64,000 nucleotides of DNA from Neophaeotheca triangularis (lineage: Eukaryota). The position numbers and the translations under genes were made by a program. The stretch is taken from NCBI GenBank assembly GCA_054600435.1, contig BAAIJX010000005.1, positions 434,001 through 498,000 on the forward strand. Direction: 5' to 3'. Within the stretch, counting starts at the first letter, position 1, and every line of letters starts with the position of its first letter. Below the pieces are notes generated by a model. It had not been told where the DNA came from. It saw only the letters and a list, made by a program, of their open reading frames with translations, and ran no database searches. Positions 1 to 64,000 of the stretch are shown piece after piece.

Positions 1-680
1 TCCCCACTGCTTCGTCCCTTGATCTCAGGTTCTTCGGCTGTCAGCGGTGGGCTCGGGGGAGCGCGGGTAGCAGGCTGGGCAGCAGGCGTCGAATTTCTCT
101 TACTCTGATCACGTCCGACATCCGTAGGCTCCGGCGTATGTAGCGAGACCTTTGGCGAGGTGCCGACCTCTTCTCGACTCCCCACCGCCTCTCTGCTATG
201 GGCTTTGCTGAAAGTCGGATACGAACTCCTGGGCCTCACGTCTTCCAAACTCGCAGAATTCTTCGACCTGCGGTCCATTTCAGGCACGCCCAGAGTTCCC
301 ATCCTCGCAGCACCCCTATCACTCGTCGTCGCGGGTATTTTTGGCGTCGAAGCTCGCTCCCTCTCCTTCCTGCTCGCCCTCTCGCGTTCCTCACTCGGCG
401 TTCTGCGCTTCACAGTTTTCTTCCCGGATCTGTCGCCCTCGTGGTCTCTGTCCTTTCTAGACGACCGTTTCTTTTCTTTAGTAGAGCCACTGGTATTGCT
501 GTCGCGGTCACGGTCGTATTCCTTCCTGCGCCGTCTGGGCTCGTCGGAAGCGGCTTCGTTGCGACTGGGCATGTCGCATTGGGGCGAAATGAGTGGTGTG
601 TGGTGAAGGTGAGACTCAAGAGCTTCTACAACTGGCAACCCGGGAGCTGTGCCGTCGGGGTACGTGTAGAAGTCGGGCAT
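1..680 (-). CDS. 5' part of an uncharacterised charged, low-complexity protein (runs off the window)
   Basis: ATG at 680 opens an uninterrupted frame to the window edge (MPDFYTYPDG...SYPTFSKAHSREAVGSRE...PPSPPLT...). It is absent from the ORF track because there is no stop inside the window. Confidence 0.7.
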   Translation of the reverse strand, partial: MPDFYTYPDGTAPGLPVVEALESHLHHTPLISPQCDMPSRNEAASDEPRRRRKEYDRDRDSNTSGSTKEKKRSSRKDRDHEGDRSGKKTVKRRTPSEERERASRKERERASTPKIPATTSDRGAARMGTLGVPEMDRRSKNSASLEDVRPRSSYPTFSKAHSREAVGSREEVGTSPKVSLHTPEPTDVGRDQSKRNSTPAAQPATRAPPSPPLTAEEPEIKGRSSG

Positions 681-1898
681 GGCAAAGGGTCGTTGGCTTC
701 GTTGGCTGGCTAGAGCTGCAGCTGTTCGCCTGGCTCGGGCGCTTGTGACAGGTGGGGGTGTGATTGGTTGACGACTATCTTCACACTTGAAGAACGTCTC
801 TTCACTTCAACAGTTTCCAGAAACGCAACAAGTGAGGAAAGAGGCATATCTACGCACTTGGGGCAATACCTAGTCAAGGTTTGGATCGTGGGGTAACGAC
901 AGGTAAGCCTGCGTACCTTATATATACTTCGAATGTGATGTACTGAGGAGCGCAAGCGAGCAAGAGCTTCCGTATTGGGCAGCAAGCGTCCACCAACACA
1001 TACCACTCTCGCAGCACTCGCTGGAAAAGGCAGGCGAAAATACATGCAATGTATCACCACCTACCCTGTCTACCTTGAAGGGGCTTTGTGCGCAAAAAAC
1101 CTATGGCATGTATTGAGAAAGGAAATGCGACGTGAGCAACCGACGATACAATCCTTACAGCAGCAAGGGGTTACAACGAGCACGTTAATTATTATCCATA
1201 GCAGACTCAGTTTAAGTAATGGAGCAGGGTCGTGATGATCAACAACGAATGTTCTTTGTACTACTACGACTACACAAGTGTACAGCTCCATCTCATCTCA
1301 TCAAAACATCTTGCACACCCTCTCCCACTCCCTCGCAATGATAAGCCATACGACCAGCGTAAAGCAATACACAGCAAGGGGTATTGGGAAGCTAGAAAGA
1401 AAATAGAGACCTTCGAAAGTTCCGCGCACGCAACAAGAGCGATTGACCCCTCCGCTAGACCCTTTCGCTGCAAGCAAAGATGATGACGACAGAAAAGTTA
1501 TAATGTTACAAGGTGCCGGAGCACGAATGGTAGTATCGCGAAAATGAAGCAAGCTCCACCTGGGTAGGTGGAGGTATTCCGTCTGATGGTGCGGGTCGGT
1601 ATTAAAGTTGTACAGCGAGGGAAGAAGAATGGTATACAATGAAGCTTCGCCCGAGATGGAGTTTGGGTGGCGGGCGGCGGTGGTGTTGTCGGTCCGCTGG
1701 CTTCTGGATTGGTGGTCCGAGAATGGTAGTAGCTGCTCCGACTGGCGGTCGTGGTATTCTTTTTTATGGGCCCCTGTCTATGATGGCTCATACGTGACGG
1801 CATGATGGGTCGTTGCGTAAAGATACGAGACTGACTACGAGACTGACAGGTAAGGAGATGGTTGTGATCGATTGGCGACGAGGTAGACGGCTTGTCCT

Positions 1899-3776
1899 TC
1901 ACTCGTTGTCCCTCTTCCTCTTCTTTTGTGTCGACTTGCGGTCGGAAGAGTGGTTACTGTCAGCGTCGGACCACGAGCCATTGCTGGAGCTGGAAGAGCT
2001 GGAGACCTGGGCAGCGGCGTCGAAGAGCATAGTACCAAGCTCGCTGTCGTCGGGGCTGGAGCGGTCTGATGCCGGTGGCTGAGGGGTGTATTGCTCGCTC
2101 TTTGGCCTGAGGATGGTGCCAGTCTCACCGCTGTTGACGGAGTCCATTGGCTGTTGTCCTTGCATTCCGTGCTCTTCTTGTGGGAGGACACCCATGACCA
2201 TGGTGCCGGCGCCGTGGGTGCGCTGGTGCTGGCTGAGGTTGTCAGAGCGAGAGAACTTTTTGCCGCAGTCGGTGCATTCAAAGGGCTTGTCGTGGGTGTG
2301 AAGGGAGCGGTAGTGACGCTTGAGGTGTTCTTGACGGCGGAAGCGGCGGGCGCATAGGGTGCAGACAAAGGTCTTGCTCGGGTCATCGGTCAGGGACTGC
2401 TTCCGACCGCGACGAGAGACTGAGCCGCTGGCCGCGGGTGTGGTTGCACCAGACTCGGAGTGGTCGGAGGTTGTGCTGGCGGCGGTGGAGGTGGGAGCAG
2501 TCGAGTGCTGGTGCGAGTGACCGTCGGTTGATTGGTACATGGAGACGGCCTCGGCAGCCTTTTTAGCTGTACGTCGCTTGGGTTTCGGGGCGGCGGCAGT
2601 GCTTGCAGGGATGGAAAAGTCAGAGGTAGCGGGGGAGAAGCCGGCTAGGAGGTCGACCTCATCACTGTAGCTCTCCTCGCTGAAGAAGCCGTCGTCCTCG
2701 ATCAGAGCTGGCGCGGGGGCGGGCTCAAGTCGCTGGCGCTTGCTGCCGTTGAAGTGCACGTCGGTGTTGTAAGCGGCAAAGGCGGAAAAGTCATCATCGA
2801 CGACGTCGAGTTCGAAAAGTGGTTCGTACGTGGGCAGACCGTGGAAGTGGGCGGGCTCAGGGGCAACAGCGACCTGCACGTTTTCAGGGGAAGGGGCCTG
2901 CGCTTGCAGGTTTGCGTCGTCGGCGTCGCCAGGTGCAAGCGTCGGCATGCACGGAAAGTCGGCGCCGGCCTGCGACCCCACCGTCAAATTCCGAGGATCA
3001 CACACCTCGTGTTCTGAGCTTGCGGCCCGCGACATGGACATGGACGATACCATAGACCGCGGCACCGGCGACGGCGACGGCGAGTAACCTACGCTGTATG
3101 CATTGCTGAGGCTGTAGTTGTTGTTGTTGTTGTTGCCCTCATTCTGTCCAGCAGAAGAAGGGTGCAAAAAGACAGGCGTCATGGGTGGGGATCCCGGCCG
3201 TGCCCAATCGCCGCCAGCCAAGACCTCGGAAAATACCTCCTCCTCGCAACCTTCCTTGACCGCGTGGAAGCCGGGAGTGTTTTGTTGCGATCCGAACAGC
3301 CCACCGCCATTGACAGGCGTAGGCAGCATGTTGATGCTCGACGGCGGACTGTCAACAGAGCTGAAGCTACCAGACGCCGACAGAGTTGGCGTCGCTGGGT
3401 AGTGCGAGCCGCAGTCAGTGTTCAATGGCATCAGGCTCGGTATGTCCTGCTGCACGAGAATCGTAGGCTTCTGGTGGGTTGCTTTTGGAGAAGCGTCCGG
3501 CGTCAACATGGCTTGCGAGATGTAGGCTGGCTTCGGCTGCGGCTGGTGCATGTATGCTCCAGCCGAATGAGGCCTCTGGTACATCTGCTGCTCATACTGA
3601 GGAGCCATGTACTGTGCGGGTGTCGATGGAACCGTTGCGAATGGGAGGCCGTGAGGTTGCTGGGGGTGCGAGGTCCAATGACCGTGCTGTCTGTTGTCGG
3701 ACGATGGGTCTGGGTTGTAGTAGAAAAAGGCCGGTTGACCCATGGGCGGAACGTGTGGGTACTGAGCGTATTCCAT
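1899..3776 (-). CDS. seb1: Msn2/4-like C2H2 zinc-finger stress transcription factor (Seb1/SebA/MsnA type)
   Basis: 625-aa ORF with [59 protein letters not shown], the signature of the Pezizomycotina Seb1/MsnA family. Confidence 0.92.
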
Positions 3777-6700
3777 CGTTCTGTTTCGTGCTTGTTAGAC
3801 TCCTTTTATCTTTCAACTCGATGCCACTGCCCTTGACTACTGACCGGCTTGTTGAGACTTGATGTTAGTGTTGTTGTCTTGGTCGATCGAATCAATCGAT
3901 TGATGTCTCGACGCTTTGAATTAAGTGGTTATAGAGTTGGATATGGTGACACAAATGTACAGGATTGTTGTTGACGCTGACGGTGTTCAGTGTCGAAGGA
4001 GTGACTGGCCGACGAAAGAGACGATGCTCATCCGTCTACTAGGTGCTATGGGTTAGTAGTCCGAGGTCGAGGTCCGCGTATGTCGGTGGGAGTGCTCGAT
4101 AAAAGTGAGACAAAGAAGAAGTGGTGTTAGCAACAGGATTCCAAAGGAGTGACGGACACTGCTGCTCTCGCAAAAGCACAGATCGAGAAAGTATCAAGAG
4201 AACAAAAGGCACTGGAATATGACGACGTAGGGAAGCGCGCGAGAGAAGGATGGAAGCGATCAGGTTGTAATAAAACTACGAATCGATTAGCTAGGGAAGA
4301 AGCGGGTAAAGAATAGATCAGCACAGGACTGAGACGGCGGTAGCCAGCCCAAAGACGCGGGCCTGCCAGGCACACGAGACTAGTCGAGCTGGCTCATGGG
4401 GGAGGTCGGGACGGGTGGAAATATTACTGACTTGCACAAGCGCTGGAGCCCAAACGCGACCATTTTCAGCCTTCCGCTGCTGCAGGTACCGATACCCCAG
4501 TCACTACGCTAAAGCGGAAACACTGCCCGTCTACAGTAGTAGTAGTAGTAGTCAGGTACAGGCACATGCTCACCGCGTAACCGACGAGTCGTGTTAGGTA
4601 CAGTAGTCCCCACACGGCCTCTTCTCCCAACTCGCCGCGACCCAACCGGCCTTTTGTCTCTTCTGTCTTGCAAGTTGCTGCTGCTGCGCCTCGACGGCCG
4701 ACATGCAGATATGCAGGTACCGACTCGACTCTGCGTCGCTCTTATCTTACAGGCTTGCGCAGGCCCAAGCAGGTGGTGTGGGTTGTGCCCACGCGTTGCC
4801 GCTCACGCTACTCTGGTTGTGCTGCGCGTGAGAACATGGCACAAAGCCGACTGTCGGAAATGGAAGTGGGAATGGAAGCTGGCTCATGATGCTCACCAGC
4901 TACTGAATCTCACATGCAGGCGCACGACACCGGCGAGACCGGGTGGTAGAGGCCGAGTCAAATCACGAGCGGTACGCTGCTGTGCAAACAATGATTCGGT
5001 GCTTCTCGACCCTCACACCCGGCCAACGAGAACGGTGTATCACCGTGTCGAAGACTGTGACGAAAAGACCGGCGGCGAATTTTGGGTTGATGGTGTCTTG
5101 TGTGTGCGGTCGGCTGCATGTTGGTGTGCTTGGTGGTACCGTAGTACTCGGTATAACTGTGCCTCTGGACCAGTGGGAGGTCCCCCACATGTGGCCACGC
5201 AGTCGCCTCAGTATTGTTTCTTGTGCGTTGGTGGTATCTGCCGTGCAAACGTAGCGCGTGGCGGCCGATCAGCCTGTTTGGCCAACTGGCCGTCCTTACT
5301 ACTCTACTACCTAGGTACCTAGGTACTGCTACAGTACTTAGCGCCGGCTTCAGACGCTAGGTAGGTCCTAATCAACAACAATAATCTACACACCCTCGTC
5401 GCACTCTACCTAGCTTGCCTAGGTAGGTATCGTCGTTTACGTGCCTCGTTATCCAACTTATTACTATCGAGACAAAGTTGTGTATGTCTCGCGGGCTGAC
5501 TGTTTTTGCTGAGCCCAAGTCATCGCCATGGCCACTACTACAGTGAGGGAGGTAGGTACTGTCCCGTCCCTTTTTACCGTTGGATGTCCTGTTGGTCAAC
5601 GTTGTGGACCTGGCCTGAGCTGCCTTGACAGACAATTGCCGGTGACTGTTGACATGATTGCGTTAGGGCATCCGGGAGTGTTGGTGAGAACAAACGAGTC
5701 GCGCTTGAAACAGTCGTGCATGTTCATAGACCATGTCCATCAGGGTCTGACCGTCCGATGGTCCAGGAGTGGAAGATGCCCGCCCGATATTGTGATGATT
5801 GAGTAAGACTAGCCCAAACCACGACTCGGGCCCGGTGGGTGGAGAAGATCTTCAGCCGGACTGTGGACACTGGACAGCTTTTATTACGCTCGAGCTCAAT
5901 AGTAGATACTAAGTACTACTGTATGCACAAGTGGTAGGGACTAGTAGGTAGTGTGGTAATATACTGTGTGTTATCGGACCACGTGGTCTTTTAGCCTGAT
6001 ACCTGCTAGTAGGTACATTGCTGCATTCATTATTGTTGATGTTTAGTGTTTACTACTATTCAAGCACAGTGAAGGAAGGCACGGTATGTGGGCGATGTCG
6101 GCTTCCCGACTCTGTGACGGGAGCTTTCCATCATTCAACATGACCAGATAAGTACCTACAGTATTTTCTGTCCGTGGTATTACAGTAGGTCATGTACCTA
6201 CAGTACCTAGGTAGGTGTGTACCTACCTAGGAAGTACAACAATAATACCAACACTACCTTGGTATTCTTGCCCAGTCTCAGAATAGCTTTCAATTCTCCT
6301 ACTCATGCATGGCGGAACTCTGTACCTGCATATTCTCTAATAATAAGGTCACATTATTATCGTCGAATTGACGCACAGGAACCCGCCGAAAAGCCGACCT
6401 TTCCATCATGTCGCCGTTGTCCAACTCCACGGCACACGTCAAGCATACCCACTCCCTCTAACCACGCTACTGCAAGGTACACGAAAGCTACCACTACTAC
6501 TACTACTATAGGAGGTAGCATGCAGGAACTAAAACAAAGGCCTCTGCCGCTCTATAGACCATGTTTCATCTTACACGGACGGTACCTATGCGGCCGCAGT
6601 CAAGGCTAATGTTCGTTCCAATAACGCAGCTACAACATACTGCATCCTCGCTTGAACCCTGCCGAAACACCTTGAATCCTTCGAGAAGCTCTGAAAGTAG

Positions 6701-7741
6701 CGGCCGTCACTATACGTCGTCTCCAGGCTTTTCTTTCACATGCCGACGCGGGGAAATTTGTACAGCCTTGCTCGCTAAACTGTTGATGAACAGGGTCTCG
6801 ATGTAAACTGTTCTAGTCGAAACCCCCGAGCAGCGACCGAAGGCGAGGGCCGTGGCCGCAGAGGCGAGACGGTCGCGGTCCGCAGGCCCTCCCCACGAAC
6901 AATAATCCTCTCCATACCGGCACGACGGCCTCATCAACCCGCACGGTGGCGCCGGGGGAGGGAGCTCCCCAAACCGTCGTCTTCACCGACCTTCCATAAG
7001 CTCTGCCTGAACTTTCTAGCGTCACTTTGAAATGAGATCAGCCCTGAAGCGAGATTACCTCGATTGCGGAACCTCGCCAATACGAGTGAGCTGTCTGGCC
7101 ATCTTCATCTAGTGCTCCAACGGCTTGCGAGCTTGCATCATCCTTCGGACCTTCCATGCGAACCCAATGCCAGTGCTCTGGCGCCGGTATCTCGATTGCG
7201 TTGAGATGGCCCCAGCCGTAAAGGGAAGAAGCCTCTGCCTTTGACTAGATGCCGACGGAGTTTCTTGAAGCGGAGCTGTAGGTCCGGCAGCTTCTATATT
7301 TCACGAGTTCTCTCGCCGCGCCAACATGACAGCGGGCAATACTGGAGCCCACGTCTAAAGAGCCTGGGGATCGAACCCTAAGAGTGTGACAAGATTAGTT
7401 CGCTAAAGACAAAACTGTGACGGTCGGAAGCATGTTCGTAGTTCGAAAGCCTCTCCATCTCGGCGATATGGGTCACGCGACCACTCACTACGAACTCTCA
7501 TCCCAAAGCGCTATGGAATATTATTCCCAACTGCCTGGAGTCTCAACGCTAGAGTTATTGGCTTGAAAGTATCTCCAAAAGGGGTTCAGTAGTTCAAAAC
7601 ATCAACTAACTATCAAGTATGGGCAATGTAACTTAATCCTGCCGTCACTTTGGCATCTCGCAGCAAATGGTATTACACTTTCCCCTGGTGGCGAAGGGTC
7701 CGGCTGCTTACCAGCACCATCCCGGCCTCGACAGTGCTTCA

Positions 7742-10700
7742 TCACACGTTCTCCCGGATCCATGTCCAGAGCTTTGTGAAATACTCCTCAGACACAGGCG
7801 GGACATCACGCAACGCCGGCAATGCTTCTTTGGTACGGCTCATCGAGAACGCCTTGATAATGTCACCAGATTCGTGCTGGCCCTTGCCCCCGTCCGTGTT
7901 GCGATCTTTTCCGGCGTACGCCTGCTTCCAGTGGTCTAGAAGCTGCAACGACGGATGCTCAGATCCCGACCTTGAAGCAGACTCCAGCTCTTCCGTCCAC
8001 TGCGAGGGAGCAACCTCCCTGAACTCCTCTAGCTTCCTCAGCCATCCGAGCATAGCAGTCCATTTCGGTCTTCGGTGCTCGTTAATGACGTGAAAGACTT
8101 GCAACTCCCCCTGCCCATCACGGTAAGCAGCGCCCTCGATCAACGCCGTGGCGGCGCGGTCTACTGGCAGCCAGTCCAAACTCTCGTGCTCCAGCAACGG
8201 CAAAGACCCCGTAACCTTGACAGCACTGAGCATCATGGGCCACGCCTCCTTCTCGTTCCAAACCCCGTGCACGCTGTCCCCGGCCAGCTGTCCGACGCGA
8301 AAGACAGAAACTCTACCCCTCAACCGCGTAATAGAATTTGCATTATTGCAAATCTGCTCCGCAACCCATTTGCTCTGCGAATACCCCAGCTCCGTCGCCG
8401 AGGCAGGGTCTTCCATCAGAAGCTCCGGTATAGGGTTCAGCTCCGAAGCCATCACGCTCGCCACCGATGAGCAGAACGCAAATCTGGGAGGCGTGCGCTT
8501 TGGAGATGCCAAAGCGAGATCGACAAGGTTGCGGACGCCGGCGATGTTGTCTTTGACGAAGCTTCGGAGCTTCATCCGGAAGTTCACAGACCACGCTACG
8601 TGCATGATTGTTGTTGCTTCTCGGGAAATCTGGTCGTATTGGGCTGTTGAGAGCCCCAGTCGCTCGTCGCTCAGCTGTGCCTGTACTACTTCGACTGCGG
8701 TGTCGGTGTTGGTCGCGAGAGGTGACAGTTTCCGCTGCAAAAGCGCTTTATTGACGCGTTCAAAGGCCGCGTTTTCGTCTGCGCCACGTACCAGGCAGTA
8801 AATCTTCGAGACGGAAGGGCTGTTACGGTATTGAGCTAGTATGTGAGCGCCCAACGCTCCCGTTGCTCCGGTAAGCACGATGATCTCCTTGTCTTCTTGT
8901 TTCACGCCATTTGCAGTGCCATTTCTCTCCCCAGCGTTGGCAAAGACACTGTACTCCTGGACCAAGCGACGCATGTAATCGTGTTCGTTACCGCTGTTCG
9001 AGACGTCTTCGCCCCTTCGCCGCCTTGCAATGTACTCGGCGAGCTTTTCTATATTGCCACAGTCCTCGACGACATTGATTGGCAATGGACCTGCGCTCGT
9101 CGGTAGCAGCTGGCGTAGTCGATGCCGTATCTGCATGCCGGCCACAGAGTCCACGCCAAAGGAGAAGAGATCGGTTTGCTCAGTCAACATCTGGTCCTTA
9201 GGCAAGACCTTCTGAATCATAGCCTTGATAGCTTGCGGTAGGTCCTCGTCGTTGACATTGCGGCTGGCTTCATCTACCGGCAACTCGTACGCGCCATCTA
9301 TGTTCTTCCGGAATCTCTTCTCCGCGGCGCCTCGAATGATGGTCCCCTTGCTGCTTTTCTCCAGCGGGGTTTCCAATGCGGGCATCGGGACCAGCATATC
9401 CTTCGACAGGCGCGCATGGTCCTGGCTCTCACTGTTAAGCTTGCTCACGACAGGCCACAGTTGCTCCAGCAGCTCCGCATCGCTGTCTTCTCGCGCAGCG
9501 GCCGAGCGGAACAGCAGAGCACCCGGGTAAGGCTGCCCATTGCCAAAAATGAGCACGCTGTCCAGCTTGCTCGAGGCCGCGGTTATTGAGTCCTCCAGAG
9601 GTGCCGGATCAAACTTCTTCCCCGTAACGAGCGTCAGTTGCGAGTCAGCGCGCGAGTGATACCTCCAAGCATTCGCGATAGTCGGGTGCGGCGCGAACAA
9701 ATCGCTCGTGGCAAAAGAGCCGTCTTCTCGGTTGCGCTTCGCCATATGTGGCCACCCCGGCAGCACTACCAGCTCGCACAAGCCGTCCGTTTGCGGTTCA
9801 AATCGAATGTGCTCTGCGCCTGAATCGCTGCGCAGGTACTGCCATTCTGTGTCCTTGTCGAAGTGCCGCTGCGAGGACATGAGGAAGCCACACTCGGCGC
9901 TGCCGAAGCGCGAGATGAGGTTGATGCCGCTGCGGACGAGACGATCGCCGACTTCTGCCGGCAGTGCTGCGCCCCCTACTCCCACCATGTCCATTTGCTG
10001 CAGGTATTTGAGCCCCTGCTCGTCGGCTTCGAGCGATTGCAGAACGTAGGGGACTGAGGAGAAGTATTTGATCTGCGGCAGCCCAGCAGTCTCGGTGGCC
10101 TCACCTGCTATCGATAGACATTTGACCACGTTCGATCCGGTGATGGGCACGCCTTTGCCGGGAAAGAGCACAATCATCGCGCCGCTGCTCCAGGCACGGA
10201 AGACGTCGGCGACTCCACCATGGTACAGCGGAGTAGTAGTAAAGCTTGCGGCATCTTTGCTTCCCGGCAACGAAGGAAGCACCCCAACACCGGCACGATG
10301 AGTCTGAGGAATGGGTTTGGGGACTCCGGACGACGTCCCAGAAGTGTGGTGCAGATACGCTACATCGCTCTCCGCAACTTCCGCCATCTGGATCGATTCA
10401 ATCGACCCATGGCGGGCACTTTCCGTCACTGGCCCATTGCAAGCCTCGACGACATCAACAGTGCGCAGACCCTCGCCAGCCAGCTTCGCGGCCTCGAGCG
10501 CTTGCGACTCGTAAACGCTGTCGTAAAGCAAAACTTCGACTCCGCACTCGGCGCACAGATGCTTAATAGCGGCCGGCTGGCACTGCGGCGCTATCAGCAA
10601 CACCGCATGGCCCAGCCACATCAAGCCAAGCCACGTGAAGAGAAAGTCCGGCGTGCTGGGACAAATGAGCGCGATAGTCGAGCGGCTCTCCGAAAGGGTT

Positions 10701-10933
10701 TTGAGTTTGCTGGCGACGCGTTGGGTGCCATTTCTGATTTCTTGAAAGGTGTAGATCAGATTTGTCCAGGGGTCCTGAGGGTTGTCGCCTGGGAGCGGGA
10801 AGGAGATGGCTTGTTGTGTGGGGGTCTCGGAGGCGAGTTTGGAGAGTAGGTCGGGGACTGAAGAGAATTGCCCATTGTTCCCCTGGGCGGCTGCTTGGCC
10901 TAAAGTGCAAGTGAAGTAGGTTGGTGTTGCCAT
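7742..10933 (-). CDS. NRPS-like enzyme (adenylation-thiolation-reductase, carboxylic-acid-reductase-like)
   Basis: 1063 aa. A-domain P-loop YLHHTSGTSSGVPKP, phosphopantetheine site FGVDSV, and NAD-binding R domain (LTGATGALG; GYSQSKWVAE). Confidence 0.92.
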   Translation of the reverse strand: MATPTYFTCTLGQAAAQGNNGQFSSVPDLLSKLASETPTQQAISFPLPGDNPQDPWTNLIYTFQEIRNGTQRVASKLKTLSESRSTIALICPSTPDFLFTWLGLMWLGHAVLLIAPQCQPAAIKHLCAECGVEVLLYDSVYESQALEAAKLAGEGLRTVDVVEACNGPVTESARHGSIESIQMAEVAESDVAYLHHTSGTSSGVPKPIPQTHRAGVGVLPSLPGSKDAASFTTTPLYHGGVADVFRAWSSGAMIVLFPGKGVPITGSNVVKCLSIAGEATETAGLPQIKYFSSVPYVLQSLEADEQGLKYLQQMDMVGVGGAALPAEVGDRLVRSGINLISRFGSAECGFLMSSQRHFDKDTEWQYLRSDSGAEHIRFEPQTDGLCELVVLPGWPHMAKRNREDGSFATSDLFAPHPTIANAWRYHSRADSQLTLVTGKKFDPAPLEDSITAASSKLDSVLIFGNGQPYPGALLFRSAAAREDSDAELLEQLWPVVSKLNSESQDHARLSKDMLVPMPALETPLEKSSKGTIIRGAAEKRFRKNIDGAYELPVDEASRNVNDEDLPQAIKAMIQKVLPKDQMLTEQTDLFSFGVDSVAGMQIRHRLRQLLPTSAGPLPINVVEDCGNIEKLAEYIARRRRGEDVSNSGNEHDYMRRLVQEYSVFANAGERNGTANGVKQEDKEIIVLTGATGALGAHILAQYRNSPSVSKIYCLVRGADENAAFERVNKALLQRKLSPLATNTDTAVEVVQAQLSDERLGLSTAQYDQISREATTIMHVAWSVNFRMKLRSFVKDNIAGVRNLVDLALASPKRTPPRFAFCSSVASVMASELNPIPELLMEDPASATELGYSQSKWVAEQICNNANSITRLRGRVSVFRVGQLAGDSVHGVWNEKEAWPMMLSAVKVTGSLPLLEHESLDWLPVDRAATALIEGAAYRDGQGELQVFHVINEHRRPKWTAMLGWLRKLEEFREVAPSQWTEELESASRSGSEHPSLQLLDHWKQAYAGKDRNTDGGKGQHESGDIIKAFSMSRTKEALPALRDVPPVSEEYFTKLWTWIRENV

Positions 10934-11327
10934 TACTGTCGTTGTCGTAGAGGGTGTAGGGTTAGAGTTTGGGTGTGTTTTCTTTTGGCTATATCATGGT
11001 GTCTCGTCGATGCGTTCTTCGAGCTGCAGTTTCGAACTTAGTTTTGAGGTTGGCAGATCAATACAGAAGGACGATGAGATAGATCTCAAAGCAATCGGCA
11101 ATCGTCCGGGTGGCACCTCAGTCTACAACGACAACGTGCATGCAACGTGACGTGCATGAGTTCGACGATGGGTCCAACCCTGGAAAGTTCGGTCTTTGGG
11201 CCGACAGTAGTGGACACGGCCCCCACTCTAGCTACGCCAAGACCTTCAAAGATTCCCGTCACCTTCAACTATACGGCTTCTTCTAGCCTTGCTCTCCACT
11301 TCGTCTCTTCGATAATACCAACTAGGC

Positions 11328-12653
11328 ATGATGAGCGAACCAGAGCCCGCGCCAAAGATATCCTTCTCTCTGGGCGGTTCGAAGAAGAAGCAACAACCGG
11401 CCCCTTCCAACGGCGTCAAGCGCGCACGAGCTCTTATCGGCGAAGATGAAGACGACAGCAGAGACGTGAAGCGCACGCAAGCCGTCACACAGTTCAATGC
11501 TTCTGCTGGAGGTGCCATAGGCGATCACGTAGAGCCGGAAAAGGGTCCCCTAGTCATTGAACCGCAGAAGAACCGCGACTGGAAGGAGGCCAGCAAGCGC
11601 AAAAGACAGCGCAGTGCCCTGCCCGGCCATGGGCAGGAGGACGAGGGCCGCAGTCTCGCGGAGATGGAGGCTGCAGTGAAGAGGGTCGAAGACGCCAGGC
11701 CGGGTTATGGATTGAATGTTGCCAAAAGAGGGGATTCGGAGACTGATGCGGTGACAGAAGGAGACACCGCCATGGAGGAGGCTGAGACCTCGCAGGAAGC
11801 CCCACCGGAGCCGACCGCGGAAGCGTCCGTTCAGGCAAAAACGGAAGATGAGCAGGCAATGGAAGCGCTGCTCGGCAAGAAGAGCGCGAGGACAGATCTT
11901 TCCATTCCCGCTGTGAGCGAGGAGCAGGCCTTTCAGCACGACTACGAAGATGCGCCCGATATGGCCTCGCTTGCAGATTACGAGCGCGTTCCAGTTGAAG
12001 ATTTTGGAGCAGCACTGCTTCGCGGAATGGGCTGGAAGGATGGTGAAGGCATCGGCTCCAATCGGGGCAAGAAAGCTGTCGTCACTAAACGGCCAGAGAA
12101 GCGGCCTGCACTGTTGGGTATTGGTGCGAAAGAAGAAGCTGCGGTAGCGCAAGAACTGGGCACATGGGGAAAAGCAGCCAAAGATCGCAAAGGGCCGGCT
12201 GTGGTCTACAATCCGGTCTTGATGAGAGACAAGGAAACGGGCGAAATGTTCACGGAGGAGGAGCTCAAGGCGAAGCAGGAGAAGGAAGAAAAGGCGAAGT
12301 ACGAGTACGAGTTCGAAGAGCAGAAGAGGGACAAGGAGAGGGCGAGGCGCAGAAGGGAGGAAGAGAGCGATCGCAAGGATAAGAGGAGCCATAGGAGGGA
12401 CTCGGAGCGCAGGCGCAGGGACTCTGACAGTGAAGACGAGTATCGGCGGAGGAAGGAGAAGGAAAGGAAGAGACGGGATCGCGAGCGCGACGACGAGGAC
12501 GAGGATGAATACAGACGGCGAAAGGACAAGGAACGAAGGCGGAGGGAGCGCGACCGCGAGGATCGTGACCATGATCGTGAGCGATCGCGGAAGCATGAAC
12601 TAGACGGACGACGGGATCGCAGCAGAGAGCGTAAGCGAGAGCGCCGAAGGTGA
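11328..12653 (+). CDS. spp2: Pre-mRNA splicing factor Spp2/MOS2 (G-patch)
   Basis: YERVPVEDFGAALLRGMGWK G-patch, RPALLGIGAK motif and an RD/RE-rich C-terminus. Confidence 0.88.
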   Translation: MMSEPEPAPKISFSLGGSKKKQQPAPSNGVKRARALIGEDEDDSRDVKRTQAVTQFNASAGGAIGDHVEPEKGPLVIEPQKNRDWKEASKRKRQRSALPGHGQEDEGRSLAEMEAAVKRVEDARPGYGLNVAKRGDSETDAVTEGDTAMEEAETSQEAPPEPTAEASVQAKTEDEQAMEALLGKKSARTDLSIPAVSEEQAFQHDYEDAPDMASLADYERVPVEDFGAALLRGMGWKDGEGIGSNRGKKAVVTKRPEKRPALLGIGAKEEAAVAQELGTWGKAAKDRKGPAVVYNPVLMRDKETGEMFTEEELKAKQEKEEKAKYEYEFEEQKRDKERARRRREEESDRKDKRSHRRDSERRRRDSDSEDEYRRRKEKERKRRDRERDDEDEDEYRRRKDKERRRRERDREDRDHDRERSRKHELDGRRDRSRERKRERRR

Positions 12654-13123
12654 TTGCCAGGGAAGTATTTAATTCTTTCCCAAGCATGGCAATTCGGCTT
12701 GCCACAACATTTAGTACGACTGGACGAATACATCAAGCAACGTGCTGTCACGATAAACTACAGCTTAGTTTGGCTTTGGGCTGTTGTGGTGATGTCCAGC
12801 GTCACTAGGAGACACGACTACGAAGCTACGAAGTGCACGCTATGAGCAATCCCCTCAAGGGTCATTGGCAACACTTCGAGCCCTTCAGGGCCGCCATTGG
12901 CAAGAATTCTAGATTCCCTTTCAAATCGTACCCTAGAAGCGCCGAACTGGTTCCTTAGATGAGTCTTCAGAAAGCACAAAGTCTCCAGGTAGGACGAGTC
13001 ACCAACTCCTTGCTCACGCTGGAATGCGGCCACTCAGCGCGTTTTAACCCGCTCACACACGCTCTGTTCGCATTTACTTTCACATCCGCACTCGCGTCGT
13101 CAACGACGTTCGGAAAAACAACA

Positions 13124-14370
13124 ATGACCATGTCAAACCCCAAAACAATCGCTCTCTTCATCGCGCTCTTCCTCACCTCCGCCCTCGTAACCCTCACCCT
13201 GAACAGCAGCCCCAGCCGACCCATTTGGCCATCCTCCCCCTCCCTCCTCCCTCGTCCTAAAAACGTTGACAGCGTATCCGCATCCCACCACCAACTCCCC
13301 ATAGGCGCCGGCGCCAACGTTGCATTCGCGACCTTTCTCGCCGGCAACGTGAACCCAGGCGCCAAGGAGACGGACGAAGAGAGCGAGGCCTTCGACGACG
13401 AGGACGATGGATACTTTCTCGGCGCCAGAGTGCTGGCGTATATGCTCTTGCACTCCGAGACGGCGGGAACGAACGGGACGATTCCTTTCTTGGTCCTTTG
13501 CACAAGGGACGTGAGCAAGAGGAAAAGGGAGCGGTTGAGGAAGGACGGGGCGGAGGTCGTGTTGGTTGAGAAACTGGATAGTGCATGGGTACTACACCAC
13601 CACCCGTCTAAAGTCTTTTCTTTACACTCCGCCCACGGACACGTTTGACGGACGAGCAAAGACTGACAACTGCCACCACAGGTAACCCCAGCAGTCGCCC
13701 GCTGGGCCGACGTAATGACCAAACTCCGCCTCTTTCAACTAACCCAGTACACCAAAATATGCTTCATCGACGCCGATCACCTCGTAACCGGGCGACTCGA
13801 TGGCGTCTTCTGGGACGAAGCAACGCTCTCGCAACCCACTCTCGCGAACCCCGCCGCCATCAAAGACGACGAAGCATCGCTCCCACGAACCTACATGTTC
13901 GCCACGCACGCGGAATTCTACGGCTACGACCACCCCTACCCGCCGCCGCAAGACGGCACCTACTTGAATTGCGGTTTCTTCGTCTTCACCCCTTCTCCCG
14001 TGCTCTTCGACTACTACACCTCCCTGCTCAAACTCCCCGGTCGCTTCGACACAGGTACGCCTGCGCCCCCCCTGAACATGCACCCCAACCTCTACACCCA
14101 CTAACGCCCCCAACTTTATCGCCAGGTTTCCCCGAGCAAAATCTTCTCAACTACGCTCACCGCCGCGACGGCAACATGCCGTGGAAACCGCTCTGGTACG
14201 GCTGGAATGTCAACTGGCCCACTGCAAACGACTGGCGAGGTGGCGCGAGAAGTTTTCACGCGAAGTACTGGGATGGCGATCCCAGTCATGATGCGGTTTT
14301 GAAGGGGATTTGGCGGGAGCAGAGGGCGGAGATGAGGGGGTTTTGGCGGGGGAGGGAGGGGGGTTTGTGA
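13124..14370 (+). CDS. Glycosyltransferase family 8, type II membrane protein (glycogenin/Gnt1-like)
   Basis: Exons 13124-13588, 13682-14054 and 14126-14370 with GT-AG introns and CTGAC/CTAAC branch sites. N-terminal TM segment, TKLRLF, DxD motif FIDAD, LNCGFFV and FPEQNLLNY. Confidence 0.88.
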
Positions 14371-15497
14371 GGGGTAAGAGGGATGGCGAGGGTAGGAGGA
14401 CTGGTGGGATTGGTGGATGGTGGATGGTAGATTCGTGCTGCTGTATGTGTTGGAGAGGGCTTGTCGGGGAGGCGTGGTGTTTTCTCGCAGTTTGGGTACT
14501 TGCAATTCGATCCACTGCCTCAGCTTATCGCGTCTATGATTGCATCGTCAGGCTACAGCAGACCCTACCGGTAGAGACTGGAAGAGCGCCCTAGACCCCC
14601 GTTCCCCCTCGCACCACCAGTCACCCGTACGCTAGCGAGAGGCCCATCCAACCCGCTCTATCATCTCCATGTATGCTGAAATCCATTCAAGGCCGTCATG
14701 CCCCTAACCCAACAGCGAAAGTATCCTACGCAAAACACCTCTAACCTACTGCACCCTCTTCGTCTCTTACCTCCTGGCAGTAGCGGACGGACGGTTGACT
14801 TGACTTGACGTGCCTGCAGTAAGAGTGCCTTGCTAAGCATGGGGTACGGTAGTCTATGTGAGCTACTCGCTCTTCACCGTTCAGTTGCTGGCGGTGGATA
14901 GTAGGTGTTTTGCGGACTGTAAGGGAGTTGGGACCCGGGAGATAGTCTGTGGTAGGAGAGGCTAAAAAGAAAGTTCTAACGCTTGCCGGGGGAAATTGGT
15001 AGCAAGTGGATAGAGTGGCAGTTGAGTAGGTCGTCACGGTGAAGCGTGGCAGAGCTATAGGCTGACGCATCAGTGTACATATGTTGTTGGCACACCACCT
15101 GAGAAAGCGACTGCGTCTTTAGGCTGACCGACTGCGACTTACCGTTTAGTTGTTTCGAATACGTTGAGAGTAAATTTCGAACAGCAATATGAAGTGCCGG
15201 ATTCGTAATGGCACCAGATACAGTAAGTTGTTCGGTGCTGGAAATTGGGAGGTCCACAATACTGCCAGCAGCCGTAAGCCGTCCATTGCACTCAACCACA
15301 ATGCGCCCTATCACACTAGACGAGCAACTTCACTGCCCGAAGCATCCTTCCACGAAAGAGATGAGAAGAAACCGCTTGCCATGTGGTTTGATTGGATTTG
15401 ATATTCGTTCGAGAAGACGCCGTGGCACCCCTTTCAAACCACCCATCCCCGAGCTCATTGCACATTCCGTTCCTCCCGCTCCATGCGCAACTCTTGC

Positions 15498-16131
15498 TTA
15501 GTGACCAGTCCTCCTGCTGTCCGCGATGACCTTGGTCATCTCGTCCACCTTTCTCTTCGCGCGGCCGAAAGTGCCGAGTCTCTTCTTCGCGAGCTTGCGG
15601 GCGCGCTTGTCCTTGCTGTTGCGGAGGAGTTCGATGACGCGGCGCTCGTAGGGGGCGAGGCTGTGAGGAGACGGAATATGTTAGCGGGCCTGTCCTCTTT
15701 TCCTTCATCTCTTGACTTGTCGGAGGTGTCGGAGTTGTCGGTTGGGTTGGAGACCGAAGATTGGGAGTGGTGTTTGAAGACGGTATGGATGGAGAGGATG
15801 TGCCTACCCGGAAACTTCCTTGACAACGTCCCTGACGAAGGAGGTCCTCTTGCTCAGGTGGCCGCGCATGCGAGAGACTCTCGGCTTGGACTGGCGGGGA
15901 GTGACTTTCTATTTGGTACATCTACGTTAGCAGGCTTCCTTCACTTTCGTATCTCTCGCCGTCGGTGGTGATGTGCAGCTATCGTGCTCGTATCGATGTA
16001 TACAGCATCGAGACGCAAAAGCTGCGCTGTCGTGGCCGTGGGCTCGGAGTTCGAAGGAGATGGAGGAAACGTACGTGGCCGGCATTGATACCGGTGGCGA
16101 TGCCACTCTTCTGCTTGACTTCTTGAGGCAT
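15498..16131 (-). CDS. rpl36: 60S ribosomal protein L36
   Basis: Exons 16131-16075, 15908-15808 and 15660-15498 splice to [24 protein letters not shown]...[45 protein letters not shown]. Confidence 0.96.
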
Positions 16132-16544
16132 CCTGGCGGTACGGAGGTTGTCGTTGGTCCAGAAGTGTGCCTTCGTTGGCTTGACTTTTCGCAGTTCTTC
16201 GAAGTCGGCTTTGCGCTCGCTTGAGTGGGAGAATTTTGGGTGCCAAGACTTTGAGGTAGTGCCTGAGGCTGGCAGAACATCAGATCACGTGCACGGCTTG
16301 AACAGTTTCAAAGGACAACAACATTATTACGTCGAGGAAGATGTTCTTCGGGGGAGAACCTGGAAGTTTTACGTTCCAACATCGTGATATGTAAGAACAA
16401 CAAACTGGCTTTGCATAATAGAAGACTTCAAAGCACCATCTAGACGCGTAACATAACGCATTCAACGCCAGCAAATGCTGCTTCCTTCCCTCTATCTCAT
16501 CTCATGCAATCATAAAGCATTAAAGACCAGCAACCTCTCCTCAA

Positions 16545-17555
16545 TCACTCGCCCTGCTCATCACCAATCTTCTCCAACTTGCCCATGCTCCGCTTCTCGC
16601 CAGTCTCACCCACCAACCTCAACCGATCGATCCTCGTCTTCTCGCCCTCGCCGTCTCCATCGACAACGAAGACAACCACGCTGCTGATGTTCTGGAACTT
16701 GACGAACCGCAACTCGACCTTAGCAGTCCCCGTTTCGGCATCCCAGTCACTATCCTTGATCTCTACAGTCTGCGTAGCCGGAGTGTCGTCCGCCTCATCA
16801 AACCCAAGCACAGTCGAGCGGTTGGTGTACAGTCTCAACGACTTGGGCCTCATAACCTCATTCTCCTCGTCGTCCGAGTACGGCGGTATGCTTGTTATGT
16901 GTAGACTGTGTAGCTTGAGCGTCGACTGGAAAGGAATGAACAGCATCAACTGCTCGTCGGTATCACTCTCAATCCAATCCTTCTTCCCATCAGCACCCTC
17001 GCTCATCCCCTTGCCCTTACCCAAACTCGACGGCTTGCTGCCATCAATCACCGTTCGCGCACCGCCCGCCTCGCTGTCGATGTTCAAGAAGTCCAAACCC
17101 TGAAAGTCCACGCTGTCCGTCACGTCCCCATAGCCCCGCGGCAAGCTTGCGCCCATCCACTGGCCTCCGCTCCCACTGCTCGCACCTGCGGCTGCAGAAG
17201 AGCTACCCTCACCCGCCTCACCCGCCTCCCGCGCCAGCTGCTTGACCGCCTCATTCAAGCCCTTGGGATCCGCGCCTTTGATCCTCTTCGTCTCCCTCCC
17301 GCCCTTGAAGATTAGGAATGTGGGCATGGCGGAGATGTTGTAGGTCTGAGTAATCTGCTTTTGCGCATCCGTGTCGATTTTGGTAAAGGTGATGGAACCC
17401 GGCTTGCTGAGTTGGTTGGAGAGTTGCTCGTAGATTGGGGCGACGGTCTTGCATGGGCCGCACCAGTCGGCGTAGAAGTCGGCGACAACAATGCGCGAGG
17501 AGTTGAGGATTTCGGTCATGTGTTGAGGGCTTGTTATGGGGATAGTTTTGGACAT
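16545..17555 (-). CDS. txl1: Thioredoxin-like protein 1 (thioredoxin + PITH domain)
   Basis: WCGPC active site plus a C-terminal PITH domain (ESDTDEQLMLFIPF, LRFVKFQNI). Confidence 0.92.
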   Translation of the reverse strand: MSKTIPITSPQHMTEILNSSRIVVADFYADWCGPCKTVAPIYEQLSNQLSKPGSITFTKIDTDAQKQITQTYNISAMPTFLIFKGGRETKRIKGADPKGLNEAVKQLAREAGEAGEGSSSAAAGASSGSGGQWMGASLPRGYGDVTDSVDFQGLDFLNIDSEAGGARTVIDGSKPSSLGKGKGMSEGADGKKDWIESDTDEQLMLFIPFQSTLKLHSLHITSIPPYSDDEENEVMRPKSLRLYTNRSTVLGFDEADDTPATQTVEIKDSDWDAETGTAKVELRFVKFQNISSVVVFVVDGDGEGEKTRIDRLRLVGETGEKRSMGKLEKIGDEQGE

Positions 17556-17969
17556 GGTTGCGGTTTGGAAGAGGGTTGGCTTAGACGAGAAGGTTGATGT
17601 GGTGTTTCAGGGCTGTAATGTTCGATCGCTTTCAGGCAGCTCTAGCAGAAGTGTTCAAAAGCTTCAGTGACCCCGTCGAGTGGTGTTTGCTAGTTGGGAG
17701 AAAAGAGTGTGTGTGTTTGTGTGACGGGGAGGGAGGCGGATGGAGTGTTTGATGGTGGGGGCGAACTTTCGCAGCTGCGCTTTACGTGGGGCGTGATTGA
17801 CGTTTCCAAGCTTCAAATGATGGAGGCGCGAGGTGGAGGTAGGTCCAAGTTGCGGCAGCCTGATCCAACAGCAAGAGGCAAAGAAGCTCGTAGAAGTTGG
17901 AAGTTCACAACATGACAACTTGATCATATACCCATCTACTACTACTACCACTACCGCCACTGCACTCCA

Positions 17970-18197
17970 ATGTCCAATCTCCAAGGTCTCGCCCTCACAA
18001 AACCCGAACAGCGCCTCGTCCTTACCCTCTCTTGGATCTTCACCGCGCCTCTCATCTACAAGTACTGCAAGGGCATCTTTCTCTACTTCTACAACAACCG
18101 TCGCCAACAAGCTCGCGAGGAACGAGAGCTACAGGAACGAAGGGAAGAGTTTCTCCGTGCCGTCGATCGTCTGGACGACGCTGCGAGACTGCCTTAG
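17970..18197 (+). CDS. Putative 75-aa small protein with one hydrophobic segment and a charged tail (uORF or upstream cistron of ubx4)
   Basis: ATG follows a CA/CT-rich leader. Hydrophobic LVLTLSWIFTAPLIY segment, then an E/R-rich helix. Stop is 39 nt before the ubx4 ATG. Confidence 0.4.
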   Translation: MSNLQGLALTKPEQRLVLTLSWIFTAPLIYKYCKGIFLYFYNNRRQQAREERELQERREEFLRAVDRLDDAARLP

Positions 18198-18236
18198 CCA
18201 TCTCACACGTATTAAGTCCGCCGATACAACGCAATC

Positions 18237-19835
18237 ATGGCCTCTCATGTCTACGTTCTGGACAGCAGCCTGAAGCGCACGCAGGTCAAAGTCACACCGG
18301 GCAAATTCCTGCGCGAGATCCTGGAGGAAGCATGTGCGGCGCGGAAGTGGAGTGCGGATCAGTACACGTTGAAGAACCAAAAGGATAAAACGCTAGACCT
18401 GTCGCAACCTTTCCGTCTCTCTGGACTGTCAAACGGAGCCAGATTACAGCTTGTACAAGCGAGTAAGAGCACAGGGGTTGTGAACGTGGCGCTCGATGTC
18501 CCACAGTCGGACTCTGGAGGTGGTGGTAGGTTGAGCGATCGATTCCCGTCTAATACCAGTGTGTGGTTGGTGTTGAGGAAGTTTGAAGAAGGTGTTGCTG
18601 GGGCGCCTACTTCGTCGAGACGTAACTTCACCGAGAGAGGAGCACCCAGTAGCGCTAGGGGAAACGGCAGGATGATGTACGAGCAGCCCTGCGTGCAAGT
18701 CATGGGACGGTCGTTGGACACATTTGCGGACCTGCAGAAAACGCTGGCACAACTTGGTTTCAACGATGGGAGCGTCAGTCTGAGGATGCGCTATCAAGTT
18801 ACAGACAGGCCGTTGGAGGAAGCTATGACTCAGATCAGCGAGTTTTTCAAGACCTCGACCGACCAGTCCGCGAACGGCGAGAACAGCGCCTCACAACGAG
18901 CAGAGGGTGCTCATGCTGCAGCAGAAGGCACTTCAGTCCCAACAGCGCCAGACACAACCATGCAAGATGCGCCCACCGACACCATCGCAGGCGAGACCGC
19001 GGGCCCCGAACCCTCCTCCCCTCCAGCTACCTCCGAACCGGCCCCAACCGCTCAACCGGTCGAGAATGACGTCCTCGCCTCCTCTTCGATCCCCTCCGAG
19101 TCTCAAGCCACGCCAGCCACCTCCACAGCCCCCACCACCAGCAACACCAACACCAGCACCCCAACCCTCTCCGTCTACCGCCCACCAACCTCCTCAACCC
19201 CCCTCGCAGCCACAACCCCCGACGACCCGACATCCTACGACCCGACCATTGACCAAGCCCGCGCTCTCCAAGCCTCTCTCAAAACCCAATCGCAGAACAA
19301 ACGCCTCCTCTCCGACCGCGAACTCTCGGAACAAGAAACCGCGCGGCAAACCCGCCTAGCCGCAGTCCAAAACGTGACGATCCGCCTCCGCTACCCAGAC
19401 CAATGCTTCGTGGAAACCAGCGTGCCCGCGACGGAAACCGGGCGCGGCCTTTACGATCGCGTACGTGCTACGCTTGCCCGACCGGACGAGCCAGTTGTGC
19501 TGAGGTTTAATGCCGGGCAAGTCATTCCGGATCAGGAGGGGAAGTTTTTGGTCAGGGATCTGGGTTTCAGGGGTAAAGTCTTGGTTACGGTTTTGTGGGG
19601 GCAGGGCGCGAGTGAGGTTGCTAGGAAGGAGGGGAGTTTGAAGCGGGAGTTGAGGGAGCAGGCGACGGAGTTGAGGGTTGAGATGCCCAAGGTTGAGGAG
19701 GGAGGTGGGGGCGAGGGGAGGAAGGAAGAGGCCAAGGCGTCGGAGAAGGGGAGTGTCGGTGGTTCTGGGTCGGGCAAGGGGAGGGCCGAGTTGGAGGGCA
19801 AGTTGAAGAAGTTTATGGGGTTTGGGAAGAAGTGA
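18237..19835 (+). CDS. ubx4: UBX domain protein with TUG-UBL1 N-terminus (Ubx4/ASPSCR1-like)
   Basis: N-terminal QVKVTPG...LDLSQPFRLSGLSNGARLQL ubiquitin-like domain and a C-terminal UBX domain (IRLRYPDQ). Confidence 0.85.
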   Translation: MASHVYVLDSSLKRTQVKVTPGKFLREILEEACAARKWSADQYTLKNQKDKTLDLSQPFRLSGLSNGARLQLVQASKSTGVVNVALDVPQSDSGGGGRLSDRFPSNTSVWLVLRKFEEGVAGAPTSSRRNFTERGAPSSARGNGRMMYEQPCVQVMGRSLDTFADLQKTLAQLGFNDGSVSLRMRYQVTDRPLEEAMTQISEFFKTSTDQSANGENSASQRAEGAHAAAEGTSVPTAPDTTMQDAPTDTIAGETAGPEPSSPPATSEPAPTAQPVENDVLASSSIPSESQATPATSTAPTTSNTNTSTPTLSVYRPPTSSTPLAATTPDDPTSYDPTIDQARALQASLKTQSQNKRLLSDRELSEQETARQTRLAAVQNVTIRLRYPDQCFVETSVPATETGRGLYDRVRATLARPDEPVVLRFNAGQVIPDQEGKFLVRDLGFRGKVLVTVLWGQGASEVARKEGSLKRELREQATELRVEMPKVEEGGGGEGRKEEAKASEKGSVGGSGSGKGRAELEGKLKKFMGFGKK

Positions 19836-20522
19836 AGCGAGGGTGAGGGTTGGTTGGTGGGAGAGGGAGTGAGAGTGCGGGTGTTGCTAGATATACTGCC
19901 TAATCCGCGGTTTGCATGGGCATGAATATGAAATGAAGCCTTTTCGATCGAATAAGACCCAATTCACCTCGTGATACTGTCCACGAAACGCCCCGCGCTC
20001 GATGCAACACCTTAGCCACGGTCAAAGTACACGCTCTGTACAAGAGCTGTTGAAAAGTCATTATCTATTTCCATATCCCGTCCGTCCAACCCAAGCCAAA
20101 GGCATTCCCGTAGCATACACGTAAATACACACACACGCCGTAAATCGCTGCACAGAGCACAAAAATGCCCAAACTAAAACCTCGCTATCCGCCGCTTCGC
20201 CCGACTTCCATGTTCTAATTCTTCTGTACAATCCAGCCAAAACAACAAGTAAAGAACGCCAGGTCTTTTGCCGTCTGAATCGGCCTGGGGTATGGGGGTA
20301 TGTCTCTCTTTCTCTTCTCCCTTCTTCTCACATCTGTCCGTTCGAAAGCCAGACGGCAAGTGGAAAAACAAAATGCCCAAAACATGTCGAGATCCCCCCT
20401 GCAGCAGTATCTGCGACCCTCCAACATTACCGCAGTCCAAAAAACCCCCCTCGTCCGTATATGTGTATGTATGTATAAAGAAACGCAAGCACCTCTTTTC
20501 TTCTCTTTTCCTTTCCTCCCGC

Positions 20523-21543
20523 CTAAAAGTTGCGCGAAGGCGCCAAATGCTGCGAACCCGGCTGCGCAGCCTCGACATCATTGCCCTGGTAATACCTGCC
20601 AGCAGCACTGGCATTCATAGGGGCGCCACTAGCGCCACTGCTCCCATCGTAGCCGGGCGCGGCACCGAAATGCGTGCCCTCGGCGCTATAGACCGGCCCG
20701 CCGACCATATTGCCCTCGTGCTGCGTCCGCATGGCCATGTCGTCCTGCCCGCGCCTGACGGGAGGGTAGCGGTGCTCTTTGGCTTTTGTGCGAGTCGCGG
20801 GTAGGAAGTCGATGATGAAGCTCCAGATGTAGAAGATGTAGAGTAGGGAGACTAGCCATTCGAGGACGGCGGCGCGGGTGTAGTTTCCTTGTTGTCCGAG
20901 CGTTACGAAGGCGATTGCGAGGGCGATTTCGATGATGATGAAGGCGAGTTTGATCCAAAAGCTGATGCGGAGGATGCGTTCGGAGCGGAAGTGGATTCCT
21001 AGGCGTTGGTATTCGGCGCAAATGAAGATTGCTGAGATGATGTAGCCGACGCTGAAAGGGAGGAGGGGTGGGTTAGTTTGGGTTGGGTTGGGCAGGATAT
21101 TGGGGTCAGAGGAGAGGAATGCGGGCGGTTGCGTACATGAAGATTGCAAGACAGGCGTCGTGGACTCGCGGGAAGTCGACGGTGTTGAAGCAGGTCAGCA
21201 GGATTAGACCGATAGCGCCAATGACGGCGAAGATTGTCGCGAGCACTGAAAGCACCTTTTCCCAGTTGGAATAGTTTTGCGTCAAGCGACCCTTGTGTCT
21301 GAGCCAGCGCTCGCTGATAAAAGCCAAGTCGAAGACCACAACGCAGACTGCAGATCCTGCTATGAAGAGTGGTTGCAGGTATGTTGCGCCGATGGTCGAG
21401 ATGTAGGGGATTGTTTGGCCCGCGCTCATGTTGTCGTAGATGGGTTTGCCGTCTGTGACCCACGATAGCAGCATTCCTAGAAGGGTACCCAGCCAGCAGA
21501 GGCCGGCGAAGAGTGGGAGGAACCAGTAGGAGAGGCCGAACAT
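20523..21543 (-). CDS. sfk1: Sfk1/Frag1/DRAM-family membrane protein
   Basis: Exons 21543-21137 and 21051-20523. IPYISTIGA, ERWLRH.GRL, ICAEYQRLG and AAVLEW motifs with multiple TM segments. Confidence 0.88.
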
Positions 21544-21773
21544 TGTTGCGGCTCGCCTCTGTGGTGTTGAGGAGGGGGGTTCCTTGATGGAGAAGGGGGC
21601 GTGGCTCTGGGCGCGATTAGCTGATATAGATATAGATATAGATATAGAGGGAGAGGAGGAAGAAGATGGGAAAGCGAGCGAAGGAAGCGAGAAGGATGTG
21701 GCTGAGGGCCAGGGAAGAGACAGAGTGGACGGTCGACGACGACGACTATCACCACCTCATCAGTCCAACGAGC

Positions 21774-21811
<38 letters not shown>
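21774..21811. repeat. (GA)n microsatellite; a (GATATA)n run lies nearby at about 21623-21647
   Basis: Directly visible upstream of sfk1. Confidence 0.95.
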
Positions 21812-21814
<3 letters not shown>

Positions 21815-22468
21815 CAAGCGACTTCGCGGGTCGCGTTAGGTCTGTGTAAATTGCGTCGAAGCATCACCAAAGTGGGAAACAAGCCGCCGGGCGGCGCGTT
21901 ACGGTGTAACTCTAAAGCGCGCTCGCATTATCATTATTATCATTTTATTACGGCAGTAGTGTGGCAGTAGTAGAAGGTTACAGCTAAGGTAGGGTCGGTA
22001 AGGTACTAGGTAGGTAAGGTAAGGTAGGTACCTTACCTCCTTACCTACTAGTAGGCTCGGTAGGTAGGTAGGGAGGTTGTGACGAAAGATTCATCGTCAT
22101 ACCCAGCAACTGAAATTTCTATTTCATACCTCTGATTTGTCGGCGACCATTCGCCCGGATAGCGGCGGTTGCTGCGCTTCGAACCGCACCGCCGCCATGA
22201 TTGATTGCAAATAATAACAATAACAATAATAATAATTATGAGCATGGAAAAGTGCATCGTTACTACTACCTAGTTACTCTCGACAACACCTGAGGTACTT
22301 ATTAGGTATGTACTCTTATTACACATTTAGATTTGAGGAATGTCGAACTCCCGTCCCCAACAAACGCCAAGTTGAAGCACTGCCCCCGTTGACGCTGTAC
22401 CTACTACATTAGGTATGATAAGGACCTACATACGGTAGCACCCTCAGCTGCTCGTCAGCCAACCGTAT

Positions 22469-22497
22469 TACCCTACCCTACCCTACCCTACCCTACC
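22469..22497. repeat. (TACCC)5 pentanucleotide repeat, (GGGTA)5 on the minus strand
   Basis: Directly visible. Confidence 0.9.
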
Positions 22498-22754
22498 TTC
22501 CTTTTGCCAATCGCAGCACTTCCTGTTCTGTAGGCGGCCGAGCGGGCTGTAAGATGGCTAGGTTGGCTTTGCTGAAAGTCATGCGCACCGCCACGTACAA
22601 CAATAATGGCTCCGCTCTCGATCAAAGATAAGTATGGTGAGGCTACCACGCAATGCGAAGAACAGCCTGTTTGTCTGCAAAACTATCCTCCCATACCTGG
22701 ACTGTTGAGAAACGACCTCGGGAGGCAAGTACCAGAAAGTAGTCAGCCGCAGCA

Positions 22755-24329
22755 ATGTCAACATCTTCAGGTACTATCAAGACACAAATAACACTTGAGC
22801 AGCCTGACAACATCTACCATGGCTCTGTGGACCCCGTCCAAGGCCAGGTCATCCTGCAGTATCATCCTTCCAAGAAGAACTCGAAACAAGACCTCTACAC
22901 GCCTCTGACTGTCAGTGTCACGTTCCAAGGCAGGATAACAACTAGATACGACCCATCTGCCAAGGTCCCTTCGCATCGCGGCCGCAACTCCCTTTTCTCC
23001 CATACCACGATCATATTCGACGGCAAAGGCTCTCTCGTAGTAGGGGAGCCCAAGTCATTTGCTTTCAAGCTCAACTTTCCTCAAGGGACAGACGATTTTG
23101 AGCAACAAAAGCGATGGAGTCGAGACAGACGCTTCGAAACCCGGCCGGGCGCTCCCCTTCCCCCTTCAATCTTTTCCGGCCGCAGCCAATCCCAGTGCCT
23201 CGTCGAGTATTTCATAAACCCAATTGTGCAGATCCCTGGAAGTGACATTGGGATTGCACCCATGGACGACAAAGCTCCCAAGGACGGCATCCCAGTATCA
23301 TTCTGCCCGCTACTCGTTCAAAAACTCCCAGCATCGAGCACGCCCTTCGAACAGAGCACAACAGTATTTTCCGAGGATATTTCCATGGGTTCGACAACAA
23401 CTGAAAGACAACCATCAGGTAGCTTCTTCGGCCGTAACAAATCTCCCATACCTCCGGCACCCGTCAGCACCCACAATCCTTCGGACCTCACCTTTACGAT
23501 TTCCAGCCACGCGCCACGATACCTGACCCTCAAACGTCGCATAGACTTCCCCATCTACCTCCGAATCGCCCGGCCTCTCACGTCACGACCTCTCCCCAAG
23601 ATCCACCTAACATCCTTCCAATTCAACCTCACAAACACCACAACAATCCGCTCCGACCAAAAAGACAACGCAGGCCGCCACTACGAGACGAGCTGGCAAA
23701 CCACCGCTCACAGCACCGGCTACAGACCCTCCCAAACGTCCCTTCCAAACCCCAATGCCCAAGCCCCAACAACCTTCTCCCCACCCACCGGCATCTTTCC
23801 CCTTGGAAAAGACGCCCTCAACCCCAACTTCAACTCCGACAAGCCCGACGCCGTCATCCACATCCGCACTAGCCCCCTCAAAGCCGGCCCGACGTTCAAA
23901 ACCCCGAACCTCTCGCGTACCTACACTTACGAAATCACTCTCGAGCTCGAAGTCGAAGGCAGCCGAGCTATGCGCATCTCTCGCGATTTCCCCGTCGTCA
24001 TCACACCGCCCCATTTGATGTCAGCCGACGGCAGCGACATCGAGCACGGTGTCGCGAAGACGGAGAGTGATTGCTTGGGCGAGCATGCTTTGCCGGTACA
24101 GCAGCGAGGTGAGGCTACTAGGCTGGAAAATCTCATGGGACTAGGGGGTTCATCGGGGCTGCAAGGCGCGTCCGGGCTGGAGAGGCTCGAGGAGCTGTAT
24201 CAGATTTTTGCTTTTGGGCAGGCGACGGGGGAGTTGGCGTGCTTGGGGTTAGAGCCTTTAGGGGCGTTTGATGGGGCTGGGGAGGGGGTTGAGGATCCTG
24301 GGGTTGGGGAAGTTTTGGGTGAGTTCTAG
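22755..24329 (+). CDS. Divergent arrestin-like (arrestin-N fold) protein
   Basis: 524-aa ORF with PVQGQVIL, VTFQGRITT, SFAFKLNFP, LPPS and PTFKTPNLSRTY, typical of fungal alpha-arrestin-like proteins. No PPxY motif seen. Confidence 0.65.
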   Translation: MSTSSGTIKTQITLEQPDNIYHGSVDPVQGQVILQYHPSKKNSKQDLYTPLTVSVTFQGRITTRYDPSAKVPSHRGRNSLFSHTTIIFDGKGSLVVGEPKSFAFKLNFPQGTDDFEQQKRWSRDRRFETRPGAPLPPSIFSGRSQSQCLVEYFINPIVQIPGSDIGIAPMDDKAPKDGIPVSFCPLLVQKLPASSTPFEQSTTVFSEDISMGSTTTERQPSGSFFGRNKSPIPPAPVSTHNPSDLTFTISSHAPRYLTLKRRIDFPIYLRIARPLTSRPLPKIHLTSFQFNLTNTTTIRSDQKDNAGRHYETSWQTTAHSTGYRPSQTSLPNPNAQAPTTFSPPTGIFPLGKDALNPNFNSDKPDAVIHIRTSPLKAGPTFKTPNLSRTYTYEITLELEVEGSRAMRISRDFPVVITPPHLMSADGSDIEHGVAKTESDCLGEHALPVQQRGEATRLENLMGLGGSSGLQGASGLERLEELYQIFAFGQATGELACLGLEPLGAFDGAGEGVEDPGVGEVLGEF

Positions 24330-25132
24330 GGAATCGTCCGAGGGACTTTGCTGTCGTTTGCTGTGTTCTCTGTAGCAAGCTCATGGATATCACGCTCACC
24401 TAGCACCGGACCCAGCTGGTGGCTATGTAGTTGCCGAGTGTTTGGCGGCTAGCTGACGTGCCTTGACATTGTATTGACATGTTGACATTTTGACAACTTC
24501 CTGATCATGAAAGCATGTGGATGGCATTGATATTATTATTACCTAGAGAATGCTGGGATGTCGCCTCAGGAAAGTCAAAGGTGGGGCAGGGGGAGAAGCT
24601 TCCAAGGTTTGACCGAGATATGAAAACTTGTCTTGGCAAGGCGCGTGCACGCGAAAATAATATGACTTCGCGACAGACGCAGCCAGCTTTCTCGTCCTTC
24701 TTCCTTTTTACTACCTATACATTCATTTGTATGTGCGGCATGGCGTACGATTAACAATACAGAGTTTCCTACAGTTGCTGTTACATCCACATTCCATGGA
24801 GTCTACACAGTGTCAATCGCGCCATAGATCAAACCCCCAATTGCAACTCGGGCCGTCGAACAAGCCCGCCTTTCCATCCATTTGGATCCGGCGGTGTTTG
24901 GGGCTCGTACATACCGCTATTCTACTTATTCTTTTGCAGTGAGTGAAGGAAATGGGTCTCAGGCCGTAGAGTTGAGTGCTTGAGACGTCCCGTCTGATAC
25001 CCATTAGGTACGCTGTAAGCCCACGCTAGAAGAATTTTCAACTTCAATAAGGCGCACGGAACGTTGTCTATACTTGACCTTTTGAACGTGAAACCGTCAT
25101 TACCCCCCACCAATCTGGTACAGTCTGATACC

Positions 25133-27070
25133 ATGTCCGGCTTCAAGGTGGTTGCCCTCATCTCGGGCGGCAAAGACTCGCTTTTCTCAATCTTACACTG
25201 CATCGAGAACGGTCATGATGTCGTCGCTTTGGCGAATCTCTTTCCACGTGCACAAGAGGGTGTAGAGGCTGCTGAAGATACGGACAGCTTCATGTACCAG
25301 ACTATAGGCCACGCTATCATACCGCTTTACGAAGAAGCACTTGGGTTGCCTCTTTTCCGTCAAGAGATTCATGGCGCGGCTGTCAACCAGAGCAAAGACT
25401 ATGATCCCGTAGGGAGCGAGGACTTGGACGAGACAGAATCTCTAGTCCCATTGCTCAAAAAGGCGATGACTGCTCTTCCCGAAGTAAACGCCGTCAGCAC
25501 CGGGGCAATACTTTCAGATTACCAACGAACGCGAGTAGAGTCTGTGGCACTCCGGCTTGGCCTCACGCCTCTATCGTACCTCTGGCAATACCCTACGCTT
25601 CCTCCAGGTACCCAAGACTCCCTACTTCGAGACATGTCAGCCGCTGGGCAAGACTCGAGAATCATCAAGGTCGCCTCTGGAGGCCTGGACGAGAGCTTCC
25701 TCTGGCGGAACGTGGCAGATCCTCGCATCATCCATCGCCTCAACCAAGCGACGAAGCGGTTTGGATCTACGGGGGACGGTGCAGTTCTTGGAGAAGGTGG
25801 CGAGTTTGAAACGTTGGCTGTCGATGGGCCGGCGCCTTTGTGGAAACGCCGTATCGATGTCAGCGACGAAGACTGGCAAGCGGTTAATGGAGATGCCGGC
25901 ACTGCCTTTGCCCGCATAAGTGGGGCGAGGTGTGTCGAGAAGGATGTGGCAGATGCAACTACTCCAGTGCGAAGGCCATCGCTTCTCGACTCTCGTTCTG
26001 CAGCCCTGTACGAAAAGTGCAAGAATGGTGCGCTCACGCATCTTGTACCCGACGCTGCTGATACACGTGGTCAGCACCGAGGTTCGAACACCATGAGCAG
26101 TAAAGGCGCGATTCATCTCCCCAACATCACTGGCAATGGCAGTACCGCGGCCCAGCAGACTGAATTCATCATGAACAGAGTTTGTGAGCAGCTATCGAAA
26201 CATGGCCATCAAAGCAACGACATCTGCTACACTTCGATTACACTACGTGAAATGGGAGACTTCGCCGCAGTCAACCCTGTCTACGGGCGCTACTTCACCG
26301 CTCCCAATCCACCAGCCCGTGTCACAATAGCTTGTGCAGACGTGCTTCCGCAAGACAGCTTCCTAAGCGTATCTACCACAAGTGTACCACGGCCGTCTGC
26401 AGGGCAGCGTTCCGGCTTGCACGTACAATCACGGTCTTACTGGGCACCTGCAAACATCGGCCCTTACTCGCAAGCTATTGTCACGCCGCTAACGAACGGG
26501 ACCGCAAACGATGCTCCAAATCTCATCTATATTGCAGGTCAGATACCCTTGATGCCTGCATCCATGGAGCTACCGATATTGCACGAAGCAGGGTCGAAGA
26601 AGGACAGCTTTCTTTTCCAGGGAGTTTTATCATTGCAACATCTCACTCGCATTGGGTTGGCAATGAAAGTCAAAGTGTGGCTGCATGCGATCGCATTCGT
26701 AACCGCAACTTCACGGCACCAGGCACAGTCGCGAGCCACTCAGGCAAAACGTTTATGGGCCGCCGCTCATGCTCCGGATGAAGTCGATTCAGACGAAGGC
26801 GACTCTGCTGACAATTTTGACGTCTGGGACCTCAAGCATGGCATGCATTCGCATAACCACAGCAGCAGCCCGGATTCCCGAGAGATCCTCCAGGCACCAA
26901 GTTTAGCAGTAAACTGCACTCTGAGTGTGATATGGGTTGATCAGCTGCCAAGGCGAGCCAGCATCGAATGGGCGAGCTATGGTTGCACTTCAATTGTCGA
27001 GGCAGATGACGTGGAACTGCCGCACTTCGACTCCATGGTGGCGGTCTTTTCCGAGCGGCTCGTCGGATAG
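25133..27070 (+). CDS. dph6: Diphthine-ammonia ligase with C-terminal YjgF/RidA domains
   Basis: VALISGGKDS PP-loop, DSFMYQT, GAILSDYQRTRVE, GEGGEFET and LHVQSRSYWAPANIGPYSQA. The likely start is ATG 25133. Confidence 0.94.
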   Translation: MSGFKVVALISGGKDSLFSILHCIENGHDVVALANLFPRAQEGVEAAEDTDSFMYQTIGHAIIPLYEEALGLPLFRQEIHGAAVNQSKDYDPVGSEDLDETESLVPLLKKAMTALPEVNAVSTGAILSDYQRTRVESVALRLGLTPLSYLWQYPTLPPGTQDSLLRDMSAAGQDSRIIKVASGGLDESFLWRNVADPRIIHRLNQATKRFGSTGDGAVLGEGGEFETLAVDGPAPLWKRRIDVSDEDWQAVNGDAGTAFARISGARCVEKDVADATTPVRRPSLLDSRSAALYEKCKNGALTHLVPDAADTRGQHRGSNTMSSKGAIHLPNITGNGSTAAQQTEFIMNRVCEQLSKHGHQSNDICYTSITLREMGDFAAVNPVYGRYFTAPNPPARVTIACADVLPQDSFLSVSTTSVPRPSAGQRSGLHVQSRSYWAPANIGPYSQAIVTPLTNGTANDAPNLIYIAGQIPLMPASMELPILHEAGSKKDSFLFQGVLSLQHLTRIGLAMKVKVWLHAIAFVTATSRHQAQSRATQAKRLWAAAHAPDEVDSDEGDSADNFDVWDLKHGMHSHNHSSSPDSREILQAPSLAVNCTLSVIWVDQLPRRASIEWASYGCTSIVEADDVELPHFDSMVAVFSERLVG

Positions 27071-27642
27071 AAACTACCTAGGAGGGAGTAATGTTGCGCT
27101 GTTGTATAACCCCGTCTTTTACCCCACTCACGTGCCCTCCACGGCGCGTGCCACCCCGACGCGGCTCGCACTCGACTGCTCATCAAGCCTTGCACAACTC
27201 CTACACAACAATAATACTTCAACATGCGATGGAGACTGACGCTCCTGGTCCGACAAAGGGACCTGTGGGGCCTGTCTGGACTCTCCACCCTCTCCATTCA
27301 CAGAGACGCTGTATCCGAGGTAGCGCCATACCGACCTCAGAGGGGTTCGGGTAAGTGGCCATGGTATGCCTCAGATCTCTCTATAAGTATAGTATTGCCT
27401 GTCTCTATTCGCGTGCATCCTCTGAGCTCTGCCATCTTTCACTATTTTGTCAAGGCTTCCTGCCATTTAGATCCCTTTTCCTGTCCGTTCGCCACCGTGA
27501 TCGATATACAGTGACTCGAGACGTCGTAACATCATCCCACAAGCGTAAAGCTACCACTTCTGCCAGAGACGCCGTGATCAATCTTGCACTCCTACTACTG
27601 CCCATTCTTAGACCTACATTGACTGGAGAGGCCCTCAGAACC

Positions 27643-29820
27643 ATGGCACCAGACCTCAACGCCGTCGCCGCTGGCGGTCGTATCGACTACTCCACGCCCG
27701 GATCCAGCGGCTACAATGTCAAGCAAGACCTGACGATGAACGACCCAGCGAACCGAAAACTTCGAGTTCTGACCATCGGTGCTGGCGTCTCGGGCATTAT
27801 GATGGCTTATCAAATCCAGAAGCAGTGCGCCAACGTCGAGCACGTCATTTACGAGAGGGAGAGGAACATTGGGGGAACGTGGCTGCTGAACAGGTTTGTC
27901 TCTCAATTGATGTGCGCCCTCAATCGCTACGTCGAGCTGATCGTTGTGCGCGAGATACCCCGGCTGCGGTTGTGACATCCCGAGCCACGCTTACACTTAC
28001 CCGTTTGCTCTCAATCCGGACTAGCCTCGTTTCTTCTCCTACTCAGGTGATATCTGGAAGTACCTTGACAAAGTATGCGAGACTTTTGATCTGCGCAAGT
28101 ACATGACCTTCAACACGGAGGTTATCGGCTGCTGGTTCAACGAGGAGAAAGGTGAGTGGAAAGTCAGGCTACGAGAGACCAGAGCCGGGCAGGGGCCTAG
28201 GGAATACGACGACTGGTGCCACTTGCTGTTGCACGCCACCGGTCTCCTCAACAATTTCAAGGTGAGCTCTTTACAACCCCCTTTGCCACGGTCCTAAAGC
28301 TGACCTGACACCCCTCAGTGGCCGAATATCCCCGGCCTAAAAGACAAGTTCAAGGGCAAAGTCGTCCACACCGCCGATTGGCCCGACGAATACCAACAAG
28401 AGCAGTGGAAAAACGACACAGTCGCCGTCATAGGCTCTGGCGCGAGCTCCGTCCAAACCGTCCCCACAATGCAACCGCACGCCAAACATATCGACGTCTT
28501 CGTGCGAACGGGCGTCTGGTTCGTGCAATTCGCCGACAACAACGGCTCCAACCGAGAGTATACGGAAGAGGAAAAGGAAAACTTCCGCCACGATCCCAAG
28601 ACCCTGGTGGCCCATGCCAAGTACATTGAGGACCAGGTCAATGGTATCTGGGGAGGTTTTTACTCCGGCACCGAGGCTCAGAAGCAGATTGCGGACTATT
28701 TCAAGCAGCGCATGGCGGAGTATATCAAGGATGAGCGGTTGCTCAGGGGCTTCACGCCGAAGTTCGAGGTCGGTTGCCGTCGGATTACGCCCGGTGATCC
28801 TTATATGAAGGCTATTCAGGAGGAGAATGTTGATGTGCACTTTACGCCTGTGGTGTCGGCTACGGAGGATGGTGTTGTGGGCGAAGATGGCGTTGAGCGC
28901 AAGGTCGACACGGTGAGATTGCAACCACAGCATTTCCATACCACACGGTTGACGTAGCAGCTGGTGGTGGTTCTGGCCTCGAGCAAGAACCTCGGCAACC
29001 ACGAAGCCATGCGAGTGGAATTCCAGCACTGACAAGACACCTAACAGATCGTTTGCGCAACCGGCTTCGACGTCTCCTACAAGCCACGCTTCCCCATTGT
29101 CGGCAACGGAGGCATCGACCTCAAAGACAAATGGAACCCCTATCCAGAAGGCTACCTTGGGCTCGCAGTGCCCGACTTCCCCAATTTCTTGACCTTCATT
29201 GGTCCAACCTGGCCTGTGGAAAATGGATCAGTCATGGGACCCCTGTCCACCGTCTCCGAATACGCCGTCCAGATCATCAAGAAAATGCAAAACGAGAACA
29301 TCAAGTCCTGGGTACCTAAACAGGACGTCACTGATGAGTTCAACCAACACGCGCAGGAGTGGATCAAGCACACGTACGTCATCTCTCAGCTGGAATCACC
29401 TAGCAGACCAACAAAAGTAACTGCGCAGAGCTAACTACCCGAGACCACAGCGTGTGGAAAGACGAATGCCGCAGCTGGTATAAAGACAACGACACGGGCC
29501 GCGTCAATGCCGTCTGGCCCGGCAGCAGCATGCACTACCAGCAAGTCATCGACAAGCCCCGGTACGAAGACTTCGACATCCGGTACCACGACCGCAACCG
29601 CTGGGCGCACCTGGGCATGGGTTGGACGATTGAGAACCGCCTCGGGCCTGAGAAGGCCGATTGCAGCCCTTACATCAACTTGCTGAACATCGATCCCAAG
29701 TGGTATGATGCGATTGGGGGTGAGAAGCGGAATCTGGTCGAGCAGAGGGAGAATCAGCATGCCAGAGACGATGAGCTGGGCCGTAAAGCTGCGCTGGAAG
29801 ACGATAGAGTGGCTCAGTAG
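27643..29820 (+). pseudogene. Flavin-dependent Baeyer-Villiger monooxygenase with one in-frame TAG (pseudogene or recoded gene)
   Basis: Exons 27643-27893, 27955-28261, 28319-28912, 29048-29373 and 29451-29820. [28 protein letters not shown] fingerprint [19 protein letters not shown] and CATGFD. In-frame TAG at 28022-28024. Confidence 0.85.
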
Positions 29821-30346
29821 TCGTGTATTGCAGACGATGAGTATGAGTTGATGCTCTGCCCAACACCCACGAAGCACACACGAAAGCCGTCGCCAACTCC
29901 CCGCGGTCTCGGTCACTTCAAGGTCTCCGACTCCTGTCGGGTGAAGGACAACAATTAATACCATGTCACGATGCAAACACAATTCTGAGAAACACACATC
30001 ACAAGGTAGCTGGGCAATTTCTGGCAATCTTTGTATCAAGTCAGCCGCGAAGGGGTTCACTTCATTGTTTTTCAGCGCGATCTATGATGTCTTTCGGGCT
30101 TTGCATCGATTCCATGCTGCAGTCGTCGTGCGATACTTTCCCAGGACTTTCTATACCGCTTGTCATTGGAGCACGCTGGGCTCGTTGCCAGGAAGGTCAA
30201 AAGGTTGACGGAAATCCCTAGCAGTTGTGGTCCTCGCCGGAATATGCACAAGTTCCGTTGCTGGCAATGTCGGAAGTGGTGGCGCGGTCGAATGACGTTC
30301 GCTAGCAGATGCAATACTGGCTGTGTTGGTCGTATAGGTAGTGGAG

Positions 30347-31471
30347 CTAGCTTTGTGTCTTGGTCTCTGATTCCCTACCCGTGCCGAGTGTTTTTTCCGC
30401 CTGCTCCCAAAAGCCCGCACTGATCAGGTAGAGAATCCAGTCGCAGCCGAGAGAGCTGACGGCTGGGTGCACGAACAGCGCACTTGCGACGTCGATGGTA
30501 AATTCCAAGGTGGTCCCGGGGAAATGACTATACCTGATCCCAACGACCGTGATCAACAGAAGCTGAAACCAGCGAGAACTTCCCCAACCAGAGATACCGT
30601 TTCTCGCGAGCGACAACGGCACAAACAGCAACGAACGAGCTGTCAATATCAGAGGCAAGAGCCATGGTGTTTCAGCAGTCAGCGGCGCCGCCAAAATGCA
30701 AGCAGAGTACCCGAGTACCACATGCCAACTAGCCTCAGTGAGTCGAAAGGGAGGCGCCTCTTCCGAAGCCTGCCTAGCCCCCTCTTCCCCTTCGTCCGTC
30801 GGCAACAGCAGCAACGCGACGTAGAAAAGGTTGACCGTAAAAGAAACCGGCAAAATCTGCGCCAGACCAAAGAAAGCCCAAAGTCTCGGGACGCGACGAC
30901 GGGTACCTACCAGCGAAAAGGAAGAATATCTCAGCACTCACCCCATGACCGAGAACGCTCCCGTCGCTTCATCGAGAGCAAGGAAAGGGAAAAATCCTTG
31001 CACTCAAGACGCGCCGAAAACACCGGAACAACGAAGACAACAAGACAACCTACCTTCAAACCCCATAAACAGCGCCGTCTCTGCCGTCGCCAACAAAGCC
31101 CCCAAAACCCAAAACCCCCTTCCATCGCTCTCCCAAGCGACAATCGCCTCGCCAAAATCCAAGAACAACGTCGAGCTCACCGACCACTTCCACACTCTGG
31201 CGAGCAGCGTCTCCGGGCCTTGGGAGAAACTGTGCCGGGACCACTGCTGGAAGGATTGGAGCAAGACATGAAGCATGTTGAAAGAGAGGACGACGAAGCT
31301 GAGAGCGGACAGGAGGATGAAGCGCCGTAGATGCGGTTTTCGGGTTGCTGGCAGGGGGTGAGCGAGCGAGAGGGCGTAGAGGGTGTGGATCACGAGGGCT
31401 GTGAGAAGGAGGGCAGCGAGAATGTAGAGCCAGAAGATTGTCGCGCCGGTGTAGTTTGTTGGGGCTGTCAT
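30347..31471 (-). CDS. Uncharacterised multi-pass membrane protein
   Basis: Exons 31471-31054 and 30906-30347 join in frame (..[38 protein letters not shown]). Many hydrophobic segments. Confidence 0.75.
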
Positions 31472-33118
31472 GTTGGTAGCGTTCTCCAATCGAACTGTGT
31501 TAGATGGGCGATGGAAGGAGAGAATGTAGAAATTGACGATGGGATGGGAGACTGGAGGTGAGGTCTCTGTGTCGGTGGCGTTGACGGCGCCAAGAAGCCA
31601 ACTTTGAAAGCGGAACATGGGAGGTAACGAGTATTGCATGACTACTCAATATTAATGTTCCAGAAGGCCACTATCCCAGCCTCTCGGCCATAGGTGTGCC
31701 CTTTTACCCCAAAGCAACTATCCCAAGCAACCGTAGCAAACCTAAAGACTCCCCCTACGGCTCTAACTAGGTCTTTAAGGAAAGACGAACGGAGCTTTGC
31801 CGGGGACACTTCTGCTCAATCCAGTTATTTCGAGTTTTGCTCTCCTGGCGGTAGCTATTAGACTTGTTTTCGATACCGCAGCTCTCTAGTAGGAGAGAGA
31901 TAGGCCTCTGCCTTAAAGCATACCGTGTAGCACCACAAAGGGGTAGTAGGGTGGACTAAGCCCGGGGATAATAGCACGTACTGGTGAGACACTGCTGGAT
32001 GGTCGGTCCGCCAACTCTGCAGCTTCTGCTGAAGATGATAATCACGGATTTTTATTAATGTCACGCATCCTGTGAAGTTCGAATAATGATCATGATCTAG
32101 GCGCAAGCAAAACGTGGCAACAGTTGTTAAAGCAATTAGGAACGAACATAGACCACCTAGGAGTACATCTACTTGAACACATGTCACTATTATTTTAACG
32201 AGAAACAAGGTACCTGAATGTTGCTATGCAAAAGGCACATGTTGGGAATCTATCGACTGCTCCGTGCGGGAACAAAGCAGCAAGCCCGGAGAGCAATGTC
32301 AACGCAGTATCGCAATGGGAAAGAAGGCAAGCAGCAACACACTCCATTATCGTATCAAATCCTTTTCTGTCTGCCCTCGCTGCCCTGATCTCGCCAGATC
32401 ACATCATGCTATTAGACGGCAAGCACGCCTCGAGCTCTTGCGAAAGGCGAGCCCTCGAGATGCAGTAATAAAAGCCTCTTTCCCCCCGAAAACCATTGTC
32501 CGGGTGAAAAGGCCTCGATCCGTGGTCCGCTCGCATGCATAGTCTATATTGGTATCATCTGAAAGCAATCATCGCGCCTTGCACTATTCTGCAGCTGCTC
32601 TCCCTTGCCTCGTTGATTCGACCCGCGTCCGGTTGCCAGACGGTTGCCGATGGTGAGGTGTTGGAGAGCGTTGTGTAGTGCAAGTCGCAGTAAACGCCCG
32701 AGAAGATGATGTGACGGAAATCATTTCGCAGTCTCGCTTTTGGTGTTGGTGACATGATGGTGTAGTGCTGGAAAGAATCGCTGGGAAAGAAACACGCCGC
32801 TTGTCGACCATAAAGAACGCCGATTGGTGACTGCACGAAGTCGACAGTTCGTGATACGTAGAAGCGTCGTGGAAAAGGCCCTGCCGGTGGTGGAAGGCCC
32901 TCTGCATGAGGCGCTAAATGGGTATCGCAAATTGTCGACCGAAAGTGATGCCTAGTGCCGTCTTCTGTCACGCCAGTGCAATGCAACCGGAATGAAGGAA
33001 GTCAACGCTGGAATGGAGTCGCACGTGTCCGGTCCGTGCGAAGATAGGTCGAAAGGGCCGATGAAACAAAAACAAAAGTGCTGGATGATGGTGGTGGGCT
33101 GGGGAAGAACGGAGTTCT

Positions 33119-35308
<2,190 letters not shown>

Positions 35309-35798
35309 GATGGATGAAGTGGTATTTTCAAGTCGGTAGTGTTGGTCGAAAGTAGTGAGGTTTGTGGTGGAAAGGATGTGGGTGATTGCCTCTGAGGGAG
35401 CGAACGTCGGTCGGTGAAGCACGTGCTTTTCAGACGTTCTGCAGAGCCTCTGATACAAGAAGAACTTGCAGAAGAGACTGAATATGAGAGTGTGATGTGG
35501 TGTGAGGGTCTCAAACACAAGTGGTGAGACGCAAGAGGAGGGGTGGGAGGGTGTTGTAATGGTGAAGGGGTAAGAGAAGTTCTCCAGGAAATTTTGTCTG
35601 AGGCCCTTCAGCCACGGGGAACCTAGCCCGGCAGGATCCGACAAAACTTAGGTAAGCTGTCAAAAAGCCTTGGCAGGAGAAGTACAGTCACGTTACGAGC
35701 CAACAAACATCTTGTATGCCATCTAATCAGTACTTATGGGACACGGGAGTAATGTATGAATTAAGTTGAAGCGCAATGCATTGGATTGACATCGTATC

Positions 35799-36942
35799 TC
35801 ATGCGTGTTCGTAAGCTCCATGCCTTCCAGCCACGCCCGTTCGACGGGCACTGTTCAGCTTGACGAAACCAAAGCAGACACCAATGATTGCGAAGAAGAT
35901 GAAGACCTTGTTGGTGATACTAAGGCCCATAGCGCCAGGGCCACCAAGCTCAGCAATAATTTCTTCTTTGTGTTGGTGCAAGGGCTTGTCCAACGTCTCC
36001 CCAACCGCAGCGTTAACGTCTTCAGTCGTGTCTTCGTTGAGCGGTTCGGTAGAGCCAGCCGAGCCTTCTAGACCTGCGATTCAGAGCACAGTCAGCCAGG
36101 TCTCTTCTCAAACTGCACTGCAGACATAACAGCGCACCACATACTGGGCATATAGAATCTGCAGGGCAGAACGACTAGAGCTCGCTTCTAATACCTTCTT
36201 CCGGCATCTCCAGCTCTCCGCTCTTAATGATCTTGACAGTCTGCTTGGGCTTGTCTCCTGGATTCTTTGGTACGTTCTCAATCTTCTCGACAATGTCGTA
36301 ACCCTCAAGCACCTCGCCGAAGACGACGTGCTTGCCATCAAGCCAGCTGGTGATGGCGGTCGTGATGAAGAATTGGGAGCCGTTGGTGTCCCTACCAGAG
36401 TTGGCCATGCCTGGAGAGAATCATTAGCATGTGCACAATCGGGGTATAGCAATATTTTAAGGGGGCTTACTGAGCAGGCCCTTCTTAGTGTGCTTGAGCT
36501 TGAAGTTCTCGTCGGGGAACTTGGCGCCGTAGATGCTCTTTCCGCCAGTGCCATCGCCCCTGGTGAAGTCGCCACCTTGGATCATGAACTGCTTGATGAC
36601 ACGGTGGAAAGTCGATCCCTCGTAACCGTAGCCCTCTTGTCCAGTAGCCAAAGCGCGGAAGTTCTCGGCAGTCTTGGGGACAGTGCCGCCGTAAAGACCC
36701 ATGGTGATGCGGCCAATCTCCTCATCACCATGCTGAATGTCGAAATACACCTGGTGTGTGATCTTTGGCGCTCGGGTTAGCGGTTCGGCTCTGGGTTCGA
36801 ACTCCTCCATGATTGGGGTGAGCTCGCGTCCAGCGAAACGTACTTTAGGGCCCTTAGCGGCTTCGGCGGTTTGGGAGAAGTAAAAGAAGATAACGGTCAA
36901 AATGAGCATGCAGCTCACTGCGAGACGCTGGAAGGAAGCCAT
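35799..36942 (-). CDS. cypB: Cyclophilin B, ER peptidyl-prolyl isomerase, with two possible C-termini
   Basis: Signal peptide; exons 36942-36844, 36762-36471 and 36410-36175 (ending ..EEGIRSEL*). [16 protein letters not shown] and [10 protein letters not shown] motifs. Optional intron 36194-36074 leads to a TM-encoding exon ending at 35799. Confidence 0.93.
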
Positions 36943-37201
36943 GATTGCTCAATGGATAGTATGGGTAGGGTGAGTGAGGTAGGTAGAGGATTGTGGACAG
37001 CTGGAGAGAGGGACTCGATCTAGGAGACTGGGACACTACTGCAAGGTGGGGAATGCAAGGGCACCGCGGATTGGACCCTGCCGACGACCGCCAAGACATG
37101 AGGCTCAAGTGAAGCCGACTGCACCTGCAGACGACAGCTCCAACTGCCATTGAAGACCTGAGTCCAAGATAGACATCGAATAGCGACTGCCGACAGCCAC
37201 A

Positions 37202-37679
37202 ATGGTAGACCAACGTGCGATACCCAGCGCATCAAGTTCAAACTAACACCAGCCCACAGATTTTCATCTTCGGCGTCCCCTTCGCCGAGTCGCGACTTGT
37301 CTCCAAATCTCTGCAAAGCATGTACGGCATCGGACCTGCCATACGAACGCGCCTGATGGCCAAATTCCACATCCACGAAACGGCCAAAATTGGAACCCTC
37401 AAGGACAACCAGATCAACGGCCTGGCTGAAGAGTTGTCGACCATGACGCTTGAGAACGACCTTAAAAGGCAACTAGTGGACAACATCAAGCGGTTGAGAG
37501 ATATGGGCACGTACAGGGGTAGGCGGCATGCTATGAGCTTGCCTGTAAGAGGGCAGAATACTAGGACACAGGTGAGTTCTGAGGTTTGGCTGAGGTTAGC
37601 TGTGGATGGGCTGGCTAACGCTTTGCTTCTGCAGATCAATACTGCTAGGAAGTTGAACAGGGTTGAGAGGCGTAAGTAA
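37202..37679 (+). CDS. sws2: Mitochondrial small-subunit ribosomal protein uS13
   Basis: Exons 37202-37204, 37260-37571 and 37635-37679. YGIG and GTYRGRRHAMSLPVRGQNTR S13 signatures. Confidence 0.93.
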
Positions 37680-38617
37680 GGGAGAAGCGTGGCACTTCTG
37701 CTTTTTAAGCGAGCATTGGACGGCGTTTGGAGGCTCCATGATACCATGTGCATAGTACTGTACAGTATGGGAAAGCACTGTTTAAGATGGCTATATGTAC
37801 GAAATATTCTTACACGCATGCAATGGCGAAAGGCTTTGACTGACAACAGCCAAGTCTACATTGAGACCACCTCGTGGCTAGTAGGCCTGTGCGCTCTACA
37901 GGAGTCGTCCCATGGTACGGTGAAGTAGATTACTACTGGAAGCTTTTTACGGTTTTACCCTTTAGGTTCCGAGAGGTAGAGCTTTCCAAAGACACGAGCA
38001 AAACCTGTCAATATTGACGGCAAAGACGAGCTATGTGAGACTCTGGGATCACTAAGCAAAACCCCACCTTTCCATGAGCGGTCCCTGGTCCCCCGTTCCA
38101 TGGCTAAAGGCCGCCCATAGACAAGAATCAGTCGAGTGTATCGTCAAGGCAGCTACTCGGTCTGCTCACGCTGTCACGAAAGATCACTCAAAATCACTCA
38201 AAAAAGACATCCTTGACGCAGTAAAGTGGCCAGGTATATAAAGAATGCTACCTATTATCCAACGCCCTTCTCACCAAGACCAGCTTGCTTGAGCAACAAA
38301 CGCCGTGAATATGTGCTGTGATACCCAACCCAAGCCAGCTTGTCCTATGCACCTCGCCAACAGACCCAAAACCGAGAAATCGCTATGCTGATATCGAAAA
38401 TGCCGTCTTGGACTTCAAGTCCTCGAACTCCTCAGGTAAGACATGAGTGTCTGCTTCGCCGGCTCAAAGAACGGGCATCCATTCCAACCGTGTACTAAAG
38501 GCTCCCCCCGTTATAGTGGTTGGCTTTCTGCAGCTTGATGGATCTTTGAGAGATGTTTGAATCTGTGCAATGTCTCGCTGCGTACTTCTTCCGGTTGGGA
38601 GACGATCCAGGCTTCCT

Positions 38618-38841
38618 TTAAGTGCCTACCATTGAATTAGTTCACAGCCTCTTGCTGGACATGACGGGACGTTGTGCTTACCAGGATCGCGCGGTTTCGG
38701 CTCCCGTCGCTGGCCTTTGGTGCCGGGATCGCGAGGCTGGATATCTTTGGGATCTTTGGGTCCTTTGGGCCCATAAGCTCGAACACCGGCAATGCCGGAT
38801 CGTCGAGAAATCTGGGGACCTTCGTGGCCTGAGTGCGTCAT
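38618..38841 (-). CDS. Putative 55-aa proline-rich microprotein with two PRDPGT repeats
   Basis: CAACA-ATG context, CA-rich leader and an upstream TATATTAA near 38972-38979. A 56-nt intron 38681-38626 (GTAAGC..CTAAT..TAG) when removed completes a second PRDPGT followed by TAA. Confidence 0.6.
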
Positions 38842-40304
38842 TGTTGATGTGTTGTCGGACTATTCGTTGGTGTTGCTGGCGTTTTGGTCTCTGTGCGAAG
38901 TGGTACGGTTCTGTAGGTTTTTGTATTCGATGGTAGGAAAGAGATTATCGGGGTAGCGATATATCGAGGCCTTAATATAGGTTTGAACTTCCGTCCTCTG
39001 CGGCAGTGAGCAAAGGTGAGAGGGCGCGAATACAGTTGCCTGGCAGGAGAGAAGCGGCCTCGACAACGGTTTCGCCGTCCTCGATCCCACTGTCCTCAGA
39101 GTTCTCTGGTTCCATTAACCAATAGGATTGCTAAACGGGATGACAGACTTACTAAACTGATAGCCTACCTTTTTGACGCATTGCCTTTCAATGTTGTTTG
39201 ACACGTAAGGGCAGCAGAATAGGGTGCACCTAGTATGAGAATAGAGCCTCCTAAAGATCCTTCAAAGACAAGTGAAGTCATTCACGGACGAATAAGGAAC
39301 GAGAATGTACAGACAAAGGAGGCTCAAAGCTATTGGCAAGTTGTGACCGCAGCCAAGTGACCCCAAAGTAGAGACGGCAGAGGCGGTCATGCCGTTGGAG
39401 CCTTTGAGCAATCCTTTGGCCCCGTTTGACGCAAGCGAGAATGGCAGATGGTCCCTGTAGTGCCTAGAGAGTCTGCCTGAAGTTTCTCCCGGACATAGCT
39501 CAAACAGGTACCGTACAGGGATCAAGAGGCCGCAGAGAGTGTCGATACCGAGTTGGGAACGCCGACCACCCTGTAACATGTGATCGAGAATATATGCGTT
39601 CGGGCATCCTTCCGGAGAGGGCGGGAGGTGTGGTCCTGTTGTCCCTCATGGCCTAAAGGCTAACGAAGCTGTTCAGCCTCAGCGGGGGTCTATTGGAGCC
39701 CACGGTATCCTAGACGAACCAAAGAAGATTGGACGATGGTACATCCGGTTACTCAAGCAGACCATCTTCTTCGGCATTCGCGACGAGCGGTTGACGGCAA
39801 ATGCGATAGCCGTAAGGTCGCTCCAGATTTCTTTCTCCTGTTGGTCAATGGAGCTTGACCGGTGAAGTGACTGGGCGGCTGTTCGGGTGGACTTGCACTC
39901 AATGCAATTAGGCGTTTCCTCCGCCTCGTCTGCACGGCCGAGACCGAGCCGATATAGTGAACCAGCATCAGCCGCAATCGAAAGTACATTCTATGTAAGG
40001 ATAGTGTTGTTGTAGTTGGAATGATTCAAAGGGAGGTAGCTGCTTACCGAGCAAGGCCAAGCCTTCCGGTTGTATATGGTAGGGCTGAAGTTGGATCTGA
40101 ATCCTTCGCCCAACATAGAAACACAAGACTTAAACTCTCCAAGTACGGAGGATCAGATCTCGCACGATTGAGATACTGGAACGTGCTGCCATGAACGGGT
40201 TCGTGGATGAAATGTGGAAACGTGTCGAAGGAGCAAAGGCATAAATTATCTAGCTAAACAACACCCATGCAGATCCAACCGCAACCACGGAATCAAAGCA
40301 ACAA

Positions 40305-40425
40305 AATGGCAGCCAGCCGAACTGGTACGCCAAGCAAATCAACAAGCACCCCATGCCCTCCAAATATGCCGAAAACAAGCGCAACGCAGAAAGCAAGAAT
40401 GGCAGCCAGCCGGACTGGGACGCCA
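40305..40425. repeat. 28-bp direct repeat (26/28 identical) at 40305-40332 and 40398-40425, just downstream of the Argonaute stop
   Basis: aatggcagccagccg(a/g)actgg(t/g)acgcca occurs twice with a 93-bp period. Confidence 0.9.
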
Positions 40426-40485
40426 GGTGCCGCAACGGCAAATTCAAAGAGGTCAGTAAAGACAGAATGGCCGCTGTGAAACGAC

Positions 40486-43400
40486 CTAGAGGTAGAACAT
40501 GATGTCGTCCAAATCTGGGTGCCAGGGGTTGCGGCGAGTGAGACCGTACTTCAACGGAGCTTGCGGGCTTGCGGAGACGTGGTGGTAGATCGCAAGGTCA
40601 CGCACGAAGTCCTTAACTTGATCGGCGTAGCGCTTGGGTCCCCAGCCAGCGTCATTGAGCTTTGCTTTAAAGGTTCCGGGATATCGATGAACAGTGTTGT
40701 CGTAGCTCATGAGCCAGGGACGAAGATAGGCGCGTCCTCGGTCGCAGAGGCGATCGGCGTAGTAGGCAGGAGCACAGTAGGAGACCCCTGTGGTAGAGCG
40801 AGCGTAGACGTAGGAGAATTCATGGGTGACGGCTTGCAGGTCGTCCGCCGAAAGACCCATGCCATTCATGAGGCAAACGTAATGAGCGCTGCGGGCGGTT
40901 CCCTTGATGGCGTTGTGAGATTGCAGGAAGAAATCGAACTTGTCAGGATGCGTGACCACACGCTCGACCACGAGACCCGGCTTTACATTGCCATTTCGGT
41001 GGCGGTTCTGCCCGTCGTCATCTTTGGGAAAGAAACGAACATTGTGGCGCTTGCCTACGACAACGTATGTGAGTTCGAAAGGCACCTGTTGAAGGGTGGG
41101 TGCAGCGCGGTGAGTTTCTTCGTATTGCTCCCACGCATTTGTGAGCTCTCTGTTGTGTTGCTTCTGCAAAGCAGTGATGGGGTTGCTGTTGAAGTCGGCA
41201 CTCGGAGTGTCAACTGGAACGGGCCAGCCATCACCTCCAAGGGGCACGGCGCCAGACTGCGGACCTAGAGGAGGCCTCGTGGCTGCGGTGCCGATGGCGA
41301 GTCTATCGAGGCCAAGAGTTGCCCTCCAATCCAAGTATTCCTGCGCCCAATTGAAAGCTGATTGGATCTGTGGTATTTCGAAAGACTGAAGCTTGTCATA
41401 CTGACTCTCGCTCACACCATCTCGATAGAAAAGCATGCGGCCAGGCAGGACACCATCGTGCTTGTTAGCCCAGTCAACGAGACGCTCCTTGACCATGTCG
41501 CCCAACTCGACGATCTCCTCCTTCTTGCTGCGCTGCAGCCGCATAGACCCTGGAAAGTGCACAAACTGGCTGTCCGTGCTCCCGACGACACCGGCAATCG
41601 AGGGCGTTCCGTCACTGCAGCCAGCACCAGGGTGGGTGACGTCGGCTCCGATGACAATGGTTCCTTGGCGGGGTGTTTTTGGATCGAAACGAATGCTTTT
41701 GAACGCGGCCTCCGTCAAAGTGTGACAAGGTATGTTGGTCTTCAAGGCGTATTTGAGAGCAATGTTGGAGCCATGCTGGGCAGCAAGGTAAGTCCCTTTC
41801 GGAGGCTGCATGCATATAGTCCTGAGACCAAGTCGAATTTCTGCCACGCGTTTGATCGAAGAGTAGACGTCAAAATCTTTCTGGAGCAACACCAGCACGA
41901 CATCACTGCGACCGGCATTCTTATACGCCTTCAAGTGGCCCTCAAGAGTCTCGTCAAACTCGGGAGACCGTGGCTGGTAGTAGCGCCCAATGCCTTGCAT
42001 GCCGTTATTGGACGGCGATGTCCAAGTCGAGCTCTGGCTCGGTGTGCCGAGCAACCCATGCGCTGAAAGCTGGGTACTCAAATTCTGTAGCCAGCTGTGA
42101 GGGTTTGGATGGTTGCTGGCGTTGAAAAACAAGAGTCTGGTCATGACGGGCGACCGCGTGAATTTTACACCCACTAGGTTCCAACTGGCATTGTCGGCAC
42201 TTGGAAACTGCTGCTTGTTCGCGTACTGTAGCGTAGGCGGAGTCAACCTGAACGCGGGAACCCTCATCATATCTTGGCCTACGATGATGCCGTTGTTCTG
42301 CAAAAGGCCGCGCTGCCCATGTTGATTGAAACCAAACATCTGAAGGCCGTTGGAAAGGATGCGTCCTTTGGATGTCGCTGGATTCAGTTCCGCGAAGCGA
42401 ACCATTCCGTTGGTTTGGGGAGGCGACAGCAACCCCCTGAGGCTCTGGAACTCAACGATCTCGAGCTTGTCGCCAGGTATCCAAACCGCACCGCCAGAGC
42501 CAAATGCAGATTGGCGCGATTTCCCAATGTTGACAAAGTAATCGTCCATACAAGTTGATTGTTGGCTAGGATGGAGTGCTCCAGGGGGGTCTTCAAGGCC
42601 ATAGACGCTCGTGAAACCACTTCAAAGCCGTCGTCGTGCGATCAGAAGCCTTCTGATCCTCGTTTTGCCCGATCTTCGGCTTCTCGCTCGCAGCGGCAAT
42701 TTCACTGATGAAGCGAAACTTGCGATTCTCTTCTGATTGATGTTGGACGCCCTTGCTTTTGAGGTCCGCAATTGCTGCCGGAGTGACCTGAGACTTGTCG
42801 AGGTCATACATGAGTCGCACCTTGACACCCTTGAGGGCTGCAATGATGCTCCTCAGGGAGGCGCCCGAGGCGTGCTGTGACCGGATAAAACTGGAAACGG
42901 TGATGTTTCTCTTGAAGAAAGGTGACGTGGTAGTGTTGATGTTCAAGATCAGATTTTCGGTACCAGGTCGCGTCGAAGCAGAGAAACCTTTGATGGCACG
43001 GACCATACGATCCAAGTCTCTGTGATCGTTGGCGGCTTTGGTGTAGAAGCGGCCGTTGCTCGATGGGTGGTAGAGGTCGTGGCGAGCACGGGCTTGCCTC
43101 GTCAGGAACGCATTGAGACCTCGCATCAAGACCGCTGGCACACTTTTGTTCCAGGTAGTGGCACTTCCGTCGTAAAAAAGTTGCGTCATGGGAAGCGTGC
43201 ATTGTATCACCTGTTGAAAGCTGATTTCGATACGCGCGATCTCGAGCGGAACGCCTAATTCATTTTGATACCAGAAGTTCGCGATTCTGCCCGGAGTAGA
43301 CAGGTCGATCTGAGCAAACTGTTGTGTGGACCACAAGAGATCGCCATCCGTGATCCAGCTCGTGGACGGGACGTTGAAGGAATTCGATCCTTGCGCAACG

Positions 43401-43882
43401 GCGTCCATGATCAACAGCTTTTCGGCCAACTTCTTGACTTTGATGTCACCTCTGGGGGTCGCAAACTGGCGGGTCATGTCCAGGGAATAGACCCATATTT
43501 TGTTCGGTGGTTGCAGCGTGAAATGGTTGGTCTCGACGTGAAAAACTTTCGACTTGGCGTCGAGATTGGAAAAGGAGGCACGATATCCAAGTTCAAGGAC
43601 TTTCGCCCGCAATACACCCTCGGAGACAGAATCGGGATCTCCGGGGTTTTCGCGATTACGTACAGCGGCTCGCACGTTCTCGAGAATAGTCTCATCATGT
43701 CTGGCGATTTCGTCTCGATCGATAGCTTGCCCCTGCTGAGCCTCCATGAAAGTGCTTTGAGCAGCCTGGTGGTTTCCGCGTTGTGCGCCGCCTGGCTTTT
43801 GGCCCGACTTCGAAGGTGCTGCATGCCCTCCACCCCATCTCTTTTCACCGCCTGGTCCGCTGGTGGTATCTTTCGGGCCCAT
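40486..43882 (-). CDS. Divergent Argonaute (N-L1-PAZ-MID-PIWI) interrupted by a one-base frameshift in PAZ
   Basis: Upstream frame: VETNHF, GFSASTRPG..LILNINTTTSPFF and LKGVKV. Downstream frame: IGADVTHP, PSIAGVVGS, FYRDGVSESQ, VVVGKRHNVRFFP, FFLQSH..IKGTARSAHY and YYADRLCDRGR. The frames join if one base in 42607-42616 is skipped, giving 1131 aa. Confidence 0.93.
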
Positions 43883-44451
43883 GGTGTTTGAAGTGCACCT
43901 CAAACGAAGGCAGAAAGATGCTGACGATGAGAGAAGACAAGCAGTCCAGCGAGCGAACCAGCGGATATATATACCGACCCAGGAGGAGCACAAGCTTGCT
44001 TTCCGCAAAGAAGATTAACGGGCAAGCTGGACAAGCTCTTCCTGAATGAGATGCTCAGTCGCAAGCATGACGCGCAGCAAACACTGGAAAATTGTATGCA
44101 AAGGCCTAAGGCGTTCACGACAGGGTTGCTTGGCAGCAATTTGCGGAGTCAAAGAGAACGGAAGCTGGGGTCAAAGGGTTCTGTCTCATCTCCGGGATGG
44201 TCGCTTTGGGAGTGAAGCAGCCTTTTGTTCTCTAAGTCTAAAAGATAGCTCGAGTCGAAGTGGACTGGCCGGGTCTTTCGTTAGCCTTCGAGTGACTGCC
44301 TCTGTTTGAAGTTGACTTTGGGCCTCTAAGCCTCATGTACGCCCGAGACCGGGGGAGTAAAAGCTTATCGGTCAAATCTTAGCCTCGCGCCTGGAGTCGA
44401 AAGCATCTGCATTGGGTATCATATCATCTATAGGCTCCTCCTCAATCTCGG

Positions 44452-45261
44452 TCAGTTTCCAACATTGAAGTGCTGCAAATGCATCTTATTTCCTCGTCCC
44501 TGGCGGACTACGGGCTCCGCCTCGTGGGGCAGAGGCGCCGAAACTTTCTCCTGTAATTCGGGCTCTGCGGCCGCAGTCCCGCTCCCATACTCATCGCCAT
44601 CGTTGTCCTCCTCGTGTGCCGGCTCCCATCCAGCGATCTTCCTCAGTATCCGGTTCTCCTCCCTCAGCCCAGCGATCACGCCCTTGTCCCCTAACCTGTC
44701 TTCCTCTCTCTCCCGCATGGTGAGTCTTAGGCTTTGGCTCAACCCCTGAAGTCTTGCCTGCCACTCCTGGTGTACGATCTGGGCCTCGACTGTCTCGCGT
44801 CGTGAGTCGTTGAGTAGCTGCGTGTAATGCTGGTGCAATTGGGTAGTGTGTTGCTGTTGCGCGTAGCAATACGAGCGAATCCTCTGCGTGGCGTCCGTAA
44901 AAGCGTCTTCGTACAGACCCTGCAAACGCAACAGCTCCTGGTGCGTGCTCTCGAGACTTGTGATGCGAACATGCGCCGTGGAAAGAGCGGTTTGGAGTTG
45001 CGAGGCAGTAGGTTGAGAGGGATCGGCGGGTGTTGTTGCGATTGTCTCTTTCTGCGATTGTGCTCGTTCGACTCTTGCCAGCTCCTCTTGTAGCTCGCCC
45101 CAGTCTTCTCGGTTTTGTGCTAGCCAGCCGCTGAGTTGCTCCATGTTCTGCATGAGGGTTTGCATGTCGGCGTAGTGGCCGGCCGGGGGCATAGCGGAGC
45201 CGTCCATGGCGTACACCGCTGCATTTTGTTGCGCCTGGAGCGCTCCGTTTTGGTTTGCCAT
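44452..45261 (-). CDS. Uncharacterised coiled-coil protein
   Basis: Likely start MANQNG.. at 45261, divergent from ies1. Heptad-rich segments (LMQNMEQLSGWLAQNREDW; LREENRILR) and coding-like composition. Confidence 0.7.
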   Translation of the reverse strand: MANQNGALQAQQNAAVYAMDGSAMPPAGHYADMQTLMQNMEQLSGWLAQNREDWGELQEELARVERAQSQKETIATTPADPSQPTASQLQTALSTAHVRITSLESTHQELLRLQGLYEDAFTDATQRIRSYCYAQQQHTTQLHQHYTQLLNDSRRETVEAQIVHQEWQARLQGLSQSLRLTMREREEDRLGDKGVIAGLREENRILRKIAGWEPAHEEDNDGDEYGSGTAAAEPELQEKVSAPLPHEAEPVVRQGRGNKMHLQHFNVGN

Positions 45262-45627
45262 GTTGAGCGGAATGACCACAGAGGAGGTGGAGGCAGTAAA
45301 GGGTGCCCAGTGGAGGTTAAAGTGTAGCTCGGATGTGGAGGTGTCGTTTGTACAGCTCCTTGCCTTCCCGATTAGGAACTGGCTTCGTGCGGCTGCTCCC
45401 GACAGCTGCAGTGAGCCAACAATTGGAAGCTCGTGATAGCAGCCTCGCTTGCTTGTTCGCGAAGATTGTCGAGGCTCTGTCAATCTACTTTGATTACAAC
45501 GTCAGTAGACAAGTGTCATCCCCAAACGCCATGTCGCACTCCAGGTGATAGAACAGAACGACGCGACAACGAAGCCACGGCGTCACAGGGCATCTCTCTG
45601 TAATACGCTGGAGCAAGGGTTGTCATA

Positions 45628-48339
45628 ATGGCTTCCCTCCAACACATCCTCTCGGCGGATCCGGAAGAGTCTGCTAGAGATTCGCCCAAGGGCAATGCGA
45701 CTGCAATGGCCCCGACAAGTGCGCCGCAGCCACTGCCAACGGCGCATTCGTCGCAACAACAGGACGAGCAGAATGTTGAGACCCCAAAGACCAACGACGA
45801 TGCGCCAGGCGGCGACGAACCACAGTACACTTCTACAACAACGAGCACTCGCCGCAACGCCTCGGGTTCCGTAAGCTCCGTATATTCGGGGAACAAGATA
45901 CGGCACTTGAAGAAAGAGGATGGCATACCACTATGGAGGAAGGACATACAATATGACTTCTTACACCGTGTCTTTTACGATCCAACACGCACATTCACCA
46001 AACAATCGGATGGTACGAGCGGCCATACCTTTGCGGATGTCTACGTAGACGCAATGGCCAAAAGCAGCAAGACGAGCAAAATATTGAAAGAGAAGTTGCT
46101 GCAGGACCAGGAAGGTGCCATCTCCATGGCCATGGTCTGCCTCCTCGTCAACGTTGGCAGAATGAATACGACATTGAATTTCTTCCCGGAAATGCGAGCC
46201 CAGCTGCGAACCTACCATTCCATCCCCGCCCTTCAGGCCCACCAGGACCCCACTGCGTACAAACAATTGCAGGATGCTCCTCGCCTGAAGTCAATATTGA
46301 AGGGCGCCACCGAAGACGAGCCTCAACCGAGTACCATGGAGGAGGTCAGAGCGATGTCACGCCCGAGAACTAACCCTGTCAATCTGATCTTCGTCATGAG
46401 CCAGTACGCACCTAAAATAAGCGAGCTGCACTTCCAGCCTCCCCGTGACTTCTTCGACTTGGTGATGCGCAGCTCGTTGAGTAGTGAGAGTCGAGCCCGT
46501 GCATTCCTCTGGCTTCTCTGGTGGTACTTGGAGAGCGACTTCACCTACGAAGATAGCCAGCGCAACCCCTTTGGAGCGGGAATTTACGGGGAAGGCGAGG
46601 AGGGAACCGGAGCACTGCCACTCAAGGTTCCAGCATTTGAGAGTTTGACCGAAGAGCAGGCTGCGCTCGAGAATGTTGATACGGATGACGAACAGCTTTT
46701 TGGTGAAGTCAAAAGGAAGGAGCGTATAGCCATCTTGGCAAGCGAGCCTAGTCCAGCCATGACTGCCTTGAAGCGGGCTCGCAAAGAAAAGGGTCTCGGA
46801 CCAGGTGGCAATGCCGGCGTTAGTGACGACGAGGGGACGGAATCCGGATCCCACAGCAAGCCACCGACTCTTTCGGCCAAAGGCATACCGCCCAGCTTTG
46901 ATGCTGGGAGTGACCATACCCGTTCCCCCTCTCCCGCCGCTGGTAGAGGAGGCGGCTTCAATGCCGTGAATGCAACACCAAAATCAGACATGAGGATCAA
47001 CACGCTACTCAACAACGAAGAGAGCGTGCGAGAGCCCTCTCCTCCACCACTCGCACCTCCCAAGTCTGCACCGTCAGGCTCTAATAAGAAAGGCCCTGGC
47101 CGTGGAAATTGGCGACGTAACAAAGCAAAGCATGAAAATATGACACCAACGTCCTCCGGTCCAGCCGGCCGTACAGGATCGGATAGCTCCCATCATGTAC
47201 CCCTCCTCCCCAACACCTCCAACCGCTACGGCTTCGTCAACGAGACCCCACACTCCTTGCTCCAACCCTCAACTCCCTCTGGTAACCCCAGCGCAGGCCC
47301 CGGCACGAGCTCCTTCCAGACCAACTTCAGCGCCTTCCAACCCGCTCCAGGCTCGCCCCCAGCCCAAGTCTCATTTCAACGCCCCACCTCCTCCGCCCAA
47401 AACGACCCCAACCACGTCCCGACCCCCTCCTACCAGGCCCAAAAACGCGGCAGAGGCGTCACCCAGCACCAATCCGCCATCATCAATCACCGTAAGCAGC
47501 AAATTGGCTGGCTTCTCGACCGCCAAATCCGCAAAGCCCATGCCACGGCACGCCATCGCCGAGATGACGAGGGTCCTATGCTGCGAGCCTGGAAACGCAT
47601 CAAACTACTTCCGGCAGATTACGACAGCGAGGAAGAGGGCGTTAGGCGAAGGAAAATGACAGACAAAACCGAACCCGGAGAGTCTGAGGTAAAAACCAAG
47701 GGCAAGGACAAGGATAAGGACAAGGACAAGGACAAGGATAAGGATAAGGAGCACATCGACGCCCTTACGAAGCAAGAAGACCTCGAACTAGCCAGGCGGC
47801 CTCGCGTGCTAATGGCGGGCCTTGCAAGACTGCCACGGGAGCCGGAAGACGTCGGGGAGGAAGCGAAATCGGCTGCCAAGACACTCAGAAGAGCCAGTAG
47901 GCGGCTGGAGAGGTGGGCTGACCGCGCACCCGGTGCAGGTGTGTTGCGGAGACGGCAGTTGGAGCTCGAGCGCGCGGCTGCGGCGCAGAGGTCAATGTCC
48001 GATGAGGCTTTGCCCGGGCGCTCGAGATCTCGGCAAGAGGACGCATCTATGGATCGCGAGGGTCTGGCAATCTTGGATGAAGGGCGGGGTGTTCGGGCCA
48101 GCGTGCAGAGACAGCTTAGCGCCGGTCATAGCCGTCACGGGAGGAGTCGTGGGCCGGGTGGGGGTGAGGGGCGCGTCGCTGTTAAGAAGGAGGGGTGGCA
48201 GGGTGGGGATGGACGGGAGCAGGAATATGAGGAAGGAGGCGGGGAAGGGGAGCTAGATGAGGAGGATAGGGAGTTGCTTGGGGAGGTGGATGTACAAGAG
48301 AGCGAGAGCGAGAGTGATACGGAGATGAGGGATGCTTAG
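45628..48339 (+). CDS. ies1: INO80 complex subunit Ies1
   Basis: KIRHLKKEDGIPLWRKDIQYDFL, LLVNVGRMNTT, EMRAQLRTYHSIP, KQLQDAPRLKSILK and SRARAFLWLLWWYLE. Confidence 0.9.
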   Translation: MASLQHILSADPEESARDSPKGNATAMAPTSAPQPLPTAHSSQQQDEQNVETPKTNDDAPGGDEPQYTSTTTSTRRNASGSVSSVYSGNKIRHLKKEDGIPLWRKDIQYDFLHRVFYDPTRTFTKQSDGTSGHTFADVYVDAMAKSSKTSKILKEKLLQDQEGAISMAMVCLLVNVGRMNTTLNFFPEMRAQLRTYHSIPALQAHQDPTAYKQLQDAPRLKSILKGATEDEPQPSTMEEVRAMSRPRTNPVNLIFVMSQYAPKISELHFQPPRDFFDLVMRSSLSSESRARAFLWLLWWYLESDFTYEDSQRNPFGAGIYGEGEEGTGALPLKVPAFESLTEEQAALENVDTDDEQLFGEVKRKERIAILASEPSPAMTALKRARKEKGLGPGGNAGVSDDEGTESGSHSKPPTLSAKGIPPSFDAGSDHTRSPSPAAGRGGGFNAVNATPKSDMRINTLLNNEESVREPSPPPLAPPKSAPSGSNKKGPGRGNWRRNKAKHENMTPTSSGPAGRTGSDSSHHVPLLPNTSNRYGFVNETPHSLLQPSTPSGNPSAGPGTSSFQTNFSAFQPAPGSPPAQVSFQRPTSSAQNDPNHVPTPSYQAQKRGRGVTQHQSAIINHRKQQIGWLLDRQIRKAHATARHRRDDEGPMLRAWKRIKLLPADYDSEEEGVRRRKMTDKTEPGESEVKTKGKDKDKDKDKDKDKDKEHIDALTKQEDLELARRPRVLMAGLARLPREPEDVGEEAKSAAKTLRRASRRLERWADRAPGAGVLRRRQLELERAAAAQRSMSDEALPGRSRSRQEDASMDREGLAILDEGRGVRASVQRQLSAGHSRHGRSRGPGGGEGRVAVKKEGWQGGDGREQEYEEGGGEGELDEEDRELLGEVDVQESESESDTEMRDA

Positions 48340-48963
48340 TGTGCAGCGGGTCATGAAGCTCCGGGAAACAGAATGGGCAGTGCTGTCGATGCGAACGAAT
48401 TAGCTTGACATATCGAATTAATGCCAATGGAATTCAGTAATAGGCACTAGGTAATCAGTGCAACGATATTTCACTTGCTCGATGGTCAGTGCTTGGTTCT
48501 AGGCTGCTCATTGGTCAAAATAGCTTCACGCTAGCGACTGGACGCGCTAGTAAATGCGCTAGTGATCAGTATTACTTTGCCCAGTAATCACGACCGACCA
48601 CATCTTCATCGATACTTGCGCGATATGCTCCCGGTTTCTTTCTATGAGATTGTCGAAACATTCCGGTACTCTCACATTGCTCACACATTGATAACGGCTC
48701 CTAGTCAACGGTATCTCAAGACACGACTTGCGCGCAGGCCCAGACGCATTGCAACGATTCAATCGATGGCCGCGTAGAGCGAACAGAGATCTTGCTTCCC
48801 CTGAACTAACAGTACACAAGATAAACACGTAATTCACGTCTCTTCTGAATTCACGTCCTTTGGCCAGTTTACGTGGACGCTGCTCGACTTCTCTTGGCAA
48901 CTCGATGCCTACCTCCCGTTCAAGCAACAGACACTTCGCCCATGGCCTTTGGAGGCCCTACCA

Positions 48964-50015
48964 TTACGACGAAGACCCCGAGGGCCCCTCCGGCTCAAAG
49001 TCCGCAATCTCAAACAACAGGCATGGAGCGCCGATCGTTCGAGTTTCGGGGTCTAGATCGTCGGACAAGAATAGCCTAACGGACTAATTGTGACATATTA
49101 GTAGATACCACTGAAGGCGGATGTAGATGGTGCAAGTCGCTACTGACCTTGATCGTCTTCCACCCGAGTACGTTCCGATGCTGAAAAAGCAAATGCGCCA
49201 CACCCACACCGTTGGGCGTAGCGAGCAGTGCTGTACCAGCATCGTCGGCGCCATCCATTGCGAACACCGTACCAGGCCACTTATCTGGAGCTACGGTGTC
49301 GCCACTGCCGGTTCGAGCAAGCATCTGTCCGATCAGGGCCTTAGTCGTGGTGTTGGCAATGTCGTGGTGAATGACTTTATTCAAGGCCTTTGCGTCCCTC
49401 TTCCGCTTACGGCACTGGTGATCCCACTCGAGGCAGACCACGTCGCTCCAGTGCTGAAGGGGCGTGATGTCCCCCACGAACTTCTCTCCAAATTCCTCTG
49501 CCAGAGCTTGCGCAGCATGGCGCGGTCCGTAGTTGTTGTTGGCGATGATAGTGCCGTAGCTGGGCATGTACGTGTTGCAGTAAGTCGCTCCGGCCAGCTT
49601 GTGAGGGTCAGTATCCTGCGAAAGTACTTGCACGTCGATTGCAAAAATTTACCGTGTACGACCAACTGGACCTTCTGAAAGATTGGCCTTCGTCGGACTG
49701 GAGGTGCGCGATGTGGAGTCCGGCTTCGGTATCCTGCTGATCGACGCCAATGCCTCCTTGCGCTTGCGGAGTTTTAGCGACGATGGAGAGCCCGTTGAAC
49801 TCAATAAGTCCAAGATAAAGGGGTTCCTCAACGCTTTCGGGGTGATAGTGCCAATCCCATGAGGCGAGATCGGCGTAGCGAGTCCACTCCGACTGGATGG
49901 CATTGGCGTCGTGTAGAAGATGCATCAATTTGCGGCCTTTGGTCACAGCTTCAGTCCATACCAGGTTTTCGTCTCCCGACTGGATTTTACTTTGCGCGTT
50001 GTCATTGTCGGCCAT
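48964..50015 (-). CDS. Uncharacterised fungal protein, paralogue A (HWSDVV / TPNGVGVAHLLFQH motifs)
   Basis: Exons 50015-49653, 49597-49148 and 49083-48964, all in frame with canonical introns. Motifs are shared with 51046-52114. Confidence 0.8.
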
Positions 50016-51045
50016 GTTGAGCTTACAGATGCTGATTCAATACAGGCACTGCGGTCGTTTAGGACTTCAATTGAAGGGTCTTGTAGACCACCAATCTTCT
50101 AGAGGAATTCCGGCCCCTTTGTCTCTAGTCCACGGCCTTCTCTTCAGTTTCTGGGCCCTCGTGGGTGATGCGAGAGCTATATTTGAATTTCTTGATACAA
50201 TCAGAACCGCCACCAAGCTACTTGCGCTACCCCTACATCTCAGATGAGCAGATCCCGCTGCAATTGTTCGATCCAATTGCACGATGCCTCACCGGCCGAC
50301 CAATCAATCCTGGAAGTACGGCTCAATTCTTTTGTGAACTTACGCAGAGACGTCGGGTACTTCGTTTACTCCTTGCAGATTGCTTTGGCATAACGGTCCT
50401 CGTCGCTAGAGAAGCCATTGCTGAAGGGGGCATTTATTTTACTTCGGCTGGCCCCGGCAACTTCACTTACGGTTTCACTTCGAGACCCTCGACATCACGT
50501 ACCAAGGAATAACCCCGAGACACCATCTTCCAACCCAGCTTCCCAAGTGTGGACAACCGCATGTGCGCCAGGAGACCCAGGCCTTCGGTGGTAAGTGCTC
50601 ATGTCAGTGTTCCACACGTTGCTCCTAGCCATCGTATGCTCAAACTCGTCCTCAAATAGCCAGTGCAGGGAGCCGCCCATGCTCAATTAGTTGCCTTCTA
50701 CAGCAACTCAACCTAGGCCGCTACGGGGATCTTTCTTGCCGGGAGCATTCAGGAACTGCCGCGCTTTCTGAAATATCCGAAGTTCCTCTTACTCCCGGCG
50801 TACGCTGCGATTTACTGACCCACGATGATCTTTCCCACGCGACGGTACTTGATGCACTGGTTTGTTCACATGGCACCAACGTTCAGGGGCTACAGCTCTA
50901 ACAAGTAGCTGAAGAAAAGTAGACTTGATCAAATCTACCACGCAGCTCTCCAGTCCCGGCAAAGTTTAGACGTCCCTAACCTTCCACCCCTCCGCTTTGA
51001 AAACCCAGGGCTCTTCCGCCATTCCATCGAACCGACGACGTCCCA

Positions 51046-52114
51046 CTACCTCACCGACTCCTCCATCCGCCGGGACCGAATGTCCACGATCTCAAACATC
51101 AAATGGCAGTCCGACATGTTGCGATCAGAAGCAAAAGCGGTGATAGACTAGACAAATAGCGTTAGCAAACGTCCACTTCCACCATCAGACCACACCTTCT
51201 TTTACCTTAACAGTCTTGTGGCCAAGCACTCCACGGTGCTGAAACAGCAAATGCGCAACCCCGACGCCATTCGGCGTGCTCAACAGCGCCTTGGCCCTAT
51301 CATCAGATCCATCGAGCTCAAACTTGGTGCCGGGCCAGGGTTTAAGCGCCTGAACGTCTTCACCCCCGATCGAGCAAGCTTGGTCGATGATTTGCCGCGT
51401 CTCTTCGTTCTGGATGTAAGCACGTACGACGCGGTCGAGAGTTTGCGGGTCCACGGAGGTTCGGAGACATTCGGCTTGCCAAACTAGAAAGACGACGTCG
51501 CTCCAGTGGTGGAGAGGGGTGACTGCCTGTTTTGGTTGCCGGGGCTTGAGTTCGTCGGGAACGGCAATGAAAGAGTGGCTGGGGCCTTTATTCTCGATGG
51601 CTATGATCGCTCCGTACTTTGTCAGGTAGGCGTTGCAGTAGACGTTTTCCACGCTGGGCTAGGGATTCGATTAGCGATACTGCGTCAACGAGTTGTGGAT
51701 GGGGGTTTTACTGACCGTATACGTCTGAGTTTCACGCGGTGCTGCTCTAGGGTTGTCGCTCATCGCCTCCAAGACGTCCGCGGGGATTTTGTGTTGCACG
51801 TACGTACGACAGAATCCAGGGTCATCATCTTCGCCGTCAATGCCTAGCCCCCCGTCGCTCTTGACCGCTTGGTATGTGGACTTGAGCGAAACAAGACTTA
51901 GCAGATTGATGGTGCCGCTGTGATCCTCCACCTTCCACCCCCATGACGCTAGGTCTTCGAAGCTCTGCCATTTAGATTGCTGATCATCGACTTGAGGGTT
52001 TGTGAGAAGTTCGTAAAGTCTTTGACCTTTTTCTACGGCTTTGGTCCAGGTGGTGTTACTCGTGCTGGGTTGCGAATTTGGCTGGTAGTGTGGGTTCTCG
52101 TGTGGTGATGCCAT
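51046..52114 (-). CDS. Uncharacterised fungal protein, paralogue B
   Basis: Exons 52114-51716, 51658-51206 and 51147-51046. Same intron positions and motifs as paralogue A. Confidence 0.8.
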
Positions 52115-52387
52115 GGGGGAGGTGTTCTGGGGTATCGTACTGTTTGACGGCCTAACCTGCTTCTTTTTCTTGTGTTGCTGTTGTCAAGCTAACATTGAGA
52201 ACGGAGGATCTGGCAAGTAAGCTTCTCGATGCCGCCAGAACTAATTCGTGGGCCCAAACAGATAGTAGTAGGCGTCAGCTGTTGCGAGTAAACCATGCAA
52301 GTCTCCAGCAGAGAAGAGAAGAGACGAGAAAGAAGCAATTAGAAACGGAACTGTATTCCAGTAGAAGTACGAAGTCAATGTAGCCAG

Positions 52388-53287
52388 CTAGTCAAAGCCG
52401 ACAGCCAACCTCACCTTGAGCAGGTCACCTTCCACAATCTTCTCCCTCTTACCCTCAAGCTCCGCCATGTCCCAAGTAACATCGACATACCTCCCAGCCA
52501 ACCACTCCCTTCTAACCGCCGTAAGCCAAACAGTCGAATCACCCGCCAACTCCGGCTTGTCGATCCAAAGATGTTGATATTCCTCCGGTGACGCCTTGGC
52601 CAAATCGGTGAGAACGCCTCCAGGATGGATACACAGAGCTTGAATACCTTGCTCTCCATATTCCACCATGATGAACTCGCAGAACCTGCAGAGCGCGAGT
52701 TTGCCCGTCTGATAGCCAGAAGCACCCTTCATAGCAATGTGGGCGGCTATCGAGGAGACGGCAACGATGGTCTTCAGGCCTTGCTTGGACTTGAGCAGTA
52801 GTGGGAGGAATGCCCTAGTACAGAAGTAAGGGCCGAGGTTATTAACCTCGTACACTCTGCGCCATCCAATAGGATCCGAGTCGGCTATTGGGTGATCGAG
52901 GTTTTCGAGCGTGCCCGCGTTGATATCTAGGATGTCTAGGCGGCCGAAAGCACGCTCGACTTCTTGGGCTGCGGCATCCACGCTTTCATGGGAAGCTACG
53001 TCTAGCTTGACGAGGAGAATCTGGACGTCGTTTCCGGCGATTTGCTGGATTTCTCGCTTGAGGTCCGCCATGGCTGATCGGGCGCCCAGGCCGATCATTG
53101 AGGCTCCCGCTTTGGCATAGCTGATCGCCGTTGCTCGACCAATGCCCCGTGAGGCACCAGCAATGAAGACTGCTTTGCCGGCCAGGTTGAACTGCTCTGG
53201 CTTGATGAAGTCGTAACTGTCGTGGTGGATTGTAGGCGTGAAGTCGCTGCCATTGCTGAGCAGCGTCGACCGTGGTTCTTGCGACAT
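52388..53287 (-). CDS. Short-chain dehydrogenase/reductase
   Basis: GASRGIG Rossmann motif, INAG, catalytic S..YQTGK and IHPG. Confidence 0.92.
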   Translation of the reverse strand: MSQEPRSTLLSNGSDFTPTIHHDSYDFIKPEQFNLAGKAVFIAGASRGIGRATAISYAKAGASMIGLGARSAMADLKREIQQIAGNDVQILLVKLDVASHESVDAAAQEVERAFGRLDILDINAGTLENLDHPIADSDPIGWRRVYEVNNLGPYFCTRAFLPLLLKSKQGLKTIVAVSSIAAHIAMKGASGYQTGKLALCRFCEFIMVEYGEQGIQALCIHPGGVLTDLAKASPEEYQHLWIDKPELAGDSTVWLTAVRREWLAGRYVDVTWDMAELEGKREKIVEGDLLKVRLAVGFD

Positions 53288-53825
53288 GACGTACGACAGG
53301 TATCTTGTCCTCTTTTGGAATTGATAGGGAGTGAAAAAGACTGAGAAAGTGCCATCTTTAAATACCTACCGATATCTATGTCGTCCCTGCAGAATATGCT
53401 GGGCGCTTACACCACCACGACCAAGGCACGGATCGGCGCTACATATCTCCTAGCAACGATGCTAACTATATCACGGACATGTCTTATGTCCGCGTCAGTC
53501 GGGTCAGCGAGTCGACCAGGAATCCGCATTCGCGAACAAAGATGTTGTGTCGATAAGAAATGAGAGGTGGATCTAACAAAGTGCGGAAGATGTTGCTGAC
53601 AAACAAGAGACAGAACCTGATGGGCAACGTCCTTTGCCCGCCAAGCCCTTGCAGCTTCACCTCGGTTGATGATGGCGGGGCGAGCCTCCACAACCGGCAA
53701 GCGACTCCAGTCTCCAACCGAAGCTTTGCCCTACATAGATATATATCAACCATCACCAGGTTGCAATTAGGAGGTAGTGTCAAAACATAATCTAGATCTG
53801 TAGCCTCACCCAAACTTCCACCAAC

Positions 53826-54991
53826 ATGACTGCTCCAACAGCTCAAGGCACAACCATGAAAGTATCAGACAACATGTCCAACAGACCCACTCTCCGCACG
53901 CCACTATGCGATCTCCTGGGCATCGAATACCCGATAGTGCTCGCAGGCATGGCACGAACGTCCTCGGGGCCATTGGCGGCAGCGGTATCCAACGCAGGCG
54001 GTTTGGGCGTCATCGGCGGCCTGGGCTACACGCCGCAGCAAATGCGCGACATCATCCACGAGATCAAAGCCAACCTGGCCGACAAGAACTTGCCATTCGG
54101 CGTCGACCTCGCCCTGCCGCAAGTCGGAGGGAGCGCGAGGAAGACAAAGTCAGCCAAACCCCATTGCCTTGTTTCACGTAAGAACCTCAGTTTACTAACG
54201 CCCCTCCCAGCCACGACTACACCCACGGCCAACTGGACGAACTCATCGACGTAGTAATCGAAGAAGGCGCCAAACTCTTCGTCAGCGCCGTCGGCGTGCC
54301 CCCGGCCCATGTCATCAAGAAACTGCACGACGCGAATATCGTCTGCGCCAACATGGTCGGGCACCCAAAGCACGCCCACAAAGCTCTCAAAGCCGGCATG
54401 GACATTGTTTTCGCCCAGGGTGGCGAGGGCGGCGGCCATACGGGTGACATTGCGACTTCGATTCTTATTCCTTCTGTTGTTGATGTTGCGAGGCAGTATA
54501 AGAGCCCGCTGACTGGGCAGCCGGCTATGGTCGTTGCTGCTGGGGGGATTTATAATGGGAGGTCGCTGGCTGCGATGCTTTCGTTTGGTGCTGTTGGTGC
54601 TTGGGTCGGGACGCGGTTCGTGGCGTCTGAGGAGGCTGGCTGTAGTCAGTCGCACAAGGAGGCTGTTGTTTCCGCTGCTTTCGAGGACACGCTGAGGACG
54701 CTCGTGGTTTCGGGACGACCGTTGAGGGTGCGAATGAATGACTACATCAAGTCCTGGGAAGTTGATAGGCCTGATGAAGTGAAGCGACTTACTGACTCTG
54801 GAGTCGTGCCTCTTGCAAAGGATATGGATGATGACAAGGAGGTCGACATTCCCTTCTTGATGGGACAGGTAGCGGGTGTGATAGGGGAGATCAAGCCGGC
54901 GAAGGCGATCATGGAGGAGATGGTAAGGGAGTGTGTCGATGTGTTGAAAGCGCAGCAAGGTTACTTGGGCGGGAAGGCAAGCAAGCTGTAG
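53826..54991 (+). CDS. Nitronate monooxygenase (2-nitropropane dioxygenase family, FMN)
   Basis: Intron 54149-54210. LGIEYPIVLAGM, AAAVSNAGGLG, QGGEGGGHTG, AAGGI and VGTRF motifs. The start could instead be ATG 53856 or 53874. Confidence 0.92.
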
Positions 54992-55499
54992 TATTCCAAG
55001 TTTCCACATTAAATCTATCGAAGCGTACGCCACCATTCAAGCAATCGAAGGATTCCCTCATTGCAAGCAAGAGCATGTGCAAAGTCCGTAGCTCGAGGGA
55101 ACCTGTCGAACGAGAGCCAGGCGAAAGTAGAGCTTGCCGTTCGTTGACGCCAAATATGACATTTGGGTCCTTGTCCTGTCGACGATCTTTGCAGATACTT
55201 AAATCCCAACGCCAAAGCCATTACGCCTTTAATATACTGAAGCCGTGTTCCGTGGAAAGAAACCCATAAAAACGCCTCACTCTTGCACCCCTATAATCCA
55301 ACGCCACCTCGATCCAACTCGTCATGAAATCGGACCCCCCGTATTGGCTCCCAACTTGAAACGATTCGTGCGTTGCGGACGTTATTGTGGTTGTCGTTGT
55401 CGGGGGCCATTAAAAGTTGAGCACGAGCAGCTACCTGATAGTAGGTATGTTATCAACACACAGGCCTTTGATCTGCTTTTAAAACGATGCCTCCTCACC

Positions 55500-55790
55500 T
55501 TAAAATCGCCCCCCGCTAGGCGGATCTCTCGGCCACGGATCAGGTTGCGGCTTGACCATTCGATCGACACCACGGTGGATGCCCGGGTTTCCTGGATCCC
55601 TCGGCCATGGTCCTTTGGGAGGTGGAGGTCGTCCGAACGTGGTCGCCGCCCCATTGGGGCAGATGCTACGGGCATCCATTTGGCCTGCATCGTTCTCTCG
55701 GCGGAAACGGCCCTTCATGTTCGGATCTCTCGGCCACGGTCCGGAGGGCCTAGGTCTGGGACCGGGTTGGGGTTGGCTATGCTGGTGCAT
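55500..55790 (-). CDS. Putative 96-aa proline-rich microprotein with three PWPRDP repeats
   Basis: CATC-ATG at 55790 after a CA-rich leader, with ATATAAG near 55926-55932. Three PWPRDP units; an 18-bp exact repeat occurs at 55521-55538 and 55722-55739 and a synonymous variant at 55593-55610. Confidence 0.6.
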   Translation of the reverse strand: MHQHSQPQPGPRPRPSGPWPRDPNMKGRFRRENDAGQMDARSICPNGAATTFGRPPPPKGPWPRDPGNPGIHRGVDRMVKPQPDPWPRDPPSGGRF

Positions 55791-57349
55791 GATGGTCCCT
55801 TGGTAGCGGGTCTGGAGTAGACAGAGGGGTCGTTGGTTGATATATGTGTTGTGGTGAACTTGAGTTTGGGTGTGTGTGAAATGTTGACTGGCCATAACCA
55901 TATCTTTGAGCTACTTCCCTCTGTTCTTATATTTCCAAAGCCATCAGATACCACACGGACTACAGACGGCGTTGGTGCGCGATGGCAGTGCTTGGGGCGA
56001 AGCAGTAGAACCATCCGCGTTGTTGGGCATCAAATCATGAGAGTGATGCTTCCGTCCATTCGAAATGTGGACCGTGGCGTACGACAAGTACTCGTGCAGA
56101 AAATGCTATCGCCTGCGGTGAGTAGCGGAGACCTTTGTCGGGACCCTAGCACTTTGGATTTCTAGTCACGTAGCAAAGGCGCGCTTGGGCGCTAGTTCTA
56201 TTGCCTTAGTAGGGTAGAAGGAGAAGGGAGATGGCTCTGCAAATATGAAAAAGAAAGGGCTTACGAAAATGCAATACTGTACCTACTTTTCGGGTATGCC
56301 GATTGTCTACAGCAGCAGCGGAAAGCGAAGTAAAGCATGCTACCAAGATCGCTTTCCCCGTTGACTCTGTCTTTGTGACAAGGGCGATACACTGTACGGG
56401 GTCGAAGCGCGCCAGCACCACAGAGAGGCTTGAAGCCCGAGCATGGGCGTGTGAAACTCGAGCTAAAGGGTGGCAGTCGAGAGCTCAATTAATGATTAAT
56501 TCCCATTAGCACAAATTGAACCAGCGACACCCACCCCTGTCCGATAGCCCCCGAAGGCAAGGCCACGGTCATTGAGTGATGGCCTGCAGGGCGGTATAAG
56601 GTGTCGTCAGGTGGCAGTGCTAAATACCGTAGAGCATTTAAGAGTAGGTCCCAGGTTTGTAATAGGTCGCTTGGCTCCTACACCTTCTGTAGAGAGGCGA
56701 AAAGTGCGGTGATGGTATCTGGTTACACGAGCAGAGATCCGTATAATTCGCTCAACGTGCACTGCGCCTGCGCTTCAAACCCAAGGAGGCGCGGTAGATG
56801 TGCCCATGCTACTGCTCTGCGCCCCCTGACAAGGCCGCCCCTGGTCGGAGAAGGCGTCCTTGGTATTCAGATGTGCCAACGAAGCTGCCTTGTTTTCGAT
56901 GTTACAGCACCGACTGTTGAAGAGCCTCGTGGCTAGCCGCATCTCATGTTCATCACGTTATCTCAGCGCATCTGGTAATTGGCGTAACGGTCTATCTTTG
57001 GTCTGTCTTTTGCACCGATATTTCGCTCCACGCTGGAAAACCCCCGGGTAAGGGCGCTGGCACCCGCCTATTACTTTACCAGCAAGCGGCGCCCGTGACG
57101 CCCTCAAAGGGGCGTTGGGCAAAAATATTGGAGTAGTGCGCAGCAGGCGAGTGCTTTTGGAGGGCGTTCCTAAGGCATTTGAAGCAGGTAGGCAGTATTA
57201 AAGGTGTCGTTTTCAAGGGGCTTCAAGGCAACTAAAAGGTGGTCTCGCTTTCGGATTCAGCCGTGACGGGGGCAGCTCCAACAACCTCAAGGCCATAGAC
57301 GTCGGCCGCGCCGGAACCTCGACTGCTCTCTTTGACCTTCGTCGGATCT

Positions 57350-57800
57350 CATCATCTAGTAAGCTACCATGAGGACTCGAAAGCTGTAAAGTAGTAAGAC
57401 GTATAGTTAATAGTATATGGAGAGGGCAAGGCAGAGGAGCTCTAGCTTGCCTACATGTATTATTATCTACAACTTTAACTCGGCTTGGCTCCTCGACCTA
57501 GGTACACACATCTAGGCTTACTACCTACTCATTCTACGGAAGTTGCCGTTTTAAGAAGGTCGAAGACGTTAAACTCCGCGAACAATATGTACGAGACTCT
57601 AAGTCGAATGCGAATACCTAGCTCTATAAACTCTTTAAAACACATCCTTAAACGCTACCTAGAAGCACTATCTAAAATCCGCGTAACCGAATCGATCATC
57701 TAGCCTAAGAGCAGAGCAAGCCGTTAAAGCTAACTAAGACCTCTGAATCGTCGTACCGTTAACAATGTTTGCAGATACTGTAGATCTCTCCGCCGAAGCG
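57350..57800. other. TpA-rich, CpA/TpG-poor tract resembling RIP-mutated DNA (similar tract at about 58635-58880)
   Basis: Visually dense TAG/CTA/TAA and lower GC than its surroundings. No RIP index was computed. Confidence 0.5.
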
Positions 57801-57803
57801 TGT

Positions 57804-58634
57804 CTACCCATCACTGAATGCGGATGAAGGGCCACCGCAACGTGCTGATGCCGCCTCTTGGCTTAGACGGCGTATCTCGAGATTGATTCTCTCCCTCTCC
57901 ATCTCCTCGAAAAGTCGATCAGCGAGCGCGGTATCCGAAAAGTCCTCGGTTGAAATCCACTGATCCAGATCGAAATCATCAAGATCTAGGTAAATATAGA
58001 AATCACCAGCAAGCCCAGTACCCCTGTTGGCCCATTCCTCTCCGTTCCCTCGGCGACAACCAGGACTAACAGAGCGAGAATCCGCGGGCGTCAGAAGCCC
58101 GGTACTTATTAAGTCCTGAGAACGCATCTCCGACCATCCCCCTACCCCTTCACCGCAACAACCGTCCCCCGTCCCCCTCTCAAACTCCCTCACATACTCC
58201 CCGACCGTAACCCCCATAACCCTCTTGAAAACTCTAGCAAGGTAACTCGGCGTCACACCTACGCGTTCCGCCAACGCCTTCAAACCCGTGGCCACCCCCT
58301 CAGCATCACTGCTAGCCCTCAAAAGCGCCAATACCCTCGACACAACCGCCTCGCCATCCCCCATAAACGATGGATCGTCGGGTTTGCAGCGTTTGCAGGG
58401 CCGGAAACCGTGCGCTTCCGCTTCGGCGGCGGTGTCGTAGAAGAGGACGTTGGCTCTGCGTGCGGTACGTGCGGTGCAGGTTGGGCGGCAGTAGATGAGG
58501 GTGGATTTGACGGCGTAGAAGAAGCTGGAGTGGTGGGCTGGGGAGCGGCCCACCACGGCTTGCCAGCGGGCGTGGGAGGTTTGGGCTGAGGCTTGGCGGG
58601 CGGGTGGGTGCGTGATTGAGGGTTGTGGTTCCAT
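57804..58634 (-). CDS. Ada-like Zn-binding domain plus AraC-type HTH protein (methylphosphotriester repair/adaptive response type)
   Basis: YAVKSTLIYCRPTC..AEAHGFRPCKRCKP carries the four Ada Zn-ligand cysteines, followed by LAERVGVTPSYLARVFKRVMGVT. Confidence 0.88.
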   Translation of the reverse strand: MEPQPSITHPPARQASAQTSHARWQAVVGRSPAHHSSFFYAVKSTLIYCRPTCTARTARRANVLFYDTAAEAEAHGFRPCKRCKPDDPSFMGDGEAVVSRVLALLRASSDAEGVATGLKALAERVGVTPSYLARVFKRVMGVTVGEYVREFERGTGDGCCGEGVGGWSEMRSQDLISTGLLTPADSRSVSPGCRRGNGEEWANRGTGLAGDFYIYLDLDDFDLDQWISTEDFSDTALADRLFEEMERERINLEIRRLSQEAASARCGGPSSAFSDG

Positions 58635-59365
58635 AGTCTTTACTTGATAGTGATCTAAAGACTTGTTAGATGATAGGATCCATGTATAGTTTTAGAAAGG
58701 TTTAAAGGTAGAGACCGTAGAGTAGGGACGCAAGTAAGGCGTGGTCTACAGTCGGGAGGGCTTTGACTTTATATCCTCTGTACTACCTACCTTATAGGGA
58801 CTAATGACGCTCGAAGATTGCCTTACATCTGCTGAACATTCAAAGTAGATCTCTACTCTTTGGAGTAAGGAGTAGATCGGACGAAGGAGCAATCATGTGA
58901 GACTATGCGGATGAAGTCGTACCGTGGTCGCTCATTGGCTAGTTCTAGTTCACTGCTCCCCTCTTCCTGGACCAGCTCCAGCTCCTGCCCAGGTGGTTTG
59001 CTCTCGTCTAGCCTTTGTCACTAAAGCTGCTGGACAGAACCTCTCACTGATAATTCATTTGACTCTTCGCGAGCACAAGGCAGCCTGTGTCCTGTCACGC
59101 TGCTGCATCTCTTAACAAAACTGCTCTCGAACAGCTGAGCCCACAATCTTAATGGACAAGGGAGTGAAACAGCGTCTTCCTATTCTAAAGTGTCCGTAGC
59201 TCGATGCAGGGGTAGTACCTGTGGTAGAGTAGTACGGTTTCTACGTAGTATGGAAAACGACCACCGCAAGGCAGCCGTGTTCATGCTCCCCTATGTAAGC
59301 ATACGGTTCATACTTTTCTTTCAGCGCTCCTTGCACAACGCGCTCTGATGCCCACTCATCAAACT

Positions 59366-61068
59366 CTACATGCGCTCTCTCTTCCTCGGCGCAGCACGAA
59401 TGATATTGTCTACCCTCAGCAACATTTCGGCAGCCTCGCTAGCCGAGCTGACAACCGCGCGCTTCAGCTTGTATGCCTCCACCACACCTAGCTCACGCAT
59501 ATCCACGATACCGCCACCGGGGGACATGAGGTCGAGACCCGAGCTGCTCATGCCGGAGTAGACAGCTTTCCTGAGCCTGGCGACGAGGTCCGCGCTGTCG
59601 AGACCAGCGTTGTCGGCGAGGATGGTGGGGAGTTGGCGAAGAGCTTTGGCGAAAGCGTCGACGGCGAGGGCCTTTTTGCCGGCGACATTTTGCGCGGCTT
59701 GGTCGACGGCCTTGGCCATGACCATTTCCGCGCAGCCGCCTCCCAGCGTCGTCTTGGGAGACTTGACGGTCTGAGAGAGGACGGCGAGGGCATCGTGTAA
59801 GCTTCGCTCGGCCTCGTCGAGGAGTTGCTCGGTAGCACCTCGCAGCACGATGGTGCAGGCTTCTCCCGCCGCAACGCCTGAGAATCGGATGAGAGGGTCC
59901 TCGCCGATGATGACCTCTTCGATCAGATCGCAGTGGCCGAGCTTGACGTGTTCAGGGTGGTCGAATGTGCTTGTAATGTCCGCTCCCGTTACGAGTGCCA
60001 GTCTCTCCACGCCGTCAAAGTCTGCGTGCTCTATGCTTGCAATACCCGCGTCACTGAAGAGCTGTTCGGGCCAGTTGTAGATGAGCTGCCTGTTGACGAA
60101 GCAGTTGATGCCGTGCGCCTTGATGCGGTCGACCTTGCCCTTCATCTTCTCCCGCTCGGCCTTCTCCAACTCAGCAAGCTTCCCCGTGCCCTCCACCTTC
60201 ACTCTCGCACCGAAGATCTTGACCTTGTCCGTGTCCATAGAAGTGTTCGCCACCAAAATTTTAGCATTCTCCACCCGCTTCGGCTGGTTTACACCAAACT
60301 TCTTGTCAAGAATGAAGCCAGGGTCGAGGTAGGAGTCCTTGAGCTTGCCGCCTGCCTTCTTGATGACCTGAATGTGCGTGAGATCTGTGCTGCCCTTCAT
60401 CCTCAGAACCGCGTCCGTGGCCAAGTTCGCAAAGTAGTCTCTATCCTGCGCCAACACCTTCGAGCTCAACGTCGTCCGTGCAATCGAGAAGAGGTCGTTC
60501 CTGAACTTCTCAATATCCTGGCTGTTGTCGATGGCCGTCTCCTCCAAAGCCTTGAGCGCCGTCTGCGAAGCTATGCGGTACCCCTCGATAATCGTTTGTG
60601 GATGTATCCTCTGATTGACAAGTTGCTCTGCCTCCCTCAACAGCTCCGCCGCCAGAACCGCAACGCTCGTCGTGCCGTCGCCCACTTCATCGTCCTGCAC
60701 CTTGGAAATGTTCACCAGCACCTTGGCAGCCGCGTTGTCGAGGGCTATGGACTTGAGGATCGTTGCACCGTCGTTTGTGACTAGAACTTCGCCGGTTGAT
60801 GCGCTTTGAAGGATCTTGTCTTGGCCTTTGGGCCCGAGTGTGCTCTTCACCATGTCGCCGATGGCGATGCCACCTGTTCAATGTCAGTTCCGACTGCTCT
60901 CTACTTGCCATGTTTGCCAGTCGTCTCTCACCGACAAAGTTCGCCAACCTCGCATTCTCGCTCTTCTCTTCGGCTGTGTCTTCCGCAAAGATCTGCGTGG
61001 GGTTTTGGTACGACTAGAGGGTTTGTTAGAATTTGTGAGACCGCTTTCATGGCGCTGCAACTTACCAT
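59366..61068 (-). CDS. cct2: T-complex protein 1 subunit beta
   Basis: Exons 61068-61066, 61013-60932 and 60873-59366. [23 protein letters not shown] and [16 protein letters not shown]. Confidence 0.97.
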
Positions 61069-61541
61069 GATGGTGTTGTATATGTAATTCAAGAAGTAAA
61101 GTTGCAACCTTCGCGTCTTCATGAAGTCCAACGCGACTTTTCAGCGGAAGCCATCCCGCCGACTTCAATGCCAAGACACATGACAGGAAAGGGAAACATG
61201 AACCTGGATACGCTTCATAGCAATCTATAGACAGACCAAAGTATCTCAAGTGATAAAGACAGACTGCTCGTTTAGTCGGCTGTGTGTAAGACATATATGA
61301 TTCGTAAATTCGACCTGAGCGAGGCGTTGGATACATGAGACGCTTTCAATGTACAAGTAGCTGAGCGCCGAGTAGCCCACACACCTCCTTTCCCATCATA
61401 CCACGTCGAACCCTTCTTACATGCGGTCCACCAGTCCCTACAGCTCGTGGACCGCATGGGCTGAGAAGAGCTTACTGAGCCTTCCGCACTAAACGTGCTT
61501 CCACAAAGCCACTCCACTTCAATCTCCCGTCAACTACTACC

Positions 61542-62365
61542 CTACTTAACCAACTCCTTCGCCTTCTGTCCTGCCTCCTGGGCCTTCTCTTCCACCACGC
61601 TCGCACCCTGCTTCATCTTCGCCATAGCATCTGCACCAGCTGACTCAGCCTGCGCGCCTGCTGCTCCGAGACCCTCCTGTGCCCGCGCTTGGAGAGCCTT
61701 CTCCTTGCCGCCCATGCTGCAGACAAAAAGTTAGCAATACTTCTTCCACCACAGTTGTGTTGCATGCAGCGAGTCTCTACGATCAAGCGCCCGGCAGCGA
61801 AGAAGAGGGCATCTGGACGTACTAGTGGTGGTTGACGTATCGGTAGCCCTGGGTCATTTGCGCGGTAAAGTTGACGATGTGGCAGCCAAACAGGAGGTAG
61901 TTCTTGGGCGTAACAGCCATGGAGTAGCGCATGAAGACACTGCTGTAGCCGAGGAGAGCGGCGGTCATGGGTCCGGAGACGCTGTTTGTGGTGTCAGTAC
62001 TTCTTTTCTGTCACATTGGCTTCCCTCCTCAAAGCAACGAATCGGCACCGCAGCAGTACGATACTCGATCGAGCGCGGTCCGTGATATACGTACATGTCG
62101 GGGTCCTTCTGTGTGTCCATGACTGCTGCAATGGGGATACCGAAGTTGCTGGCGGGACCCAGGAAATCTGTTTGGCACCGGCTGTCAGCCTCATCCTTAC
62201 ATATACATTCTCTTCCACTCTCCATTGCTCCGATTATTGCTACCGCCTCCTCTTCCAATTGCTCTGCCGTATCTGCCGTTGAATAGACTCACGGGTCGAG
62301 AACAGGTAGTCGGTCACAGGGTTCGCCCTTATGCGCGCATTGAGCGCTTTGATTGCGGCGGCCAT
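61542..62365 (-). CDS. mpc1: Mitochondrial pyruvate carrier 1
   Basis: Exons 62365-62293, 62167-62095, 61981-61823 and 61716-61542 splice to ..[46 protein letters not shown]. Confidence 0.92.
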
Positions 62366-63012
62366 TGTCCTAGAGGTGTACTGTTGAATGAGCCGGATTT
62401 TAAGGATGGATAATTGGTCGCGCGACAGGTCCTGGCTGCTTCAGAGGTAAAAGAGGATGTTCAGCTTCTGTGAAGTTGAGCTTGCGGCAGCTGCGGAGGT
62501 GTTTCCCCTCATGAGGCCGAAGTCGTCGTTCTTGGCAGCCATTGAGAAAACAGCAGAAAGTTACATGATCGTCGCACAAGAAACACAGAACAGACGGGAC
62601 GTAGAGAATGCGCAAATTTGAGTCTAGTCACGCAGGGTAAACAATGTCTCATTGGTAGTAGTATGCGAGATGTGCACGGCGTAAACCCCCGTCACTACTC
62701 AATCTTATCAGCCTATGGGACATTTCCTCCGGCAACCTTGGAACAACCTGAAGAAAGGATCGCCAAGGCCAGTGTGTCTACCTCCCACGATATGCCATCT
62801 TCGCAAGTAGCCCTTCGCCATCCTGAACGCCGTCGCTAATGCTTTTCTCGAAATAGCCGTGTGGCGTTCATCACTCAAGATTAAGTCTTGTTCACTCGCT
62901 CAGCATCAGCCTTATGCCTTGCGCTTGCAGATTGAGAGCGCACTACCTGGGAAAGAAGTCGTATTTGTAGCTTGCGCAGCTAGCAAGATATTCTGTCTTT
63001 GGAGGAAACAGC

Positions 63013-63934
63013 TCATCTGCCGCCGTAGCCTGGAGGACCAAAGCCACGACCGCCAGGAGGTTGGAAACCTGGGCCCGGGGAGAAACCTAGTATATCAGTT
63101 AGATTGCAAGGCCTTCTCTATCTATCTTGTGTTCAAACATACCTGGAGGAGGTCCGCCCTGGAACTGAGGTGGTGGGCCACCGGGGAAGCCAGCTGGGAA
63201 TTCGTGTGAGTAACGGACTGTAGTAGTGGTGGTGATCTCAAAAGACATACGTGGTCCTCCACGACCGAAGCCTGGCGGTCCGCCACCGGGTGGGAAGCCC
63301 GGGGGACCGCCCATAGGAGGGAAGCCTGGGGCACCAACACCGGCAGCAGGGCCCTGCAAGCCTGGGCCCGCGCCTCTGCCTGCAGGCCTGCTGATGCCAG
63401 TTCCGGCGGGCATGGCGTTGGATCCACCACCCTGACCTCCAGCTGTCGCAAGTCTGGCGGATGGGTCTGGTGGGGGCGGCCCCTCGACGGAGCAGCTGAC
63501 GACATGGGCACCACGAACGATAGCGAGGCCCAAGGCGCGCTTCTCTTCTGTGACGGTGGTAGATTGAGGCTGGCCTGGTGCGACCTTGGCCTTGCGTCGG
63601 ACGGTGCGGAATTCGTCGCAATCGGCGAGAACGAGGTTCATGTGCTGTACAGTGTAAGTGAAGATTCCATCGTACCCTTTCAAGTATATCCCACCTTGTC
63701 GAAGGCCAGCATCTGCCCGACCAAGCGCCTGCCATCATTCAAGGTCGCCTTCATGCGGTAATCGATCTGTAGGTCGTATAAGTGGGAGGCTAGCGGTCGC
63801 AATAGTTAATTCCAGACTTACGAAGCCTTGCTATAAGCGAAAGCTGTCAGTATTGCCGTCAACGCGTGGTACTTGAAGACATATAGGCTGAAGCGGTGAC
63901 TTACCATCTTTCCCTGCTTGTTGGATGCGGCCAT
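63013..63934 (-). CDS. smb1: Small nuclear ribonucleoprotein SmB
   Basis: Exons 63934-63905, 63830-63822, 63766-63695, 63644-63251, 63193-63143 and 63086-63013. Sm motif GQMLAFDKHMNLVLADCDEFR and a Pro/Gly-rich tail. Confidence 0.94.
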
Positions 63935-64000
63935 TCTTGCGGTTGCGCGTGTGCCGTGACACAAGTGTAGGGTCGGTTAAGGGGGAAGTCAAATGTAGTG

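Follow-up and report, generated by a model that had tools for sequence, protein, structure and literature searches.

A one-base split in a Capnodiales-type Argonaute gene of Neophaeotheca triangularis, very probably a recent loss-of-function allele

An Argonaute gene on the minus strand of the fungal DNA analysed here, a stretch of 64,000 nucleotides referred to as the window, is divided between two reading frames that meet within the PAZ domain and are set apart by a single base. This arrangement raises the question of whether a full-length protein is still produced, through a programmed +1 frameshift or a cryptic intron, whether the two halves are expressed separately, whether the extra base is an artefact, or whether the gene has been broken by mutation. 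A first-pass annotation of the window had put forward a candidate +1 recoding site, with a very recent loss-of-function allele and an assembly indel as its second and third options.

The gene is intron-free and occupies 43882-40486, from an ATG at 43882 to a stop codon at 40488-40486. The features that define the split are the following:

42593 to 43882, minus strand: 5' half with the N domain, L1 and the first part of PAZ, 429 aa (Pfam, translation, alignment)
40486 to 42621, minus strand: 3' half with the rest of PAZ, L2, MID, PIWI and a clade-specific C-terminal tail (Pfam, translation, homologues)
42593 to 42621, minus strand: overlap of both frames, 29 nt (frame translation)
42614 to 42616, minus strand: T run with the extra base, the lesion itself, TTT in the window and TT in run X2 (contig comparison)
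40753 to 41643, minus strand: catalytic tetrad D326, E367, D400 and D622 in P0002 numbering (aligned to human AGO1)

The upstream frame runs from the ATG to a TGA at 42595-42593 and ends in ..TALKWFHERLWP, the final six residues of its 429 (HERLWP) being out of frame. The downstream frame is open from 42621, where it begins SGFTSVYG.., for about 710 codons, and its first ATG, at 42549, opens 687 codons. The change of frame takes place at TGG (42619-42617), TTT (42616-42614) and CAC (42613-42611), and the frames, Pfam and the alignment all confirm that an Argonaute is split there by one base. It also holds, as had been claimed, that the halves, of about 430 and 700 codons, carry no other lesion and join (with an X at the break) into a protein of 1131 aa, which aligns end to end with single-chain homologues; the alignment comprises 33 homologues chosen from 119 non-self matches plus paralogues. 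Pfam places ArgoL1 at residues 278-324 of the 5' half and ArgoL2 and Piwi in the 3' half, with L1, L2 and PIWI in the order known from eukaryotic Argonautes. Pfam PAZ gives no match in either half at E<=1, and the PAZ label rests on the alignment, where the PAZ motifs align with those of homologues carrying PF02170. The break falls on the PAZ motif T-V-x-x-Y/W-F. The tetrad is intact as DEDD, its codons starting at 41643, 41520, 41421 and 40755. No second copy of 42300-42900 was found elsewhere in the genome. The out-of-frame tail is unremarkable, as a one-base insertion leads to a stop within 7 codons at 20% of the positions of the gene.

The surroundings of the gene include a 28-nt direct repeat (40305-40332 and 40398-40425, 93% identical, spacing 93) in the region of a small plus-strand ORF, 40211-40502, just past the Argonaute stop. 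On the upstream side, 44452-48339 holds ORFs of 269 aa (minus) and 903 aa (plus) without a Pfam match, the latter perhaps resembling the INO80 subunit Ies1. Two adjacent minus-strand frames at 49076-50036 (142 and 190 codons), also without a Pfam match, are possibly exons of one gene. On the other side of the Argonaute lie a ribosomal S13 gene and a putative cyclophilin-like gene (36175-36948).

Four further Argonautes with long open frames are encoded in the genome, together with three RdRP and three Dicer_dimer matches without an internal stop. One of the four, C32, is the QDE-2-like copy (273 bits); another, C91, is the closest paralogue, 41-54% identical to the window gene, with a canonical 113-nt intron and 99.9-100% identity to P0005, a protein labelled Neophaeotheca triangularis in the source record, which makes this black fungus the most likely organism. 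A quick tree of 40 C-terminal halves places the window gene apart from C32, in a fast-evolving Capnodiales group with C91 and proteins from Vermiconidia, Hortaea and Zymoseptoria brevis (SH-aLRT 95 within a group at 100). The window gene shares with QDE-2 from Neurospora (PDB 2yhb, 154 bits) the order N-L1-PAZ-L2-MID-PIWI and the DEDD tetrad, but belongs to this separate fast-evolving group, whereas the QDE-2-like gene of the genome is C32. It also carries a PIWI insertion of about 90 aa and a C-terminal tail. The C91 paralogue (locus L010) has its 113-nt intron after the KRHN motif, at about 41031 in the intron-free window gene, and a record of run X4 is longer by 54 letters in the interval 40818-41031; the window gene may have lost an intron or arisen as a retrocopy.

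Four public runs, all in the form of contigs, were compared over 40400-44000. Run X1, the probable source run of the window DNA and as such a separate assembly, not an independent sample, consists here of a single 35-kb contig (mean word depth 129.5) with 0 differences in 3601 nt, the extra base included. Runs X3 (41457-41725 only) and X4 (short pieces only) do not reach the break, and X2 is the sole close relative covering it. X2 has the organism code of X1, a different sample and the same study code, and covers the whole gene in pieces; the shared code is not proof of one species, since X4 has it too and yet shares almost no sequence words here. X2 is about 97% identical to the window, with 106 substituted places (about 3%), and is one base short at 42614, a position covered by a single contig (depth 113.4 of 113.4) that ends 64 letters away. 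The reading TGG TTT CAC becomes TGG TTC ACG, and the frame is continuous over 1131 codons. All Argonaute domains thus lie on one polypeptide in X2, and not in the present strain. A net 3-base deletion at 42107-42110 is a further length change in X2 and keeps the frame. Two more features belong to this comparison:

42734, minus strand: second, independent one-base deletion, in one of two X2 haplotypes and absent from the window (116- versus 117-nt records over 42650-42766)
42640 to 42658, no strand assigned: perfect 9-bp inverted repeat with a 1-nt spacer, 24 nt upstream of the break and between both indel sites

The alternative X2 records over 42650-42766, of 116 and 117 nt, have depths of 56.5 and 73.2, and the deletion at 42734 shifts the reading into a frame with a stop at 42624-42622. 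Three haplotypes have been seen, one intact and two with different frameshifts 120 nt apart. The second frameshift hints at null alleles of this paralogue segregating within the species, although the record pair of X2 could represent two strains or a duplicated copy instead of two alleles. Paired half-depth contigs occur in X2 both at 42650-42766 and at 43597-43715 (56/73 and 55/62), between singles of about 110 depth, and X2 looks diploid, hybrid or mixed, in contrast to the one unbroken 35-kb contig of X1. The inverted repeat, one of four such hairpins (stem of at least 9, loop of at most 4) in the 64 kb, is probably there by chance.

The X2 comparison also allows an estimate of selection, based on 40 of the 110 differences, all of them within 40450-41338, the 3' quarter of the gene, and 37 of them coding. 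Seventeen synonymous changes on 197 sites stand against replacements in 16 codons (20 nt) on 655 sites, a replacement to synonymous ratio of about 0.35. The PIWI core (P0002 516-632) holds 7 synonymous changes versus 1 replacement, and of the 16 replacements the variable PIWI insertion accounts for 10 and the tail for 4. Since the ratio is near 0.35 and the PIWI core stands at 7:1 in these data from the 3' quarter, the gene seems to have been under purifying selection until recently.

Among the best 11 non-self matches, 10 are single proteins of 1009-1193 aa that match both halves. A representative search with the 5' half returned 114 matches, the best non-self one about 40% identical. Together with the query, the 91 new proteins include 56 that extend past PAZ, 19 (query included) that end at profile positions 330-419 and 17 that end earlier. 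Judged from their C-terminal residues and not from DNA, several of those 19 look as if they run into a GT donor just after the motif, as would be expected of intron-blind gene calls and not of conserved frameshifts. No relative turned up in a metagenome scan that used the single protein, and a scan with the alignment yielded 80 loci, none of them close, with best segments 24-47% identical. These loci, some of them duplicates, and four paralogue regions make up 84 loci, of which 41 span the motif and 43 do not. One stop-free frame is present in 33 of the 41, and the other eight change frame; in the six of these inspected (L063 and L065 were left out) the change is in every case an intron, identified in four loci by its canonical pattern (46-56 nt) and in two by visual inspection. 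The close-clade loci (L010, L015-L020 and L025) are all continuous through the motif. The PAZ-adjacent intron is found in L021, L026, L030, L051, L058 and L087, while in the Capnodiales group it is missing and about ten additional residues stand at that place. A decayed Argonaute of the same group is present at L025:3842-7124, with frame changes and several in-frame TAG/TAA stops at CAG/CAA-type positions, a RIP-like pattern.

The best explanation, and a very probable one, is a recent single-base loss-of-function allele of a fast-evolving Capnodiales-type Argonaute paralogue that was previously functional. This corresponds to the second option of the first-pass annotation, which the comparison with X2 supports. 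Replication slippage would have inserted a single T, turning TGG TTC into TGG TTT C. The restored Y/W-F-x-x-x-Y spacing and the continuous homologues point to an insertion here and not a deletion in X2, while profile scores by themselves vary by about 6 bits across the 29-nt overlap and do not tell where in it the shift lies. Ribosomes would read N-L1 and half of PAZ, add the six wrong residues and stop at 42593, and the fragment, having neither MID nor PIWI, would be unable to hold a guide. The mRNA, whose stop would come more than 2 kb ahead of the normal one, would be a likely substrate for nonsense-mediated decay. Because the product would lack MID and PIWI and its mRNA is likely to be decayed, the allele appears to be null or nearly so. 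The loss would be tolerated because the genome retains three RdRPs, Dicer-like genes and four more Argonautes, of which one is QDE-2-like and one belongs to the same clade.

Comparable alleles are reported from Cryptococcus neoformans, where 11 of 387 natural isolates carry loss-of-function mutations in five RNAi genes, AGO1 included (PMC11588098). The likeness lies in strain-level lesions (nonsense, frameshift or splice in that fungus) of RNAi genes, among them an Argonaute, that segregate within a species. There, however, the lesions are described as removing siRNAs in five strains, with some linked to hypermutation (PMC11588098), whereas here a dispensable-looking paralogue is broken and the rest of the pathway is intact as far as its sequence tells. 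Deletions of Ago2/Ago3 in Zymoseptoria are reported to have no growth or infection phenotype (PMC8303167).

A further step would be to see in this paralogue a polymorphic on/off switch, through which one RNAi branch of a black fungus would come under contingency-like control. This idea, which we consider unlikely, draws on independent single-base frameshifts in two of the three haplotypes seen, which fall in a 120-nt part of PAZ and flank the 19-nt palindrome, in a gene otherwise under purifying selection. If true, null alleles (or alleles leaky at about 1% via UUU-C) and intact ones would be kept by a trade-off, for instance between tolerance of mycoviruses or transposons and defence against them, and the short T run would allow alleles to revert.

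That the extra base is a sequencing or consensus error, with the gene intact in the cell, is quite improbable. Single-base changes in homopolymers are the classic type of error; X1 may itself be the source run, and its library type is not on record. The T run is, however, merely 2 to 3 bases long, the X1 contig has a different extent (35 kb) and carries the same base while being otherwise identical over 3601 nt, and a neighbouring control gene is whole (TCP-1 domain at 4-489 of 490, in one ORF). Because the separately assembled X1 contig carries the same base, a slip of the genome assembler is unlikely, and with it the assembly indel offered as the third option. Contigs drop variants, and the strain could be heterozygous with one intact copy.

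A cryptic intron across the break, restoring the frame in the mRNA, is very improbable, although as many as 233 GT/GC-AG pairs of at least 36 nt would restore an open frame. The first-pass annotation had cautioned that an intron might end at the CCTAG at 42566. This motif is present as described, and the caution has gained some substance from distant relatives, which have an intron of 46-56 nt 2-4 codons after the PAZ motif; a GT at 42606, in the broken frame of the window, matches the position and phase of that intron. No usable intron is nevertheless apparent. Against a profile of 21 homologues (window excluded), all 233 models score below read-through, by at least 4.1 bits; the margins of the short introns are small (4-7 bits plus about 4 bits, as the X in a conserved F column lowers the read-through baseline), and for this reason the case against an intron rests mainly on splice signals. 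The best-scoring models have poor donors and no branch point, and none of the models listed joins a near-consensus donor, a branch motif and a YAG acceptor. The acceptor at 42566 pairs with GTGGTT, GTTTCA or GCGTCT donors, without a branch motif. The 244-nt pair 42809-42566, with the donor GTATGA, would remove both the window and the X2 indels, at the price of 27 bits and most of PAZ. The in-frame acceptors for the GT at 42606 give introns of 16, 28, 229 or 241 nt, again without a branch motif; the 16- and 28-nt versions score level with read-through, but are much shorter than the introns observed, which measure 46-113 nt, and a GT at one given place is about a 1-in-16 event. A genuine intron of this genome is of another kind (GTATGT..CTGAC..CAG, 113 nt), and the close clade is coding through the stretch.

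Equally improbable is the separate expression of the 3' half from the ATG at 42549, whether by re-initiation or from an internal promoter, yielding an L2-MID-PIWI protein without PAZ that acts alone or paired with the N-terminal piece and so preserves some function. This ATG lies 43 nt past the premature stop, at the head of a 687-codon frame that includes MID and the tetrad, and public protein sets keep the halves as two proteins (P0003 for the 3' half and P0001 for the 5' half). Two records merely reflect gene calling, however, and the cut runs through the PAZ fold, while the close relative X2 encodes one chain. Re-initiation after an ORF of 429 codons is inefficient in eukaryotes, which also counts against this possibility.

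The least credible of these readings is the one that had first drawn attention to the locus, a programmed +1 shift at UGG-UUU-CAC of the PA-X type, in which tRNA-Phe would slip from UUU to UUC, selected to limit full-length Argonaute or to release an N-terminal piece. In its favour, UUU-C, the minimal P-site slip, stands in frame at the lesion, where a shift would restore precisely the X2 reading, and both halves are otherwise intact, the tetrad included. The break is, however, not conserved even in X2, the one close relative available, where the gene is continuous; the first-pass annotation had itself named continuous orthologues in close relatives as a refutation of recoding. The presence of UUU-C at the break amounts to no more than chance and is uninformative, because TTT-C arises whenever a TTC codon receives an additional T, and 30 further TTC codons exist in the gene. 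In-frame TTT-C is found seven times in the gene (at the break and at six other sites, among them AAG-TTT-CGC at 42718) and 24 times in the 8763 codons of the 18 long ORFs of the window, and three distant continuous homologues (L039, L041 and L043) carry it at the same motif with the frame unbroken.

Sites of the PA-X class are described as UUU_C with restricted neighbours, namely a UCC E site, whose change costs 40-70% of the shifting, and a preferred CGN in the A site (PMC3498833). Their reported efficiency is 0.74-1.3%, with strong conservation (PMC3498833), and a similar site in PLEKHM2 reaches about 1% (bioRxiv 10.1101/2024.08.30.610563; also PMC8310308), so that even known sites of this class are credited with only about 1%. 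The window site resembles this UCC_UUU_CGN type in having UUU-C in the P site and in the +1 relation of its frames, and differs from it in lacking UCC, CGN, conservation and an overlapping dual-coding region. Its E site is UGG and not UCC (YCC), although E-site changes are reported to lower PA-X shifting and not to abolish it (PMC3498833). Its A site, CAC, is the commoner His codon in the window (138 versus 84; 15.7 per 1000 codons), and neither CGN nor a slow codon. The 3' RNA folds no better than shuffles (z 0.1 to 1.4), giving no stimulatory structure. Unlike in PA-X, a shift would here regenerate the ancestral protein in full length, which the sister strain produces with no need to change frame. 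Titles and abstract openings among the papers listed contain no case of programmed frameshifting in an Argonaute or of recoding in a fungal cellular gene. Under the preferred reading of a broken allele, ribosomes may still slip +1 on UUU-C at a rate of about 1% or less, but such leakage would not be under selection and would probably fall short of the roughly 1% reached at the best sites known.

RIP was also considered as a cause of the break and rejected, as the lesion is an indel and the transitions between X1 and X2 are balanced (C>T 22, G>A 15, A>G 20, T>C 16).

A +1 shift that selection maintains to control an Argonaute in a eukaryote would have been an important finding, but the evidence speaks against one. 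As it stands, the locus adds one more natural null allele in a fungal RNAi gene, which by itself matters little. For annotation, the records of 429 aa and 687 aa should be treated as one gene, and the locus is a cautionary case, as every TTC codon that gains a T comes to look like a UUU-C slippery site. Beyond this, the window strain and X2 would provide a natural knockout and wild-type pair for an uncharacterised group of Capnodiales Argonautes, slicer-intact by sequence, with a hint that this paralogue may have been lost repeatedly.
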